In this document: one piece after another, positions 1 through 64,000 of the stretch
Layout of the letters: the number at the start of each line of letters is the position of its first letter
How positions within the stretch are numbered: position 1 is the first letter of the stretch
IMG/VR virus record: IMGVR_UViG_3300044856_000241
Coordinates: 1-64,000 of that record
Length of the DNA stretch: 64,000 bases
Source: a virus
Lineage: Duplodnaviria; Caudoviricetes
Reading direction: 5' to 3' (one strand)
Translations under genes and position numbers: made by a program
Notes under the pieces: generated by a model
The model's database searches: none
What the model saw: the letters and a program-made list of their open reading frames with translations, nothing else
What the model was told of the DNA's origin: nothing

Positions 1-2
1 TT

Positions 3-1524
3 GAAAATGTCAAGAAATCTCTCGGCACTTTGAATGCCGACAAAGGAATGAAAAATATTCTTACAGCAATCAACAGTATCGACTCATCTCTCACCACTCT
101 GGTAGCGAATCTTAAAGGTGTAACCAGCATTAATACTGGTGGTGCTGAAAAGGAAATAAAAGATTTAGCATCTGCAGGTGATAAAGCTGCCGATAGCATG
201 GAACGTGCTGCACAGGCGAGAAAGAAGTTGGCTGAAACGGATCTTTCATCCGGTGGAAGTAAAACTGCTGAGGCTCAGACAAAAGCCAAAGCTAAACGGC
301 AAGAGCAATTAGCTAAAGCAAAAGCTGCCGCACTTTCAAAATCTCGTCAAAATGCCAAAAATGAAACACAGACTTCTGTTAATAATGCTGTAAAAAAACA
401 GTTAGAGTCTTGGAGAGAAATTCAAAAAATCAGATTACAGATGTCAAAGACAACTGATACTGGTGAACTTTCGAGATTAGAAGCAATGAAGAAAGTAGAA
501 CAAGAAAGATATCTTGCAGCTACAAAAATCTTGAATGTTAATCGAGAGTTGTATGATTATGAAGCGCAGAGTTATAAGCTTCAGAAAGCATCGAAAGATA
601 CTACAAATGCTATTGCAAATAACCAGGCAAAAGAGCAGGCTAAAGCTGCTGAAGCTCAGGCAAAAGCAATTCGTGATCAAAAATCATCTGTTGATTCAAT
701 GGTTTCTTCTTCTCAGAGACTCGTAAACGGCTTTAGTCATAAAAACAACGTCCACCCAAGTGATAAATATGTGGAAACGGTTAAAAAAGCAACAGATGCT
801 CTTAAAGAGATGGAAAACATTCAGAAAAAAATCGAGAATGATCAAAACGGTGTTGCAACTAAAGAGCAGATTGAAGATCTTGAGAAATACAAAAAAAAGA
901 TTGAAGAATGCAAAGAAGAAATAAGTAAGATGTCGGCTGCTGAAAAAGGTTCTACTGATGAAAAAGCAACTAAGGAAATCAAAAAGATTTATGAGGCTCT
1001 TGAAAAAAATAGTAGGATGTCTTCTGAAGCAAAAGCTCAGTTACATGGCTATATCACTGAACTGAAGAATAATCCGTCTGCTAACGTAGAAGAAATTGCT
1101 ACTGCATGGAAGAAAGTTGTAATTGCTGAAAAAGAAGCTGGACGAGGCGGTAAATCACTCTTGTCTGCTGTTGGAGAAAAAGCATTTTATGGATTAGCTG
1201 GACAGATTGCAGGTATGGTAAGTCTGTGGGACGTAATTAATCTGGGTAAACAGGCAGTAAATCAGGTAGTTGAACTTGATACTGCATTGGTTGATTTACA
1301 GAAGACTACAACTATGTCTTCTTCTCAGTTGAATCAGTTTTATTATGATGCCAATGATGTAGCAAAACAAATGGGTGTAACAACTCAGGAAATTATTGAG
1401 CAAGCAAGTGCTTGGAGCCGTTTGGGATATTCTAATGCCGAAGCTGCTACGCAGATGGCACAATTAAGTTCACAGTTTGCTTCTATTTCTCCTGGTATGG
1501 AAACTAATGATGCTCAAGAGGGGT
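3..1524 (+). CDS. Tape measure protein, exon 1 (5' end outside the window)
   Basis: Frame is open from position 3. Ala/Lys/Glu-rich coiled coil ending in the TP901-type TMP core (VVELDTALVDLQKTT...SAWSRLGYS). Stops at a group I 5' splice site. Confidence 0.9.
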
Positions 1525-3152
1525 AAACCTTACTAGCCCCAAATATACAGTAATGTATGTTTTAGATGACAACTATATCGGTTAAAAACCTGCGAAGGTC
1601 AAGACCGAGCAAAGACTTATAACATAAAATGACATAAATATAAATGAAAGAAGAATATAATATTATTGGGAAAATGTAAACAAGGTGATGTTTATGGTCG
1701 CCTAACGCTTATGAAAAAAGGTGAGAAAAATAAGTATGGCGTAGATCAATGGTGGTGCCAATGTAATTGTGGGAATCCAGCCTGGTGTTTAGTTGCTGAA
1801 AGTCAATTAATTCCAGGTAAAACAAAATCATGTGGATGTTTAGCCACCGAAAATAAAAGAAAAATTGGTAAAAACAATATTAAAATCACTTTTGAAGATT
1901 GGTGTAATTCTAATAATAAAAGTGATTTCCTTGATTTATGGGATGATGAATTAAATGATGAATCTCCTGATGCCATTGGTTATAGCAGCTCAAAAGACTG
2001 CTATTTTTTATGTCAAAATGATTCAAATCATCATCCAACATTTAAATTAAGAAATATTACTAAAGATGGACAATATCATAATATTGATTGTTATATCTGC
2101 AATTCGTTTGGATATAATCTAATATTAAAATATGGACAAGATGCTTTAAATAAATATTGGGATTATGATAAAAATAATGGAATAGATCCATTATTAATAG
2201 CTAAGAATACTAATAAAAAATTGTATATCTATTGCCAAAATAATCAGAAACACGGTTCATATCCTGTAACTGGTACACACTTTTGGCAAAGAGGACAAAG
2301 ATGTCCGTATTGTGCAAAAAGAAAAGTTTTCAAAGAAGAATCATTGGGGTATTTACATCCTGAAGTATTAGATTTATGGTCTGATAAAAACCAAAAATCT
2401 CCTTATGAATTTTCAGAATCGTCGGGGAGACGGGTGTTTTGGAAATGCAACGAAGGAGTGCATGATGATTACAGTCGTACAATTAAAGATTCAAAGAAAA
2501 CTTATTTTGTTTGTCCAGAATGTAGAAAACTTGATACAGAATCAAATTTAGAAAAATCTGTAAAATCTTTTATTCAAAATAATTATTCATATACCATTAA
2601 TACAGAATATGACTGTAGTATAGTTCCTATTAATCCAAAAACAAATCACAAATTACCATATGATAACGAAGTTAAAGAGTTGAAATTAATTATAGAAGTT
2701 CACGGCGAACAACACTATCAGGTTTGCCAATTTACAACTCTTGCTGCACAAAAATATAATATCTCACCAGAAGAACAATTAGAGTATCAACAATGGAAAG
2801 ATAATTTCAAAAAAGAATATGCTTTAAAAAATGGATATTCTTATTTAGAAATTCCTTATTGGACTATAAAGAATAATACATATAAAGAAATTATAGATAA
2901 TAAAATTAAAGAATTATGTTATAAGAATGCGTAACGACTGTTGTGATTTATATGTGATAAAAAGCGTATATATCCAAGTTGTCTATCCTACTCTTCTGTT
3001 TTTATGTCAAACAGAGAAAAGAGGATATAATATACAGTCTGCTCTCACACTATAATCTAAAAATAAAATGTGAGAGGTAGCAAGAAATTACTGCCCGCCA
3101 TAATTATATTAATTATGGTCAGTACCATTTTTGATGGGAAAGTAACAGAAGG
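1525..3152 (+). mobile_element. Group I intron (intron 1 of the TMP gene) with homing endonuclease in P6
   Basis: P1: exon GGGGT pairs with GCCCC (U.G at 1524). P10: TTACTA pairs with 3' exon TAGTGA. P3: GACAACT/AGTTGTC. A 12-bp stem CTTATAACATAA (1616-1627)/TTATGTTATAAG (2914-2925) encloses the ORF. P7: GACTG/CAGTC. Terminal G at 3152. Splicing gives in-frame AQEG-L-VSIMKAW. Confidence 0.92.
1666..2934 (+). CDS. Intron-encoded homing endonuclease: zinc-ribbon repeats plus C-terminal Vsr/EDxHD-like nuclease domain
   Basis: N-terminal GRLT..WWCQCNCG..GKTKSCGC, repeated CPYC/CPEC zinc ribbons, and C-terminal LPYD...IIEVHGEQHY...KDNFKKEYA...LEIPYW. Confidence 0.8.
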   Translation: MGKCKQGDVYGRLTLMKKGEKNKYGVDQWWCQCNCGNPAWCLVAESQLIPGKTKSCGCLATENKRKIGKNNIKITFEDWCNSNNKSDFLDLWDDELNDESPDAIGYSSSKDCYFLCQNDSNHHPTFKLRNITKDGQYHNIDCYICNSFGYNLILKYGQDALNKYWDYDKNNGIDPLLIAKNTNKKLYIYCQNNQKHGSYPVTGTHFWQRGQRCPYCAKRKVFKEESLGYLHPEVLDLWSDKNQKSPYEFSESSGRRVFWKCNEGVHDDYSRTIKDSKKTYFVCPECRKLDTESNLEKSVKSFIQNNYSYTINTEYDCSIVPINPKTNHKLPYDNEVKELKLIIEVHGEQHYQVCQFTTLAAQKYNISPEEQLEYQQWKDNFKKEYALKNGYSYLEIPYWTIKNNTYKEIIDNKIKELCYKNA

Positions 3153-3946
3153 TAGTGAGTATCATGAAGGCATGGGACATTGGTGTTGACGATGTTAAGT
3201 CCGAAATTATGGACAAAATTAATATTCTAGGCAACACAATGGCTGAATCAAATCAGGATATTGTTGAAGGTATGGAACGTTCTGCCGCCGCATTAGCAGC
3301 TGTTGGAACTTCAACAGAAGATGCGTTTGCCATGTTTAGTGGTATCAATGAGGTTCTGCAAAATGCAGAAAAAAGTGGTACCGCCCTTCGATCAATTTCT
3401 TTGCGTCTGAGATCTTTCGATGAATCTACAGAAGAATATTCGGATGATCTCAAGAATATTACAGGCGAACTCGTAGACTTGACAAAAACAGCACAACACA
3501 CTCAAGGTGTATCTGTTTTTAAAGATGGATCTACGACAGAGTTCAAAAGCCTAGTTGAGTATTTTGGAGAAATAAATGAAATCTGGGACGAAATGACTCA
3601 GAAACAACAAAATGATTTCCTTATTAAAGCATTTGGTAGAACTCAGGCACAAGCTGGATCTGCATTAATTCAGAACTATGCTGGAGTCACAAAAGCTCTT
3701 GATGAAATGTCAAATAGTGCAGGAAGTGCTGATAAGGAAATGGAAACTATCAAATCATCTTTGGAATATAAGCTCAATGCGTTGAAAGAAACGTGGGTTG
3801 GAACCGCACAAAAGATGGCTGACAGGAGCGTTTTGGGTGGTATAATTGATGGTTTAACAACAATTTCTGAACTTATTGGTAAAGTAGGTGTTGTGCCTAC
3901 GGCAATTACCGGTGCTGGAATATTTGGATTTGTTAAAAACTTTCGT
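3153..3946 (+). CDS. Tape measure protein, exon 2
   Basis: Continues the TMP core (DKINILGN...SGTALRSISLRLR...YKLNALKETW) and ends GAGIFGFVKNFR at the predicted second 5' splice site. Confidence 0.88.
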
Positions 3947-4540
3947 TAACCCGAGTAGGGTAAATGTTTGCTTAATCTAACAGTTGCGAATCATAGTCAA
4001 GGAAACAACATAATGGCGTTGTGGACAAGTCTATGGATACATGGAGTTTTTAACAATCAAAAATTACAGCACTTAAATATAAAACAAAAATCTCTGGAAC
4101 ACAACGGAGAATAAACTAATTACATGGAGGAGTAAATGCTTGAAATCTGGTGAAATTCAACTTCACCCTCGGATCACATTACAAACCGACAACTCTATAT
4201 CCTTATACATTAATAATGTCTGTAGTATAAGGATTGCAGAATAGGTTGCGAAAGTAGAAAAAATTGTTAATGTGGGTATATGGTAATATCAGAGAGATCT
4301 GATAGGTGCCTAAGTATCATAAACAACAGACAACGAGCAGGACGGCACTCTTAATGACTATATATAGAAATGAAAAGTCAGATACAGAGAATATCTGTAT
4401 TGAGAGCAATCCCCACAGACATACCGATCCTCTACGTAGGTCACTGCCATAAATGTGACATCTGCGTATAATGCATAGTGTGCATTGCGATTTTAGTGAG
4501 ATTTCAGTAATGCATTTGGATATGTGTTTTATCCAACGAC
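3947..4540 (+). ncRNA. Ribozyme-core-like structured RNA of intron 2
   Basis: Group I helix order: P3 GGAGGA (4126-4131)/TCCTCT (4428-4433), P4 TGCTTG (4137-4142)/CGAGCA (4334-4339), P6a CTCTTAAT/ATTGAGAG, P8 TACGTAGGTCAC/GTGACATCTGCGTA, then TATAATGCATAGTGTGC (cf. TATAATATACAGTCTGC in intron 1). P7 is atypical. Confidence 0.7.
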
Positions 4541-4719
4541 CACCTGATTAGCAATTTTTTGTTATTCAGGAAAATCCACAAACTAAACAGACCAACATTA
4601 TTATAATGTTGAACCACTCCGTCCTAGTGGTGATAAGAAAGGACGAAAAATTTGCTTATACTACTCTCTTATTGTATAATAATTACAAAAATAATTATAT
4701 TACAAAGGAGAATACATAT

Positions 4720-4830
4720 ATGAACAAAGAAAACAAAATTACAAAACAGAAACCGGTAAAAGAAACGTTTGATACAAAACCCAAACATACCCCTCAACCG
4801 GATAAACAGGATAAAAAGGATGGTGAATAA
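4720..4830 (+). CDS. Small Lys/Pro-rich hypothetical peptide (36 aa)
   Basis: AAGGAG SD before ATG 4720; coupled to the next gene. Confidence 0.45.
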   Translation: MNKENKITKQKPVKETFDTKPKHTPQPDKQDKKDGE

Positions 4831-4832
4831 TC

Positions 4833-5444
4833 ATAGATACGATTATTGAAAATTTGCCGCAATTTATACCATATTTAGTAACAGGATTTTTGTTCTGTTA
4901 TGTGTATAGATTTGCATCATTGAAAGAAAAACAAAAAGATATAGACCATATCCTCATAAAATCTTTTGTATTCGGATATATTATATATTATTTGGCGAAG
5001 ATTATTCCACATGGTAAAATCTCAGATGGTATTTATCCAATAATTATTACAGTTGTGTCTCTTGTCATTGCTTATATATTTGCAAAAATTGCTACCAGTG
5101 TGAAATTTGGTCAATTATTAGGATTTTTGCATATATGGCAAACTGGAAATGATTTGCTTTGGGACGATATTATAATCGATCCTGATTATGGAGTTAAGGC
5201 AGAAATTTCATTATCAGAAAAAGTATTTTCAGGTTATATCCATTATTATGAAGGACATACAAGTACGCCACATGTCGTACTGTGCTTATACAAAGTAAAG
5301 GATCAAAACGGAAACGTATTAGAAGATTATTCTAAAGATCCATCAGTAATAATTACACTTAATACTGCCGATGCCGAAAGTGTAAAACTGGAATATGCAA
5401 ATGAAAGTATTCACACAAAAGATATTAGTGCATTTTTAGGATAA
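4833..5444 (+). CDS. Membrane protein, DUF6338-like (intron cargo)
   Basis: Three N-terminal hydrophobic helices, an LWD motif and a beta-rich soluble tail. Start probably ATA 4833 after GGTGA (TTG 4854 is the alternative). Confidence 0.55.
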   Translation: MDTIIENLPQFIPYLVTGFLFCYVYRFASLKEKQKDIDHILIKSFVFGYIIYYLAKIIPHGKISDGIYPIIITVVSLVIAYIFAKIATSVKFGQLLGFLHIWQTGNDLLWDDIIIDPDYGVKAEISLSEKVFSGYIHYYEGHTSTPHVVLCLYKVKDQNGNVLEDYSKDPSVIITLNTADAESVKLEYANESIHTKDISAFLG

Positions 5445-5568
5445 AACTTGATTATAATCTCATATTATGGAGAATATAATAAATATAGGAGGTACTTTTG
5501 TACCTACTAAGAAGATGATGATTGTGAGATGAATTATTCTTGATTAGAGAATATACAATTGGAGAATA

Positions 5569-5772
5569 TTATTTGAAGAAAGTTATGAAGTTCTCGAATA
5601 ATTTCAAGATCTTATGATTGTTTGTGGCAATATCTGTAATCGCTTTTGTCTGATCGCCAGATAATTCCGGATGATCGCAAATTTGATCAACGGTATGGTT
5701 TTGGGAATAATAAAACATACCGGCAAGAACTACCACGACGATTGCAACTATAATAATTGTCGCAATGTACAA
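5569..5772 (-). CDS. Small single-pass membrane protein with a structured leader
   Basis: Strong SD AAAGGAGG, N-terminal hydrophobic helix, long hairpin at 5876-5967 upstream. Confidence 0.65.
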   Translation of the reverse strand: MYIATIIIVAIVVVVLAGMFYYSQNHTVDQICDHPELSGDQTKAITDIATNNHKILKLFENFITFFK

Positions 5773-6061
5773 TCTAAACTACCCTCCTTTCCTGTAAGAT
5801 TTTTACAAGGAAATTTGTATCGCCCAGAACGGGCAGAAATTCATCCTAGAGCCAACTTACAATCGGCTCTCCCACATGATAGAATAGAAAACTACCAAGC
5901 ACTTACCGTGTAATGGAATAGCGATGTGGTAACGCTATTCGTAGTCTGCTTGGTACTATTCTATCATACTAAATGTGTAATTTACAGACGGAACATTTGT
6001 TTCTATATTTACATCTATTACATTTGTATGATAAAATAGTTCATGCGAACAGATATCATAA

Positions 6062-6108
6062 TATCAAAAGAGCCGTTAGAAAAATGTCTCTAATGGCTCT
6101 TTTGATAT
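6062..6108. terminator. Long inverted repeat, probable terminator
   Basis: TATCAAAAGAGCCGTTAGA / TCTAATGGCTCTTTTGATA. Confidence 0.55.
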
Positions 6109-6310
6109 CCAGCGATAAATAATACATCCGGACAGTGTTGTATTATTTTTGGATATAAATATTATATCATATCGTTACTAATTTGCAAACCATATTAATT
6201 TATAGTCAATCTTGCACAAAATTTTATCTCTAAATCAGTTATTTTACCGCTATCATTTTTGTGATGGTTGTGTATAATATAATTAAGGAATCAGAAATGA
6301 TTTCTATATT

Positions 6311-6420
6311 AAATTATGTACTGTGACCGTATATATCAGTAACCATAAAAAGAAGGTACGGGTTCAAATTATTTCCGCTACCCAGTATGCGGCTAATAAA
6401 AGGCTGGGGTTCAAATTATT
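6311..6420 (+). ncRNA. cptI: Type III antitoxin RNA (CptI-like): two pseudoknot repeats delimited by AAATTAT
   Basis: Repeat 1: TACTG/CAGTA plus CCGTAT/GTACGG. Repeat 2: CCGC/GCGG plus CCCAG/CTGGG. Both are H-type pseudoknots ending GGTTC-AAATTATT. TATAAT upstream; terminator then toxin downstream. Confidence 0.8.
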
Positions 6421-6449
6421 ACCCTACTGGTTATCAGTAGGGTACTTTT
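6420..6449 (+). terminator. Intrinsic terminator between antitoxin repeats and toxin gene
   Basis: TACCCTACTG/CAGTAGGGTA then CTTTT; standard type III TA layout. Confidence 0.8.
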
Positions 6450-6464
6450 GTACATAGGAGAAAA

Positions 6465-6971
6465 ATGGAACAAGGAAAGCTGTATTTTGTTAAAGATGAA
6501 TTTTATGATAGATTCAAAGACTGTGGCTTGTTAGAAAATAAAGAAATAATTAATGGTGAGCAACATGGTAGACCTTGCTGTTATCTATTCAAATTTACTA
6601 AAGAAGATACTGATATATATTGGATGATACCAATTTCGTCAAAAATCGACAAATACAAATCTGAATATCAGAAATCAATGAATAAATACAATATGTGTGA
6701 TAATATTAGTTTTGGATATGTACTTGGAAACGAAAGAGCATTCCTTCCGCAAAATCTATTTCCGATAACAGAAAATTACATTGATAATATTTATATTGAC
6801 AAAAATACGTCCTTACCTATTGCAATACCTGCTGATCTAATGTCTGAATTAAATAAGAAAGCAAGGAAAAAGATTAGATATAATCAGCAAGGTAAAATTT
6901 TTGGTATGTCAAATATTACAAAAATATATAATGAATTACAAAATGATATTAATAAAGGAGATACCAATTAA
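6465..6971 (+). CDS. cptN: Type III toxin endoribonuclease, CptN/ToxN family
   Basis: LYFVKDEFYDRF...NKE..HGRPC...YWMIPISSKIDKYK...AFLPQNLFPITENYI motifs, plus upstream repeat/terminator architecture. Confidence 0.85.
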   Translation: MEQGKLYFVKDEFYDRFKDCGLLENKEIINGEQHGRPCCYLFKFTKEDTDIYWMIPISSKIDKYKSEYQKSMNKYNMCDNISFGYVLGNERAFLPQNLFPITENYIDNIYIDKNTSLPIAIPADLMSELNKKARKKIRYNQQGKIFGMSNITKIYNELQNDINKGDTN

Positions 6972-6990
6972 GGTGTCTCCTTTATATTTT
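6951..6990 (+). terminator. Intrinsic terminator after cptN
   Basis: ATAAAGGAGATACC/GGTGTCTCCTTTAT followed by a T tract. Confidence 0.7.
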
Positions 6991-7060
6991 TGAAATGAAA
7001 TCATTTGTCTGATATTTAACAATGCAATATTTTTCGTTTTGTTCGTATTACTATACTCTC

Positions 7061-7171
7061 CTACCATTTATATCCACAATTTTTACATTTCATAGTCTTA
7101 CCAACGTCACTACTTGCCAAACCGAATAAGCCTGTAGATAGCCAGCGTTTTGTACCGGGTTGAGTAGAGAA
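7061..7171 (-). pseudogene. C-terminal remnant of a zinc-ribbon protein gene
   Basis: Translates to PGTKRWLSTGLFGLASSDVGKTMKCKNCGYKW*, homologous to the C-terminus of 8900..9283. In-frame stop upstream and no N-terminal start. Confidence 0.75.
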
Positions 7172-7229
7172 TTATATAGTATACCCATATATATCCCATA
7201 CAAATTTGAATAAAAGGAGAACTTTAAAC

Positions 7230-7415
7230 ATGAATAATACTGAAATAAAAATCCCATACACAGAAGATAATAAATTTATGTGGCTATTAAACAGATATAA
7301 TACAGAAAAATGCGATAACTTTATTTTTTTTGAAGCAATTCATATTTTAGCCACCACATCTGATAATATGGTAAAACTTAAAACATTAGAATTGCTTCAA
7401 AATCTTCAGTACTAA
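7230..7415 (+). CDS. Hypothetical protein (intron cargo)
   Basis: AAAGGAG SD before ATG 7230. Confidence 0.55.
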   Translation: MNNTEIKIPYTEDNKFMWLLNRYNTEKCDNFIFFEAIHILATTSDNMVKLKTLELLQNLQY

Positions 7416-7629
7416 GATAAAGCAATAGTACCATCTTTCATATTCCTAGAAAGTAGGTGATATTTTGAAAAAACTAAAACATTGGTTAGTATGTAAAATT
7501 ATAAAGCTTGGGGTTGACTACTCAGTTTTAATTTGCACAGCTAGAATTAAACTCTGCAAATTAAAACTGGCAATCAAGAAGAAACTTTTAGGTTAGTCAG
7601 ACCTTGCCATTTATATCCGCAATTTTTAA

Positions 7630-7800
7630 CTAAAAATCACTCTTACAATTATTACAGTGCCATTGTTTACCTACCTTTTTACTGCCTAGTCCAAAGAAAC
7701 TAACTGATGCCATACGTGATATGGTTGATACTTTCTTTACGTTGACTGATCCGCAGTAAGGGCAGGTAACTTTGCGCATTGATTCTGCTAATTTATTCTG
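7630..7800 (-). pseudogene. Second C-terminal remnant of the zinc-ribbon gene family
   Basis: Translates to QNKLAESMRKVTCPYCGSVNVKKVSTISRMASVSFFGLGSKKVGKQWHCNNCKSDF*; no SD. A third scrap, KNCGYKW, follows at 7607-7627. Confidence 0.75.
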
Positions 7801-7944
7801 TTAGAAGAACTTATATACAACAAATTCCACCACAAAAGTAATTGCTATAAATATTATGCATACAAGAGATGTTTTAATAAATTCTTCGATTATTGATAAA
7901 ACTATTGTAAACAATTATATAAAAAATTTTAATGAGGTGATAAT

Positions 7945-8097
7945 ATGATTACAAGAGAACAACTTGAACGAATTGCTAATAATTGTGGTGTAAAAGTTTC
8001 ATATTCAAAACCAGGTGACGGTGGATTTATTATTGAATCTAGTGGAATTAAATATAAATCCATGACAGATGAATTTGTTAAAGGCTATAAAAAATGA
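7945..8097 (+). CDS. Small hypothetical protein (50 aa)
   Basis: GAGGTG SD; MITREQLERIANNCGVKVSYSKPGDGGFII...; below the ORF-track cut-off. Confidence 0.55.
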   Translation: MITREQLERIANNCGVKVSYSKPGDGGFIIESSGIKYKSMTDEFVKGYKK

Positions 8098-8233
8098 TAG
8101 TTTTTGGTAATAATTAACAAATACCTATTTGAAAATAGTGTACTTTTTCTATTTCTTTTTATTGATATTTGATTATAATATAATTATAGGGTACTGTACC
8201 CTTTATACTGGTAATGAAAGGAGATGTTGTTTT

Positions 8234-8404
8234 ATGAATGATAAAAAACAAACGAAAGACAATTTAAAATTATTAAAAGAACATGCAAAAAAAAGAAGCA
8301 TCTCTTTTTCTTCTAATCCGAAACCAGCTGAAAATGTGCAGATTGAAAATGATTTTTTCAAAGTAATTGAATCACAAATTTATAATCAGATTGCGAGGAA
8401 CTAA
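8234..8404 (+). CDS. Small protein, putative antitoxin of the downstream MazF-like toxin
   Basis: GAAAGGAG SD before ATG 8234; 56 aa; 2 nt upstream of the toxin start. Confidence 0.55.
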   Translation: MNDKKQTKDNLKLLKEHAKKRSISFSSNPKPAENVQIENDFFKVIESQIYNQIARN

Positions 8405-8406
8405 AG

Positions 8407-8817
8407 ATGAATCTTAAACGAGGTGAAATATACTATTTGGTATTCCCATATACTCTTGATCCAAAGTATCCACATGGTAAACCAAAGTTTGTATTAGTTT
8501 TACAAGAAGGAGAATATTTTCAAAAATACGACACTGTTGAAATTATGCTTATAACATCAGATAAACAGTATAAGCCACGAGAAAAATTTGCCACAGATGT
8601 TGAAATAGAGGTTGGAACAACTAAATTAAAACAAAAATCATGGGTGTTATGTTCTCAGCCATATCCAATCCCCAAAAGTCTTTTTGAGCAAAAAGATGTA
8701 TGGTGTGCTGGCTCTTTATCCGCAGAAAAAATGGACGAAATTGACGAAGCTACATATATTGGATTATGTATGGGGTTACAACATGAATTGGCAATAGAAC
8801 CAGCTGATGAAGATTAA
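8407..8817 (+). CDS. PemK/MazF-family toxin
   Basis: KRGEIYYLVFP...GKPKFVLVLQ...LITS...SWVLCSQ...GSLSAEKMDEIDEA pattern. Confidence 0.75.
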   Translation: MNLKRGEIYYLVFPYTLDPKYPHGKPKFVLVLQEGEYFQKYDTVEIMLITSDKQYKPREKFATDVEIEVGTTKLKQKSWVLCSQPYPIPKSLFEQKDVWCAGSLSAEKMDEIDEATYIGLCMGLQHELAIEPADED

Positions 8818-8834
8818 TTTTAAATTGTAAATGT

Positions 8835-8867
8835 ATAAGGAGAATATCTTGTTAATATTCTCCTTAT
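8835..8867. terminator. Terminator between convergent genes
   Basis: ATAAGGAGAATAT/ATATTCTCCTTAT inverted repeat. Confidence 0.65.
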
Positions 8868-8899
8868 TTGTTTATGTTTCTCTCTTCTATTATTATCTC

Positions 8900-9283
8900 T
8901 TAAAACTTACTACCACAATTTTTACACTTCCACGTTTTACCCAAATCACCGGCACCAAATATTCCAAAGAATCCTACTTTTGCTGCCTTGCCTACATTTG
9001 AAAGTTTTGTAAGGTTTGTGGAACCACATATCGGGCAGGTAGGGAGATGAAGTGGTTCTGGTTTTACATACGAATTATCTTCGTCTGGATGTTCTTTGTC
9101 GTATTTATCATCCATCGCACACATATCAGCCCATAACGATTTTGCTGTAATATCATCGCACTTAACAATTTTCTTTATGGTTAATACTCCATTTTCCATA
9201 TCTTTTTCCATTACATATTGAAATAAATCAAGGCTATCATCATCGACCCCATTTATTGCTTTTAACATTTCATCATAAGTCAT
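8900..9283 (-). CDS. Zinc-ribbon protein with a hydrophobic hairpin (CPICGS...GFFGIFG...KCKNCG)
   Basis: GGAGG SD; two CxxC pairs around a Gly-rich hydrophobic segment. Confidence 0.8.
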   Translation of the reverse strand: MTYDEMLKAINGVDDDSLDLFQYVMEKDMENGVLTIKKIVKCDDITAKSLWADMCAMDDKYDKEHPDEDNSYVKPEPLHLPTCPICGSTNLTKLSNVGKAAKVGFFGIFGAGDLGKTWKCKNCGSKF

Positions 9284-19175: not shown

Positions 19176-22100
19176 CAGACATTAGTATGTCACCGAAAGA
19201 ATATCATATTATTCTATCGAATAGAAATATGGCTCATTATGGTGAAATTCAAAATATCGATCAAAGTACAGTGAATGTCAATCTAAATTTCAATTCAGCC
19301 GACGAGTTATCATTTACTGTATACAAAACATTGGATAACAGAGAATGTAGATTATGGGATAAGATTGTTGATCTGAAATTGGTATATGTCGTAGAACTAA
19401 ATGAGTACTTTCAAATTGAAACGCCACTTACTGATGCTGATTCGACATACAAGACGGTCACAGGCACTTCTCTTTGCGAGGCAGAGCTAGGTCAAATTAT
19501 CTTACGAAGTGTATATATCAATACGGAAGATGATATCGACAGAGATGATTATGTTCCGACAATCTTCTATGATCCGAATAAACCAGAAGGCTCTCTCCTG
19601 CATCGTATCCTAAAATCTGCACCTCATTACCATATTGGACATGTAGATGATAGCTTAAAAACGCTTCAGCGTACATTTGAAATAGACGGCACTTCTATCT
19701 ACGACTTCTTCACCGGTGATTGTGCGGAGCAATTTAATTGTATCTTTATATTCGATACACTGACACGGACGATTAATGTATACGATCTCTATACTGTCTG
19801 TAATAAATGTGGACACCGTGGAGAATATGACTATGTGTGTCCTAAATGTGGTAGCGATGATTTAAAGTATTATGGAGAAGATACAACTATCGCTGTATCC
19901 AAAGAGAATCTTACAGAAGAGATAGATTATTCTACCGATGTAGATAGTATTAAGAATTGTTTTAAATTAGTTGCAGGTGATGATGATATGACTGCAACAG
20001 TAATCAATAATAATCCAAATGGTTCCAGTTATTATTGGGCTTGGTCTGATTTCCAAAAAGAAGATATGTCAGAAGAACTTAGAAATAAGCTTACTTCTTA
20101 TAATGAATTGTACAAATCTAAGCAACCAGAATATTCAAAAATAATGGAGAATGTATATAACTGTATAGATAAGATTGGTTATTATACAAGCTCTATGATG
20201 CCAGATCATGAACATCCAGTAATTACAGCTGCTGGTGAAGCTGAAAAATTGAATAATACATCTCTTAGTCCACTCGGACTTTCTTCTGTCACAACATCCA
20301 CTTCTATTGCCACTGTTGAATCTGCTCTGAAAAATTATGCCAAAGTATATGTAAAATCTGCGTATGTGAAATTAGAAATAGTTGAGGGAGAATGGGATTA
20401 CGAAGGAACCGATGAGAACGGTAATCATTACGGTTACTGGAAAGGCAGAATAAAAGTAACAAATTATTCTGACGAGAAAGATGTTGCATATTCTGATTAT
20501 TTAAATATCAAAGTATATGATTTGTATGAAGATTTCTTAAAACAGAAAATCGATAAAGTTATTGCTAAAGAAAATGATGATGAGGGAAGTATTTACGATG
20601 TTCTTTCAATTAAAGTATATAAAGAAGATGGGAAAACTGAGAATCAGGAAGCAACTTTAGAAAAATTCAAAGAAGCATTAACATATTATTCATTAAATCG
20701 TTTAAAAGCATTTCATGATGCTGTGCAAAGTTGTATTGATATTATGATCCAAGAGGATCAAGCTTCTGAAACGGCAGACTTATACAATACAATGTACAAA
20801 CCATATAAAGCAAAACTTGATGCAATCCAGGAAGAAATGGATAAGCGACAAGCGACCATTGATGAATGGAATAAAAAATACAATGATTATACTTCACAGC
20901 AACAGACGATTCAGAAAGAGCTAAATTTTGAGTCATATCTTGGGGAAGACTTATTTTTAGAAATGTCAGCGTATCGTCGTGACGATACTTATCAGAATGA
21001 CAATTTTATTTCGGATGGCTTAGATAATGCAGAACTGTTCAAAAAGGCAAATGAATTTTTGGATGCAGCCAAGAAAGAAATTCTCAAAGCATGTACTCCA
21101 CAACATACTATCACTTCTACTCTATACAATCTTTTAAAATTACCGGCGTTCAAACCAATTGTAAATCATTTTAAACTTGGTAACTGGATCAGATTTTTAA
21201 TTGACGGTCACGTATACCGGCTTAGATTAATTAAAATTGGTTATGACAACAGTGATGACACGAAATTAACAACAGAATTTTCTAATCTTACTGTGTCTCC
21301 AGATGTCAAGAGCGATGTTGCTTCTATTCTATCGGCTGCTCAATCTATGAGTACAAGTTATTCCTATGTGGCAAAACAAGCTGAAAGTGGTAACAAAGCA
21401 CAATCCGCGCTTGCTGATATCCAGAAGAATGGATTAGATTCATCTTTGTATGAGATTAAAAATGCAGATAATCAAGAACTTACATATTCAAAACATGGTC
21501 TGTTATTTCGAAAACATGATGATAATACAGACACTTACGACCCTGAGCAGCTTATTGCTACAGGAAACAAAATTGCATTTACCAGGAATGCTTGGAAATC
21601 TGTTTCATCTGTAATTGGTAAGCAAAGATACAGTCTGAATGGTATTACATATGAAAAATATGGCGTGAATGTAGATTTTATGCTTTCTGGAGAAATAATC
21701 TCTGGTGACATTTATTCTTTAAACTATAAAACAGATTCAGACGGGAATATTACAAATGGTACGCACATCGATCTTAAAAAGGGGAATTTTGATTTTGCAG
21801 GTGGGAAGTTGCATTATAATTCAGATGAAAATGTATTGGAATTGACCGGACTTATCAAGGGTTCTCGAATCGAAGGAGGTTCTTTACTTATCGGTGATAT
21901 GAACAGTAATCATTATGCAGAGATCGATGAGAATGGTAATATGACGGCTGCCGGAGTTACTATCATTGGTGGAACTTTTGAATCTGGAGATCTTGGTATG
22001 AGTTTTGAAAAAGTACATATTAAGAATTCAGATATTAACGGCGGATCTTTATCAGTATCAAATGCAGATAAATCAGTATATACAGAAATTTCAACGGACG

Positions 22101-22921
22101 GCTTGTTATCTGCAAAAGGATGTAATATTTCCGGTACTCTTTCAGGAACATTTGATGGTACTTTTGATGGCGTTCTTGATTTAACTAATGGTTCTATTGC
22201 TGGGAGAAAAATCAATACTACATCTGTATACTTTGATAATGGCTCAAAAAGTTCTGGTGTAAATTCTAATGGTTCGTATTCTTTTTGGGCTGGATCTACT
22301 TATGCTAATAGAAATTCTGCGCCACTCAGAGTTTCACACACAGGTAAAGTTTATGCTACAGATGTAATTATTGGGTCTGCTAAATCAAGCAATTTTAAAT
22401 TTGATGGTATTAACATTGTTGGTTCAAATGCGTTAAATTATCAGACAGTAACGATTTCAAATGATAACGGATCAATCACATTATATGATGAAAATGGTGA
22501 AAACGAAACAACCATCTCGCCAAATAAGATTGAGCTAACAAATCCGAACAGCCAGTTGATTATCAATGGTACAAAATTAAGGATTGCTTCAACAGAACAT
22601 TATGGAGATAGACTATTATACTGTTACGAAATGACTGAACCGATGTTCGGGGATATTGGAGAGTCTGTTGTAAACGCAGACGGTTTTGTATATGTCGTCC
22701 TTGACCCAATATTTGTAGAAACAGTAAACACAGTAGAAAATAAATATTATGTGTCACTTACACCGTATGGCAAAGGTGAACTATATATATACGATTTGTG
22801 CTCAGATAACTTTGTTGTACGTGGTAAACCAGGACTCAAATTTTCATGGGAAGTAAAAGCAAAGCAACGTGGCTTTGAATCTTTGAGATTAGAAAAACAG
22901 AATAAGGAGAAAATGGAATAA
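19172..22921 (+). CDS. Large tail/baseplate hub-spike protein
   Basis: Tal-like N-terminus with a CNKC..CPKC zinc finger, coiled coil, Gly-rich beta repeats, and the common tail-fibre C-terminus (EPMFGDIG...FSWEVKAKQRGFE). Confidence 0.8.
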   Translation: MTDISMSPKEYHIILSNRNMAHYGEIQNIDQSTVNVNLNFNSADELSFTVYKTLDNRECRLWDKIVDLKLVYVVELNEYFQIETPLTDADSTYKTVTGTSLCEAELGQIILRSVYINTEDDIDRDDYVPTIFYDPNKPEGSLLHRILKSAPHYHIGHVDDSLKTLQRTFEIDGTSIYDFFTGDCAEQFNCIFIFDTLTRTINVYDLYTVCNKCGHRGEYDYVCPKCGSDDLKYYGEDTTIAVSKENLTEEIDYSTDVDSIKNCFKLVAGDDDMTATVINNNPNGSSYYWAWSDFQKEDMSEELRNKLTSYNELYKSKQPEYSKIMENVYNCIDKIGYYTSSMMPDHEHPVITAAGEAEKLNNTSLSPLGLSSVTTSTSIATVESALKNYAKVYVKSAYVKLEIVEGEWDYEGTDENGNHYGYWKGRIKVTNYSDEKDVAYSDYLNIKVYDLYEDFLKQKIDKVIAKENDDEGSIYDVLSIKVYKEDGKTENQEATLEKFKEALTYYSLNRLKAFHDAVQSCIDIMIQEDQASETADLYNTMYKPYKAKLDAIQEEMDKRQATIDEWNKKYNDYTSQQQTIQKELNFESYLGEDLFLEMSAYRRDDTYQNDNFISDGLDNAELFKKANEFLDAAKKEILKACTPQHTITSTLYNLLKLPAFKPIVNHFKLGNWIRFLIDGHVYRLRLIKIGYDNSDDTKLTTEFSNLTVSPDVKSDVASILSAAQSMSTSYSYVAKQAESGNKAQSALADIQKNGLDSSLYEIKNADNQELTYSKHGLLFRKHDDNTDTYDPEQLIATGNKIAFTRNAWKSVSSVIGKQRYSLNGITYEKYGVNVDFMLSGEIISGDIYSLNYKTDSDGNITNGTHIDLKKGNFDFAGGKLHYNSDENVLELTGLIKGSRIEGGSLLIGDMNSNHYAEIDENGNMTAAGVTIIGGTFESGDLGMSFEKVHIKNSDINGGSLSVSNADKSVYTEISTDGLLSAKGCNISGTLSGTFDGTFDGVLDLTNGSIAGRKINTTSVYFDNGSKSSGVNSNGSYSFWAGSTYANRNSAPLRVSHTGKVYATDVIIGSAKSSNFKFDGINIVGSNALNYQTVTISNDNGSITLYDENGENETTISPNKIELTNPNSQLIINGTKLRIASTEHYGDRLLYCYEMTEPMFGDIGESVVNADGFVYVVLDPIFVETVNTVENKYYVSLTPYGKGELYIYDLCSDNFVVRGKPGLKFSWEVKAKQRGFESLRLEKQNKEKME

Positions 22922-23170
22922 ATGAACAAATCTATTATAGTATCAATTGAAGAATTAAAACATAATTTAGTAAATGTTATTAATCAGGCTGGTGTCTCAC
23001 CATACTTTGTTGAGATTGTCCTAAGAGATATCTATTCAGAAGTTAAGAATGCTGCTAACCAGCAAGTAGAAACTGAGATGCAGAAATACTTAAAAGAGAA
23101 TGATGCTGAGGCAAAAGAACCAGTAGAGGTTGATAAAAATGAAGATATTAATACAAGAGACCCGATGTAA
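22922..23170 (+). CDS. Small tail-associated hypothetical protein
   Basis: Directly follows the tail gene. Confidence 0.65.
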   Translation: MNKSIIVSIEELKHNLVNVINQAGVSPYFVEIVLRDIYSEVKNAANQQVETEMQKYLKENDAEAKEPVEVDKNEDINTRDPM

Positions 23171-23254
23171 GGGTCTCTTTTTTTATTTGGAAAGAAACGA
23201 AGATACTGACACAAGAGACCCGATGTAAGGGTCTCTTTTTTTTATTTGGAAAGA
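23141..23254 (+). repeat. Tandem duplication (58-nt period) of a terminator hairpin
   Basis: ACAAGAGACCCGATGTAAGGGTCTCTTTTTTT(T)ATTTGGAAAGA occurs twice. Confidence 0.9.
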
Positions 23255-23264
23255 GGTGAATGAT

Positions 23265-24392
23265 TTGGCAGAGATTACAAATGTAAAAAAAATCAGAGCA
23301 GATTTATATGATAATTCTGTTGTTATTGCCAGAGCAAAACAATATGATAAAGCCACAAGATATTTAAATATCACATGTACAAATGACGGTGAAGTTGTAC
23401 CAATTCTGTCTAGTGAATGTCGTGCTATGGCAAAGATTTTAACTCCGGACGGGAGAAATATTCATGATACAGCATTGATCAACGACAGCGACGGGACAAT
23501 TACCGTAGAGCTTACCGATAGCATTTTACATACTGCTGGTTCTGCTTATATTGATGTAAATTTATATAGTAAGTCTAAAGAAGCGTTATTGACCAGTATG
23601 ACGATTAAATTGATTATTGCCAGAAGTGTGTACGATGACGGAAGAGAAATCAATTCTGACGAGTTTAATGCGCTTACAGACCTTTTGGCAGAAGTAGTAA
23701 AGTCAGAGAATGATAGAACGACTGCTGAAAATATTCGTATAACAAATGAAAAAGACAGACAAGACCATGAAGCAGAACGCCAGAAAAACGAACGTGTTCG
23801 TAAGAATGCTGAAAATGCAAGGATTGCGAATGAAGATAAGCGTACTTCACATTTTAATGACATGATACGTATTGCTGATGAAAAAACAAAAGAGGCAGAA
23901 AATGTAAATATTGAAGCATGGGCTACTCCTGCTGATCCAGATGCACAAGACAAAGGCATTAAAGAATACGGATTTATAGCAACAAATCGGAAAGGAGAAA
24001 AGCTTAAATCTCCAAATTTATTGAATCATATTTCTATTGGAACAGTTACATCAAGCGCGTCTGGTTCAGATGCAGAAGCTGAATTGACAGGTGTGTGGAA
24101 CGACCAGAAACTGAATCTTGTGTTACCACGCGGAGAACGTGGTGGAAAAGGAACTGGATTTTATAGATATAATGGAGAATTGATATCTACTAACACAAGC
24201 TGCTTACGAAATTCTATCCAACCTTCTGGAGAATTATTTGTAGGTGATACTATTATTGACACTAATGGTGAGATGTTTATGGTAACAAAAGATTATTCGT
24301 CTGGAAGTACCGTAAGTATTAAATATATCAACGGGTTGATCGATTATATGACAGTTGAAGAATTTGATGCAATTTTTGCAGAAAATAAATAA
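23265..24392 (+). CDS. BppU-family upper baseplate protein
   Basis: AKQYDKATRYLNITCTNDG...GTITVELTD N-terminus, coiled coil, LNLVLPRGERG. Start TTG 23265 after GAGGTG. Confidence 0.8.
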   Translation: MAEITNVKKIRADLYDNSVVIARAKQYDKATRYLNITCTNDGEVVPILSSECRAMAKILTPDGRNIHDTALINDSDGTITVELTDSILHTAGSAYIDVNLYSKSKEALLTSMTIKLIIARSVYDDGREINSDEFNALTDLLAEVVKSENDRTTAENIRITNEKDRQDHEAERQKNERVRKNAENARIANEDKRTSHFNDMIRIADEKTKEAENVNIEAWATPADPDAQDKGIKEYGFIATNRKGEKLKSPNLLNHISIGTVTSSASGSDAEAELTGVWNDQKLNLVLPRGERGGKGTGFYRYNGELISTNTSCLRNSIQPSGELFVGDTIIDTNGEMFMVTKDYSSGSTVSIKYINGLIDYMTVEEFDAIFAENK

Positions 24393-24395
24393 TTT

Positions 24396-24447
24396 TAGGG
24401 GTATACAAAAATATCAATTAAGATACTTTGTATACCCCTATTTTTTA
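24396..24447 (+). terminator. Terminator ending the tail operon
   Basis: TAGGGGTATACAAA/TTTGTATACCCCTA plus T tract. Confidence 0.75.
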
Positions 24448-24509
24448 CGATTTTTGATTGTCATTTTTTTATTAATTCCTTTTTACACTGTTACTATATT
24501 AAGGCTTTT

Positions 24510-24810
24510 TCGTACACCATTTACTACACCAATCACTACACCAATTTTGCAATTTACACCATTTTTTACACCAATTTTTGTGGTGAAACGTGATATCATG
24601 TTATAAAACGTGAATTTGGCTAACATGCTACAAACCCAGTAAACATGCGGGTTCCCAGTGTTTATAAAGGTTTTAAACGTTTTACTTAGTTAATATGATG
24701 CTTATTCTCCAGTATCAAGCAATCCCTCCTTCTCCTGTTCGGAAAGCCTTGATTTTAAAGGGTTTCTTTATAACTAAATATATAAGTTTACACCAATTTT
24801 ACACCAATTA
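24510..24810. promoter_or_regulatory. attP-like site: integrase arm-type repeats flanking a core
   Basis: Five TACACCA repeats at 24513-24573 and two at 24790-24807; imperfect palindromes AAACCC..GGGTT and AGCCTT..AAGGGTT between them; next to the integrase 3' end. Confidence 0.7.
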
Positions 24811-25935
24811 CCCAATATTGAGATATTTTTGAACTTTTTCTATTTCATAACCTCTTTCATCATCAAGCAAATCTACATATAAATCCATTGTAGTTGTAAT
24901 TGTTGAATGTCCCATTATGTGTTGAAGTGTTTTTGGTTTCATTCCAGCCTCTATGCAACGAGTAGCAAAAGTATGCCGCAGAGAATGTGTTGAAAAAGGT
25001 TCTATATTATATTTTTCACAATAAATTTTAATCGTTCTTCTATAAGTAGCTCTTGGAGAAATATTGCCACTTTTATTTAAAAAAATATTATTTTTATACT
25101 GGATATTAATAACTTTTAATTTTGAGTTTTTGTTTCTTTGTTTTTTTAAAATTTGTATAGCTTCGTCTGTCAATGGAATATCTCTGATACTACTTTTTGT
25201 TTTAGGTGTTCCAAGTTTTTGAGAATGTTTGATCGATGTTTCAATATTTTTTGTAACATGCAGGACTTTTTTATCAAAATCTACATCATCCCATGTTAAA
25301 GCAATAACTTCACCAATACGCATTCCGGTTTGTAATATAAATGAAAATTCATTATATTGAGCACAATTTACCATCCTTTGCAAAAAATCTTTTTGTTCTT
25401 GTATTGTTAATGATCTCTTATGTTTGCTTGGTGTACCATTTACTTTTACGTTTTTTGTAACGGGATTCGTTTGAATTATTGCATTTTCAACAGCAGATTC
25501 AAAGCAAGCATACATTATCATCCTTGCTTGCTTAACAAAACCATTCGCTCTATTTTTGTTGGCTAATGTAGTTAAGACATTTGTGCAATGCAATGGCTTT
25601 ATTTCTTGTATTGTCATATTCCCTATTATTGGCAATATGTTATTTTTACCCTGAGAGATATAAGACACCATTGTACTATCTTTTATGTTTGGTGATTTTA
25701 TATTTTCCAACCAATACCAAAACCATTTTTCAAAAATAGGATTTTCAGAGTATAATGCATTGCCATGTGCTACTTCGTATTGTGTATCAGCAACCCATTT
25801 TCTACAATCAGCTAATTTTTTAAAATATTTTTGTACTCTTTTTCCATTTTTATCTGTTACTCTTCCGCTATATAAACCATCTTTTCTTTGACTAATGCCG
25901 GTACCAAGTTCTTTTCCTTTTAAGCTTTTTCCCAT
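24808..25935 (-). CDS. int: Tyrosine integrase (Tn916/phage type)
   Basis: TGMRIGE, HSLRHTFATR and MGHSTITTTMDLY catalytic motifs. Confidence 0.95.
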   Translation of the reverse strand: MGKSLKGKELGTGISQRKDGLYSGRVTDKNGKRVQKYFKKLADCRKWVADTQYEVAHGNALYSENPIFEKWFWYWLENIKSPNIKDSTMVSYISQGKNNILPIIGNMTIQEIKPLHCTNVLTTLANKNRANGFVKQARMIMYACFESAVENAIIQTNPVTKNVKVNGTPSKHKRSLTIQEQKDFLQRMVNCAQYNEFSFILQTGMRIGEVIALTWDDVDFDKKVLHVTKNIETSIKHSQKLGTPKTKSSIRDIPLTDEAIQILKKQRNKNSKLKVINIQYKNNIFLNKSGNISPRATYRRTIKIYCEKYNIEPFSTHSLRHTFATRCIEAGMKPKTLQHIMGHSTITTTMDLYVDLLDDERGYEIEKVQKYLNIG

Positions 25936-26021
25936 ACTACACTCCTTTCCATGTACAAGGAAAAGCCTTAATATAGTAATGTTATATTACCACATAAGGC
26001 TTGTCCTTTCTATATTTCATA

Positions 26022-26225
26022 TTAGATTTCTAATGAATTTAACAAAAATTTTTCAAATTCTTTTCGTTTCACAAGAAGTTTTCTGCCTACATGAAGTGAA
26101 AATAGGCAGCGTGGATCATTTAGAAGTTCTCTAATTTTATTTACACCAATATTGCTATATTCAGAAGCTTCTTCGACAGTTAATGTAACTTTTTCCCAAA
26201 TTGGGATTTCTTTTTTGTTTACCAT
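26022..26225 (-). CDS. xis: Excisionase-like HTH protein
   Basis: IPIWEKVTLTVEEASEYSNIGVNKIRELL...VGRKLLVKRKEFEKFL; upstream of int. Confidence 0.85.
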   Translation of the reverse strand: MVNKKEIPIWEKVTLTVEEASEYSNIGVNKIRELLNDPRCLFSLHVGRKLLVKRKEFEKFLLNSLEI

Positions 26226-26226
26226 A

Positions 26227-26772
26227 TCATGCTTGCCCGGTACTTCCAAACCCACCGTCTCCTCTTTTGGTATCTTGTAGCTCATCTACTACTTCAAAGT
26301 CAACAGACAGATATGGCATGATTACTAACTGAGCGATTCTTTCCTGTGGTTCAATTGTCATCCACTCGTCAGTATCGTTATGTAGCGGTACGATGTATTC
26401 TCCACGATAATCCTCATCACATACACCAACACAGTTTGCAGGTCTTAATCCTTTTTTAGTTGCTAATCCACTTCTCGCAAAAATAGCTCCAAAGTATCCA
26501 TGAGGAATTTCTATAGCAACGCCTGTTCCAACTTTAACGGTGCTATGAGGTGCAATGGCGATTGTCTGATCTTTCTCGTCAATGCAAGCATATAAATCAT
26601 AACCGGCTGCATATTCACTACCTCTTGTCGGAATTTTTGCATAATCATATAGTTTTTTAATTTTGATTGTCTTCTCAGATTTCTTCTTTTGTTTAATAGG
26701 AGTTAAACAATCGGGACACATTTCTTCTCCATCAAAAATAGGACAATTACATTTCTGGCATCTTCTTACCAT
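26227..26772 (-). CDS. dut: Trimeric dUTPase with an N-terminal zinc ribbon
   Basis: AAGYDL, ARSGLA, GVCDEDYRGE, RIAQL and RGDGGFGSTG motifs; N-terminal CQKC..CPDC. Confidence 0.93.
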   Translation of the reverse strand: MVRRCQKCNCPIFDGEEMCPDCLTPIKQKKKSEKTIKIKKLYDYAKIPTRGSEYAAGYDLYACIDEKDQTIAIAPHSTVKVGTGVAIEIPHGYFGAIFARSGLATKKGLRPANCVGVCDEDYRGEYIVPLHNDTDEWMTIEPQERIAQLVIMPYLSVDFEVVDELQDTKRGDGGFGSTGQA

Positions 26773-26773
26773 A

Positions 26774-27196
26774 TTATTTATTCTCCTCTTCTACTTCAGT
26801 TTTCTTAGCTGGTTTATCTACACGTTTGAAGTCTGGACGCGGGTTGATTTTCTCATACAGGGTCACATAGAGAATACCGTTTTTGATATTCCAGTCGTAT
26901 CTGTCATAGGTGTCTGTGTCGATATAAATAGTTCTTTCGAAAGTAAACTCTTTATTAAGAACTTTTCCTTTTCCATAAAAATTTAAATATATAGATTTCG
27001 TTCTATTTATAAATTCTTCTTCACATTTAATTTTCATTCCAGCCACATCATAAGCGTATGTTTTGGAGTTATCTTTTTCCAAAGTTCCAATAACATTATT
27101 TGTTGCATAAATAAAAGGGTCTGTTTTCTGTAATTCTGTTGTCTGTAATGTGATTGGTGCATTTTTTAACGTATTAAGTGTTGCTTCTGTAATCAT
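26774..27196 (-). CDS. Hypothetical protein, possibly Hsp20-like fold
   Basis: FERTI..KNGILYVTL C-terminal pattern. Confidence 0.5.
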   Translation of the reverse strand: MITEATLNTLKNAPITLQTTELQKTDPFIYATNNVIGTLEKDNSKTYAYDVAGMKIKCEEEFINRTKSIYLNFYGKGKVLNKEFTFERTIYIDTDTYDRYDWNIKNGILYVTLYEKINPRPDFKRVDKPAKKTEVEEENK

Positions 27197-27202
27197 AAAA
27201 TA

Positions 27203-27838
27203 TTAATTCTCCTTTTCTAATTCAGTTTTAATGTATTTGATATATTCGTCCCATTTACCAATTGAATGAATATATTCTTTACCTTTAAGCATTTTCAGTT
27301 TCATATCTTCTTTCATTTTCTCATAGCTACCCTTTTTCTTGCACAGAGATTTCAGATATTGGTTTGTGATATATCCTACTCTCAGAGAGCGTTCACGAGG
27401 CAAATTAGCGATTATATTCTTATATTGTTGTAATTCTCCATCTGGGATTGTGTAATCGAATCTTGGTAGATTTTTTGATGAAAAAGGTGAGCGTCCTGCC
27501 GCTGAGACTTTTGGTTTTAGAAGTGGAATAATCTGATCTGAGTCTTTATATTTGAATCGAAACACTACTTCTGATGAGTTTTCATTAATATCAAATATAA
27601 GATTAGGATTGATTTCGTTGATTGCTTTAATGATATTATGTCCTCTGATAAGTGATGGAATGTATGCTTCCAATACGCTATGCCCGTAATAAAACACTTG
27701 TGTGCCATGCATACAATATATATAGAGGTCAATGTCTTCATTTGTACCGTTTAGTTTCTTAGGAAAATCATTTGTTGCTTGATCAATTGGGCACATGATA
27801 CGGTACTTTCCTTTGAATTTATCTGTTAAGAATGAAAT
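27203..27838 (-). CDS. Hypothetical phage protein
   Basis: Frame extends to ATT 27838, 6 nt after GGTGGTGA. Confidence 0.65.
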   Translation of the reverse strand: MSFLTDKFKGKYRIMCPIDQATNDFPKKLNGTNEDIDLYIYCMHGTQVFYYGHSVLEAYIPSLIRGHNIIKAINEINPNLIFDINENSSEVVFRFKYKDSDQIIPLLKPKVSAAGRSPFSSKNLPRFDYTIPDGELQQYKNIIANLPRERSLRVGYITNQYLKSLCKKKGSYEKMKEDMKLKMLKGKEYIHSIGKWDEYIKYIKTELEKEN

Positions 27839-27852
27839 GTTTTCTCACCACC

Positions 27853-28128
27853 TTAGTATTCTTCATAGTATGATTCTGATTTTACTTTTGGTTTCTTATC
27901 TTCTGCTGATTTAACAACTGATGATGCGTCTGCACGTTTGGCAAATACTTTGTCTAAATCGTTGTATGTCAGTAGGTAAGCATGTTTATCATGTTTGTCT
28001 GTTCCAACAAAGTAGTCATCCTCAATTGTACGGATTATTAACTCACATACCTCATAGATGTATGTTTGAGGAACGATTCTGGCATAATATACAGTTTTGT
28101 GCTTCTGTAGATCTTGTTTATCCAACAT
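27853..28128 (-). CDS. Hypothetical phage protein
   Basis: ORF track; fits the packed - strand operon. Confidence 0.6.
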   Translation of the reverse strand: MLDKQDLQKHKTVYYARIVPQTYIYEVCELIIRTIEDDYFVGTDKHDKHAYLLTYNDLDKVFAKRADASSVVKSAEDKKPKVKSESYYEEY

Positions 28129-29203
28129 TTTTATATCTCTTCTTTTCTTTTTTAATAATCTTCCATTCACTCATAAGGATCTGATTCGTATGAATATAGT
28201 GCATTACATCATGCCCATTTAATTTAAAATAATCTTTTAATTCTTGACCCGAATTAAACACTATTATTCTTCCATCATTTATATTTTGGATTGTGATCGA
28301 ATCAATGGTATCTAAATGATTTCTGTACGCAGATGATTCTTTTCTTGTTGTTTCACCAATTAATTCAAAATTCCATCCGTCAATATTAGAACTCACTCCA
28401 TCTCTTAGAGCATGAGAAATTACCGCTTGAGGTATTCCACATATTTTTGATGCAGCGACTTGATTATCAATAATTGCATCATATTTTAATGTGATATTCG
28501 TCATTCTAAATATTTTTGGTGATTTATTATTTTTAGGAGATTCAATAAGATGTTTGCTGATTAGTTCTTCTGAATATGTATAAAACTCTTCGAATGTAAT
28601 TATTTTATAAATATATTTTCGAGTCCTTGGTTTATAATTTTGTGATTTATATACTTTGCTAATAGTAGATATCGTAATGTTATCAATACATCTGGCACAT
28701 TCACGTAATGATCCGTATACTCCTACTACTTCATTTGTGTTTTTATCGATTACTTTGACTGGAAATGATTGACTGTCATCTTCAGCCTTCTTATTTACAG
28801 TTAATCCATCATCAACGGCTTTTTGTGAATTTTCTTTATTTGTAGTCCAATATAGATTTGATAAAATATTATTACTTTTATTGTTATCTTTATGACCTAC
28901 CTCTTTTAATATTTTAGGATTAGGATTAAAAATAAAAGCTTTTGCTTGCAATACATGCTGTCTCCGGCGTTTTACTTTGCCATCAGAAAATCGTACATTA
29001 ACATACATATAATGATTATGTTTATTCTCATATGCATATTTAGGATAAAACATATTATTGTCGTAGTCTGCATATACAATTCCAGACGGCGTAATATAAT
29101 CTGTATCACTACCTTCTATTAACGCCATTTTTTCTTGTATATCATTTCTATGGACTAATTTATCCTTATGTTTTGGTGCAAATTTACTTCTTATATAAAT
29201 CAC
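28118..29203 (-). CDS. Free-standing HNH homing endonuclease with NUMOD1-like DNA-binding repeats
   Basis: HVLQAKAFIFNP...VGHKDNNKSNNILSNLYWTTNKEN; GVYGSLRECAR. Confidence 0.85.
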   Translation of the reverse strand: MIYIRSKFAPKHKDKLVHRNDIQEKMALIEGSDTDYITPSGIVYADYDNNMFYPKYAYENKHNHYMYVNVRFSDGKVKRRRQHVLQAKAFIFNPNPKILKEVGHKDNNKSNNILSNLYWTTNKENSQKAVDDGLTVNKKAEDDSQSFPVKVIDKNTNEVVGVYGSLRECARCIDNITISTISKVYKSQNYKPRTRKYIYKIITFEEFYTYSEELISKHLIESPKNNKSPKIFRMTNITLKYDAIIDNQVAASKICGIPQAVISHALRDGVSSNIDGWNFELIGETTRKESSAYRNHLDTIDSITIQNINDGRIIVFNSGQELKDYFKLNGHDVMHYIHTNQILMSEWKIIKKEKKRYKNVG

Positions 29204-29382
29204 TCCTTTGTTTTAACGTATAGACCACAGTGGCATTCACCAGACTCTTGTTCACGAAATTCTTTGCACATACATTTTGTGTCTTCATTTTTTAGAAGCC
29301 TGCACGGGCAATACCCATCATTTTTAATAAGTCGTTTCCGAATATCGGTCACGAGTTCCTTATCTTCATTTAATTTGATCAT
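29200..29382 (-). CDS. Ferredoxin-thioredoxin reductase catalytic-subunit-like protein
   Basis: YCPC...CMC...CHCGLY triple CxC motif. Confidence 0.8.
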   Translation of the reverse strand: MIKLNEDKELVTDIRKRLIKNDGYCPCRLLKNEDTKCMCKEFREQESGECHCGLYVKTKE

Positions 29383-29844
29383 TTAACTAATCTCCTCTGC
29401 GTATTGGTTATCACTTGCTAAATAAACGCCAAGTACATCATCGAAATGTTTTTTATCGTTTGGAATATATCTTCCGAATTTAATGATAATATTTTGATAT
29501 GTAGACAAATGTTCAATTTTTTCAGAAAGTTCATTTTTGTTATAACCTGTATAAATCACAATATCATCATCACATTTTCTTCTAATTGCTTCTATCAATT
29601 CAACAAGTTCATAATAAGAATCAAATGGTTCTAAACCTTGCATTACAATTGCTTCGGTAATAGGGTTCCCGATGTATCTACTTACAATATTCTCTGTTGA
29701 TAATTCAATATCTGGTTCTTTTGCTAAAGAAGTGTTTTGACAATAATCCGACCCACATTTAAAATTGCAGGTCGGAAACATAATTGTCATAGAAGGCTTC
29801 TTATAATTAACAAAATCCTCAGAAATAATTCCTTTGATTTTCAT
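29383..29844 (-). CDS. nrdG: Anaerobic ribonucleotide reductase activase (radical SAM)
   Basis: CNFKCGSDYC, GLEPF, IVIYTGY, LASDNQYA; next to nrdD. Confidence 0.85.
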   Translation of the reverse strand: MKIKGIISEDFVNYKKPSMTIMFPTCNFKCGSDYCQNTSLAKEPDIELSTENIVSRYIGNPITEAIVMQGLEPFDSYYELVELIEAIRRKCDDDIVIYTGYNKNELSEKIEHLSTYQNIIIKFGRYIPNDKKHFDDVLGVYLASDNQYAEEIS

Positions 29845-31781
29845 TAAATTTCTTCTGCCTCCGCGTTAATGTCACCCCATTCACGCATAGCAAATTCTGC
29901 TTTGCGCTCTTTGGAATATGTTTTTACTGGCGTGTAGAATCCGACAATACGTGTAAATTCTGTTTCAACAGGATTACCACATTCAGGACAAATTGTTCCA
30001 TAGAAAGCATGGTTATTCTTACAAGCCTGAATTTTTGTGTTAAAAGCAAAATATGTAACCCCTTGATCTGCAATGTAATTTACCATTTTCCATGCTTTTT
30101 CAAATGAATCAAATGGAGCTTCAATATTATAATGAAGGATAGAACCACCTGAGCAGTAACCATCAAATTCTGATGCAATTCTTACTCGTTCTTGTCCAGT
30201 TGTTTTAATTCCAAGAGGGATAAATTGATTACCATAGAGAGGTAAATCATAGATATTTGCAGATGGGTAGAAGAATTTATCTTTTTTCATTAACTTGGCA
30301 GCGGCTGATTCTCCAGGAATCTGCTCAGTATTAATCTGATAATCGCATTTATTATCCTGAATAAATTTGTCAGCTGTTGCTCTCATTGTCTTGAAGATTT
30401 TTTCTCCAAATGCAGAAGCTTTTTCTGTATAATAAGTATCACCAAGTTCATCGACTCTAATATATCCGAATTTCTTCATTGTTTCATAGACCCCGATGAA
30501 TCCTATGGTATTATAAAGATGATCAAAATCTACTAAGTTATGTTTGAAGTTTGGGAGAAGTCCTTTTTCAACGTTGCGTCTAATAATAGAACGAACACAA
30601 TCTAACGCTCGGAGATTTGTGATAACTCTTCTTTCAAGTTCTTTTAAGTATTCATCTTCTGAATTTGTGTCTAATGCGATTCTTGCTAGATTAATAGTAG
30701 AAACTTTTACAGAACCAACTTTAAGAGCTGTACCGCCGATGGAGTTGAAATATCCGAGGTCTTCAATATTACTCTTTAATCTACAACAGTTGCTAAGTGA
30801 ATTCACAGACGTATCAACAAATAAGTTGCTATCAGACCACTCCATATTGTGTTTAATTGCCCATTTTGCAAAATCTTCATCTACAAATTTTCCATTCTGA
30901 CGAAGTAAACTAATTGTAGAGACTGGGAAAGTAAACATATTGTCATGTCTAATTTTTGCCATTACTTCCATGTACCATTTCTGGAATTCAATGATTTCTT
31001 CTTCATAGTCGATCATGAATGTTCCATCAGGAAATTCTGCTCCACCAAAAAGGGCTTCAAAATATGGTCTATCAAACACTGATGTATTTGTAAATGCACT
31101 CTGAGAACCGTCACGAAGATATGGCTGATTTACTGCGTAAATAAATCTTTGGAATGCCTGTTTTGCATAATATTCTTTGTCCCTTAACACGTAATTATCT
31201 TCAACATCTTTCTTCCAGAAATAAAACATATATGGAAGTAAATTAGGTAAACCAACTGCTCCAGAACTACGGTTACAAGCATAACTGATAAATTCTTTTA
31301 CGAAATCAACAAAAGTTATTAAATGCTGTGCCGGTTTCGCATTTCTTCCTTCGATAAAATACAGACCTTTCTCTGCCAAATCCTTCAAGTCGTAAGCAAA
31401 ACAGTAATGTTTGAATGTCGCAGTATTAGCATCATGCATATATGATTCTCCGATCCATTCAGAACGAAGCCATTCATTTGCTGCTCGGAAGCCAAATTTT
31501 TTCTGAAGTTCATAATAAATTTTATTAAAAGCAAGAACTTTCTCATGTGGTTTTGGCATTTCTTTTTCCAATGTAACAATATCTTTATGAGCAACATTAC
31601 TGTTACCATCAATACTTGCGTCTGCTACAGTATCTTCATCAACGAAATTATCAATAAAATCTGTATAGCTTAATTGTCCGTCATCGAAACCATTGATTTT
31701 TGCAATATCCGTACCAAACTCTTCTTGTAGCTTGTTGTACTGTGTTGTAAAATTTTTGTTTAATCTAATATTAATGTTCAA
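29844..31781 (-). CDS. nrdD: Class III anaerobic ribonucleoside-triphosphate reductase
   Basis: NCCRL, EQIPGES and C-terminal glycyl-radical loop TRIVGFY. Confidence 0.93.
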   Translation of the reverse strand: MNINIRLNKNFTTQYNKLQEEFGTDIAKINGFDDGQLSYTDFIDNFVDEDTVADASIDGNSNVAHKDIVTLEKEMPKPHEKVLAFNKIYYELQKKFGFRAANEWLRSEWIGESYMHDANTATFKHYCFAYDLKDLAEKGLYFIEGRNAKPAQHLITFVDFVKEFISYACNRSSGAVGLPNLLPYMFYFWKKDVEDNYVLRDKEYYAKQAFQRFIYAVNQPYLRDGSQSAFTNTSVFDRPYFEALFGGAEFPDGTFMIDYEEEIIEFQKWYMEVMAKIRHDNMFTFPVSTISLLRQNGKFVDEDFAKWAIKHNMEWSDSNLFVDTSVNSLSNCCRLKSNIEDLGYFNSIGGTALKVGSVKVSTINLARIALDTNSEDEYLKELERRVITNLRALDCVRSIIRRNVEKGLLPNFKHNLVDFDHLYNTIGFIGVYETMKKFGYIRVDELGDTYYTEKASAFGEKIFKTMRATADKFIQDNKCDYQINTEQIPGESAAAKLMKKDKFFYPSANIYDLPLYGNQFIPLGIKTTGQERVRIASEFDGYCSGGSILHYNIEAPFDSFEKAWKMVNYIADQGVTYFAFNTKIQACKNNHAFYGTICPECGNPVETEFTRIVGFYTPVKTYSKERKAEFAMREWGDINAEAEEI

Positions 31782-31793
31782 AAATATTTCCTC

Positions 31794-31994
31794 CTACTGT
31801 TCATTAATCCATGTATTCGCTGTTTTAAAATCCATAATAGTATTGTCTACTTCTAATACAGGCATTGCATCGAAGCCTTTGTTAATCATTAAGTCAACAT
31901 CTGCTACTTCTTCATAGGGAATATTTTTTGATGTTAGTTTTTTCTCCAAAACTGTACATTTTGGACAATGTGTTGTGTATAAAATTACTTTCAC
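31794..31994 (-). CDS. Glutaredoxin/NrdH-like protein
   Basis: YTTHCPKC and MPVLEVD. Confidence 0.8.
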   Translation of the reverse strand: MKVILYTTHCPKCTVLEKKLTSKNIPYEEVADVDLMINKGFDAMPVLEVDNTIMDFKTANTWINEQ

Positions 31995-32152
31995 GTTTCC
32001 ACCGCCTTATTTATTTTTCATCCGCAATGTAAGAGTCAAATCCAGTCTCCTCATTGCATGTATACTCAAAGTTACTCCAACTCTGCAATTTATCATTTTT
32101 TGCAGTTGTTCTATAGCATGTCTTCTTCATAGGACAGCTCTCAGAACTGCAT

Positions 32153-32425
32153 TTAGTAATATCTGCCATAATTATTGCCCCAAAGATCCCACATATTTTT
32201 AATTTTTACTTTGATTGTTTCAAGTTCTTTATACTCATCGGAATCATAATTATCTTTATTCTCAATGATCATTTTTGTTTGTTTTTCACAAATCAAATCA
32301 ATTGCCACCTTCTTCTGATCTTTTGTAAAAAACTTGTCAAGTAATATTCTTTTCATGTCATCCTTTTTGATATATATCCCATCAGAGCAATATTTAATAG
32401 CAACTCCTGAGTCTTTGTCATTCAT
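32153..32425 (-). CDS. Hypothetical protein
   Basis: GAGG SD; ORF track. Confidence 0.55.
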   Translation of the reverse strand: MNDKDSGVAIKYCSDGIYIKKDDMKRILLDKFFTKDQKKVAIDLICEKQTKMIIENKDNYDSDEYKELETIKVKIKNMWDLWGNNYGRYY

Positions 32426-32430
32426 AATAA

Positions 32431-32619
32431 TTACCTCACAATGTTTCCAGTTACTTCACGACATACGAGAGTTTTGTACATACAGCTATCGTCATAATTA
32501 GCAATATGTTTACCTATCCGTGTGTGATCCACAACATATTCTTGATCGCCAACAGTCACTGTCAATAGAAAATCTGGATCATCCAGTAATTCTCTGGCAA
32601 GACTGTGGCTTGTATTCAA
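32431..32619 (-). CDS. Hypothetical protein
   Basis: ORF track; operon packing. Confidence 0.5.
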   Translation of the reverse strand: MNTSHSLARELLDDPDFLLTVTVGDQEYVVDHTRIGKHIANYDDSCMYKTLVCREVTGNIVR

Positions 32620-32649
32620 ACTACTAATTTGTAATCACTTCCTAACTCA

Positions 32650-33219
32650 TTATTCTACGTAGTATCCAAGGACTCTCTTAATTACTTCATCCAGATCATA
32701 ATCGTAATTGTTGTATACGATTTTATCTGCTAGACAACCAGCAACCTTAAAGTCCTTGTGGTCTTTAATCTGTCTACGTTCATTCTCAGATTGATTAGCC
32801 TGTCCTCTTTTGACTCTTTCAGCCATTCTTTTATCAATTGTTGACTGGTTGGCGTAAATCCAAATAACTTTCATATCCAGATTGTATTTGAGAATATCCC
32901 GTACTCCCTCAGGAGTAAGGATAACAACTGTATTCTCATCAGCGTTTTGTAAGTCTTCTAATGCAGTACCGTAGTACCATTTTCCATAAGTATCTTCATT
33001 GATTTTTGCCAGATATGTTTTGTGCTCTGCAAAGAATCCATCCTCAATCTTTTGTTTGAATTCTTCATCTGAGATATAATGGTATGTGACATCCTGTATT
33101 TCACCCTTTCTGATTGGACGCGTTGTATAGGTAACAATACTATGAAAACCATACTTGTTAATCAATTCGTTTTTAATGGTATCTTTACCGGAAGTCGATT
33201 TTCCTATAAGTACTAACAT
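32650..33219 (-). CDS. gmk: Guanylate kinase-like protein
   Basis: GKSTSGKDT P-loop, YTTRPIRKGE..YHYIS, WYYGT. Confidence 0.88.
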   Translation of the reverse strand: MLVLIGKSTSGKDTIKNELINKYGFHSIVTYTTRPIRKGEIQDVTYHYISDEEFKQKIEDGFFAEHKTYLAKINEDTYGKWYYGTALEDLQNADENTVVILTPEGVRDILKYNLDMKVIWIYANQSTIDKRMAERVKRGQANQSENERRQIKDHKDFKVAGCLADKIVYNNYDYDLDEVIKRVLGYYVE

Positions 33220-33361
33220 CTAATGTCCTCCACAATAAAGTTTCGGATATGTCCATCATTAATTAATGTGGTTGTATGTTTCTTCTCAAACAGCTCTATA
33301 CATTCATCTAAAGTGACCAAATCGAGGTCAATTACCTGTTCATAATTCATACCCATATAAA

Positions 33362-33607
33362 TTAAGCCTCCACTTTATATTCTTCGCAAATTCGCTCCAG
33401 AGTGTCGATTTCTTCCGTTGTATATACGTCCATTGAAATTGACATTTCATCAATAGAAATTGACAATAATCCGAGGATAGATTTCGCATTTACGACATAT
33501 CTACCACTTTTCGCATCAACATCTCCAGAAACATATTTTTTAATCTTTGCACAAAACTCACTTGTTTCCTGCGCGTTTTTAAATCCTACCTTAAATTCTT
33601 TACTCAA
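33362..33607 (-). CDS. HPr-like protein lacking His15
   Basis: SGRYVVNAKSILGLLS (Ser46 motif). Confidence 0.75.
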   Translation of the reverse strand: MSKEFKVGFKNAQETSEFCAKIKKYVSGDVDAKSGRYVVNAKSILGLLSISIDEMSISMDVYTTEEIDTLERICEEYKVEA

Positions 33608-34470
33608 TAGTCACACACCTCGTCATAAACAATTACTTGGGTGATCATACTGTTCCAATCATCTTGAGCATAAGAAATATCACCCATTTTTTTTACGCTT
33701 CTGCTTAAATTACTGCTACTTACTACAAATTCAACTAAAGAGCCATCGTGTTCTGTAATAGTATTTTCAGAATTTGTGTCTTTATCTGCTTTCTGATCAG
33801 CCAAAATACATGGAATAACTGTACCGTTTTCAAGTACTAAATCAATATATTGACCAATTTTGCTTGTATAAGCACTGCCTACGGCAATACAATATCTACC
33901 ATTAACCTGTCTGATGCCGTGAGTCCCGGTATACGCAATCTGTTGTAACTTCCACTGAGCACTGTTTCTACTTGTAATTGCTGTATACGGCATATATGAC
34001 TTTATGCGATTGTATGGAGCATAATATGTGCTGCTTGTAATTTCATGATCAGAAATCAAATCACGATGAACATATGCGATTGAATCATTGTATTTAATTA
34101 CACACCACTCATCATTAAAATATTCATACTCAACCTGAGAGTATTTTGGTAATACTGTAAGAATATTGTCATCAGAAAATCCATCATATGATCTAACATT
34201 GGTATTAGACTTTAACCAACCACTTGAAAAATGATAGTCTCTATGGACGTATACAGATACTAACCGTACTCCTTCTGAACCATCAGTTTTATGCAGAACA
34301 GATTTGTTATTATCATTATTAATAAGTTCCAATAAATCTTGAGAATCATTCTCATAGTTAATCTGTTGCTCTTTGATAATATCCATATTCATACACTGTC
34401 CCCAAACGGGGACGGCATGAAGTAATGGTAACTGAGCTAACAGAAGACCAATTACTAATTTTTTCTTCAT
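33604..34470 (-). CDS. Exported cell-wall-associated protein (SH3-like plus 3D/DPBB-like domain)
   Basis: Signal peptide, TNVRS..WCVIKYNDSIAYVH, and RYCIAVGS..IGQYIDL..CILAD. Confidence 0.6.
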   Translation of the reverse strand: MKKKLVIGLLLAQLPLLHAVPVWGQCMNMDIIKEQQINYENDSQDLLELINNDNNKSVLHKTDGSEGVRLVSVYVHRDYHFSSGWLKSNTNVRSYDGFSDDNILTVLPKYSQVEYEYFNDEWCVIKYNDSIAYVHRDLISDHEITSSTYYAPYNRIKSYMPYTAITSRNSAQWKLQQIAYTGTHGIRQVNGRYCIAVGSAYTSKIGQYIDLVLENGTVIPCILADQKADKDTNSENTITEHDGSLVEFVVSSSNLSRSVKKMGDISYAQDDWNSMITQVIVYDEVCDY

Positions 34471-34535
34471 AAAAATTCCTTTCGAAACTGTTTACTTGTT
34501 ACACTTTGTATATTCTCTGAGGGATTTGATGAATT

Positions 34536-36515
34536 TTAAGAAATCATAGAAAGAAGTTCTTGCTCAGTGATAATTGGTATATTTAACTGAATAGCCTTCT
34601 TATTTTTACTACTTGTTGAATTCGGGTTGTTATTTACAAGATATGATGTTTTAGCACTTACGCTACCAGATACTTTCCCGCCAAGTGACTCAATTTGTGC
34701 TTTTGCTTCATCACGGTTATTGAAATGCTCAAGACTACCAGTAATGACGAATGTTTTACCTGCTAATTCTTTCTTTACACCAAGCATTTTGAAGATTGGT
34801 TCTGGTTTCTGGAATTCGAATTCTTCTGCCAGTGCATAAATTTCATAACAATCTCGTGAGAAATACTGATTCAATGAATTAATCAGTGAATCCCCAATGC
34901 CAGGAATATGGCGGAAGAACTCAGCTCCAGATACAATCATGCCTCGTGTGAATGATTCATAGTTATAATCCTCAGCTTGTGCGATTGCTTTACTTGCTGT
35001 TTTACCCAACAACGGTATAGATAAGCTATACAGGAATCTGTCAAGTGTAGTTTTTCTACTGTTTTCAATTGAAGCTAATAATTTGGTAACTGATTTCGAT
35101 CCGAAACCTTCAAGATTTTTCATACGGAGTTCGTAATCTTTTAGATGATAGATATCTTTGATGGATTTAAGCCATCCAAGAGAAATGAATTTGTCAATAG
35201 TTGCTTCTGAAAGACCTTCAATATTTAACGCGTTTCTGGAGACCGCATGACTAAGTCTACCGAGAAGTTTTCCAACACATGCTGGATTTGTGCAAATGAG
35301 AACTTCAGAATCATTTTCTTTAATAATTTTTGTCTCACCGCCACAGATAGGGCATGTTGATGGGATTGTAAAATTACCAGACTTATCAATACTTTCATGT
35401 ACTTTTGGAATTACCTTGTTAGACCGATAAATTCTAATCCTATCTCCAATTCCAAGCATCATTTTTTTGATATATGTAATATTATGAAGCGTAGCTCTTG
35501 TTGTGAGTGCACCTTCCAAATTAACAGGCTCAAAAACTGCCACTGGATTAATCAATCCAGATTTTGATGTGTTCCATTCAATATCAATAAGTTTTGTTTC
35601 GTATAATTCATCTTCATATTTATATGCAATTGAATGACGGAAGAACTTATCTGTACGACCAGTTGATTCAGCTAATTTATAATCATCAATTGCCAAGACA
35701 GCTCCATCATAAGGAATATTTTTCTCGTCTGCGACATTCTGTAGATTTTCTAGCATGTTTGGAAGATCCTCTTTGTCAGATGAATTATTTACATATGTCC
35801 ACATTGGGATAATTTCGAAACCATTTTTCTCTGCTTCTTTTAAGTCTTCAAATACTGATTTATGTCCAAAACCTTTAATGACACGCCATGCTACAAATCT
35901 CATATCACGTTTAGCAGCTTCTTTGCTATCTAACATCGTCAAACTACCAGATACAAGATTGCGTGGATGCTCATATTTCTTGCCAGTTAATGAATCATTA
36001 ATCCTCTGAAATGTGTCCCATCCAATAATTGTTTCGCCATCAATAATCAATTCATCTTTATAATCAATTTCTTTTGGAATATTTTTGATTGTAAGTACGT
36101 TATGATAACAATCATATCCTTTATCTCCACTACCTCTTGTTTCAGCTGATACTAATTTGCCGTTTAAATATCGAAGTGTTGTTGAAAGACCATCAGCTTT
36201 TACTGATAAAATACAAGCTTTGTTACCAGCAAAATCAATTAATCCATCAATCTGCTTAGTCTTGTCTAAAGATAACATTAAATGATTATGCGGTACTTCT
36301 TTTAATTTATCAATAACTGTGTACCCGACGTTCTGTGTTGGACTATTAGGATAGATGATACAAGTTTCTTTCTCAAGAAGTTGTAACTCTTCATACATTT
36401 CATCCCAATCATAATCGCTAATAATAGGTTCTGAATTATAATAAGCATTAGATGCTTCATTTAATAGATAAATTAGTTTTTTAATTCTTTCAATATTATT
36501 TGTGCTTTCTCTCAA
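34536..36515 (-). CDS. ligA: NAD-dependent DNA ligase
   Basis: MLSLDK, KADG, AYKY, ATLHN, zinc finger and BRCT (FVITGSL). Confidence 0.95.
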   Translation of the reverse strand: MRESTNNIERIKKLIYLLNEASNAYYNSEPIISDYDWDEMYEELQLLEKETCIIYPNSPTQNVGYTVIDKLKEVPHNHLMLSLDKTKQIDGLIDFAGNKACILSVKADGLSTTLRYLNGKLVSAETRGSGDKGYDCYHNVLTIKNIPKEIDYKDELIIDGETIIGWDTFQRINDSLTGKKYEHPRNLVSGSLTMLDSKEAAKRDMRFVAWRVIKGFGHKSVFEDLKEAEKNGFEIIPMWTYVNNSSDKEDLPNMLENLQNVADEKNIPYDGAVLAIDDYKLAESTGRTDKFFRHSIAYKYEDELYETKLIDIEWNTSKSGLINPVAVFEPVNLEGALTTRATLHNITYIKKMMLGIGDRIRIYRSNKVIPKVHESIDKSGNFTIPSTCPICGGETKIIKENDSEVLICTNPACVGKLLGRLSHAVSRNALNIEGLSEATIDKFISLGWLKSIKDIYHLKDYELRMKNLEGFGSKSVTKLLASIENSRKTTLDRFLYSLSIPLLGKTASKAIAQAEDYNYESFTRGMIVSGAEFFRHIPGIGDSLINSLNQYFSRDCYEIYALAEEFEFQKPEPIFKMLGVKKELAGKTFVITGSLEHFNNRDEAKAQIESLGGKVSGSVSAKTSYLVNNNPNSTSSKNKKAIQLNIPIITEQELLSMIS

Positions 36516-36516
36516 A

Positions 36517-36735
36517 TTATCCCTCCTCTCTTATATTCTCTGTGTCTACACCTGCGAATTCTTTAAATAATTCTAGTGTCATATCCTCCTCGAAATAGAA
36601 CGGATCTACGCCACGCTGTTGTAACCACCCAAAAAAATTCAACATAAGCTGCGAATATCTCCAGTCTGGAAACTGCTGCATATGAATTCGCATTATTTCA
36701 TTATAGAATGTATATAGCCTATTTGGATCTCTCAT
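36517..36735 (-). CDS. Hypothetical phage protein
   Basis: MRDPNR..PDWRYSQL..DPFYFEED pattern. Confidence 0.65.
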   Translation of the reverse strand: MRDPNRLYTFYNEIMRIHMQQFPDWRYSQLMLNFFGWLQQRGVDPFYFEEDMTLELFKEFAGVDTENIREEG

Positions 36736-36740
36736 TGTTA

Positions 36741-37358
36741 TTATTCCTCATTATGTAAACTATAGAAATATTCGTTATATGCGTCATATCTTGCCTGAAT
36801 GTTTAACCAATTAATCTTTTTGCCATTGTCTTCTGCCCATTTGATAAAATCAGTAATTTTACCACAGCATCCAAATTCAGGACAACCTGCTCTATACACA
36901 CAATTCGGCACCAGCACGTCTGATAGCTCCTTTTCGTGTTTTCTTAATGTTGTTTTAAAATCTTCCATATACTTTCTAGTTTCTGGATGAGCTTGATTGC
37001 ATAATCTATATCTTGCAACATTTATACAAGCTTGCGCATTTCCTTCGCCGTCATAATTTACCAAAGCATCCTGTGGTAAATTGTCTCTGTTTCTTCCAGT
37101 TCTGTCATCTCTTTGTGTACTTATCCATTTGTCCCATCCAAGCCAATGCCTAGAAAAATGTACTGAAATCCATGATTTAATTCCTTTCCATCTCCATTTA
37201 ATTTTAATAAGTCTAATTGGAGAATGTTCTGAAATTAATATTTTCTTTTTAAAATCAGTTGTCGTTTCTTTATTGGAATATTCTTTATTAATCGTATTAC
37301 GGCATTCATTTTTAACATCAATCCAATCGGCTGTTACTTTTGTTATGTTTGTTAGCAT
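36741..37358 (-). CDS. thyX: Flavin-dependent thymidylate synthase-like protein
   Basis: EHSPIR, HFSRH..STQR, RLCNQAHPETR, PNCVYRAGCPE. Confidence 0.75.
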   Translation of the reverse strand: MLTNITKVTADWIDVKNECRNTINKEYSNKETTTDFKKKILISEHSPIRLIKIKWRWKGIKSWISVHFSRHWLGWDKWISTQRDDRTGRNRDNLPQDALVNYDGEGNAQACINVARYRLCNQAHPETRKYMEDFKTTLRKHEKELSDVLVPNCVYRAGCPEFGCCGKITDFIKWAEDNGKKINWLNIQARYDAYNEYFYSLHNEE

Positions 37359-38172
37359 TTTTATTATTTCCTCTTCTTATATACTTTCTTCCAGATTTTA
37401 ATTTTTCAAAATATCCTTCCGGAGCTATGTTTATAAATGTTTTCCCGTACCATATATCATTAAATGTACTCCTGTTTAATTCAGAATGCTTTTGATATAC
37501 TTCACTTGGAGATAATTCTTCATTAATATAATCTTCTCTAATAGACATTACATGCTTAATTGTTGAGTTATATATTCCGCTGTTGTATATTTTATAGTCA
37601 TTGCCTTTTTTCGCATATTCTTTCTTTAGTTCTTCCGTATATACATCCATATGAATGTTTTTATAGCGATATCCTCTCCATATATTTATAAATGCAGAAT
37701 ATGATATTTTATTTTTATATGTGATATATATATCTTTCGGATCTAATGCTTTTGAATATGCTTCTCTAATATCATAAATGTCTTTGTTTGATAATTTTGC
37801 GTTTGGATGTTCCTCACCACATTTAGTTGGCGCAGTGTCTGTTTCATATGTACTATTGTACCCATTGTTAACAGAATCATATTTCAATATAAATTCATAT
37901 TCTTTTTTTAACATTGTGTCAATGTCTTTTGTTTCATAAATACATGATACATCCCAATCGTCAAAATCATATTTTCTTAATGCATTATAAAAATGAGAAT
38001 TATAATTTGAATCATTTAGATTATTGCTATGCCTTAGGTGTTCTCCAATTCTTTGATATATATTTTTACTTCTTCCTATATAACTTTTTCCTGTTAGTTT
38101 ATTCGTAAATTTATATATACCAGATATGTTATTTAAAAAGGCATATTTATCATAAAAATATATTTTTTTAAT
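37318..38172 (-). CDS. Free-standing GIY-YIG homing endonuclease
   Basis: In-frame extension upstream of the listed ORF reads SGIYKFTNKLTGKSYIGRSKNIYQR. Start ATT 38172, 6 nt after GAGGTG. GEEHPNAKL motif. Confidence 0.85.
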   Translation of the reverse strand: MKKIYFYDKYAFLNNISGIYKFTNKLTGKSYIGRSKNIYQRIGEHLRHSNNLNDSNYNSHFYNALRKYDFDDWDVSCIYETKDIDTMLKKEYEFILKYDSVNNGYNSTYETDTAPTKCGEEHPNAKLSNKDIYDIREAYSKALDPKDIYITYKNKISYSAFINIWRGYRYKNIHMDVYTEELKKEYAKKGNDYKIYNSGIYNSTIKHVMSIREDYINEELSPSEVYQKHSELNRSTFNDIWYGKTFINIAPEGYFEKLKSGRKYIRRGNNKNANKHNKSNSRLD

Positions 38173-41100
38173 TTATTACACCTCTTTTATTGTCAGTTGT
38201 TCGGCAATGATTTTTTACTCGCTTCCAATCATCACCAATCCAATTAAAAACAGTTTTCATTCTTAGCCCTCCGTTTTATCTAATTTTCTAATAAGTCCAT
38301 TTGCCAAATCAGTTACGCCTGACACGTAATTGTAAAAATCTCTATATGCAGCATCATTATTCTCTTCAGTCCAATCAAACGCCTCTGTGATCATTTTTAA
38401 TGCTTGATTTGAAATAGTTTTTTCATCCATTATTTTATTCCTCAATTTCTTTCGTAAAAAAATAAATACATTATCGGTACACCATATTGATTATTCGCCA
38501 TTTGCGTAGAAACTAATTTATATCCGGCATTACCGTGATTAATTGATATTTCCTCTAATGCATGTGCACAATAACTACTTACATATGCCGCTGTATTTTT
38601 ATATTTTTTCATTATTTATCACCTTCCTCTGGAAGTTTTGCGTAGTTCCATGATAAATAATCATCTTCATCATAGTACGGCTTGCTCCATGATGTACAAC
38701 CAGCGCGCCACGCATAAACAACGCCGTCTTCAAACTTTGCAAAATGTCTATGTCGCCATTCATCATTTTTGATATCATTAACCAAAATTGGCGTATCTAC
38801 TGGTACTTTGCTCCAGTCAACTGGTGATTCGACATATTCTGAGTTGCACCATTCTTGACACGCAATGCTACAATCCCCATCATCTTGTGTTGAAAAATAA
38901 CACTCATCACAATCAAGTAAGTCACATGAGATTGGAGTCATTGTTTTTATATGTACTCCTACACAAGATCCGCCACACGCAACATCTAAAATCTGTTTTT
39001 CATATTTTTCTCTATTTGTCATTTCAATTCTCCTTATAACATTGCCAAACATAATCACTAAAATGTTCCCAGTTATTCATCACTTGATCATAAATGTCTA
39101 CTTTAATTGCAGAATCATCAGATTCGATCCACGGAGCCACAATAATCTCATGTTCACATTTTGACCAGTAATAATATCTCAACTCACTTTTTAATCTCTC
39201 ATCAAAGTATTCTCTAGTCATTTCTTTTTCTGGTGTATTGAATAATTTTTGAATATATTTCCAGAAACTTCCATGGTTAAATATATTAAATACATATATT
39301 TTTCTGGCATTTACATCGTATCTATATACATTCCATACAGGTTTGTTTTCTTTGTTCATATGTATTATCACCTATCCGTATCGTCTAACATTTTGTAATC
39401 TATTAGTCTAAAAGTCTACACCATATATGACTTAATGTGTTGTCTGCTACATCTGAAATACGACTTTCTGGATTTGAACTTTGAAGTTCACAAAGTTTTT
39501 CGATACAGTATATAGCGACATCACACAGTTTGTATGTGTTTTTTAATCTGGTTTTGTCTATGTAGGCATCTCCAGTCGATTCAGTATACCCAACCATACA
39601 ATTTAATGCTTTGATAATTTCTTTAGAATTCATTTTCTCACCTCTTTTCATCTCATGAAACAGGACTTTCATCTGTTAAGAAATACTGTTCATATAGCCT
39701 ACATAAAAGTTGCAATACAATCCCATACATACCGGAACAATCTTTCCAAGTACTATAGATGCATTGTTTTCTGCACGTACAACTAACCCAAAAAATACAA
39801 GTAACATACCAATTGCCATCATAATAATGCTTAATACACTTTTCATATGCTTACCTCATTTCTACTTCGCCAAACGACAATGTGTTATCGCAAAATACTT
39901 TATTGCCTTGAAAATATCCACATAAACCTTTTGTATTTTTGTCATGCAATCCATTTAGTGACACCTCTGCATCTTTTACAATATAGTCAATTGTATCTTC
40001 ATTCATAAAAATATATGGAGAATTGTTGTGTTCAATATAATAATTGTCAACCTGTTTCCACAATTCCATATAATCAATTTTGTGTTGTACTACAAAAAAT
40101 GTAGATCTGTTAGCTCGTCCATCCATTAATACTTATTCCTCGTAATTCCTATATTATTGTTCTTTTGTGTATCACTTCTCATTTACTCATAATAATAGTG
40201 ATAATAAGGAAAACTAATATGAATACTCCCCATCCAGCTAAACTGATCCAGAATGGACATAATACCCATATCCATGACCAGTTAATTACTTTACAAAGTT
40301 TCAGAACAATAAATACAATTCCTAAAACACTTGCGAATCCAAGTCCTGTACTACTATTTGAATCTTTCATAAAATTCTCCTTTCTACATCATTGTAACTG
40401 TACATTTGCCATCGTAAATTAGCTTATGAACTACTTCGCACGGATCATCAACACCAGCTCTTTCAACTCTTTCAATCGCCTGTTTTAACGGCATTCGTTT
40501 TGAAATTACTAATGTACCATCTTCTTGTACTTCATAGCTATCAGGCGGTTCATAAAAGCAAACTGGTTTTTCTTCTTTTGGTAATAGATATATTGTGCTA
40601 TTATCTAATATTACATAACCATTTGCTTCTTCAAATATCTGCATTTTTACCACCTCACAAAATCTGGGTCGTATTCGCCATCAAAATAATATTTCCAAAC
40701 ATCTAGTACCATTTTATGTATACATCTTATAGGATACCGTGAATCAGTATCATATATCTTATAAGGACATTCACCGCAACAATACTCAGCGCAGCATTTT
40801 AATCCATGTTTTACTTCTTCTTTAGTCATTCTCTATTACCTCATCTGGTACTTTAGTAATAAACAGCCCAACCAACGAATCGTCTTCAATACTATAAGTC
40901 ACCTTAAATTCGCATCCGAATTCCTCTAATTCTGCCATTACGTCTGTAGCATTATTTTCTGGAGTCCATATCATATCACCATTTTTGACCTCTATTCCAT
41001 AAGCATGTGCAGAACTTGCATATAATTCTTGATTCGGAAGATATTCTCTTCTTACACGCACGTATGGCTTTAATATCTCATCAAGGATATTATCGTCAAA

Positions 41101-42332
41101 ATCAACACCAATCCAGTCATCTACTGGCTCAATTAATCTTCTATTTCCTTGCCACATATTTATACATTCTCGCTTATTCACCATACTTGTTTTCGAAAAC
41201 ATTTTTCTCATCATTATTATTAAATTTCCGGCAATCTTTGAGCGAAATATATTTACTACAATTCGGACAGCTAATTGTGCAATCTTCTGGTTTATAATTT
41301 ATCATTCTTGGTATTGCCACTTCAGAATTATTAAAAATAAAAACTGTTCCACACTGTCCACATACACAACCGTATTCTGCTGGTTCTGGTTTTGGTTTTT
41401 CTAAATGTTTATTATTTACTTGTAAAATTTTCATATCTATGTATTCTCTATTAAATGATTAATTCTCATATTTTTCTTTTAACCTTGCCAACTCCGCAAG
41501 CTCTTTTTCTCTCAATTCTGCTTCTTTTTTTAGTCGTTCTTTTTCTTTAAATGGTGCTAAAAATTTTTTATTCATAAGATCAACATTTTCCTGAAATACA
41601 GTTCCGTCTCCATATGAAAGTAATTCCGCCATATAATCTTGTGCAATTTTTTCTGCTAATTTTCTGTTGTCGTGATCAATATTAACCGCAAAGCATATCC
41701 ATGTTGAACCGCACTCGATATTATTACATCGCAGATTGTCTTCTACATAACATTCATATCTATTTGGTTCTTCTCTCATAATCCATTTTTTACCTATATG
41801 GTCAAATACTATTTCGTGTTGATATTTTAAAGAAACCGTGGATAAATCTCTTTCACCTTCAAGGTTTTTCATTGATTTTACATAATAGTCACCATTACCA
41901 CAAACGCAACAATACTTATTCGCTTCTTCTTCATTATTGAAATATCCAACTAAATACCAGTCACTATAACATCCACCAAATACTCCATAAATCATTTTTT
42001 TCTCTCCTTTTCAAACAACGGTTTAATCGCCCTATTTGACATTTAAAACAGCATTTTTGTCAAAAGTAATGCCAATTTTATTTAACATTTCTTTTATATC
42101 TACATTTATTGTGACATTTCTATTTGCAATTATTTTATAAATCACATTGCCAGCCGGGTCTGTAATATCTTCTGAATCGCACTTTACTTCAACATTAATT
42201 GTTGACAGCATCTTTTCATAATTTTCAGACTAACGTTTCATTGTGAGATAATCGTCTTCGCTCAATCTTAAACGCTCTATAAAATTATGCCACTTTTGTT
42301 CTAATCGTTTGATTTTCATGTGTATTCTCTCC

Positions 42333-42755
42333 TTACTCAACTCTTTTATCTGAAATAGAGATATCCCATAATCCATATGAACCTGACATGATAAATGATC
42401 CCATTCTAAATGAATCATCCAATACAGTTCCTACTTCTACAGAATCATAAAATTCTTTACTTACAGGAATATCAATGTCCACATCATTCATATCATCTTT
42501 GATATATGAATCAATCTCCCAGAATGGATGAGACTGCGCAACATTAATTGTTACTACATATACAGCAGTACCATTGTCAATTTTCTTATCAACAACCTCA
42601 GCTTCAAGTTTTTCTTTCTGTTGCTTTAGATCATCAATCTGACTCTGTAATTGTGATACTTCAGCACTCATGTTTTCTGTTTTATTACCGCAACCGGTAA
42701 ATAATGCTGTTGCACATACAACAGTTGCAAATAAACCAATCAATTTCTTTTTCAT
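42333..42755 (-). CDS. Lipoprotein with coiled coil
   Basis: Lipobox FTGC after a hydrophobic signal peptide. Confidence 0.7.
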   Translation of the reverse strand: MKKKLIGLFATVVCATALFTGCGNKTENMSAEVSQLQSQIDDLKQQKEKLEAEVVDKKIDNGTAVYVVTINVAQSHPFWEIDSYIKDDMNDVDIDIPVSKEFYDSVEVGTVLDDSFRMGSFIMSGSYGLWDISISDKRVE

Positions 42756-43169
42756 TTCTATATTCTCCTTACTTCTTTCTTCCTACTGTAAATATCCAAT
42801 AGAACAATTTATATACTGCACAACAAAATAGCCGCCGGATAGAACATTACTATAATAAATAATGTTCCACATAACACTCCTAGCCAATTCAAATTATCCC
42901 ATGTTTTGTAGTTACATTTTGGATTGAAATAAGAATAATCCATACCGATTTCATAGGAATATAAACTAAACATGGCTGCTATAAGCGTAAAAATAATAAA
43001 AAATATTACTAAAATTTCTACCATTATTTTTCTCTCCTCAAAATTTCAATAACCACTTTATCCGCATCAGTATTCAATGCTTCGGATAATTCATATTTAA
43101 ATGCATTGCATCTATACTCGTCTAATGTACATTTAATATGTACTTCGTCATGTTTAATCACTTGATATG

Positions 43170-43385
43170 TCATTCTACGCTCTCCACACTTATAACAAAC
43201 CCACAACCTCTTTTATGAAGTTTATTCCATTCTTCAATAGTCAACATATCTGAATATGTCCCATAAGACCACCTACTACCACATTTCTTACAATGAATTG
43301 ATGGATCTTGTGACCATGGTTTTGATGGAGATAAATACACTTCTCCGCCACAATGACATTTTTCTAATTTATATTCTTCCTTCAC
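43170..43385 (-). CDS. Lar-like zinc-binding protein
   Basis: LEKCHCGGE...CKKCG...IEEWN. Confidence 0.55.
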   Translation of the reverse strand: MKEEYKLEKCHCGGEVYLSPSKPWSQDPSIHCKKCGSRWSYGTYSDMLTIEEWNKLHKRGCGFVISVESVE

Positions 43386-46300
43386 GATATCTACCTCTTG
43401 TTTTCAAAAATATAATCTTTAATTAGCTTTTTATATCCAAACGGTGAATCTACTACTCGATTCGAGTATTGGAATTGTTTTAAGAATTGCATTACCTGAT
43501 ATGCATCCTGATGCGCGAGTGGCATAAACTTTACATATTTCGGATGACCTTGGATGCATATAACTGCCCAAGAATGTTCATTTGATTTGAAACCAACGTC
43601 AACACCGACATCTATTAGCTGTTCTATTAATTTTTGAGTAGCATCTAAATCTGCTTTAGCGATTTTGGCAGCAACATTGGCTTTGTTGTGTTCATTACAT
43701 GCTTCTTCATATTTAGAGATTGCGTCATTTAATGCTAACAACTCATCTTTGAACAACCAGTTCTTTAATTTTTCTCTCAATTTCATATTATTTTCCCTAG
43801 TTGAAAGCGCAGTTTCATCTACTCAAAATATTCACATATGTTTTGCTACGCTCATTCAGATTAATTTCATATACTTTGAAGAAATAGCTATACTTTTCCT
43901 CCAACTCTTCTAATGCTCTCTGTACATGTTCTTCATCATATACACCAAAGATATTGATCTCAACACCCCATGAATCTTCGTATGTATTTGCGCTAATTAC
44001 ATATAATTTCATTATTCTTCATTCTCCATTTTTTCATGCCACGCATCCAACACAGTAAGTAGCATTTCTCCTTTTTCAGTGAGCCAACATCCGCCAATAC
44101 TACTTCCGTGTTCTGTAAAATCATAATGATCCAAAACGTACATCATAAATTGAAGAACGCCATGTTCTGTGTCATTATCTACATCAATACATAGCTGCGT
44201 CTTATATTGCTCTTTAATCCCATCCCATGTAATATCTTTGTTCTCATGCCGAAGTTTTCTGATATGTAAATATCTTCTGATTGCTTCATATGTATCTTCC
44301 GGATTACCACATCCGCATAAATGTAATACATCAAACATGTAATAGTTCATTAATGAATCGATTAGAGATTCTTCGTACCAACTTTCTCTACAACCAGGAA
44401 TCACTTCACCGTTGTATACCATGTAGCAATCTGGATTAATTTTTGCAATATGTTCTGCAATTTCACTTAATTTCATTATTCTTTATTCTCCTAATTCTTC
44501 TTCGATTTGTTTCTGTAGTAACTCTTGAAAATTAGATCCAGAATAAAAATTATGTTCAAAAAATTTTAACCAAAGCATCATTTCTTCAATATCATCAGAA
44601 CCAAAATCCTTATGTATAGCATATGACAACGCCCTCAAAATATTTGGGCTAATATCTTTGTCATATCTGTCAAGAACTTTTCTAATAGTTTTGAATCTGT
44701 TCTCTTCTTTCTTCACTTCTGAAGTTGGTGGAATAAATAAATCATTAGAAATACCTTTATAATCTTCAGATTTCATAGTTATAATAAAAGCTTCTTCTTT
44801 TACATCTTCCAGAATACATGTAATATCATCATCCAGCCGGTTATAATTATTGGTATGTTTGTCCACAGCTGCAATTACTTCACTTTCCAGAAGCAATCTA
44901 TCTTTCTTATTCGCCATCTTTTCTCTCAATTCCTTCCTCAATAATATTTAAAATATCTGTTATACTTCGGTCTACACGATCAAAACAACACTGCAATGAT
45001 TTATACTCACCAAGAACACCTTCAGCATCTAATAAATTAGCAATATCTGATAAAATATCTTGTGCGTTGATAATTGCATCATACTCTTCTCTTGTCAGTT
45101 CAATTGATACCTTTGTAACTGTTCTCATATTTATATATTCTCTCCTACTCCATGTTTATTTCATAGTTACCTTCTTCTGTTAATGTATTTGACGGGACTG
45201 TGATGATATATTCTTTTTCTGTATTATCACTAAGATCTGTTCTTGCCAACAAACACAACCATGGATCAAATACTTTCCATCCGGTAGCTTTCTCCCAATC
45301 TATTTTTTCTTGATGTACTTCTATGTTCGGATGTACATCATCATTATATTTGATGTAAGAACTATCAGCTGGTACATGTCCAATAATCTCTCCTTTATCC
45401 ATTGTTCTTGAAAAGAAATAACTTAATTCTCCGTCAATATGTCCGCTTCTGTAATATATATATCCTTCAGTTACAAGGTTGTCTTTCATTGAATTAATGT
45501 TGAATTTATAAGAATAATCATATGTTGGGAAAACTGGTAAACAGATTACAATAAATGTAAGAAGTCCAGAAACAATAAAAGTTATCATCGCACTAAGAAT
45601 AAAACCACATACCACATCTTTTTTAAAACTGCATTCATCAAAATGTTTATAATTATACCAGCCATTCTTATATCTTTTTTGTATACCATCATCATTATTA
45701 AAAAATACCCACAACATAAAAATTGCCATTAATATGATAAATATCATCGTTTTCACCTCCCGGTTGAAAGAATAATTTTATGTATCATTCAAAGTAACTA
45801 TCAACTTCTTCGTCTGTTGGTGCTGCCATTTCTCCACAAATTTCTTTATAAACTTCTGGAGGAATATCACCTAATGAATGATCCTGTACATATAGTTCGT
45901 ATGAATCAAATGGAAAATGTAAAATCATTGTTCCTCACCTCAATTCTGACATCTTCATAAGTTCTACAATTTCTTCTTCCGTCAAATTTCTACCAAATTC
46001 CTGCCACATATCTGTCATTTCATGTATTTTTTTCTTTGTCGAAATAATCCGGAAGTTCCATTAAAACATTACTCAGTTCTTCTAAATTTTTGTATTTTCT
46101 CATAGTGTTACACGCTAACTCACATGCCTCATCTACTTTGGCAATTGTGGCATAGTATCTATCTTTGTCATTGTCAGTAATGATTGAGGCTCTGATTTTC
46201 TCGATCTCAGCTTCTGAAGTGGCTGGATCGAGAATTCTAATTGCTTTTTCTATTGTCATAATATTATTCTCCTTTTAATACCAATAATTGCTTGAGTAAT

Positions 46301-46531
46301 TCCAGCTAATTCTAATTGTCTCTGTGCTTTTCTAAATACATAATCAATATTTTCTGTTGGTTTAATAGTTCCATCTTCTTCCAAATGTTTATTTGGAATC
46401 CAAACATTTTGGTTCGTATTATTGATAGTAAAACGCTTCGCTTTCATATTTTTATATTTTCTATGTATAAGCTTTAAAGGGATTCCTTTGTAATACTGCA
46501 TCTCATAGTTCATATTCATACTTATTCTCTC

Positions 46532-47062
46532 CTACTTGAACAGATTCTTTAGATAATACTCAAAATATCCTCTAATGAACAACCCAGAATACTTATTATC
46601 TGGCATGAAGAATACAGGAATATCATATTTAAACCATATAGAATGAATTGAAGCCCAAAATGATTTTTTGTTATACTTCGTATCATAATTACCAGTTGCA
46701 ATATCAGCATAAGAACCATTTTCGATCAATAACACTTTATTCTCTGGAGCAAGACACAATTCTTTCTCAAATCTATCTCTTCCATTCGTAAGATTCCCGC
46801 TTATCTCTTCAAGGCTTCCTTTTCTTTCAACAACAATTCTTTTATCAAAATATAAATCTCTTGGTATTGATAATTTATTATTCTCTTCAATCATGAAGCT
46901 ATAATCACCATAACTGAGTGCTTTCTTTTTATACTTGATATTTTTACGGTCGAAGTAGTCAAGTATGTGCTGACACTTCTGTTCACGTGTATCAATAAGG
47001 ATTACGATGGACGAGATTAACTCATCCATCTCCTTATCTGTATATTTGTAATTACTAAACAT
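46532..47062 (-). CDS. ERCC4-domain nuclease (putative resolvase)
   Basis: IDTREQ, LSYGDYS, VVERKGSLEE. Confidence 0.88.
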   Translation of the reverse strand: MFSNYKYTDKEMDELISSIVILIDTREQKCQHILDYFDRKNIKYKKKALSYGDYSFMIEENNKLSIPRDLYFDKRIVVERKGSLEEISGNLTNGRDRFEKELCLAPENKVLLIENGSYADIATGNYDTKYNKKSFWASIHSIWFKYDIPVFFMPDNKYSGLFIRGYFEYYLKNLFK

Positions 47063-50000
47063 CCTCTTCTTCCTCAATTTCATCTTTTATCATGAATTTT
47101 TTCAGCCAAAATTCAAATTTTCCTGGAACATCCGCGTATATTTTTTTGCCTGTATCTGGATTTATTTCACCAGTAGGTTCTCTTTTATTCTTCTTTTCAA
47201 GTGAAAAAATCCAAAGAATCGATCCTTCTTCGAATCGTTGTTTTGAAAACTGACTTGTCCACATTTTGACCTGGCGAGTTTTACCACTATAGATTTCATA
47301 TAAAGAAATATTTACAATGGTTTTTCTTTCATCGATATTTGACACATAATAAAAACGTTTGCTAACTGTCGGATCAAAAATATTAATAATACCAAGAATT
47401 TGTTGTTGATTGTCTAACATCTCTTTTAATGACAACTTTCTATAAGGTATCATCTGTATTAATGTAAGAATAAGTTTTGCAGAATCTAATTTATTAAATT
47501 GTTTTTCTGTTTCATTACCATATTCTTTTAATATATCAAACGGGATATTGTATTCTCTTGCTTTATCTTTTGAGATCTGTTTTCTTCCATTTAATAAGTC
47601 ATAATATTTCATTGTTTCAAGAAGAGTATTTACATTTCCATATTTTTTGAAATAATTGAGCCTAATCAACTTATTTATAATTGTCTTGTTAATGGAATTT
47701 GAAATAAGTGCAGACAAAACATCTGTAAATGATTGATATTCAAATTGCCCCAATTCATAAAGAGCACCTACAACTCCTTCTCCAAAGCCTTTTACACTTG
47801 ATAAATTAGGATATATTGTTTTATTATCTTCATTAATTGTTACTTTTCTATTATCTGCGCCAAATTCATAATCTCCTAATTTATAACCCCAAAAATTAAT
47901 AGCTTCTTTTACCAATGCATCTATTTTATCTTTTTTATTTTTTTCTTGATAATGGTTGATTGCTACTTCGTAGAATTTTTTTGTATGATGTGCTTTAAAC
48001 CATGCCTGATATGCAGAGTCCCCCGACATCGACCAAGCATGTGGAGCATTGAAGGCATACGAGCCAGAAGCCTCTATTACATTCCAAACATTATTGAAAT
48101 TATTCAGTGCTCCAATTTCTTTCTTCCAACCAATTGTCAGCTTATTTAATAATTCTTCAAGCATCTCCGGATGATCTCTGTATTTCTTTTTAGAGATATT
48201 TTTGATTACTCCATATGTTTCAGACATTTGAAATTGCAAGAATGAAAGAACTTTCATAATAGATTCCTGATAGATCATAAAATGTGCAGTGTCAGATAAT
48301 AACGCATCAATTTTCTTTTCTCCTGTTGTATAAGGTTCACGATTTAAGAATGTATTCAATAGAGAAGAAAATCCTGGTCTAATAGCTGCAATAAAACTAC
48401 TTAACTCTGCTAAATTTTGTGGTTTATATTTTTTTACACGATTAGTTGTAGCTTCTTTCTCACATTGATTTACACAGCATGTAATTCCATTTGCATAGAT
48501 ATCCCAAGTTTCTTTATCGCCATCAATCATTTCTCGTAACTTTTCAAACGATGGAACTTCCATTCCAATACTATGAAAAAATTTATATGTAAGATATACA
48601 CTATCTACAATAAGAAAGTCTTCTTTTACATATCCAAATTCATCCAGATATCCACCCTCAATAGCAGCACAAATAGTTCTTTTGCCTGTTGATTCTGAAA
48701 CGGCACTGATTAATCCAACTTCTCTCCTAATGTCTCCATCAAAAATAAAGTGACCGCAAGCATGAACTTTTAAATTAATAGTAATTCCTTGATATTCATT
48801 GCTTTGTTTAAATAATTTAGCGTATCCTTCTGGGATAAAATCTTCTACATGAATATTCTCTTTTTCTTCATCATCTGCATACTTTAATGCTTTGTTATAA
48901 TCATCAAGATATTTTGAAATTTTATTAGCATCTTCAGGACTAACATCATTTACTCCAGCATATAGTTGCCATGCAGCTTTTTCTTTTAGTTTTTCAATTG
49001 CCATCAATGGATAACAACCATGTTCTCCTAATAATTTTCGAGCTGCCTTCACAAATGGTTCCTGTGTAGCAACATTTAAATCTATATCAGGCATTTGTCC
49101 TGCAAGAACACGCTCTTTTGTCAAAAACCGTTCTGGATAAATAGGAATATCTGCATTAAATCGATCAACAGTTGTAAGTCCTAGAAGTTTATTTGTGATA
49201 TATGAAGCAGCACTTCCTCTTGATGTTGTAGTTAATATTCCACCTTCGTTTTCTACTGCATCATCCACAATAGCTTTACTTGTTAAAAAGTAATCAACGA
49301 CACCAGAATCCATAACCTGTTTTGCTTCATACCTAATACCATCCGCTTTTTCTTTTGATTTTTCTTTTTCTTTAGAATATGCTTTATTTAAAATATCCTT
49401 ATAAATCTTACACTTTTCTTTATATGTTTTTTCTTTATGTACACTTGGAATTTTAAATTTTCTATCAAAAACAATTTCTTCACATTCCGACACAAAAACA
49501 TTTGTGTTCATAATTGCCATAAAAATTTCTTCAATAGAAAGAACTCCTTGTTTCAAAAATCTTTCAATTACGGTTTGAGTATCGGGATAATCGAGATACC
49601 ATCCCTGTTCATCAGGATAATTAATATTTTTATATTTCAAAATCTGATCACGTTTTATTGAATTTTCTTGTTTTATATAATGACTATCAAGACCACAAAT
49701 AATTTGAATATTATTTTCTTTTGCTATGCTCAAAATCTTTTTATTCAATGCCTTTTGGGAATCTGTGTTATGGTACTGTACTTCTAAAAAGAAATTATCT
49801 CCAAAATATTCGTGAACTTTTAACCAAATATTTTCGGCATCTTCATAATTCCATCCGGCTAAACAGGCAGAAGTTACTATTACATTATCTTTTGGAATAT
49901 TGAACAATAAATCTAAATCTATTCTTGGTTTATAATAGTATCCGTTAATATTCGCCATTGAAAGAGCGTAATTAATATCTTCTCTTCCTTGAGCATTTTT

Positions 50001-50354
50001 TGCAACAATTATCATATGACAATTAGCTCGATCTTTTTCTTTTCTGTCTTTTACCCAATATGCTTCTGTGGAATGAATGTATTTTAGGTGTTCTTTTTCT
50101 GCAACTTTGTATACTTTAAATTGATTCCCTTGAGAACCATGTTCTCCTGAATATAAGCACTTTGTTCCAAATTCATGAATTCTATTAGCATAATTTTCAA
50201 TTGATTCCGCACAATCCGGTGTTGATGTATTGCTAAAATCTTTATGACAATGATAATTCTCAAGATATAAATTTTTCGCAAAATCCTCTGCTGAATAAGG
50301 AAATTTAAACTTAAGTTTCGGTAATAGGTTTTCTACTAAGTCTAAATATTCTAT
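47055..50354 (-). CDS. dnaE: DNA polymerase III alpha subunit (PHP plus family C polymerase)
   Basis: NYHCHK PHP motif, SRGSAAS, MPDIDL, HACG, YAFNAPHA. Probable ATA start after GGAGG. Confidence 0.93.
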   Translation of the reverse strand: MEYLDLVENLLPKLKFKFPYSAEDFAKNLYLENYHCHKDFSNTSTPDCAESIENYANRIHEFGTKCLYSGEHGSQGNQFKVYKVAEKEHLKYIHSTEAYWVKDRKEKDRANCHMIIVAKNAQGREDINYALSMANINGYYYKPRIDLDLLFNIPKDNVIVTSACLAGWNYEDAENIWLKVHEYFGDNFFLEVQYHNTDSQKALNKKILSIAKENNIQIICGLDSHYIKQENSIKRDQILKYKNINYPDEQGWYLDYPDTQTVIERFLKQGVLSIEEIFMAIMNTNVFVSECEEIVFDRKFKIPSVHKEKTYKEKCKIYKDILNKAYSKEKEKSKEKADGIRYEAKQVMDSGVVDYFLTSKAIVDDAVENEGGILTTTSRGSAASYITNKLLGLTTVDRFNADIPIYPERFLTKERVLAGQMPDIDLNVATQEPFVKAARKLLGEHGCYPLMAIEKLKEKAAWQLYAGVNDVSPEDANKISKYLDDYNKALKYADDEEKENIHVEDFIPEGYAKLFKQSNEYQGITINLKVHACGHFIFDGDIRREVGLISAVSESTGKRTICAAIEGGYLDEFGYVKEDFLIVDSVYLTYKFFHSIGMEVPSFEKLREMIDGDKETWDIYANGITCCVNQCEKEATTNRVKKYKPQNLAELSSFIAAIRPGFSSLLNTFLNREPYTTGEKKIDALLSDTAHFMIYQESIMKVLSFLQFQMSETYGVIKNISKKKYRDHPEMLEELLNKLTIGWKKEIGALNNFNNVWNVIEASGSYAFNAPHAWSMSGDSAYQAWFKAHHTKKFYEVAINHYQEKNKKDKIDALVKEAINFWGYKLGDYEFGADNRKVTINEDNKTIYPNLSSVKGFGEGVVGALYELGQFEYQSFTDVLSALISNSINKTIINKLIRLNYFKKYGNVNTLLETMKYYDLLNGRKQISKDKAREYNIPFDILKEYGNETEKQFNKLDSAKLILTLIQMIPYRKLSLKEMLDNQQQILGIINIFDPTVSKRFYYVSNIDERKTIVNISLYEIYSGKTRQVKMWTSQFSKQRFEEGSILWIFSLEKKNKREPTGEINPDTGKKIYADVPGKFEFWLKKFMIKDEIEEEEDV

Positions 50355-50355
50355 A

Positions 50356-51975
50356 TCAATCAACCTCCTCAATAGAATCACAAACTGCTTTTAACACAAA
50401 TTTTCTACCTAACCAACCAGAATCGAGCGTCACCACAGCTTCCAATTCATCTCCCATCATTGAATGATCTTCCATATAGTCAAATGATCCATTAAAATTC
50501 CACTTAATAAACTGTAAAAAATCGTTTGGTTTTACCACTAAGTGCTTATAATCGCTCATTTGACCTATTTCGTATTCATCAATCCCATCAACAAAAAATC
50601 GAAATTGTTTAAATCCTGTACCAGATACAAAATCCAGCTCTTTTACGCCGTCAATTAATTTTCTGGTAATATCAGATACATCAATTTGTGCATCTACTGT
50701 AATTGTTGTTTCTGTTGATAATTCTGGAAGATTATCCTCGATATAAAAAATGAAATCATCAAAATTAGATTTTTCGATTTTAATACCTGACGCAAGTTCA
50801 TGACCATCAGCTTGTGCCAATCCGCTGTCATTACATATTTTTCTGAAATCATCTACGCCAACAGCTCTCATAGAACCGGAATATGCGTCTTCAACATTTT
50901 TTAAAACAAGAATTGGTTTTTGATATTTCTCAAGAAGTTTGTTTGCTAAAAGTCCTGCGATGCCAAATTTTGTATCAATAAACGCATATACCATTTTTTT
51001 ATCTGACTGTAAATCACACTGAGCAATTACATCAGGAAGTAATCGTTCAACTTCTTCATTCTGTTGCTCCTTGCATGATTTTAATACTTTCACATATTTC
51101 AGGACTTCTTTGTTTTCATCTGCCATAAAAGCAGACATAGCATCTTCATTTTTACCAATTCGGTTTGCCGCATTAACCAACGGAGCAATACTGAAAGAAA
51201 TCGCCGTGCTGTTGAATGGGAAACTACCAACAATTTTTTTAACTGCTGGATTATAAATCTTTTGCAATCCTTTATATACAATATATCTATTCTCCATCAC
51301 GGTCATATCAACCATATCCGCCACAAGTCCACATGCTGCCAAGTCCATCAGTTCATCAGCATATGACATACTATATCTCTTGTCTAGGTATTTACAAAAT
51401 TTCCACGTAACACCTGCACCTGATAATGCCGGATTATCGTAATCACGCTGAGAAGATACTAAAATAGCATAATCATCATATGGAATTTCTGGTTTAATTG
51501 CATGGTGATCTAAAATGATAATATCTACACCAGCTTCCGCTAACTTTTTATATTGTTCGACACTATTATCCAAACTATCTACAATGATTAGCAGGTCTAA
51601 CATTTCAAACTTTTTCAAGTCCTGACCTTTTAAACCATGCTTCTTACCATAATCAATATATGTATTCATTTTCGTTGTAAGGAAATTTTGCAAATATCGT
51701 GTAATAATAGTGCCGGACGACACGCCATCCAAATCCGTATCCCACAACACGCCTACCCATTCATCATTTTTAATTGCTTGATCAACACGTTCTGCCGCCA
51801 CGCCTATGTACGTCATACTGTCGAGCGGTAGCATATATTCTTCCGTAGGATGTAAAAAAGAGTCTGGATCATTAATACCTCTACTTTCCAATAAAGTATC
51901 AATGATCTCCTCTTCGTACATCCCACGGCAATCATTTAAAATATTATAATTCTTCTTCGTCTCTACTATCTCCAA
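50356..51975 (-). CDS. recJ: RecJ-like ssDNA exonuclease (DHH/DHHA1)
   Basis: DTDLDG, ILDHH, LSGAGV, GSMR, GHELASG. Confidence 0.88.
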   Translation of the reverse strand: MEIVETKKNYNILNDCRGMYEEEIIDTLLESRGINDPDSFLHPTEEYMLPLDSMTYIGVAAERVDQAIKNDEWVGVLWDTDLDGVSSGTIITRYLQNFLTTKMNTYIDYGKKHGLKGQDLKKFEMLDLLIIVDSLDNSVEQYKKLAEAGVDIIILDHHAIKPEIPYDDYAILVSSQRDYDNPALSGAGVTWKFCKYLDKRYSMSYADELMDLAACGLVADMVDMTVMENRYIVYKGLQKIYNPAVKKIVGSFPFNSTAISFSIAPLVNAANRIGKNEDAMSAFMADENKEVLKYVKVLKSCKEQQNEEVERLLPDVIAQCDLQSDKKMVYAFIDTKFGIAGLLANKLLEKYQKPILVLKNVEDAYSGSMRAVGVDDFRKICNDSGLAQADGHELASGIKIEKSNFDDFIFYIEDNLPELSTETTITVDAQIDVSDITRKLIDGVKELDFVSGTGFKQFRFFVDGIDEYEIGQMSDYKHLVVKPNDFLQFIKWNFNGSFDYMEDHSMMGDELEAVVTLDSGWLGRKFVLKAVCDSIEEVD

Positions 51976-52972
51976 TCATTTTTATTTCATTTTCCAAAAT
52001 GTAATATAATCGTTCTTTACCTAAATCAGATGGTGACGACTTATTAGGATAATCCTTATCAAAGAAATCCCAATATCCGATTTCAATTTCAGCAAACCGC
52101 GAATATGCTTGTACCATTCTGATATTACGTTCTATATATTCATATTTGTAACCAACATCATGCATAAAAATTACTCTATGTGGGTTAAGTTCCAATAAAA
52201 GCTGTACCTGTTTTGAACTAACTGTTCCCGATCCAAGTGCAACACAATTTCTTATTCCGTATGAATAACACTGAAGAACGGATTTCTCCGCTTCAAAGAT
52301 TAATATTACTCCACCGGTAAGATACTCATAGTTTTGATAATATCCGTAGAGTGTCAAACTCATCTGACATGGTTCTGCGTAAAAATACTTCATTTCTCCA
52401 TCAGGAACTTCATAATTGAATCGTTCCTTTACACCCATGAGTTGTCCATACGGATTTCTTATTGGGATTGTGATTCCTTGTGCCTCAATATCATAACCAA
52501 TCTCAAATTTTTTCTGCGCTCCAAGCGAAATATTATCTTGAAGAAATCTTAAATTACAAATATGTTGATATTGGTCAAGAACCGATTCATCATATATTTT
52601 TTCTTTACATACACTTTTCTTGTGAACATGCTTATAAAATCCGCCAAAAATCCCACGTTTGTTAAAGTACTCATAATAATCAGAGATACCAAGTTCTTTT
52701 TTTACAACGTTAAGTACATCTTTAAACTCAACATGTCGTTGTGAAATAATGTACGAAAACATATCCTGATTGATATTTCTCGGATAATCATTCACATATA
52801 GATACTTGTTACCCTCTAATTTGATTACGATTGACTTCTTAGAAGATTCAGCATCTCTTCCAAACTGGATATATTTCGGTCGTACCACAATATTGCAGTA
52901 GCCGAAATGTTCCAGTACGTTCCGTAGTTTTTCTGGATGTTCTATAAGCTCTTTTTTAATTTCTTCAAGCAT
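51944..52972 (-). CDS. DNA primase (TOPRIM)
   Basis: ITIPIRN..G.LMGVKER, IFEAEKS, VALG, FMHD; downstream of the helicase. Confidence 0.8.
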   Translation of the reverse strand: MLEEIKKELIEHPEKLRNVLEHFGYCNIVVRPKYIQFGRDAESSKKSIVIKLEGNKYLYVNDYPRNINQDMFSYIISQRHVEFKDVLNVVKKELGISDYYEYFNKRGIFGGFYKHVHKKSVCKEKIYDESVLDQYQHICNLRFLQDNISLGAQKKFEIGYDIEAQGITIPIRNPYGQLMGVKERFNYEVPDGEMKYFYAEPCQMSLTLYGYYQNYEYLTGGVILIFEAEKSVLQCYSYGIRNCVALGSGTVSSKQVQLLLELNPHRVIFMHDVGYKYEYIERNIRMVQAYSRFAEIEIGYWDFFDKDYPNKSSPSDLGKERLYYILENEIKMIGDSRDEEEL

Positions 52973-52991
52973 ACTTCACTCCAAAACTAAT

Positions 52992-54551
52992 TTATTTTAT
53001 TTCTCCATGTTTAAATCTCGCCTGCGCCACTTCCCGAAAAATACAATGATCACCTGAATATTTAATTAAATATCCAACTCCTGTGTCACTTGAGTTTGAT
53101 CCTGAGCGGCATTTTTCCACGAACAAAGCTCGCCATACAGCAGATCTGTCTGGTTTATACTCCTCTTCAATCCATTTGCCATTTACTTTTTTCAATCTAA
53201 ATGGATGGCAGTAATATTTACTTTTTTCGTCGAGTTCTTCATCATACACCGTGCGCATTAAGAATAGATTTTCCAAAATTTCTTTAATCTGTTTAGCATT
53301 GCTCAAACAACTTGCATCTAAAAATAGCTTACCTTTCATATACTCAGCTAACTGAACAGAAGCCAACATGATTAAATTATATTTTTTGGCAAGTTTATCA
53401 AGTTCTCGGCTATCTCTTACTAAAGCTAAGTCCTGACGAGAGTTAGAAAAATCACCCTCTTGAATTTTAAATGTGTCATATAAGACGGTATCATATCCAT
53501 GCCTCAATACATTTTCTCGAATTTTTTTCTTAATAACTCCCATATTTGCATCATTAATAGAAATAAATTTAACCTTACCTTTGTAATTCTCTCTCCAAAA
53601 TTTCTGAACATCAGTAAGCTGCGCTCTTGATTCTGGATCAATATCGCCAGTGGATAATTTTTTTTTGGTTAATTTAAAATATCTATTGCGTTTTGCCAGG
53701 AGCCAAATCATGAATTTCACTTTGAATTTCTTTATAGACTCTTCATTCGATATAATCAGAATTTTTCGTTCATAATACAGCAATGCCATTAAAATGGTGA
53801 TATAATATGTACTTTTTCCTACGCTCGAAAAGCCACCCACCATAGTAAATGTTCCTTCGAGTAAACCCATTACTTGTCTGGATAGAAATGGGAAACAATT
53901 TATCTCTTCACCATTTTTATCATATCCAGCAATGTCAAACGGAACACCATTCTCTTCTCCTTCTTCGCAAGATTCAATAAATTCATCATCAAAATCAATC
54001 TCCTCTTCCTCAAGAATTTTGCTGGAGTATCCTGTGCCATATGAACTAATCCTTGCCTCGTACCAATCTGTCACTTCTTCTGCTGTCATTTTACGAAACA
54101 ATTTAATCGGGATAATTTCTTTGCCGTTAAAATCAATTTTCTGCGAAAGGTTGAACCCATCGTCATGTAGTTTCAGGATAATATTCTCTCTGTATAGAAT
54201 ATCTATATAAGTATCAAAATTCTGCACATTAATAATGTCAATCTGATGTTGAATTGTTTCCCATCCACCATTGGCTTCATAACGCTCCAAAGCCTCAGAA
54301 GAGAGGTTCGATAAAATAGTGATTTCATCAAGAGAATAGAACCCTTTTTTTCGCAAATTCGATACTAAACCATAATAAAAACGACCATCTGAAGTGATAA
54401 AATCGTCAGATTCGAAAGTTGTATCGTCTAATAGCAACATATCTTTGAAAAAACAGCTAACAACATTACCCTCAGCTTCCAATCTTCCTTTCAGAAGAAT
54501 AGCAGGATACTTTTCTTTTACACCTGTTAAAAATTCCCCGATGTTTATCAC
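52992..54551 (-). CDS. dnaB: Replicative DnaB-like helicase
   Basis: GFSSVGKS Walker A, SNEE, LYDTFK, ASVQL, EKCRSG. Confidence 0.85.
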   Translation of the reverse strand: MINIGEFLTGVKEKYPAILLKGRLEAEGNVVSCFFKDMLLLDDTTFESDDFITSDGRFYYGLVSNLRKKGFYSLDEITILSNLSSEALERYEANGGWETIQHQIDIINVQNFDTYIDILYRENIILKLHDDGFNLSQKIDFNGKEIIPIKLFRKMTAEEVTDWYEARISSYGTGYSSKILEEEEIDFDDEFIESCEEGEENGVPFDIAGYDKNGEEINCFPFLSRQVMGLLEGTFTMVGGFSSVGKSTYYITILMALLYYERKILIISNEESIKKFKVKFMIWLLAKRNRYFKLTKKKLSTGDIDPESRAQLTDVQKFWRENYKGKVKFISINDANMGVIKKKIRENVLRHGYDTVLYDTFKIQEGDFSNSRQDLALVRDSRELDKLAKKYNLIMLASVQLAEYMKGKLFLDASCLSNAKQIKEILENLFLMRTVYDEELDEKSKYYCHPFRLKKVNGKWIEEEYKPDRSAVWRALFVEKCRSGSNSSDTGVGYLIKYSGDHCIFREVAQARFKHGEIK

Positions 54552-54555
54552 TCCC

Positions 54556-55035
54556 TTACATTAAGTCGTCCAGTGCGCGACGTTTTTTATTTCTTTTGAA
54601 TTTCATATTCACAATATCGCCCTCAACCTGATGTGTGATTACAGGCTCTGGTGTGTGGTCATTTACAAAATCTCTCATGTTATTACTAAGAATTGTGGAA
54701 AAATATCTGATTTGACCGTATTCTTTCTCAAAATCACGGTGCATGACTTCATACAGATAATCAAAATTATCAGTGAGATAATCACCGATAGAATCATATG
54801 GATAACATTTTGCTAATGCATTAATTTCCTTATATAATGCAGTATTTGTTACTACATATCCAAAAATCTGATTAATTAAATCATATACCCGCTCTCGGTC
54901 TTGACGTTCTTTAATCACAGAATTGTATTCTTCTTCATTACAGTAGTAGGTGTTTTTATCACCTACTACTACTTTGAATGCTAACTTCTGATCAATTTTT
55001 TCTCCGCACTTGCGGCATTTGACCATTCTCGGCAT
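54556..55035 (-). CDS. Zinc-binding replication-module protein
   Basis: KCRKCG..YYC; upstream of the helicase. Confidence 0.6.
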   Translation of the reverse strand: MPRMVKCRKCGEKIDQKLAFKVVVGDKNTYYCNEEEYNSVIKERQDRERVYDLINQIFGYVVTNTALYKEINALAKCYPYDSIGDYLTDNFDYLYEVMHRDFEKEYGQIRYFSTILSNNMRDFVNDHTPEPVITHQVEGDIVNMKFKRNKKRRALDDLM

Positions 55036-55045
55036 AGCTTTTCTC

Positions 55046-56182
55046 CTAGTTCATCATATCGTAAATTCTTTTTAATCCATCTTCATCTACATCTTTGAGT
55101 TTACCGTACTCAGCGATAACCTCTTTTACCTGAGCTTTCAGCGTGGCATCAGTACACTCTTTGAACATCATCCGGATTATCTCATCCAGATTCTCCGGAT
55201 ACGCTGACTCTTCAACGGAATCAATTGTATCGATATCGCCATCAATATCCTCTTCAAATGGTACTTCTTCCGCTACTGGCGGTGCTGTTTCTGTTTTTAC
55301 TGGGGATGTTTTTTTAGCAGATGTTGTTCCAGATTTTTTAGAATTTTTGATTGCATCTTTTAATGCTTTAATAAGAGCGTCAGAATCAAGTGGAATCTCA
55401 TTTACAATTCCGCTGAATCTTGACTTGGAATCTACAGAATAGGAATCGTCTCTGAATACGATTTTTCTCTTCTCATCTTTTACTTTATTTACGGTAATTT
55501 CTTTGTGATTGATGATATTTGTACGACCAGTACCTTCTGCTTCGATTGAACGATCCAGACAAGCAACACCAACTACATGTACTTTTGTTTTGAAATCATT
55601 GAAATATCTCTGAGCCATGTTGGAAGTAAGTGTTGTATACGCTGCACTTGTAACAGGATCAACAATGTCTTTTGTTTTTGAATGGCATGTGTACCATACT
55701 TTTACACCAACTTTTCCAAGTGCTCTTACTTTATCATAAATCATATTGAAAACAACATCATATCCAGCTCCGAAACCACCCTCTACAGAATTAAGTGTTT
55801 TTGCTGGTTTGAAGTTTTTATTTCCCATATTCTCACGGTTCCAATTATCAATTGCTGTTTTCTCAGTAATCTCAATCAACTGATCCAGAGTATCTAAAAT
55901 CACAACTTTTAAGTTTGCATAATCTGTTTTCTTATTTTTAATGATATCTTTTACGACCTCATCAAACTTTTTGTATGTTGGAACATCCTCATATGTAACT
56001 CCATCAATTGCGGAAACACCTTCTTCATCTCCTGTATTTAAAAGAAGATATCCATCCTCTCCAAACTCTTTTTCGCAGAGTTCACTCAATACAGTTGTTT
56101 TACCAATTCCAGATTCTCCACAGATCATAATGGAATAATCATATAAGTTGTCACTAATTTTACTTCTTTTACCAAATGCCAT
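55046..56182 (-). CDS. AAA_24/Sak4-like ATPase
   Basis: GESGIGKTT, VILDTLD, GFGAGY. Confidence 0.8.
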   Translation of the reverse strand: MAFGKRSKISDNLYDYSIMICGESGIGKTTVLSELCEKEFGEDGYLLLNTGDEEGVSAIDGVTYEDVPTYKKFDEVVKDIIKNKKTDYANLKVVILDTLDQLIEITEKTAIDNWNRENMGNKNFKPAKTLNSVEGGFGAGYDVVFNMIYDKVRALGKVGVKVWYTCHSKTKDIVDPVTSAAYTTLTSNMAQRYFNDFKTKVHVVGVACLDRSIEAEGTGRTNIINHKEITVNKVKDEKRKIVFRDDSYSVDSKSRFSGIVNEIPLDSDALIKALKDAIKNSKKSGTTSAKKTSPVKTETAPPVAEEVPFEEDIDGDIDTIDSVEESAYPENLDEIIRMMFKECTDATLKAQVKEVIAEYGKLKDVDEDGLKRIYDMMN

Positions 56183-56245
56183 ATATTTATATTCTCCTAT
56201 CTATGTAAATTTTCTAAGTAGTTAGAGGGCATATAGCCCTCTTTC

Positions 56246-57469
56246 TTACAGCTCGTCATCATCTTCAACTACTTCTTCATCAAACAGATCGACATCTTCT
56301 GCCTCCTCATCATCAGAAACAAGTGGTTTAACAATCATGTCCTCTTCTTTGTAAACCGTGTCTTCTCTGCCTTTCATAAACCCTCTCGCTGGTTTAACAA
56401 ACTGATATTCACGAATTCGATCACCGTAAGCACTTCCACCAAGGTCTTTTCTAATGTCATCAAGAGTAATAAGTCCGAACTTAATATCCTCTTTCTGCTC
56501 ATCGGTAAGCATGTCCTCTGTGATTTCTACCCGCTGTGCGCCATTGAGCATGTTGACAATTACTCCATACTCTTTAAATGACTCGTCATCATCCTCGAAC
56601 ATGAATTTATGTTTTACACGCTCCGCCCATTTCTGAGACTTCTCATCATCTCCGATTGGAATAGCAATCGTTACAGGAACAGGAAGATTCTCTTTGCGGT
56701 TGTTGTCGTACTGCATCATGTACCCATTGACATAATATTTGTGCTTCTCATCTGCGCTCATATCGTCAAGACTTTCATGATTGAAGATGATATTTAATGT
56801 AGCCGTGGAAGATTGTTCAGCATTTGGTGCTGCAAGATAGATACGTGTCGGCACGTATGATTCATAGAATCTCTGATTTTTATCAGAGTAAGAATATTCT
56901 CCATTACCTTTAATGTAGAATAATGAGTCTTTGTATTTGTCACTTTCAATAACTTTTTTGATGAAATCTACGAAATCCCATTCAGAAATAAACTCATGTC
57001 GTTTCTTTTTGCTTTTCTCAAGAGCATCTGTAATTTCATCTTTTGATGTAAGTTCAACTTTTGCAAGTTCTTCATCAGTTGCTTCTCCACCTTCATGGAT
57101 TTTATCTGCTAATTTCTGCAGTTCAAATCTTCTATTCGGTTTCTCAAGATCAACAATGAATTTTTTGAATTCTGCAATCTCTGCAATTTTCGGAGATGTA
57201 AGTCTATCCTTAAATGGAATCTGGATTGACTGACCTTTTACTCTGTTGCCATTTTCATCTACAGTTGATTTAGTAAAACTGTAAATATCACCATGACCAT
57301 CCGCGAAGGCTCCTGCCTGAACAGAAAGCATGTGACGATTATCACCGCATGTTACATTAAAAAGTAATGTTTTTCTTTTCCAGCCAGATGGATAGGTTTT
57401 CTCCTCATACGGCTTAAATTTGTCGCTCTCTTTCGAGATACTAAGTTTTCCTGTCATTTCAAAATTCAT
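56246..57469 (-). CDS. Putative ssDNA-binding protein (acidic tail)
   Basis: First gene of the replication module; strongly acidic C-terminus. Confidence 0.55.
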   Translation of the reverse strand: MNFEMTGKLSISKESDKFKPYEEKTYPSGWKRKTLLFNVTCGDNRHMLSVQAGAFADGHGDIYSFTKSTVDENGNRVKGQSIQIPFKDRLTSPKIAEIAEFKKFIVDLEKPNRRFELQKLADKIHEGGEATDEELAKVELTSKDEITDALEKSKKKRHEFISEWDFVDFIKKVIESDKYKDSLFYIKGNGEYSYSDKNQRFYESYVPTRIYLAAPNAEQSSTATLNIIFNHESLDDMSADEKHKYYVNGYMMQYDNNRKENLPVPVTIAIPIGDDEKSQKWAERVKHKFMFEDDDESFKEYGVIVNMLNGAQRVEITEDMLTDEQKEDIKFGLITLDDIRKDLGGSAYGDRIREYQFVKPARGFMKGREDTVYKEEDMIVKPLVSDDEEAEDVDLFDEEVVEDDDEL

Positions 57470-57535
57470 GAAATGTCCTCCTTGTATATGTAAAAATTTT
57501 TTAAAACAAACTAAAATATGCCAACCTGTTGAAAT

Positions 57536-57880
57536 TTACTTTTTGTTGATATTTTTTGACGCTCTCATACCAGACTCTTTAATATTTTTCATCAACTGGA
57601 TATTGTCATTAATCATTAACGCTAATGCCTGATCATCGGTGAATCCAACATTTACAAAAGCGTCATACGTTTTCTTTGCTGACATTGCTCTGATTTTTGG
57701 ATAGCGATCATTACTTGCGACTTCCTCATAAATATCCAGTACTGCTTTGCCAGTTGCACGAATTAACGGTTTTGCTTTCTCCGTATACTCGTTAATTGTT
57801 TCTGGTAATGAATCCGGATCAATCATGACTTCCAGAAGTTTACTCAGAACTTGCTGTTTCATTTCTTCATTCATTCTCAT
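57536..57880 (-). CDS. Hypothetical protein
   Basis: AGGAG SD; YDAFVNVGFTDDQALAL motif. Confidence 0.65.
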   Translation of the reverse strand: MRMNEEMKQQVLSKLLEVMIDPDSLPETINEYTEKAKPLIRATGKAVLDIYEEVASNDRYPKIRAMSAKKTYDAFVNVGFTDDQALALMINDNIQLMKNIKESGMRASKNINKK

Positions 57881-58075
57881 TTCTCCTATTCTTTTTAGAT
57901 TTTTATATGATTAACGCTCGAATTGAGCGGGACATAGAAGTAAAATCTATGTAAAAGATTTATAAGAAACAGTGATTTTTGAGTACACGAACCCAAGGGT
58001 ATGCTGTGCCACCCATATTTTTATTCTCTATTTAGTTTTATAAGTTTGGAATTATTGGCTGAATTGCCAAGTGAG

Positions 58076-58414
58076 TTAATTATTAAGAAAATTTCTGATG
58101 TCATCCATCATTTTATCTGATTCATCTAACAGATATCTATAAGTCTCGTTGTCGTCATAATACTCAAAATAAGGTATTGGTTTGTCATTCTCATCACACA
58201 TCCAACCAAGTTCCGAATAACCATCGAAGTATACAGATACATGCTTGCCATTGTGATTAATCCAAAATCTAATGATTGCTCCTGCAAACGGCGGAATAAT
58301 TTTCACATCCCATTCTTTGTCAAAATGCAGTGCAGGTAACTCATTAGCCCATTTTCTATATTCATGAAACTCTTCTGCTTTTGCAATTGTTAGTATTTTG
58401 TTCACATTTACCAT
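58076..58414 (-). CDS. Hypothetical phage protein
   Basis: VKIIPPFAGAIIRF...VSVYFD..LG...PYFE; start uncertain. Confidence 0.6.
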   Translation of the reverse strand: MVNVNKILTIAKAEEFHEYRKWANELPALHFDKEWDVKIIPPFAGAIIRFWINHNGKHVSVYFDGYSELGWMCDENDKPIPYFEYYDDNETYRYLLDESDKMMDDIRNFLNN

Positions 58415-58648
58415 TACGTCTTCCATTAATAGATTCTCCTTCGTTTTTTGGAGTGCGTTCATTTCCACACTCCAATTGGACATTCTTCTTCCTCAGCATT
58501 ACCTGTAGAAGCGAGGTATGTTCCTTGCCATTATATTCTCCGAAGAGTTTCAGGCAATACGTCCATTGGTTGACTGGTATTTTACAATCAGCCTTCACCT
58601 TTGTATTTTCAGCATCTCAGCTTTTCTACTACTTTCACCTCGTTTTAC

Positions 58649-58717
58649 AAGACACACTTCCGGTATCCCATCCGGTTAATTTATTATGTCGAAATAATAA
58701 TTTGCTGTATGTGTCTT
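58649..58717 (-). ncRNA. ACAGCAA hairpin unit 1
   Basis: AAGACACA-T-ACAGCAA...TGTGTCTT. Confidence 0.75.
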
Positions 58718-58725
58718 TCTTATCC

Positions 58726-58779
58726 TAGATACATTTTTCTTTCGATGCTTGGAAATTAATAATTGCTGTGTTGTATCTA
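58726..58779 (-). ncRNA. ACAGCAA hairpin unit 2
   Basis: TAGATACA-AC-ACAGCAA...TGTATCTA. Confidence 0.75.
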
Positions 58780-58793
58780 TATCTATATATTCT

Positions 58794-60314
58794 CTACGCC
58801 ACCAGATCTTTTACCGCATTCTCAACTGGTGCGTATCTTTCAGAATTTAATTGCTCCAGTAAACACTCAAATGGATCTGTACTGTTACTCAATACCATTT
58901 TCACAATTGCAGGACTGAAACCACTTACAAGTGCTACACCAGCCTCATTCTCTTTTACCGGAATTGTGCCAGTACGACTCATGATATTCCAGAATACTAA
59001 TCTTGGAAGTTTATATCCATGAGCTTCATATCTATCAGCCAGTTCTTCGAATAATCTCTTATCAGTACGTCCAGAAGTCATACGATCAAATTCTAAATCT
59101 GAAAGTACCAGTACATTCTGTGGCATATCATCCTGAGTCATCTCATTCCTGATCGCTGTCTGGAGAATCAGATCAAATGTTGCTTCAATATTTGTATTTG
59201 TCATCTCACAATGATTCAGCGCAATCTCAATTTTCTCACGCAATGAATCGGCATTGCTAAAATCAACAATCTGCGGGTGACTACTAAACGTAATATATGT
59301 ATCTTTGAACTGTCCAGAACTTCTCTCTGCAAAGTAAATGGCTAATGCATTTGCCACACTAAGAGCTGTGACATTCGTACCACCAATTCTTGAAGTCATA
59401 CTTCCTGATCCATCAGCTACACAAATTGTATTTCCTGTTCCGCTAACGTAATCAGGCAATGCTTTCCAAAGCTGTTCAAGTGTCGGATCATCAACAGGTG
59501 ACAAGTTCCATCTACTTGAGCCATACTTATGTACAATATCATGCGGGAATAAAACACCGGCATTGATTTTTGTTTCGCCTTTTTCTAACTTATTCAAGTA
59601 TTCTCTACGTCTTTCCTCATCATTTCGTAAGAAAGCATTGTTGTAAATTAGATTTGCTCTTGACGGAACAGCTGCATAATCAATTTTATCCCACTGTTTT
59701 GCAGACATTTTAACTTCAACCACATTCAGGTACGCACGGAGCTCGGATAACATTTTTCTATATTGTCTGTCTGTGAAAATGATGTTATCCATGATGATAT
59801 GTGCCAATCGTTTTGTCTCTTTTGAAGAGGTGTTAGCACTTGGCATCCATTTAGCAAGAAGCGAAATCGGTTTACTCTGCTTCATATTTACACCATCTTC
59901 TAAGAGCTGATGTACTACTACTTCACACACATCATCTTTTAAATCAGTGTCCAATAAACACCATAAATCATCCCAACGTCCATATTCAGGAACCAGTTTA
60001 ATTACTTCCTTGGCAATATCCTGATGATTCTCTGCAAGATATTTTATACAAGTTCTAAACAGTCTTCTCTCGCCAATTCCCTCTCTACAATCACGGCAAT
60101 AAAATAACCATTTCATTGCCAAAATTTTGTCCTCATAGAACGCTTTTACGAACTTTTCAACGATTTTTTCTTCGCTCATGTTCCTCATAGATGATACTGA
60201 AAAGTTTAAATCAAGAAGTTCTTTACCTGATGTTCTATAACCAAGAGCACCATTCTCAGTAACTGAATAATTGAAGTCATCATTCAGTGTTTCTTTTAAA
60301 TTTTTCATAAACAT
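58794..60314 (-). CDS. DUF2828-like protein: helical TROVE/Ro60-like N-terminus plus C-terminal vWA domain
   Basis: TENGA, RDCREGIGERRLF, YGRWDDL, LAKWMPS; MIDAS motif VADGSGSM...TNIEATF...LSDLEFD; LVFWN, LVSGFS. Confidence 0.82.
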   Translation of the reverse strand: MFMKNLKETLNDDFNYSVTENGALGYRTSGKELLDLNFSVSSMRNMSEEKIVEKFVKAFYEDKILAMKWLFYCRDCREGIGERRLFRTCIKYLAENHQDIAKEVIKLVPEYGRWDDLWCLLDTDLKDDVCEVVVHQLLEDGVNMKQSKPISLLAKWMPSANTSSKETKRLAHIIMDNIIFTDRQYRKMLSELRAYLNVVEVKMSAKQWDKIDYAAVPSRANLIYNNAFLRNDEERRREYLNKLEKGETKINAGVLFPHDIVHKYGSSRWNLSPVDDPTLEQLWKALPDYVSGTGNTICVADGSGSMTSRIGGTNVTALSVANALAIYFAERSSGQFKDTYITFSSHPQIVDFSNADSLREKIEIALNHCEMTNTNIEATFDLILQTAIRNEMTQDDMPQNVLVLSDLEFDRMTSGRTDKRLFEELADRYEAHGYKLPRLVFWNIMSRTGTIPVKENEAGVALVSGFSPAIVKMVLSNSTDPFECLLEQLNSERYAPVENAVKDLVA

Positions 60315-60361
60315 AATTCTTTTTCTCCTTTTGAATCAAAATTAGTAGTAACTTTGATTCC

Positions 60362-60418
60362 TAGACGGCATGGAAAATAGATTAACAGTCTATACCAAAA
60401 AATTGCTGTAGCCGTCTA
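60362..60418 (-). ncRNA. ACAGCAA hairpin unit 3 with Asn (GTT) anticodon stem-loop
   Basis: TAGACGGC-T-ACAGCAA...ATAGA CTGTTAA TCTAT...GCCGTCTA. Confidence 0.8.
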
Positions 60419-60431
60419 AAGAATCATTTAC

Positions 60432-60488
60432 AAGATAGCTATATGTTAATATTCTCCGCTTGAATTAAATATTTGCTGTAACTATCTT
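60432..60488 (-). ncRNA. ACAGCAA hairpin unit 4
   Basis: AAGATAGT-T-ACAGCAA...GCTATCTT. Confidence 0.75.
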
Positions 60489-60491
60489 CAA

Positions 60492-60607
60492 CGACAGGAA
60501 CAGGACTCGAACCTGTATCAATGCCTGGACGTGGAATAAATATCGCTGTTAATGTCTATTACAAGACATATTTTTTTCACCGTTTTAACCAATTAAACTA
60601 TCCCGTC
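60492..60607 (-). ncRNA. tRNA-like RNA A; anticodon arm replaced by a motif hairpin (ACAGCGA variant)
   Basis: Acceptor GACGGGA/TCCTGTC, D arm GTTT..AAAC, T arm ACAGG TTCGAGT CCTGT; insert ATGTCT-loop-AGACAT-TA-ACAGCGA. Confidence 0.8.
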
Positions 60608-60684
60608 ATGTGAGTATTCTCATACGGCAATACAAGAATACTCAGCTTGCAACTTATTAACTTACTTCCCACAAAGAAAGGAGC

Positions 60685-60743
60685 TAGACGGTTTTGGTTA
60701 GTAAATTAAAAGTCTTCTCCAATAAGTTTGCTGTATCCGCCTA
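60685..60743 (-). ncRNA. ACAGCAA hairpin unit 5 with Lys (TTT)-type anticodon loop
   Basis: TAGGCGG-AT-ACAGCAA...AGA CTTTTAA TTT...CCGTCTA. Confidence 0.75.
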
Positions 60744-60747
60744 TATA

Positions 60748-60814
60748 CAAGACACTTAGCCACTTGGCATTTGATTTGCAATCAAATTGTTCAATGTTGC
60801 TGTTTTGTGTCTTA
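60748..60814 (-). ncRNA. ACAGCAA hairpin unit 6 with Cys (GCA) anticodon stem-loop
   Basis: TAAGACAC-AAA-ACAGCAA...TTTGA TTGCAAA TCAAA...GTGTCTTG. Confidence 0.8.
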
Positions 60815-60815
60815 A

Positions 60816-60934
60816 TGGAGATGGAGAGATTCGAACTCCCGACAAATGGTTACCCTTAATTAATATTTGCTGTTGATGTCTTATACAAAACACACATAAT
60901 ATTTCCATCGCTCTACCAACTGAGCTACATCTCC
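60816..60934 (-). ncRNA. tRNA-like RNA B; anticodon loop replaced by an ACAGCAA hairpin
   Basis: Acceptor GGAGATG/CATCTCC, D arm GCTC AGTTGGTA GAGC, stem ATGG/CCAT, T arm GGGAG TTCGAAT CTCTC; insert TGTTTT-GTAT-AAGACA-TCA-ACAGCAA. Confidence 0.85.
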
Positions 60935-61012
60935 GTATGAATTCCTTCCTATTATAATAAGGAAGAAACTCATGTTATTTGTAACAATACGTTTTCCACA
61001 GAAAGGAGATCC

Positions 61013-61072
61013 TAGACGGTATCTGGGTTGCAAATTAAAAGTTGTTCCAAAGAAAATTGCTGTTACCGCCTA
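61013..61072 (-). ncRNA. ACAGCAA hairpin unit 7 with Lys (TTT)-type anticodon loop (paralog of unit 5)
   Basis: TAGGCGGTA-ACAGCAA...CAA CTTTTAA TTTG...TACCGTCTA. Confidence 0.75.
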
Positions 61073-61085
61073 TTTTGTTGTGGAA

Positions 61086-61256
61086 TCACCGGATCTGGGT
61101 TCGAACCAGAATCTGCATCGTCCATTAAATTAAAATTTGCTGTAAGCGGATGACTATGTATCAAAAAGAAAAGAGAGGATTTTATGAAAGTATATGTTAT
61201 TTTTTCTATCCGCTTTTTAATTGTGATGCTGTTTTACCAATTGAAACTATCCAGTG
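61086..61256 (-). ncRNA. tRNA-like RNA C; long ACAGCAA hairpin in place of the anticodon loop
   Basis: Acceptor CACTGGA/TCCGGTG, D arm GTTT..AAAC, anticodon stem GCATC/GATGC, T arm TCTGG TTCGAAC CCAGA; insert AAGCGGAT...ATCCGCTT-ACAGCAA. Confidence 0.85.
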
Positions 61257-61260
61257 TAAA

Positions 61261-61383
61261 TTGTAGGGGCTGGATTCGAACCAGCGAAACCATAGGTGTC
61301 AGATTTAGAGTCTGATTTGCTGTTAGTGATTATACCTAATCACATTTTTCTTCTGATGCGTTTAGCCACTTCGCTACCCTACA
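61261..61383 (-). tRNA. tRNA-Tyr-like body with CUA (amber) anticodon and a 41-nt ACAGCAA insertion (tRNA-like RNA D)
   Basis: TGTAGGG/CCCTACA, Tyr-type D arm GCGAAGTGGCTAAACGC, TCAGA CTCTAAA TCTGA, variable arm ACC TAT GGT, T arm GCTGG TTCGAAT CCAGC; insert bounded by an ATCAGA direct repeat. Confidence 0.8.
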
Positions 61384-61391
61384 ATGTAATC

Positions 61392-61447
61392 GAGACACTT
61401 TATTATCATCCGTATTATAATATTTTAACATTTGCTGTTAGTGTCTC
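61392..61447 (-). ncRNA. ACAGCAA hairpin unit 8
   Basis: GAGACACT-A-ACAGCAA...AGTGTCTC. Confidence 0.78.
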
Positions 61448-61455
61448 ATCTTTAC

Positions 61456-64000: not shown

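What the first reader, a model, noticed from the sequence alone, without database searches (positions are those of the whole stretch)
60362..61072. Stand-alone hairpins display canonical anticodon loops (Asn, Cys, Lys x2): possible anticodon-nuclease decoys
Seen: unit 3 has ATAGA-CTGTTAA-TCTAT (60377-60393) and unit 6 has TTTGA-TTGCAAA-TCAAA (60770-60786), both perfect 5-bp/7-nt anticodon arms with Y32-U33 and A37. Units 5 and 7 have CTTTTAA loops (60706-60712, 61035-61041) on weaker stems. None has acceptor, D or T arms. Known: tRNA-Lys(UUU) is the target of PrrC and PARIS AriB, and tRNA-Asn is a colicin E5-type target. Inference: decoy substrates or baits for host anticodon nucleases or modifying enzymes, or spare anticodon modules complementary to the anticodon-less tRNA bodies interleaved with them.
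Basis: partly seen in the sequence, partly recalled or inferred. Interest (0 to 1): 0.85.

Follow-up and report, generated by a model that had tools for sequence, protein, structure and literature searches.

The report
Anticodon-arm mimics on phage Y-like RNAs
The four hairpins are the tips of small phage RNAs that share one conserved "handle", lie next to a gene for a Ro60-like RNA-binding protein, and copy the anticodon arm of tRNAs (mostly Lys and Asn) far more often than chance, so the phage probably uses them to engage host factors that read tRNA anticodons.

Summary
On the minus strand there are two perfect 5-bp/7-nt anticodon arms (Asn CUGUUAA, Cys UUGCAAA) and two weaker CUUUUAA (Lys) hairpins, none with D, T or acceptor arms.

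They are not free hairpins. Each is the tip of a ~60-nt RNA closed by a covarying 7-9 bp clamp helix followed by unpaired ACAGCAA. Fourteen such units flank a DUF2828 gene whose predicted fold matches only Ro60/TROVE proteins.

- In 238 non-redundant units from related phages, 57 carry a canonical anticodon arm, against 7.1±2.6 in shuffles.
- In 80 bacterial loci chosen by protein alone, the figure is 31 of 63, against 1.6±1.2.
- CUUUUAA and CUGUUAA dominate.

Best reading: these are Y-RNA-like partner RNAs of a phage Ro60-like protein that display tRNA parts. Acting as bait or decoy for anticodon nucleases is the leading functional guess, but it is untested. "Spare anticodon modules" for the anticodon-less tRNA bodies is unlikely.

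The scan has met this handle/DUF2828 system in at least 27 other genomes. The handle equals the Dictyostelium Class I RNA motif. No Rfam family matches.

The parts
60362..60419 (-). Handle RNA unit displaying an Asn-type anticodon arm (AUAGA-CUGUUAA-UCUAU at 60377-60393). The clamp helix is UAGACGGC/GCCGUCUA, ACAGCAA lies at 60403-60409, and an inner UGG/CCA helix is present. It is the last unit before the Ro60-like gene.
   Evidence: (MFE -13.6 kcal/mol, z -2.66, predicted exactly as drawn)
60748..60814 (-). Handle RNA unit displaying a Cys-type anticodon arm (UUUGA-UUGCAAA-UCAAA at 60770-60786). The clamp is UAAGACAC/GUGUCUUG and ACAGCAA lies at 60797-60803. The 98%-identical phage L001 has CUGAAAA (Phe) on the same stem.
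60684..60745 (-). Handle RNA unit with a Lys-type loop CUUUUAA (60706-60712) on a 4/5-paired stem GAAGA/UUUAC. The clamp is UAGGCGG/CCGUCUA and ACAGCAA lies at 60728-60734. It is followed by CUCCUUUCU.
   Evidence: Units of similar sequence in L002 and L003 have perfect Lys arms.
61011..61072 (-). Handle RNA unit with a Lys-type loop CUUUUAA (61035-61041) on a degenerate stem (2/5 pairs). The clamp is UAGGCGGU/ACCGUCUA and ACAGCAA lies at 61057-61063. It is a paralogue of the 60684-60745 unit.
60429..60491 (-). Handle RNA unit without an anticodon-arm payload (clamp AAGAUAG/CUAUCUU).
61390..61596 (-). Three further handle RNA units with A/U-rich payloads and no anticodon arm (61390-61449, 61455-61522, 61527-61596).
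60491..60608 (-). tRNA body carrying the handle in circularly permuted form (AUGUCU-UGUAAU-AGACAU, then ACAGCGA) where the anticodon loop should be.
   Evidence: (tRNA 21.6 bits with a 54-nt insert)
60816..60934 (-). tRNA body (Rfam tRNA 53.8 bits) with a 55-nt insert holding the permuted handle in place of the anticodon loop.
61086..61256 (-). tRNA body with a ~100-nt insert holding the permuted handle inside an intact 5-bp anticodon stem (GCAUC/GAUGC).
61260..61384 (-). tRNA with a long variable arm and an intact CUA (amber-reading) anticodon arm. The 41-nt handle is inserted just 5' of that arm, flanked by a duplicated UCAGA. The matching tRNA in L002 (same layout) reads GUA (Tyr).
58794..60314 (-). 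Ro60/TROVE-like protein gene (DUF2828 + DUF7788/vWA with a MIDAS motif; phrog_850 'RNA-binding protein'). It is the presumed protein partner of the handle RNAs.
58652..58780 (-). Two more handle RNA units immediately downstream of the Ro60-like gene (ACAGCAA at 58702-58708 and 58763-58769).

Best explanation
Each hairpin is the apical 'display' module of a ~60-nt Y-RNA-like small RNA. The RNA's two ends pair in a 7-9 bp clamp helix (consensus AAGACnnn/nnnGUCUUG, with the sequence free to covary). The clamp is followed on the 5' side by unpaired ACAGCAA(U/A)UUU. This handle is most likely the binding site of the Ro60-like DUF2828 protein encoded directly downstream, as Y RNA stems are for Ro60 (inferred).

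About 9-13 nt after the motif the RNA presents a 5-bp/7-nt arm with the C/U32-U33-NNN-A37-A38 signature of real tRNA anticodon loops (shown). Sister units on the same handle present T arms, whole tRNA bodies, or YrlA-like permuted tRNAs instead.

The particle therefore offers isolated tRNA parts to host proteins that read tRNAs. For the anticodon-arm units, the most likely clients are enzymes that recognise the anticodon stem-loop of tRNA-Lys and tRNA-Asn. The leading candidate role is bait, decoy or competitive inhibitor of anticodon nucleases of host defence systems, with the Ro60-like ring stabilising or tethering the RNA.

Shown here: the architecture, the mimicry, its enrichment, and the association with the gene. 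Inferred: protein binding, expression, and the client. My odds for the specific decoy role are about 0.3.
For: 1. Handle.
- The window has 12 minus-strand ACAGCAA in 1.2 kb plus 2 downstream of the gene. Window-wide the count is 36, against 13±3.5 expected.
- In the whole 203.6-kb phage, true units occur only at 58.65-61.6 kb.
- On 22 aligned units the clamp helix is 89% paired, with changes on both sides in 7 of 9 pairs. The whole-structure covariation score is 0.58, against 0.20 in shuffles and at most 0.16 in slid controls.

2. Association with the gene.
- The motif clusters just upstream of the homologous gene in nearly all of 67 viral loci at 46-98% protein identity.
- Of 80 bacterial or MAG loci picked by protein alone, 65 have units on the gene strand: 154 units there against 2 on the opposite strand.
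- Four of 5 phage records picked by RNA pattern alone also encode the protein. The fifth is a 33%-complete fragment.
- The handle also flanks the homologue in Listeria phage cka15, Bacillus phage KoopaTroopa, Felixounavirus heid and Mycobacterium phage LeBron.

3. Protein.
- The AlphaFold model's 13 best PDB matches are all Ro60/TROVE proteins over their full length, E 2e-7 to 3e-4.
- The MIDAS motif DGSGS is invariant.
- Pfam reports DUF2828, DUF7788 and, weakly, vWA_Ro60.

4. Anticodon mimicry.
- 37 of 171 unique payloads have a perfect canonical arm, against 4.6±2.1 in shuffles.
- 57 of 238 clusters at 80% identity do, against 7.1±2.6, maximum 16.
- 31 of 63 in the independent genome set do, against 1.6±1.2.
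- Top loops are CUUUUAA 20, CUGUUAA 7, CUUGAAA 5, CUGCUAA 4. C32 is 39% against 14% C in payloads, and U33 is 62% against 35%.
- Lys loops sit on at least 7 different stems.

5. Precedent.
- Thermus phage phiLo Ro60 binds two Y-like RNAs encoded upstream of its gene (PMC12135203).
- YrlA Y RNAs mimic tRNA (PMC4201824).
- PrrC takes its cues from, and cleaves, isolated tRNA-Lys anticodon stem-loops (PMC1950546).
- AriB recognises the tRNA-Lys anticodon stem-loop (PMC11464382).
- The Listeria cka15 homologue was found in purified virions, with very abundant early RNAs from unannotated regions upstream of it (PMC12282133).
Against: - No expression, RNA-end or binding data exist for this phage.
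- The handle differs from the known Ro60-binding motifs (GGUCCGA, GNCGAAN0-1G, CGAA), so protein binding rests on gene-RNA linkage alone.
- Only about a quarter to a half of stand-alone units carry an anticodon arm. Six of the window's ten stand-alone units carry none, and its two Lys arms are imperfect.
- Anticodon identities are diverse in the bacterial set. That fits poorly with a single nuclease target.
- The mimic stems are A/U-rich and are not copies of one host tRNA stem.
- Many anticodon nucleases depend on base modifications that a mimic may or may not acquire.
- No anticodon nuclease of the likely hosts (Clostridia) was identified here.
- In some records the units lie far from the gene.
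Confidence: 0.55

Rival explanations
1. Tether or adaptor model. The anticodon arm is a docking site that recruits a housekeeping tRNA-binding protein to the Ro60-like ring for RNA turnover or quality control that favours the phage. Candidates are the class IIb synthetases LysRS and AsnRS, which read the anticodon; t6A, mnm5s2U or queuosine modification enzymes; and an exonuclease, as in the Rsr-Y RNA-PNPase machine. In this model it is not a decoy for a defence nuclease.
For: - It is the established role of Y RNA modules: the Deinococcus Y RNA tethers Rsr to PNPase, and phiLo Ro60/Yrl binds host PNPase (PMC4201824, PMC12135203).
- Most of the enriched loops end in U36-A37 (UUU, GUU, GAU, GCU, GGU). 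That is the class of tRNAs carrying t6A37, which is my own background knowledge.
- The diversity of anticodons in the bacterial set suits many clients.
Against: No partner is identified. Nothing computed here distinguishes this model from the decoy model.
Confidence: 0.2
2. Evolutionary debris. The handle is a mobile or recombinogenic element that lands in tRNA genes, and the anticodon arms are leftovers of disrupted tRNAs with no function of their own.
For: - The same handle interrupts four tRNA genes in the window at or beside the anticodon arm.
- One insertion is flanked by a 5-6 nt direct repeat, like a target-site duplication.
- Two of the four arms in the window are decayed.
Against: - Arms recur in many lineages at a fixed distance (mostly 8-14 nt) from the motif.
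- Their stems covary and the loop signature is kept.
- No remnants of D, T or acceptor arms remain.
- Strand bias is 154 to 2, and the units stay linked to one gene.
- The direct repeat has co-evolved with the 3' stem strand between L002 (AGAGA) and the window (UCAGA), which argues for RNA-level selection.
Confidence: 0.08
3. Codon or specifier readers. The arms use their anticodons to base-pair with AAA/AAY codons in empty A sites of ribosomes stalled after tRNA depletion, or with specifier loops of T-box leaders in Firmicute hosts. This would bring the Ro60-like protein there or block tRNA sensing.
For: - The arms keep the full U-turn signature needed for codon reading.
- The likely hosts of this clade are Clostridia, judged from the MAG titles.
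- That isolated anticodon stem-loops bind programmed ribosomes is my background knowledge.
Against: - The system also occurs in phages of E. coli, Salmonella, Campylobacter and Vibrio, which lack T-boxes.
- No complementary codon context or ribosome link was found here.
- Some variant loops lack U33 (CCGUUAA, CAUUUAA, CAGUUAA).
Confidence: 0.05
4. Spare anticodon modules. The arms are joined at the RNA level to the anticodon-less tRNA bodies interleaved with them, as in archaeal split or tri-split tRNAs.
For: - Bodies without anticodon loops and arms without bodies share one handle, whose AAGAC/GUCUU cores could cross-pair.
- The Listeria phage relative encodes a 'tRNA splicing ligase' (RtcB) 1.3 kb from the gene.
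Against: - At least one body keeps its own anticodon stem closed by the handle, and each arm has a complete stem of its own. Joining them would not give a cloverleaf.
- The window has 3 bodies against 4 arms, and other loci have arms without bodies.
- This complete phage genome has no RtcB or Rnl2-type ligase. The Rnl1 search was uninformative.
- No bulge-helix-bulge-like junction is evident.
Confidence: 0.03

Closest known systems
Ro60/Rsr with Y RNAs, especially bacterial and mycobacteriophage YrlA (Rfam RF02553; Chen et al. 2014, PMC4201824) and Thermus phage phiLo Ro60 with Yrl1/Yrl2 (PMC12135203)
   Same: - Small RNAs are encoded within a few kb of, and on the same strand as, a ring-shaped TROVE+vWA protein gene.
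- The 5' and 3' ends pair in a stem next to a short conserved single-stranded motif.
- The variable inner module mimics tRNA.
- Sister units in related loci are true YrlA-like permuted tRNAs on the same handle (L067, heid, LeBron). The LeBron unit scores 39.8 bits on the YrlA model.
   Different: - The protein belongs to the divergent DUF2828 branch. It has no sequence match to any solved Ro60 and only a fold match.
- The motif is ACAGCAA, not GNCGAAN0-1G or CGAA.
- The units discussed here display only an anticodon arm, which no described Y RNA does. D. radiodurans Yrn1 has at most a 6-nt-loop look-alike.
- Arrays reach 14 units.
- In some units the handle is grafted into normally ordered tRNAs.
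- The YrlA model does not truly match the window (20.8 bits against a threshold of 69, across two adjacent tRNAs).
Dictyostelium Class I RNAs (Aspegren 2004; pattern GTTGRCCTTACAGCAA...GTCAACTG in PMC5054030; Kjellin et al. 2021, PMC7919456; Rfam RF01414 as named in an earlier scan note)
   Same: - They are about 60 nt long.
- A short covarying stem joins the 5' and 3' ends.
- A conserved unpaired motif ending in ACAGCAA lies directly 3' of the 5' stem strand.
- The rest of the RNA is variable.
- The 5' start is AAG-like and the 3' end CUGU-like.
   Different: - They are eukaryotic, Pol-transcribed genes with their own DUSE promoter element.
- The known binding protein is the RRM protein Rnp1A.
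- No tRNA-part cargo is described.
- The authors found none outside Dictyostelia.
- No Rfam family, including that one, matches the window unit even at E up to 10 in a 71-nt search.
Phage counter-measures to anticodon nucleases: T5 tRNA-Lys variant against PARIS (PMC11464382); T4 Pnk/Rnl1 repair against PrrC (background knowledge)
   Same: They concern the same tRNA region, the anticodon stem-loop of tRNA-Lys, and phage-encoded tRNA-related RNAs clustered with tRNA genes.
   Different: Those are functional replacement tRNAs or repair enzymes. Here the arm is detached from any tRNA body and cannot decode. No ligase is encoded (the Rnl1 search was uninformative). No decoy RNA against an anticodon nuclease has been described, as far as my searches went.

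Membership tests
tRNA anticodon stem-loop (structural mimic) | 5-bp stem closing a 7-nt loop with pyrimidine 32, U33 and purine 37 | tested here: met
   Met in full for 60377-60393 and 60770-60786. The unit at 60684-60745 has 4/5 pairs. The unit at 61011-61072 has 2/5 pairs, so it is not met there. Homologous units are enriched 8- to 19-fold over shuffles.
tRNA (Rfam RF00005) | Cloverleaf with acceptor, D and T arms | tested here: not met
   ARAGORN finds 0 genes without the intron option. cmscan finds tRNA only in the interleaved bodies, not in the four units.
Y RNA / YrlA (RF02553) | Encoded within about 4 kb of a Ro60-type gene and on the same strand | tested here: met
   The units lie 47 nt to 1.3 kb upstream and 15-140 nt downstream of the DUF2828 gene, all on the minus strand. 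In 80 other loci the strand bias is 154 to 2.
Y RNA / YrlA (RF02553) | Terminal stem formed by the 5' and 3' ends | tested here: met
   The clamp helix is 89% paired, with compensatory changes in 7 of 9 pairs. It is predicted in all ten folded units.
Y RNA / YrlA (RF02553) | Ro60-binding sequence GGUCCGA / GNCGAAN0-1G (CGAA) near the 5' end | tested here: not met
   The conserved motif is ACAGCAA. The published motifs are quoted from PMC4201824 and PMC12135203.
Y RNA / YrlA (RF02553) | tRNA-like domain with T and D arms (YrlA subclass); match to the covariance model | tested here: not met
   The four units have no T or D arm. The best YrlA score in the window is 20.8 bits against a threshold of 69, and it spans two neighbouring tRNAs. 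Sister units elsewhere do have the domain.
Y RNA / YrlA (RF02553) | Physical binding to the Ro60-type protein | not testable with these tools
   The available complex predictor takes proteins and small ligands only. Binding is inferred from linkage.
Ro60/TROVE protein (for the partner gene) | HEAT-repeat ring plus C-terminal vWA domain with a MIDAS motif | tested here: met
   The AF2 model has pLDDT 75.6. Its top 13 PDB matches are all Ro60/TROVE, full length, TM 0.34-0.50. DGSGS...T...D is invariant in 20 homologues. TM-scores are modest, and ring closure was not inspected.
Dictyostelium Class I RNA | Short terminal stem plus an 11-nt motif (..UUACAGCAA) next to the 5' stem strand; about 60 nt | tested here: met
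   The architecture and the ACAGCAA core agree with the published pattern.
Dictyostelium Class I RNA | Match to the family's covariance model; DUSE promoter; dictyostelid origin | tested here: not met
   No such Rfam hit at E up to 10. The sequence comes from a phage of bacteria.
Anticodon-nuclease decoy (functional class, none described) | Bound or cleaved by an anticodon nuclease, and protects the phage | not testable with these tools
   Only feasibility is known from the literature (PMC1950546, PMC11464382).

The most novel reading that the evidence does not exclude
The Ro60-like protein and its handle RNAs form a modular 'tRNA-part display' particle. An array of interchangeable baits (anticodon arms of chosen identity, T arms, anticodon-less tRNA bodies) sits on one protein-binding handle. 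Phages would tune the set to the tRNA-targeting defences of their hosts. The particle may be delivered early, given that the Listeria phage homologue was detected in purified virions. The same handle in Dictyostelium Class I RNAs would then mark an ancient particle shared from phages to eukaryotes.
Probability: 0.2. Interest if true: 0.9.

Novelty: new variant of a known kind. Interest (0 to 1): 0.72.

Why it matters
Homologues of the DUF2828 protein occur in 705 cultured phage records. These include Felix O1-like coliphages, P100/A511-like Listeria phages and others used in biocontrol. Homologues also occur in hundreds of gut Clostridia genome assemblies. Neither the protein nor its RNAs has a known role.

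Showing that its partner RNAs display detached anticodon arms would do three things:
- It would give the Ro60/Y RNA field a new cargo type with an obvious biochemical handle.
- It would offer a testable new route of phage defence against tRNA-cleaving immunity, which so far is known to be countered only by replacement tRNAs and repair enzymes.
- It would suggest a protein partner and a function for the long-unexplained Class I RNAs of social amoebae.

It also explains why tRNA finders miss four 'tRNA' genes in this phage.

Tried and rejected
- DNA search of the array against cultured phages found no match.
- Sequence search of the protein against the PDB and NCBIfam found nothing. Only the fold search worked.
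- Rfam found no family for the units at the gathering threshold or at E up to 10, the Class I RNA family included.
- The phage genome has no RtcB or Rnl2-type ligase. The Rnl1 search had no positive control, so it is uninformative.
- Promoter-like sites are not enriched in the array: 14 found against 13.7 expected. The transcription units remain unknown.
- Amber recoding of the phage: no clear sign. TAG ends 20 of 146 long ORFs, and only 3 same-frame ORF pairs are split by TAG.
- Faster evolution of the loop than of the rest: weak. There were 6/56 variable loop columns against 19/481 elsewhere in 8 clusters, p = 0.036, and the Lys loops were stable. I do not lean on it.
- The pattern scan of IMG/VR is contaminated by chance matches: only 48 of 120 had the extra pairs. 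I used it only after filtering on pairing.
- ARAGORN's intron-mode anticodons for the tRNA bodies (att, gca, gga) are forced guesses. One of them reads the ACAGCAA motif itself. I rejected them.
- Trans-assembly of arms and bodies was rejected on anatomy.
- The YrlA hit in the window was rejected as an artefact of a T arm followed by the next tRNA's D arm.
Full report
**What is there.** Genes around the finding run on the minus strand, and the features must be read on that strand.
- The Asn unit has AUAGA-CUGUUAA-UCUAU at 60377-60393.
- The Cys unit has UUUGA-UUGCAAA-UCAAA at 60770-60786.
- Both are perfect 5-bp/7-nt arms with pyrimidine 32, U33, A37 and A38.
- The two CUUUUAA loops (60706-60712, 61035-61041) sit on weaker stems. 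The first has 4 of 5 pairs, the second only 2 of 5.
- RNAfold returns the drawn arm as the minimum-energy fold only for the Asn unit.
- None of the four has D, T or acceptor arms. ARAGORN calls nothing in the window, and Rfam sees tRNA only in the interleaved bodies.

Each hairpin is enclosed in a larger unit. Its layout is a 7-9 nt strand (consensus AAGACnnn), then ACAGCAA(A/U)UUU after 0-3 nt, then the payload, then the complementary strand ending GUCUUG.
- Twelve such units lie between 60362 and 61596, and two more lie just downstream of the next gene.
- Ten units are self-contained. In four, the same helix-plus-motif is grafted in circularly permuted form into tRNA bodies. Three of those bodies lack an anticodon loop. 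The fourth, a tRNA with a long variable arm, keeps an intact CUA arm.
- In the whole 203.6-kb phage genome, true units occur nowhere else.

**The gene beside them.** The ORF at 58794-60314 (minus strand) starts 47 nt after the Asn unit.
- It matches Pfam DUF2828 and DUF7788, matches vWA_Ro60 weakly, and matches phrog_850, annotated 'RNA-binding protein'.
- It has no sequence match in the PDB.
- An AlphaFold model built on 20 homologues has mean pLDDT 75.6. Its 13 best PDB matches are exclusively Ro60/TROVE proteins over their full length: Thermus phage phiLo Ro60, Xenopus and human Ro60, and Deinococcus Rsr (E 2e-7 to 3e-4).
- The MIDAS signature DGSGS is invariant.

**Linkage of RNA and gene.**
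- I fetched 67 viral loci by this protein, at 46-98% identity. Nearly all have ACAGCAA clustered just upstream of the gene, and some have it just downstream too.
- I fetched 80 loci from bacterial genomes and MAGs by the protein alone, mostly Lachnospiraceae and other Clostridia. Of these, 65 carry units on the gene's strand: 154 units there against 2 on the other strand.
- In the reverse direction, 4 of 5 phage records found by an RNA pattern alone also encode the protein. The fifth is a 33%-complete fragment.
- In three of those records the unit and the gene lie apart.
- Homologues occur in 705 cultured phage records.
- I looked at four of them. Listeria phage cka15 has three units in the 400 nt before CKA15_055. 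Bacillus phage KoopaTroopa has units between its tRNA array and the gene. Felixounavirus heid and Mycobacterium phage LeBron carry ACAGCAA or GCAGCAA on both simple units and YrlA-like permuted tRNAs.
- The LeBron unit scores 39.8 bits on Rfam's YrlA model.
- The handle is therefore the common denominator of a family that includes, at one edge, the known phage YrlA RNAs.

- Among 171 unique stand-alone payloads from the first 67 loci, 37 contain a perfect 5-bp/7-nt hairpin with loop YU-NNN-R-N. Shuffles give 4.6±2.1, maximum 12 in 500.
- I added loci found by a handle pattern, which involves no selection on payload, and clustered at 80% identity. T-loop look-alikes were counted apart. Then 57 of 238 clusters have such an arm, against 7.1±2.6.
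- In the independent bacterial set the figure is 31 of 63, against 1.6±1.2.
- The arm usually starts 8-14 nt after the motif.
- Among all perfect 5/7 hairpins at that position, the commonest loops are CUUUUAA (20), CUGUUAA (7), CUUGAAA (5), CUGCUAA (4) and CUGAAAA (3). C32 is at 39% where C makes up 14% of payload bases. U33 is at 62% against 35%.
- On an alignment of 22 arm-bearing units, all five arm pairs and 7 of 9 clamp pairs show changes on both sides. The covariation score is 0.58, against 0.20 in shuffles and at most 0.16 when partners are slid.
- Most of those rows were chosen for having an arm, so the percentage paired in that helix is partly circular. The variety of stems under one loop is not.
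- A further 32 clusters display T-arm look-alikes. The general theme is display of tRNA parts.

**How it most likely works.** The Ro60 paradigm supplies three elements: a terminal stem with a short conserved motif binds the ring, the variable module engages something else, and the genes sit together (PMC4201824, PMC12135203).
- All three anatomical elements are present here. The motif is different, and the module is a detached anticodon arm.
- I therefore read the four hairpins as the client-binding ends of Y-RNA-like partner RNAs of the DUF2828 protein.
- The identity of the client is inference.
- Anticodon nucleases are the best candidates for three reasons. The two dominant identities, Lys(UUU) and Asn(GUU), are classical targets. 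PrrC takes its cues from the anticodon stem-loop and cleaves isolated stem-loop analogues (PMC1950546). PARIS AriB recognises the tRNA-Lys anticodon stem-loop (PMC11464382).
- The report that the Listeria phage homologue was detected in purified virions, with very abundant early transcripts from unannotated regions upstream (PMC12282133), would fit an early counter-defence role. That homologue is only 37% identical. One of those abundant regions is a ROOL RNA.

**Points against a simple decoy.**
- Anticodons are diverse in the bacterial set.
- Many units have no arm.
- The stems are A/U-rich and non-native.
- Nucleases may need base modifications that the mimic lacks.
- A housekeeping client, such as a class IIb synthetase, a modification enzyme or an exonuclease, is a serious rival.

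**Rejected readings.**
- 'Spare anticodon modules': at least one body keeps its own anticodon stem, and the arms have complete stems. Numbers do not match. This complete genome encodes no RtcB or Rnl2 ligase. The Rnl1 search was uninformative.
- 'Debris of a mobile element': the fixed spacing, the covariation, the retained loop signature, the strand bias, and co-evolution of the duplicated stem strand between loci all argue against it.

**Comparison with the known.**
- Closest are Ro60/Rsr-Y RNA particles, above all YrlA, and phiLo Ro60 with Yrl1/2.
- This locus shares their logic but fails two membership features: the binding motif and the covariance model.
I checked that lead. The published search pattern GTTGRCCTTACAGCAA...GTCAACTG (PMC5054030) and the description in PMC7919456 match the phage handle in architecture and in the ACAGCAA core. 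That description covers a ~60-nt length, a 6-bp covarying terminal stem, and a conserved unpaired motif next to the 5' strand.
- No Rfam model hits the window unit, and those RNAs were reported only from dictyostelids.
- My literature searches found no description of DUF2828 partner RNAs or of anticodon-arm decoys.

**Limits.** There is no binding test. Promoter-like sites are not enriched. The fold match has modest TM-scores. The scan has already met this handle/DUF2828 system in at least 27 other genomes. This report adds the quantitative test of anticodon mimicry.

Noticed in passing
window 61260-61384 (-): A tRNA with a long variable arm reads amber (loop CUCUAAA, anticodon CUA). It carries the 41-nt handle just 5' of the anticodon arm, flanked by a duplicated UCAGA that can pair with the same 3' strand. 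The matching tRNA in L002 (about 3090-3215) has the same layout, with AGAGA duplicated and a GUA (Tyr) anticodon. Both copies have therefore co-evolved with the stem, which suggests a switch or an excision signal.
   Followed up: partly
G000 (whole phage) 182415-185912 (+), 132459-133250 (-), 79270-80622 (-); outside the window: Three pairs of long ORFs lie in one frame, separated by a single TAG. They are possible read-through targets of the CUA tRNA. Overall there is no sign of amber recoding: TAG ends 20 of 146 long ORFs.
   Followed up: partly
window 60664-60683 and 60991-61010 (-): Both Lys-type units are followed at once by (GAU)CUCCUUUCU(U)UGUGG. From memory this resembles the anti-Shine-Dalgarno 3' end of 16S rRNA. 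It can also form a small hairpin. CUCCUUUC also follows handle units in L074, L117/L145/L146/L150 and L185.
   Followed up: partly
L261 (Listeria phage cka15, OR088597.1) 1961-2512, 3150-3420, 6343-7554: The region holding the tiny annotated ORFs CKA15_059-061 is a ROOL RNA (90 bits, just under the threshold). Three ACAGCAA units with a sigma-A-like promoter precede CKA15_055. An RtcB 'tRNA splicing ligase' lies 1.3 kb downstream. The published abundant early RNAs probably include these (PMC12282133).
   Followed up: partly
L067 3355-3465 and 3510-3635; L262 4855-4990; L263 3520-3650: These units have the order clamp, ACAGCAA, T arm, acceptor helix closed by a loop, D arm, clamp. They are YrlA-type permuted tRNAs on the same handle, found in a gut phage, a Felix O1-like coliphage and mycobacteriophage LeBron.
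   Followed up: partly
L154/L167 vs L132; L152; L169; L166: Some arm variants keep the Lys or Asn anticodon but lose the U33 or C32 signature (CCGUUAA, CAUUUAA, CAGUUAA, AUUUUAA). L132 and L154 differ only at positions 33-34 of the loop (UUUU to CGUU) in otherwise almost identical 69-nt units.
   Followed up: no
window 61150-61212 (+): The long insert of the tRNA body at 61086-61256 is antisense to a good ribosome-binding site plus ATG (GAGAGGATTTTATG) on the plus strand. This is probably fortuitous.
   Followed up: no
G000 66639-67136, 158083-158159, 168447-169249, 180383-180455: The phage has eight ordinary tRNA genes elsewhere: Ile-UAU twice, Gln, Asn, Tyr, Ser-UGA, Glu and Thr. It has no tRNA-Lys, although Lys is the identity most often displayed on handle RNAs.
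   Followed up: no

What the first reader, a model, noticed from the sequence alone, without database searches (positions are those of the whole stretch)
60492..61256. Three intact tRNA bodies whose anticodon loop is replaced by a circularly permuted ACAGCAA element
Seen: A (60492-60607), B (60816-60934) and C (61086-61256) keep 7-bp acceptor stems, U8-A9, D arms with GG and TTCGA T loops, with no encoded CCA directly after the discriminator. Their anticodon position holds helix-loop-helix-ACAGC(A/G)A. The motif helix is capped by a loop here but closed by the RNA ends in stand-alone units, so the same local structure appears in two topologies. Known: YrlA Y RNAs also place the Ro-binding stem where the anticodon arm would be. 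Inference: these are non-decoding tRNA mimics (elbow + acceptor end), not pseudogenes. They may also give RNase P/Z cut sites that release the neighbouring hairpins.
Basis: partly seen in the sequence, partly recalled or inferred. Interest (0 to 1): 0.85.

Follow-up and report, generated by a model that had tools for sequence, protein, structure and literature searches.

The report
tRNA-bodied Y-like RNAs beside phage Ro60
A 204-kb gut phage encodes four tRNA-shaped RNAs that carry, in the anticodon arm, the same short "handle" (a helix plus ACAGCAA) found on ten neighbouring small RNAs, all flanking a gene for a Ro60-shaped RNA-binding protein. They are most likely tRNA-mimicking partner RNAs of that protein, built in a topology not described for such RNAs.

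Summary
A (60492-60607), B (60816-60934) and C (61086-61256) are complete tRNA cloverleaves on the minus strand. There is also a fourth, D (61260-61384), which the finding does not list. Each has a capped hairpin followed by ACAGC(A/G)A in the anticodon arm.

Ten stand-alone units around them carry the same helix and motif, but there the RNA ends close the helix. All 14 units flank gene 58794-60314 (DUF2828). Its predicted fold matches only Ro60 over its full length.

A covariance model of the stand-alone unit finds 191 hits in 67 related phage loci. All are on the gene's strand and most lie next to the gene. It also finds hits directly upstream of DUF2828 in Bacillus, Enterococcus and Listeria phages. 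In Enterococcus phage iF6 and Bacillus phage Tsamsa the units have YrlA topology. Once circularly permuted, they align collinearly with the window's tRNA bodies (z 9-16 for iF6, against 1-5 as encoded).

Best reading: Y-RNA-like partner RNAs whose tRNA body is an unpermuted tRNA mimic. Protein binding, processing and lack of decoding are inferred, not shown.

The scan's index lists this RNA/protein pairing in at least 142 other genomes. I found no published description of the RNA family. Two papers only speculate about Y RNAs next to homologues.

The parts
60492..60607 (-). tRNA-like body A. X hairpin 60552-60569, then UA, then ACAGCGA at 60543-60549.
   Evidence: ARAGORN -i. Rfam tRNA partial match, 21.6 bits. 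Motif positions.
60816..60934 (-). tRNA-like body B. X hairpin 60876-60893, ACAGCAA at 60867-60873. Outer anticodon stem AUGG/CCAU is retained.
   Evidence: Rfam tRNA 53.8 bits over model positions 1-71 with a 55-nt insert. ARAGORN -i. Fold.
61086..61256 (-). tRNA-like body C. Anticodon stem GCAUC/GAUGC encloses helix 61208-61214 / 61145-61151, which has a 56-nt loop, then U and ACAGCAA at 61137-61143.
   Evidence: ARAGORN -i. Fold.
61260..61384 (-). Fourth tRNA-like body D, not in the finding. The module (ACAGCAA 61317-61323) lies between the D arm and an intact anticodon arm with loop CUCUAAA. The strand AUCAGA is duplicated on both sides of the module.
   Evidence: ARAGORN -i. Sequence.
61390..61596 (-). 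Three stand-alone handle units: 61527-61596, 61454-61523 and 61390-61449.
   Evidence: Model R1, E 6e-9 to 3e-8. Folds.
60683..61074 (-). Stand-alone units 61011-61074, 60747-60815 and 60683-60745. The second starts directly after B's discriminator base.
   Evidence: Model R1, E 6e-7 to 3e-6.
60360..60490 (-). Stand-alone units 60430-60490 and 60360-60420. The first starts 1 nt after A. The second ends about 45 nt before the gene's start codon.
   Evidence: Model R1. Folds.
58794..60314 (-). Gene for a 506-aa Ro60-like protein (DUF2828 + DUF7788/vWA).
   Evidence: Pfam and PHROG phrog_850. AlphaFold2 model, pLDDT 80, pTM 0.73. The 12 best Foldseek PDB rows listed are all Ro60/Rsr, E 3e-7 to 7e-5.
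58647..58781 (-). Two stand-alone units just after the gene: 58724-58781 and 58647-58719.
   Evidence: Model R1, E 1e-6 and 6e-7.
63424..63999 (-). CCA-adding-enzyme-like gene (HD + tRNA_NucTran2_2), same strand, open at the window end. It is context for tRNA-like genes that lack an encoded CCA.
   Evidence: Pfam.

Best explanation
A-D belong to a 14-member array of small RNAs that are partners of the adjacent Ro60-like DUF2828 protein, in the way Y RNAs are partners of Ro60.

The shared handle is the likely protein-binding site. It consists of a covarying helix whose far end reads AAG/CUU, an invariant G, and then single-stranded ACAGCAA. In the ten stand-alone units the handle helix is formed by the RNA's 5' and 3' ends.

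In A-D the same helix is capped by a short loop and grafted into the anticodon arm of an otherwise complete tRNA body. The acceptor end stays open. This is the circular permutation of YrlA-type Y RNAs, where the handle is open and the acceptor stem is capped.

The tRNA body would have three roles:
- It would be cut out by RNase P and RNase Z, which also frees the abutting units.
- It would receive CCA, possibly from the phage's own enzyme.
- It would present a tRNA elbow and acceptor end to tRNA-binding factors while tethered to the ring protein.

Shown here: sequence anatomy, conservation, gene linkage, the permutation relationship and the protein fold. Inferred: protein binding, processing, absence of decoding, and the cellular target.
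For: Linkage:
- Model R1 was built from relatives. It finds exactly 10 hits in the window and in the whole 204-kb genome, all flanking the gene on its strand.
- It finds 191 hits at E<=0.001 in 67 related loci (625 kb, both strands searched). All are on the gene's strand. Most lie within about 700 nt upstream or just downstream.
- In whole-genome searches of Tsamsa, iF6 and LP-064, every hit lies within 2.7 kb upstream of the DUF2828 gene on its strand.

Structure:
- The handle helix shows compensatory changes at all 8 pairs in stand-alone units and at all 7 pairs in embedded ones, with many G-U pairs that only work on the sense RNA strand.
- Cloverleaf stems are 99-100% paired across 20 diverged bodies.

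Permutation:
- iF6 and Tsamsa units read handle 5' strand, ACAGCAA, T arm, capped acceptor, D arm, handle 3' strand.
- Rfam YrlA scores iF6 units at 47.8 and 34.4 bits.
- Permuted iF6 unit 3 aligns with A, B and five relatives at z 9-16, against 1.3-5.5 as encoded.

Protein: Ro60 fold.

Context:
- There are 8 insert-free tRNAs elsewhere in the genome.
- Of 357 ordinary tRNA calls in the loci, only 7 contain the 7-mer.
- A CCA-adding-enzyme-like gene lies upstream.

Literature:
- M. smegmatis YrlA is cut by RNase P and gains CCA (PMC4201824).
- Bas63 gp130, a 36%-identical homologue, was reported as Ro60-like and as a counter to the Ppl defence (PMC11482910).
- Highly transcribed non-coding regions lie upstream of the Listeria phage homologue (PMC12282133).
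Against: - There are no expression, binding or processing data for this phage.
- The proposed AU-rich second helix flanking the module has no support. Own-flank pairing runs average 4.09, against 3.90 +/- 0.14 for mismatched partners.
- D and several relatives keep canonical anticodon arms (CUA, GUA, GUU), and some relatives encode CCA. Some members may therefore still act as tRNAs.
- Neither Pfam TROVE nor a PDB sequence search recognises the protein. The Ro60 link rests on a predicted fold with TM only 0.39-0.55.
- Seed units for R1, and the ARAGORN-chosen bodies, were selected for pairing. Their pairing percentages are therefore partly built in.
Confidence: 0.7

Rival explanations
1. The inserts are a new kind of tRNA intron. 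They would be excised, perhaps with help from the DUF2828 protein, to give ordinary decoding tRNAs. The stand-alone units would be related free elements.
For: D and some relatives have perfect anticodon arms next to the insert: L007 3533-3661 (Tyr GUA, with CCA) and L008/L024/L030 (Asn GUU). D has a duplicated stem strand flanking the insert. Relatives of this phage do carry other inserts in anticodon loops of ordinary tRNAs.
Against: The best possible deletions in A-C leave non-canonical loops (C37, or no U33) and weak stems. The same handle forms the RNA termini in stand-alone and YrlA-topology units, where there are no exons to join. The handle is conserved in sequence across phages of Bacillus, Enterococcus and Listeria and tied to one protein gene. 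That pattern is what a binding site would show. No known ribozyme or intron family matches at E<=10.
Confidence: 0.1
2. The tRNA bodies serve only as processing punctuation. RNase P/Z cuts release the neighbouring handle RNAs, and the bodies have no function of their own. Their embedded modules would be incidental duplications.
For: Units start 0-1 nt after the 3' ends of B and A, and D starts about 5 nt after a unit. tRNA punctuation of polycistronic RNAs is well known (general knowledge).
Against: Ordinary tRNAs would serve as punctuation, yet the bodies upstream of the gene almost always carry the module: 100 ARAGORN calls with an insert and the exact motif across the loci. The embedded handle keeps the invariant G, the AAG/CUU end and ACAGCAA, with covariation, which argues for selection on the embedded copy. 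Unit-to-unit junctions such as 61524-61526 have no tRNA between them.
Confidence: 0.12
3. The handle is a DNA-level mobile repeat (MITE/REP-like) that has landed in tRNA genes and intergenic DNA.
For: It is a short hairpin plus a conserved 7-mer, present in many copies. D has a 6-nt direct repeat flanking the insert.
Against: Strand bias is complete: 191 of 191 hits on the gene's strand. G-U pairs are frequent in the helix. The helix sequence differs in every copy while pairing is kept. There are no hits elsewhere in the 204-kb genome. No transposase lies nearby.
Confidence: 0.03

Closest known systems
YrlA-type bacterial and mycobacteriophage Y RNAs with Ro60/Rsr (Rfam RF02553; Chen et al. 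2014, PMC4201824)
   Same: Encoded beside, and on the strand of, a Ro60-fold protein gene, often in several copies. Modular design: a protein-binding helix plus a tRNA-like domain with D arm, T arm and acceptor stem. The binding module sits where the anticodon arm would be. YrlA-topology members with the ACAGCAA handle exist next to DUF2828 in phages iF6 and Tsamsa.
   Different: Here the tRNA domain is not permuted. The acceptor end is open and the handle helix is capped. The handle motif is ACAGCAA with an AAG/CUU-G helix end, not GNCGAAN0-1G. The protein is DUF2828, not Pfam TROVE. Rfam YrlA gives only a spurious 20.8-bit match spanning two bodies.
[quoted passage not shown]
   Same: A Y RNA whose tRNA-like domain ends up with an open, CCA-bearing acceptor end.
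   Different: In M. smegmatis this comes from cleaving a permuted precursor into two pieces. Here the open acceptor is encoded directly and the RNA would stay in one piece.
D. radiodurans Yrn1 (PMC4201824)
   Same: A Y RNA with the Ro-binding stem at the acceptor position and an anticodon-like arm. This resembles relatives' stand-alone units that enclose an anticodon-like hairpin and a T arm, such as L047 3636-3727.
   Different: That is not the arrangement of A-D. The binding motif also differs.
Thermus phage phiLo Ro60 with Yrl1/Yrl2 (PMC12135203; PDB 9KOP, 9L5Y)
   Same: A phage Ro60 with small RNAs encoded just upstream. 9KOP is the best structural match of the window's protein.
   Different: Its RNAs are described with a CGAA motif, as stem-bulge-stem Y RNAs without complete tRNA bodies.
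Class I RNAs of dictyostelid amoebae (Rfam RF01414; Kjellin et al. 2021, PMC7919456)
   Same: [quoted passage not shown] The paper gives C, C, A, A as near-invariant at motif positions 6, 9, 10, 11, which fits ACAGCAA. The letters of the motif itself (CCUUACAGCAA) are from my memory only.
   Different: They are eukaryotic, with no tRNA bodies. RF01414 matches none of the window's units even at E<=10.
Circularly permuted tRNA-like genes: two-piece tmRNA, permuted tRNA genes of red algae (my own knowledge, not checked here)
   Same: Precedent that tRNA-like RNAs can exist in both permuted and unpermuted gene orders.
   Different: Those are translation RNAs, not protein-tethered mimics.

Membership tests
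YrlA / Y RNA (RF02553) | Encoded near, and on the strand of, a Ro60 orthologue | tested here: met
   All 14 units lie within 1.3 kb of gene 58794-60314 on its strand. The protein has a Ro60 fold.
YrlA / Y RNA (RF02553) | Reaches the Rfam gathering score (69 bits) | tested here: not met
   Only a 20.8-bit match at 61203-61306, which joins the T arm of D to the D arm of C.
YrlA / Y RNA (RF02553) | Ro-binding stem formed by the RNA's 5' and 3' ends, with the GNCGAAN0-1G motif | tested here: not met
   In A-D the handle helix is capped by a loop, and the motif is ACAGC(A/G)A.
YrlA / Y RNA (RF02553) | tRNA-like D and T arms plus an acceptor stem | tested here: met
   ARAGORN cloverleaves. Stems are 99-100% paired with covariation in 20 bodies.
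YrlA / Y RNA (RF02553) | Bound by the Ro60 protein in vivo | not testable with these tools
   Needs RIP/CLIP or EMSA.
tRNA (RF00005) | Covariance-model score of at least 29 bits | tested here: inconclusive
   B scores 53.8 bits with a 55-nt insert. A (21.6) and D (19.6) are partial and below the cut-off. C is not reported.
tRNA (RF00005) | 5-bp anticodon stem with a 7-nt loop (U33, purine 37) | tested here: not met
   The best ARAGORN solutions for A-C give C37 or no U33, with mismatched stems. Only D has a canonical arm.
Ro60 / TROVE protein | Pfam TROVE match, or sequence similarity to solved Ro60 structures | tested here: not met
   Pfam gives DUF2828, DUF7788 and a weak VWA_2 match. Single-sequence and profile searches of PDB sequences give nothing.
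Ro60 / TROVE protein | HEAT-repeat ring plus vWA fold | tested here: met
   The 12 best Foldseek rows listed (ranks 1-13) are all Ro60/Rsr, aligned over 511-577 columns, TM 0.39-0.55. The next hits are isolated vWA domains.
Dictyostelid Class I RNA (RF01414) | Covariance-model match | tested here: not met
   No hit in 58.6-61.6 kb at E<=10 in the whole genome.
Known self-splicing or self-cleaving inserts (group I introns, small ribozymes in Rfam) | Rfam match within the inserts | tested here: not met
   No such family at E<=10 in 59500-62500.

The most novel reading that the evidence does not exclude
The unpermuted, CCA-acceptor-ended tRNA bodies are working baits. Held on the Ro60-like ring by the handle, they and the anticodon-loop-bearing stand-alone units would present tRNA surfaces to host tRNA-targeting defences or repair enzymes. 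This would make a phage-encoded 'tRNA display' particle for counter-defence. The family also preserves both gene orders, and so would document how YrlA-type Y RNAs arose from tRNA genes: a handle inserted into the anticodon arm, followed by circular permutation.
Probability: 0.3. Interest if true: 0.85.

Novelty: new variant of a known kind. Interest (0 to 1): 0.72.

Why it matters
Ro60/Y-RNA particles are conserved from bacteria to humans, yet the role of the tRNA-like module in bacterial Y RNAs is still unknown.

This locus belongs to a large RNA family, absent from Rfam, that travels with the phage Ro60-like DUF2828 protein. About 700 cultured phage genomes carry that gene. They include Felix O1-like, Listeria P100-like, Enterococcus, Staphylococcus and Bacillus phages.

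The window's members show the handle grafted into full tRNAs. This offers three things:
- a defined candidate binding site (helix, invariant G, ACAGCAA) that can be tested;
- natural permuted and unpermuted pairs, to ask what the tRNA module is for;
- a possible RNA cofactor for the reported anti-Ppl activity of Bas63 gp130.

Tried and rejected
- Second (AU-rich) helix around the embedded module: own flanks pair no better than mismatched flanks (4.09 vs 3.90 +/- 0.14). RNAalifold does not predict it. Not claimed.
- My first loose stem counts did not separate real flanks from shuffled flanks. I replaced them with a covariance model.
- Rfam at E<=10 across the locus: only tRNA, plus chance snoRNA and YrlA fragments. 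RF01414 gives nothing.
- PDB sequence searches with the protein and with a 20-sequence profile: nothing.
- TAG recoding as a reason for D's CUA anticodon: TAG ends 20 of 146 long ORFs, and reading through it adds little. No support.
- Sigma-70 promoter scan: no enrichment (14 found vs 15 expected). The four terminator-like sites are all on the plus strand. The transcription unit remains undefined.
- Literature searches for DUF2828 and for phage Ro-like / Y RNA / tRNA-like terms: no description of this RNA family.

Full report
**What is there.** The window is the first 64 kb of a 203,624-bp phage record. All features discussed lie on the minus strand.

Default ARAGORN finds no tRNA in the window. 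With introns allowed it calls four tRNA-like genes: c[60491,60608], c[60816,60934], c[61086,61256] and c[61260,61384].

Each body has a 7-bp acceptor stem, U8-A9, a D loop with GG and a T loop UUCGAxx. Rfam's tRNA model scores B at 53.8 bits over the whole model with a 55-nt insert in the anticodon arm. A and D score 21.6 and 19.6 bits as partial matches. No body encodes CCA, but neither do the phage's eight ordinary tRNAs, so this is not a distinguishing mark.

**The motif and the array.** ACAGCRA occurs 36 times in the window against 13 expected. Twelve copies sit on the minus strand in 60403-61585, and two more at 58702 and 58763.

Ten of the 14 copies are stand-alone units of about 60-70 nt. 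In each, an 8-10-bp stem joins the two ends, and ACAGCAA follows the 5' strand after 0-2 nt. In A-D the strand just before the motif is instead the 3' strand of a capped hairpin.

The consensus sequences show this is one element in two topologies:
- Stand-alone: UAAAGACACU-N-ACAGCAAUUUUA ... GUCUUG, with an invariant G after CUU (A1).
- Embedded: GUGUCUUG-NNNN-AGNCAC-NN-ACAGCAA-N-UUUA, with the same G invariant as the first loop base (A3).

In other words, the embedded hairpin is the stand-alone unit's 3' end joined to its 5' end by two to four bases.

**Linkage to a protein gene.** The array flanks gene 58794-60314. Pfam gives DUF2828 + DUF7788 and a weak vWA match, and PHROGs gives phrog_850 'RNA-binding protein'.

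Sequence searches of the PDB find nothing. An AlphaFold2 model (pLDDT 80, pTM 0.73) matches Ro60/Rsr in the 12 best rows listed, over its full length. These are Thermus phage phiLo, Xenopus, human and Deinococcus Ro60, at E 3e-7 to 7e-5. Only isolated vWA domains follow.

Homologues occur in 705 cultured phage records. They include Bas63 (JohannRWettstein, 36% identity). Its gp130 was reported as Ro60-like and as a counter to the Ppl defence, with the guess that neighbouring tRNA genes might be Y RNAs (PMC11482910).

**Comparative support.** I built covariance model R1 from 60 stand-alone units of related IMG/VR loci.
- It finds exactly the ten units in the window and nothing else in the 204-kb genome.
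- In 67 related loci (625 kb, both strands) it gives 191 hits at E<=0.001. All are on the gene's strand, and most lie within about 700 nt upstream or directly downstream.
- In whole-genome searches of Bacillus phage Tsamsa, Enterococcus phage iF6 and Listeria phage LP-064, every hit lies within 2.7 kb upstream of the DUF2828 gene on its strand.
- The stem shows changes on both sides at all eight pairs. The seeds were chosen for pairing, so the pairing percentage is built in. The variety of pair types and the independent hits are not.

**The tRNA-bodied form is conserved.** ARAGORN -i finds 100 sense-strand tRNA-like calls with an insert of at least 15 nt and the exact motif across the loci, mostly just upstream of the gene. 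More carry variants such as ACUGCAA, GCAGCAA and UCAGCAA. Of 357 ordinary tRNA calls, only 7 contain the 7-mer.

The embedded hairpin has compensatory changes at all seven pairs and many G-U pairs. In 20 diverged bodies the acceptor stem is 99.3% paired, the D stem 98.8% and the T stem 100%, with changes on both sides at 14 of 16 pairs. These are maintained tRNA folds, not decaying pseudogenes. ARAGORN selected them, which inflates the pairing percentages.

**The permutation.** In iF6 and Tsamsa the units upstream of DUF2828 read: handle 5' strand, ACAGCAA, T arm, acceptor stem capped by a loop, D arm, handle 3' strand. That is the YrlA gene order. Rfam's YrlA model scores two iF6 units at 47.8 bits (E 7e-8) and 34.4 bits (E 5e-4), both under its 69-bit threshold.

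I cut iF6 unit 3 in its acceptor loop and rejoined its ends. It then aligns collinearly with A, B and five relatives at z 9-16, against z 1.3-5.5 as encoded. The Tsamsa unit gives z 1.6-7.1 against -0.3 to 2.6. The rejoined ends align with the capped loop of the embedded hairpin.

**What the anticodon region looks like.** The module lies within or just 5' of the anticodon stem.
- In B and C the outer stem (AUGG/CCAU, GCAUC/GAUGC) encloses the module.
- In D and some relatives a canonical arm follows it. Examples are CUA in D, GUA in L007 3533-3661 (with an encoded CCA), and GUU in L008, L024 and L030.
- For A-C, ARAGORN's best deletions leave loops with C37 or without U33, and mismatched stems.

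So 'anticodon loop replaced' is fair for A-C but not for the whole family. 'Non-decoding' is an inference.

**Mechanism.** The best-supported reading is a Y-RNA-like ribonucleoprotein. The handle binds the Ro60-like ring, and the tRNA body is a mimic.

The geometry fits processing by tRNA enzymes. The unit at 60747-60815 begins right after B's discriminator base, and the unit at 60430-60490 begins 1 nt after A. A CCA-adding-enzyme-like gene and a DHH phosphoesterase gene lie 1-2 kb upstream on the same strand.

M. smegmatis YrlA is cut by RNase P and gains CCA in vivo (PMC4201824), which is a precedent for an open acceptor end on a Y RNA. A Listeria phage homologue has three highly transcribed non-coding regions within 2 kb upstream. 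Its authors guessed these might be Y RNAs (PMC12282133).

What the particle does is unknown. Candidates are tethering host nucleases as in RYPER, acting as bait or decoy for tRNA-targeting defences, or RNA repair.

**Negative results.**
- The AU-rich helix I proposed around the module is not supported.
- There is no promoter signal.
- There is no evidence of TAG recoding.
- RF01414 (Dictyostelium Class I RNA) does not match, although the design and the invariant positions given in PMC7919456 resemble the stand-alone units.

**Novelty.** The Ro60/Y-RNA principle is known. The ACAGCAA handle family is not in Rfam 15, and I found no published description of it.

The specific point of this finding is a complete, unpermuted tRNA body with the capped handle in its anticodon arm. 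That is a new variant of the YrlA idea.

The scan's own index lists the RNA/protein pairing in at least 142 other genomes. Another agent's follow-up on D reached a compatible reading.

Noticed in passing
Related loci, not the window: L009:6121-6274, L008:5600-5732, L008:8424-8546, L009:8772-8894, L013:8048-8198: Ordinary-array tRNAs (Ile UAU, Leu UAA, Gln UUG, Lys UUU) have their 7-nt anticodon loop split by a 47-93-nt insert. The insert itself looks like a tRNA minihelix, or a whole tRNA(CUA), ending in ACCA. RNase P plus 3' processing would excise it and leave ligatable halves, which would be a possible new splice route. The window's own phage has none.
   Followed up: partly
window 60376-60392, 60706-60722, 61035-61050, 60770-60790 (minus strand, approximate): Several stand-alone units enclose hairpins with canonical-looking anticodon loops: CUGUUAA (Asn-like), CUUUUAA twice (Lys-like) and UUGCAAA (Cys-like). 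The unit nearest the gene in many relatives has the same feature.
   Followed up: partly
window 62495-63400 and 63424-63999 (minus strand): A DHH/DHHA1 phosphoesterase gene and a CCA-adding-enzyme-like gene (HD + tRNA_NucTran2_2) lie just upstream on the same strand. All tRNA and tRNA-like genes of this phage lack an encoded CCA.
   Followed up: partly
window 61152-61207 (minus strand): Body C's handle helix is capped by a 56-nt AU-rich loop rather than a tetraloop, which makes C 171 nt long. I did not see the same long loop in the relatives I examined.
   Followed up: no
window 60607-60690 and 60935-61010 (minus strand): The two units at 61011-61074 and 60683-60745 are paralogues. Each is followed by a shared CUCCUUUCUxUGUGG segment and a strong hairpin (inverted repeats at 60611-60644 and 60942-60967). 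Their role is unknown.
   Followed up: no
L072:1962-2513 (Listeria phage LP-064): A ROOL RNA match (87.4 bits, E 2e-16, under the 99.1-bit threshold) lies about 1 kb upstream of the DUF2828 gene. An RtcB-like ligase gene lies about 1.3 kb downstream.
   Followed up: no
L069:5376-5439 (Bas63, MZ501086.1 82236-82299): A single weak R1 hit (22.4 bits, E 0.008) with a clear stem + ACAGCAA lies between tRNA-Met and tRNA-Asn, about 500 nt downstream of gp130. The whole-genome search at E<=0.01 did not retain it.
   Followed up: partly

What the first reader, a model, noticed from the sequence alone, without database searches (positions are those of the whole stretch)
61261..61383. Amber (CUA) tRNA-Tyr-like gene interrupted by a 41-nt ACAGCAA element between ATCAGA direct repeats
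Seen: deleting one ATCAGA copy plus the insert (61317-61357) yields a clean 82-nt type II cloverleaf with a Firmicutes Tyr D arm and loop CTCTAAA, one change from Tyr CTGTAAA. Either TCAGA copy can pair with TCTGA, giving two exclusive folds: anticodon arm formed, or anticodon loop opened into the motif loop as in RNAs A-C. TAG is still a real stop in this genome, including for the DUF2828 gene. The U1-A72 pair is atypical for bacterial tRNA-Tyr. Inference: a snapshot of how tRNAs are converted to motif RNAs, or a protein-gated conditional suppressor or decoy.
Basis: partly seen in the sequence, partly recalled or inferred. Interest (0 to 1): 0.8.

Follow-up and report, generated by a model that had tools for sequence, protein, structure and literature searches.

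The report
Two-fold tyrosine-tRNA mimic with Ro60-like handle
A 204-kb gut phage encodes a complete tyrosine-tRNA look-alike with a conserved protein "handle" and a spare anticodon-stem strand, so it can fold two ways; it is an old, maintained partner RNA of the phage's Ro60-like protein, and its amber (CUA) anticodon is a recent change in one sublineage, so it is unlikely to be a broken tRNA gene or a proven stop-codon suppressor.

Summary
On the minus strand, 61261-61383 is a class II tRNA-Tyr body (7-bp acceptor stem, Tyr-type D arm, long variable arm, T arm, A73). A 41-nt insert carries a hairpin plus ACAGCAA. The 5' strand of the anticodon stem is present twice, and the loop reads CUA.

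- **Not a conversion snapshot.** The same architecture, insert and spare strand included, occurs in at least 8 diverged phage lineages. One is a circularly permuted form directly upstream of DUF2828 homologues only 38% identical.
- **Protein partner.** The DUF2828 model matches Ro60 structures over its full length.
- **Two folds.** Both strand copies covary with the 3' strand (permutation p 5e-5 and 8.5e-4). The two exclusive folds therefore have comparative support.
- **Anticodon.** Relatives mostly carry GUA. CUA is confined to this phage and its two nearest relatives.
- **No sign of suppression.** TAG is an ordinary stop, I found no TAG-interrupted gene, and the phage has its own normal tRNA-Tyr(GUA).

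Best reading: a Y-RNA-like tRNA mimic bound by the Ro60-like protein. Protein-gated suppression is not excluded but is unlikely.

The scan had already met this RNA family, including permuted Tyr forms, on other genomes. I found nothing about it in the literature searched.

The parts
61261..61383 (-). Tyr-tRNA-bodied handle RNA (whole unit: acceptor, D arm, copy 1, handle, ACAGCAA, copy 2, CUA loop, 3' strand, variable arm, T arm, A73)
   Evidence: ARAGORN intron mode; coordinates; folds; homologues
61352..61356 (-). Copy 1 of the anticodon-stem 5' strand, directly after A26; pairs 5/5 with 61299-61303 (fold B)
61326..61343 (-). Handle hairpin (6 bp plus 6-nt loop) that precedes ACAGCAA; one compensatory pair change against L006
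61317..61323 (-). ACAGCAA, the single-stranded heptamer shared by all units of the array
61311..61315 (-). Copy 2 of the anticodon-stem 5' strand, 1 nt after ACAGCAA; pairs 5/5 with 61299-61303 (fold A, minimum-energy fold)
61304..61310 (-). Seven-nt anticodon loop with CUA at 61306-61308; relatives have GUA
61299..61303 (-). 3' strand of the anticodon stem, shared partner of copy 1 and copy 2
60400..61600 (-). Array of 13 handle units (helix plus ACAGCAA) to which this RNA belongs, including three other tRNA-bodied units (60491-60608, 60816-60934, 61086-61256)
58794..60314 (-). DUF2828/DUF7788-vWA protein (506 aa), Ro60-like ring protein, presumed binder of the handle; ends in TAG
   Evidence: Pfam, PHROG 'RNA-binding protein', AF2 model pLDDT 79, Foldseek top 13 hits all Ro60/TROVE
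62495..63400 (-). DHH/DHHA1 phosphoesterase, co-oriented upstream neighbour
63424..64000 (-). 3' part of a CCA-adding enzyme gene (413 aa; runs to genome 64665); it could add the CCA that this RNA and the phage's tRNAs do not encode

Best explanation
The stretch encodes a small structured RNA built from a complete tyrosine tRNA. It belongs to a family of phage 'handle RNAs' (a short helix followed by single-stranded ACAGCAA) that travel with a Ro60-shaped protein, DUF2828. It most likely acts as that protein's partner RNA, in the way Y RNAs partner Ro60.

**Anatomy.** The handle sits at the 26/27 junction of the tRNA body. The 5' strand of the anticodon stem is present twice, once before and once after the handle. 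The RNA can therefore take either of two folds:
- Fold A uses copy 2 and displays a native tyrosine-type anticodon stem-loop next to the handle.
- Fold B uses copy 1. It restores a continuous tRNA core and opens the anticodon loop into a 48-nt loop that holds the handle. This is the shape of the other three tRNA-bodied units in the array.

**Inferred mechanism.** Copy 2 starts only 1 nt after ACAGCAA. I infer that protein binding to the handle disfavours fold A and shifts the RNA to fold B, so that display of the anticodon arm depends on protein occupancy.

**Anticodon.** CUA is a G34-to-C change fixed in this sublineage. The ancestral and usual state is GUA. Amber suppression is therefore not what the family is for.

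**Role (inferred).** The tRNA body and anticodon arm probably engage host or phage factors that read tRNA, such as anticodon nucleases, modification or repair enzymes, or TyrRS. This would be part of the phage's tRNA protection and repair module.

**Shown:** anatomy, conservation, covariation of both pairings, linkage to the Ro60-like gene, and an acceptor end that follows tRNA conventions.

**Inferred:** protein binding to the handle, the direction of the switch, and the cellular target.
For: 1. **Linkage to DUF2828.** ACAGCAA clusters on the gene strand just upstream of DUF2828 homologues in nearly all of 67 IMG/VR loci. A permuted Tyr RNA lies about 60-180 nt upstream of homologues only 38% identical.
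2. **DUF2828 is Ro60-like.** The AF2 model has pLDDT 79 and pTM 0.74. The top 13 Foldseek PDB hits are all Ro60/TROVE (E 7e-8, TM 0.53-0.58).
3. **The Tyr form is old and maintained.**
   - L005 differs at 10 positions, all in loops or compensatory, including 3 T-stem pairs.
   - The L006 insert aligns with the window's in one HSP together with its flanks.
   - Acceptor, T and variable stems covary across lineages.
4. **Both copies track the 3' strand across 8 lineages**.
   - Copy 1: 4.75 pairs with its own 3' strand against 3.55 with other lineages' strands, permutation p 5e-5.
   - Copy 2: 4.5 against 3.52, p 8.5e-4.
   - Between the window and L006, two stem positions changed in all three strands after the insert already existed.
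5. **The folds are close in energy.** Fold A is -33.6 and fold B -31.3 kcal/mol; in L006 they are -24.3 and -24.1.
6. **An anticodon-arm mimic after the handle is a family trait.** Of 238 distinct units, 83 have a canonical 5-bp/7-nt anticodon arm within 30 nt after ACAGCAA, against 22.7 +/- 4.3 in shuffles.
7. **The acceptor end behaves like a tRNA's.**
   - A73 is present in 8 of 9 lineages (L201 unclear).
   - CCA is encoded where the phage's ordinary tRNAs encode it: L011 7/7, L014 6/6 and the permuted group.
   - CCA is absent where ordinary tRNAs lack it: 0/8 in the window's phage.
8. **Decoding is not conserved.** In the unbiased 68 loci the loops are CUA, GUA, GUA, a non-canonical loop (L014) and a decayed arm (L007).
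9. **Neighbouring genes.** CCA-adding enzyme, RlaP (RNA-repair nucleotidyltransferase), DHH phosphoesterase and PTH2.
Against: - No binding, expression or processing data exist.
- The handle differs from the bulged-C helix that Ro60 recognises in known Y RNAs.
- The Rfam YrlA model does not recognise either topology: 20.8 bits against a gathering score of 69 in the window (and that hit spans two adjacent units), and no hit on the permuted form.
- The covariation rests on 8 lineages. Some could be independent births with identical copies at origin. Only the window-L006 pair has clearly orthologous inserts.
- In five lineages one copy has a mismatch or wobble, and in L014 both copies do. That also fits slow decay of a redundant strand.
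- The Asn-bodied relatives keep a native anticodon arm without any spare strand, so a second copy is not needed for the family's basic function.
- Retention of A73, U35, the long variable arm and the CCA convention would equally suit a chargeable tRNA.
Confidence: 0.6

Rival explanations
1. A working, possibly protein-gated, amber suppressor. The RNA is matured at both ends, given CCA, charged by TyrRS and enters the ribosome in fold A with the handle as an extra arm. It reads UAG as tyrosine when the Ro60-like protein is absent or present.
For: - The CUA loop is otherwise canonical.
- All major bacterial TyrRS identity elements are kept: A73, U35 and the long variable arm. By established knowledge of supF-type suppressors, C34 is tolerated.
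- Fold A is the minimum-energy fold.
- The acceptor end follows the phage's tRNA CCA convention.
- A CCA-adding enzyme gene lies next door.
- CUA is fixed in three assemblies under structural constraint.
- The DUF2828 gene of the CUA lineage ends in TAG, while L006, L007, L011 and L014 end in TAA.
Against: - TAG terminates 35 of 240 long ORFs, with extension lengths like those after TAA and TGA.
- The two longest TAG-separated in-frame ORF pairs each have their own Shine-Dalgarno sequence and start codon.
- 17 of 68 DUF2828 genes end in TAG, and the others do not go with CUA.
- Relatives have GUA, UUA, AUA, a non-canonical loop or a decayed arm.
- From my own knowledge, no natural tRNA is known to decode with a 41-nt domain at the 26/27 junction.
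- The phage already has an ordinary tRNA-Tyr.
Confidence: 0.12
2. An interrupted or split tRNA gene. The handle is an intron-like element removed by cleavage at equivalent points of the two strand copies, followed by ligation. For the permuted genes this would require trans or circular processing. The product would be an ordinary 82-nt tRNA-Tyr(CUA).
For: - Removing the insert plus one copy gives a clean cloverleaf.
- The cut sites would sit at the same structural position (31/32) in fold A and fold B.
- Permuted genes with an internal A73-CCA resemble the permuted and split tRNA genes of algae and archaea.
- M. smegmatis YrlA is cut by RNase P and receives CCA in vivo (PMC4201824).
Against: - There is no bulge-helix-bulge motif, and the insert is far too short for a group I intron.
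- No RtcB, Rnl or T4-type RNA ligase family was found in the 204-kb genome. The PF09511 control was uninformative.
- The sequences at the two would-be cut sites are not conserved between lineages.
- The Asn-bodied relatives have no repeat to define an excision.
- ACAGCAA units mostly carry no tRNA body at all.
- Anticodon loops decay in L007 and L014.
Confidence: 0.08
3. Same partner-RNA identity, but no switch. The second copy of the stem strand is a by-product of how these mimics arise: tandem tRNA or unit duplication giving terminal redundancy. Only one fold is ever used.
For: - The permuted and unpermuted forms are interconvertible by tandem duplication, which creates such redundancy at birth.
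- In 5 of 8 lineages one copy has a mismatch or wobble, and in L014 both copies do.
- Asn-bodied units work without a spare strand.
- Fold A is favoured by 0.2-6.9 kcal/mol.
- An earlier scan note (e1-5933902) reached this view for a permuted relative.
Against: - Copy 1 is a perfect Watson-Crick partner in 6 of 8 lineages although the stem sequence differs in 7 of them. The copy 1 permutation p is 5e-5.
- The window and L006 share an orthologous insert, yet two positions differ in all three strands.
- In L224 the only change in copy 1 is a transition that keeps pairing.
Confidence: 0.25
4. A dead tRNA-Tyr gene disrupted by a mobile ACAGCAA element with a target-site duplication, carrying a random anticodon mutation.
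For: - 6-nt direct repeats flank the insert.
- The motif is repeated 13 times locally.
- The anticodon differs from Tyr by one base.
Against: - All 10 differences from L005 are in loops or compensatory.
- The repeat is limited to the stem-forming bases and changes together with the 3' strand between lineages.
- The other units show no flanking repeats.
- The architecture persists down to 38% identity of the DUF2828 protein.
Confidence: 0.03

Closest known systems
YrlA-type Y RNAs with Ro60/Rsr in bacteria and mycobacteriophages (Rfam RF02553; Chen et al. 2014, PMC4201824)
   Same: - The RNA is encoded next to a Ro60-fold protein gene.
- It contains a tRNA-like module with T arm, D arm and acceptor-like stem.
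- The permuted relatives have the YrlA gene order (T arm, acceptor, D arm) with the RNA ends in the protein-binding helix.
- M. smegmatis YrlA is cut by RNase P and receives CCA. That matches the internal A73-CCA of the permuted forms.
   Different: - The protein is DUF2828, only about 14% identical to Ro60 in structural alignment.
- The handle is a plain helix plus ACAGCAA, not the bulged-C helix.
- The window's RNA has normal tRNA topology with the handle capped by a loop.
- A complete anticodon arm, long variable arm and Tyr identity set are kept.
- A spare anticodon-stem strand gives two folds.
- The RNA fails the Rfam YrlA model.
Thermus phage phiLo Ro60 with Yrl1/Yrl2 (PMC12135203)
   Same: A phage-encoded Ro60-fold protein with partner RNA genes just upstream. 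PDB entries 9KOP and 9L5Y are among the top structural matches.
   Different: The phiLo Yrl RNAs are stem-bulge-stem RNAs with a CGAA motif and no tRNA body. No anticodon mimicry has been described for them.
supF/su3-type amber suppressor tRNA-Tyr(CUA) and phage suppressor tRNAs of recoded phages
   Same: A tRNA-Tyr body with a G34C change that gives CUA.
   Different: The gene carries a 41-nt handle at 26/27. TAG is not recoded in this phage. CUA is a minority state within the RNA family.
Permuted and split tRNA genes (Cyanidioschyzon merolae, Nanoarchaeum equitans)
   Same: Relatives encode the 3' part of the tRNA before the 5' part, with a helix joining the two ends.
   Different: - There is no BHB motif.
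- No splicing endonuclease or ligase was found.
- The junction helix is a conserved protein-type handle shared with non-tRNA cargo.

Membership tests
Ordinary tRNA-Tyr gene | Continuous cloverleaf recognised by tRNA finders | tested here: not met
   ARAGORN in standard mode finds nothing. The Rfam tRNA model gives a partial 19.6 bits against a gathering score of 29. Only intron mode finds the gene.
Ordinary tRNA-Tyr gene | Tyr identity set: A73, U35, long variable arm, class II D arm | tested here: met
   A73 is kept in 8 of 9 lineages (L201 unclear).
Ordinary tRNA-Tyr gene | GUA anticodon | tested here: not met
   The window, L005 and L191 have CUA. Most relatives have GUA.
Amber suppressor tRNA in use | In-frame TAG codons or depletion of TAG as a stop in the genome | tested here: not met
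   35 of 240 ORFs end in TAG. Extensions after TAG are like those after TAA and TGA. TAG-separated ORF pairs have their own start signals.
Amber suppressor tRNA in use | Aminoacylation and read-through activity | not testable with these tools
   Needs a reporter assay and a charging assay.
Y RNA / YrlA (partner of Ro60) | Encoded beside a Ro60-fold (TROVE + vWA) protein gene | tested here: met
   The RNA lies about 950 nt upstream of the DUF2828 gene, within the array. The model matches Ro60 structures. The linkage holds in 67 loci and in the 38%-identity group.
Y RNA / YrlA (partner of Ro60) | Match to the Rfam RF02553 covariance model | tested here: not met
   20.8 bits against 69, on a hit that spans two adjacent units. 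No hit on the permuted form at E up to 10.
Y RNA / YrlA (partner of Ro60) | Ro60-binding helix with conserved bulged C formed by the RNA ends | tested here: not met
   The handle is a helix of variable sequence plus ACAGCAA. In the window it is a capped hairpin, not the RNA ends.
Y RNA / YrlA (partner of Ro60) | Physical binding to the Ro60-like protein | not testable with these tools
   Needs RIP or EMSA.
Intron-containing tRNA (BHB or group I) | BHB motif at the exon-intron junctions, or a group I core | tested here: not met
   Neither fold shows two 3-nt bulges 4 bp apart. The insert is 41 nt. Rfam finds no intron family.
Intron-containing tRNA (BHB or group I) | Splicing ligase available in the phage | tested here: inconclusive
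   No RtcB (PF01139) or PF09414 hit in the genome. The PF09511 control rang nowhere. A host ligase was not examined.
Mobile element with target-site duplication | Flanking direct repeats at every copy, unrelated to RNA pairing | tested here: not met
   Other units lack such repeats. In the Tyr forms the repeat equals the stem strand and covaries with its partner.

The most novel reading that the evidence does not exclude
The RNA is a genuine, chargeable tRNA-Tyr whose anticodon arm is switched on or off by the Ro60-like protein bound at the adjacent handle. In this phage lineage that would make stop-codon (UAG) read-through conditional on a phage protein. Alternatively, it is matured from interrupted and permuted genes by a tRNA splicing route not known in bacteria or their viruses.
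Probability: 0.12. Interest if true: 0.9.

Novelty: new variant of a known kind. Interest (0 to 1): 0.62.

Why it matters
Ro60-Y RNA particles are known to mimic parts of tRNA. No described Y RNA keeps a whole tRNA with its anticodon arm, identity elements and CCA convention, and none has a built-in alternative pairing of the anticodon stem.

If the two folds are real states, this is a natural RNA switch that shows or hides a tRNA anticodon arm beside a protein-binding site. That gives a direct handle on what phage Ro60-like proteins do with tRNA-reading host factors such as anticodon nucleases, modification enzymes and synthetases.

The family is common in human-gut and rumen phages. It is absent from Rfam and from the literature I could search. 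The CUA variant also offers a simple experimental read-out, amber read-through, for testing whether such mimics ever reach the ribosome.

Tried and rejected
1. **First pattern scan too loose.** The first viral contigs pattern gave about 114 chance hits. A tighter one found only the two known relatives.
2. **Promoter reading of the motif.** A -35-like TTGTA plus a -10 after ACAGCAA was rejected. The spacing varies, and promoter-like sites in the region are not enriched (9 against 7.8 +/- 2.8).
3. **Recoding of TAG.** Rejected.
4. **Phage-encoded RNA ligases for splicing.** None found.
5. **Single-sequence AF2 of DUF2828.** Unusable at pLDDT 46. Redone with an 18-sequence alignment.
6. **PDB sequence search.** phmmer against PDB sequences found nothing. 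Only the fold search showed Ro60.
7. **MAFFT alignment A3 of nine Tyr forms.** It was off by one column in three rows. I therefore counted the pairs on a curated parse in a script and did not use the count of structure pairs or build a covariance model.
8. **Two faulty scripts.** A D-arm regex and a greedy regex were faulty and were replaced.
9. **Link between the TAG stop of DUF2828 and CUA.** This is only a weak coincidence. 17 of 68 homologues end in TAG.
10. **Extra pairing created by C34.** C34 lets the three bases after copy 1 pair with loop positions 33-35 in fold B. This is not conserved in GUA relatives, so I treat it as a note and not as evidence.

Full report
**What is there**

The window is the first 64 kb of a 203,624-bp IMG/VR phage record with 33.6% G+C. 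The minus strand of 60400-61600 is non-coding. It holds 13 copies of a unit made of a short helix followed by ACAGCAA (11 exact, 2 one-off). The window has 29 exact ACAGCAA sites against 9.9 expected.

ARAGORN in intron mode finds four tRNA-shaped genes in this stretch, each with the unit in or beside the anticodon arm. The finding is the fourth, at 61261-61383 (-). It has:
- a perfect 7-bp acceptor stem and a Tyr-type D arm;
- A26 followed by a 5-nt strand (copy 1) and a linker;
- a 6-bp hairpin, then ACAGCAA and one A;
- the same 5-nt strand again (copy 2);
- a 7-nt loop with CUA, then the complementary 3' strand;
- a 13-nt variable arm, a T arm and A73.

RNAfold gives the cloverleaf with copy 2 paired as the minimum (-33.6 kcal/mol, z = -3.0). 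Forcing copy 1 to pair costs 2.3 kcal/mol.

**The surroundings**

The gene just downstream of the array (58794-60314, -) hits Pfam DUF2828 and DUF7788, with weaker hits to vWA families, and the PHROG family 'RNA-binding protein'. With an 18-sequence alignment AlphaFold gives pLDDT 79. The 13 best Foldseek hits in the PDB are all Ro60/TROVE structures aligned over their full length (E 7e-8, TM 0.53-0.58).

Co-oriented upstream genes, with positions beyond 64000 given as coordinates of the 204-kb record:
- a DHH phosphoesterase (62495-63400);
- a CCA-adding enzyme (63424-64665);
- an RlaP RNA-repair nucleotidyltransferase (64863-65891);
- three ordinary tRNA genes;
- a PTH2 peptidyl-tRNA hydrolase (70015-70614).

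**Relatives**

Sixty-seven IMG/VR loci encode DUF2828 homologues at 46-98% identity. In nearly all of them ACAGCAA clusters on the gene strand just upstream.

Tyr-type RNAs with the insert and both strand copies occur in these loci:
- L005 (DUF2828 98% identical, CUA);
- L006 (72%, GUA);
- L011 (62%, GUA);
- L014 (62%, non-canonical loop);
- L007 (68%) has the Tyr-type body and insert, but its anticodon arm has decayed and no strand copies can be identified.

One metagenome pattern scan added further lineages from gut and rumen samples (L188, L192/L201, L208). It also found about 30 contigs, most from human-gut samples, that carry a circularly permuted version. Its gene order is:
1. handle 5' strand, ACAGCAA and copy 2;
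2. GUA loop, 3' strand, variable arm and T arm;
3. acceptor 3' strand, A73 and CCA;
4. a 6-nt linker;
5. acceptor 5' strand, D arm, A26 and copy 1;
6. handle 3' strand.

This RNA lies about 60-180 nt upstream of a DUF2828 homologue only 38% identical to the window's. In three contigs it follows a consensus sigma-70-type promoter. The handle helix covaries between contigs.

**Is it maintained or decaying?**

The window and L005 differ at 10 positions. All are in loops or are compensatory, including three paired changes in the T stem. Acceptor, T and variable stems covary across lineages. The bodies resemble one another and not the ordinary tRNA-Tyr genes of their own phages. This is a maintained RNA and not a snapshot of gene decay or conversion.

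**The two folds**

Across 8 lineages the 3' strand of the anticodon stem takes 7 different sequences.
- Copy 1 pairs with its own 3' strand at 4.75 of 5 positions, against 3.55 with other lineages' strands (permutation p 5e-5).
- Copy 2 pairs at 4.5 against 3.52 (p 8.5e-4).

The window (TCAGA, TCAGA, TCTGA) and L006 (AGAGA, AGAGA, TCTCT) have inserts that align in one BLAST HSP with their flanks. The insert therefore predates their split, yet two positions changed in all three strands.

This is the main new result. It disagrees with an earlier scan note that took the spare strand for a leftover.

Four caveats apply:
- there are only eight lineages;
- some of them may be independent origins;
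- in five lineages one copy has a mismatch or wobble, and in L014 both do;
- Asn(GUU)-bodied relatives keep a native anticodon arm with no spare strand.

**The anticodon and suppression**

CUA is shared by the window, L005 and a third assembly (L191), so it is not a sequencing error. Every other lineage differs:
- GUA in L006, L011, L188, L201 and the permuted group;
- UUA in L208 and AUA in L192;
- a non-canonical loop in L014;
- a decayed arm in L007.

In the unbiased sample, the loci found through the protein, 3 of 5 Tyr-type lineages lack a working Tyr anticodon loop.

On the genome side:
- TAG ends 35 of 240 long ORFs, with downstream extensions no longer than after TAA or TGA.
- The two longest TAG-joined in-frame ORF pairs each have their own ribosome-binding site and start codon.
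- The phage has an ordinary tRNA-Tyr(GUA), also with U1-A72.

I found nothing that calls for amber suppression. The DUF2828 gene ends in TAG in the CUA lineage and in TAA in L006, L007, L011 and L014. But 17 of 68 homologues end in TAG, so this is weak.

**Signs that the acceptor end is used like a tRNA's**

A73 is kept in 8 of 9 lineages (L201 unclear). CCA is encoded in the Tyr-type RNA where the phage's ordinary tRNAs encode it: L011 7/7, L014 6/6, L188 1/1 and the permuted group. It is absent where they do not: 0/8 in the window's phage and 0/1 in L208.

In the permuted genes the CCA lies inside the closing loop. That makes sense only if the loop is opened, as happens to M. smegmatis YrlA, which RNase P cuts and which then receives CCA (PMC4201824). 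Charging by TyrRS is therefore possible, and this keeps the suppressor reading alive at a low probability.

**Family context**

Of 238 distinct handle units in the DUF2828 loci, 83 have a canonical anticodon-type stem-loop within 30 nt after ACAGCAA, against 22.7 +/- 4.3 in shuffles. The commonest anticodons are UUU and GUU.

The Tyr RNA fits this design, handle then anticodon arm, but sits inside a whole tRNA body. Here the arm starts only 1 nt after ACAGCAA, against 7-13 nt in most units. That is why I infer that a protein on the handle would compete with fold A.

**Comparison with what is known**

The closest kind is Ro60 with YrlA-type Y RNAs, including phage examples (PMC4201824, PMC12135203). 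The differences:
- a distant Ro60-like protein family;
- a different handle;
- normal tRNA topology in this phage;
- a full anticodon arm and Tyr identity set;
- the spare strand.

The Rfam YrlA model fails on both topologies, so I do not file the RNA as YrlA. A literature search for DUF2828 found nothing relevant, and a search for permuted tRNAs in phages found no case. The scan itself has reported this handle family and permuted Tyr forms on other genomes.

**Verdict**

- The 'conversion snapshot' reading is rejected.
- The 'two folds' reading is supported by covariation.
- The 'suppressor' reading is unlikely but testable.
- The most likely function is as a partner RNA of the Ro60-like protein that conditionally displays a tyrosine-type anticodon arm.

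Noticed in passing
L019:3630-3749, L012:3631-3749, L021:3570-3700, L028:3600-3730, L048:3770-3890: Asn-bodied handle RNAs. A complete type I tRNA body has the handle at 26/27 and a native GUU anticodon arm whose stem covaries between lineages, but there is no spare strand. ARAGORN mislabels them Val or Thr with an intron.
   Followed up: partly
L193:8688-8774 (also L213, L219, L200, L212): An 87-nt class II tRNA with a GCA (Cys) anticodon and a Tyr-like D arm lies just before the permuted Tyr RNA. Its long variable arm displays a sequence like the Tyr anticodon loop. It scores 57 bits on the Rfam tRNA model.
   Followed up: no
window 62495-64000 and L230:1425-9128 (genome 63424-71128): A tRNA-care gene island co-oriented with the array: DHH phosphoesterase, CCA-adding enzyme with HD domain, RlaP RNA-repair nucleotidyltransferase, three tRNA genes, a TnpB/IS605 OrfB, a Tad2-like anti-Thoeris domain protein and a PTH2 peptidyl-tRNA hydrolase.
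   Followed up: partly
L188:1483-1612(-), L193:8860-8868: In two Tyr-type lineages (L188 and the permuted group) the acceptor stem carries a single bulged C after the second base pair, in the same place.
   Followed up: no
L188 and L192/L201 Tyr-type RNAs: Copy 1 also has a local complementary partner inside the insert. In L188 that partner is the strand just before ACAGCAA. A third pairing state is therefore possible in these lineages.
   Followed up: no
window 61304-61351 (-): In fold B the three bases after copy 1 can pair with loop positions 33-35 only because position 34 is C. With G34 this 3-bp extension is lost. It is not seen in GUA relatives.
   Followed up: partly
L011:3590-3640, L014:6550-6600: In these two lineages the bases from the CAGCAA motif onward can pair with the 5' side of the variable arm, which extends the anticodon helix in the minimum-energy fold.
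   Followed up: no
genome 168447-168534, 66823-66897, 158083-158159: Several of the phage's ordinary tRNAs, including Tyr, Gln and Asn, start with U1 paired to A72, and none of the eight encodes CCA.
   Followed up: yes
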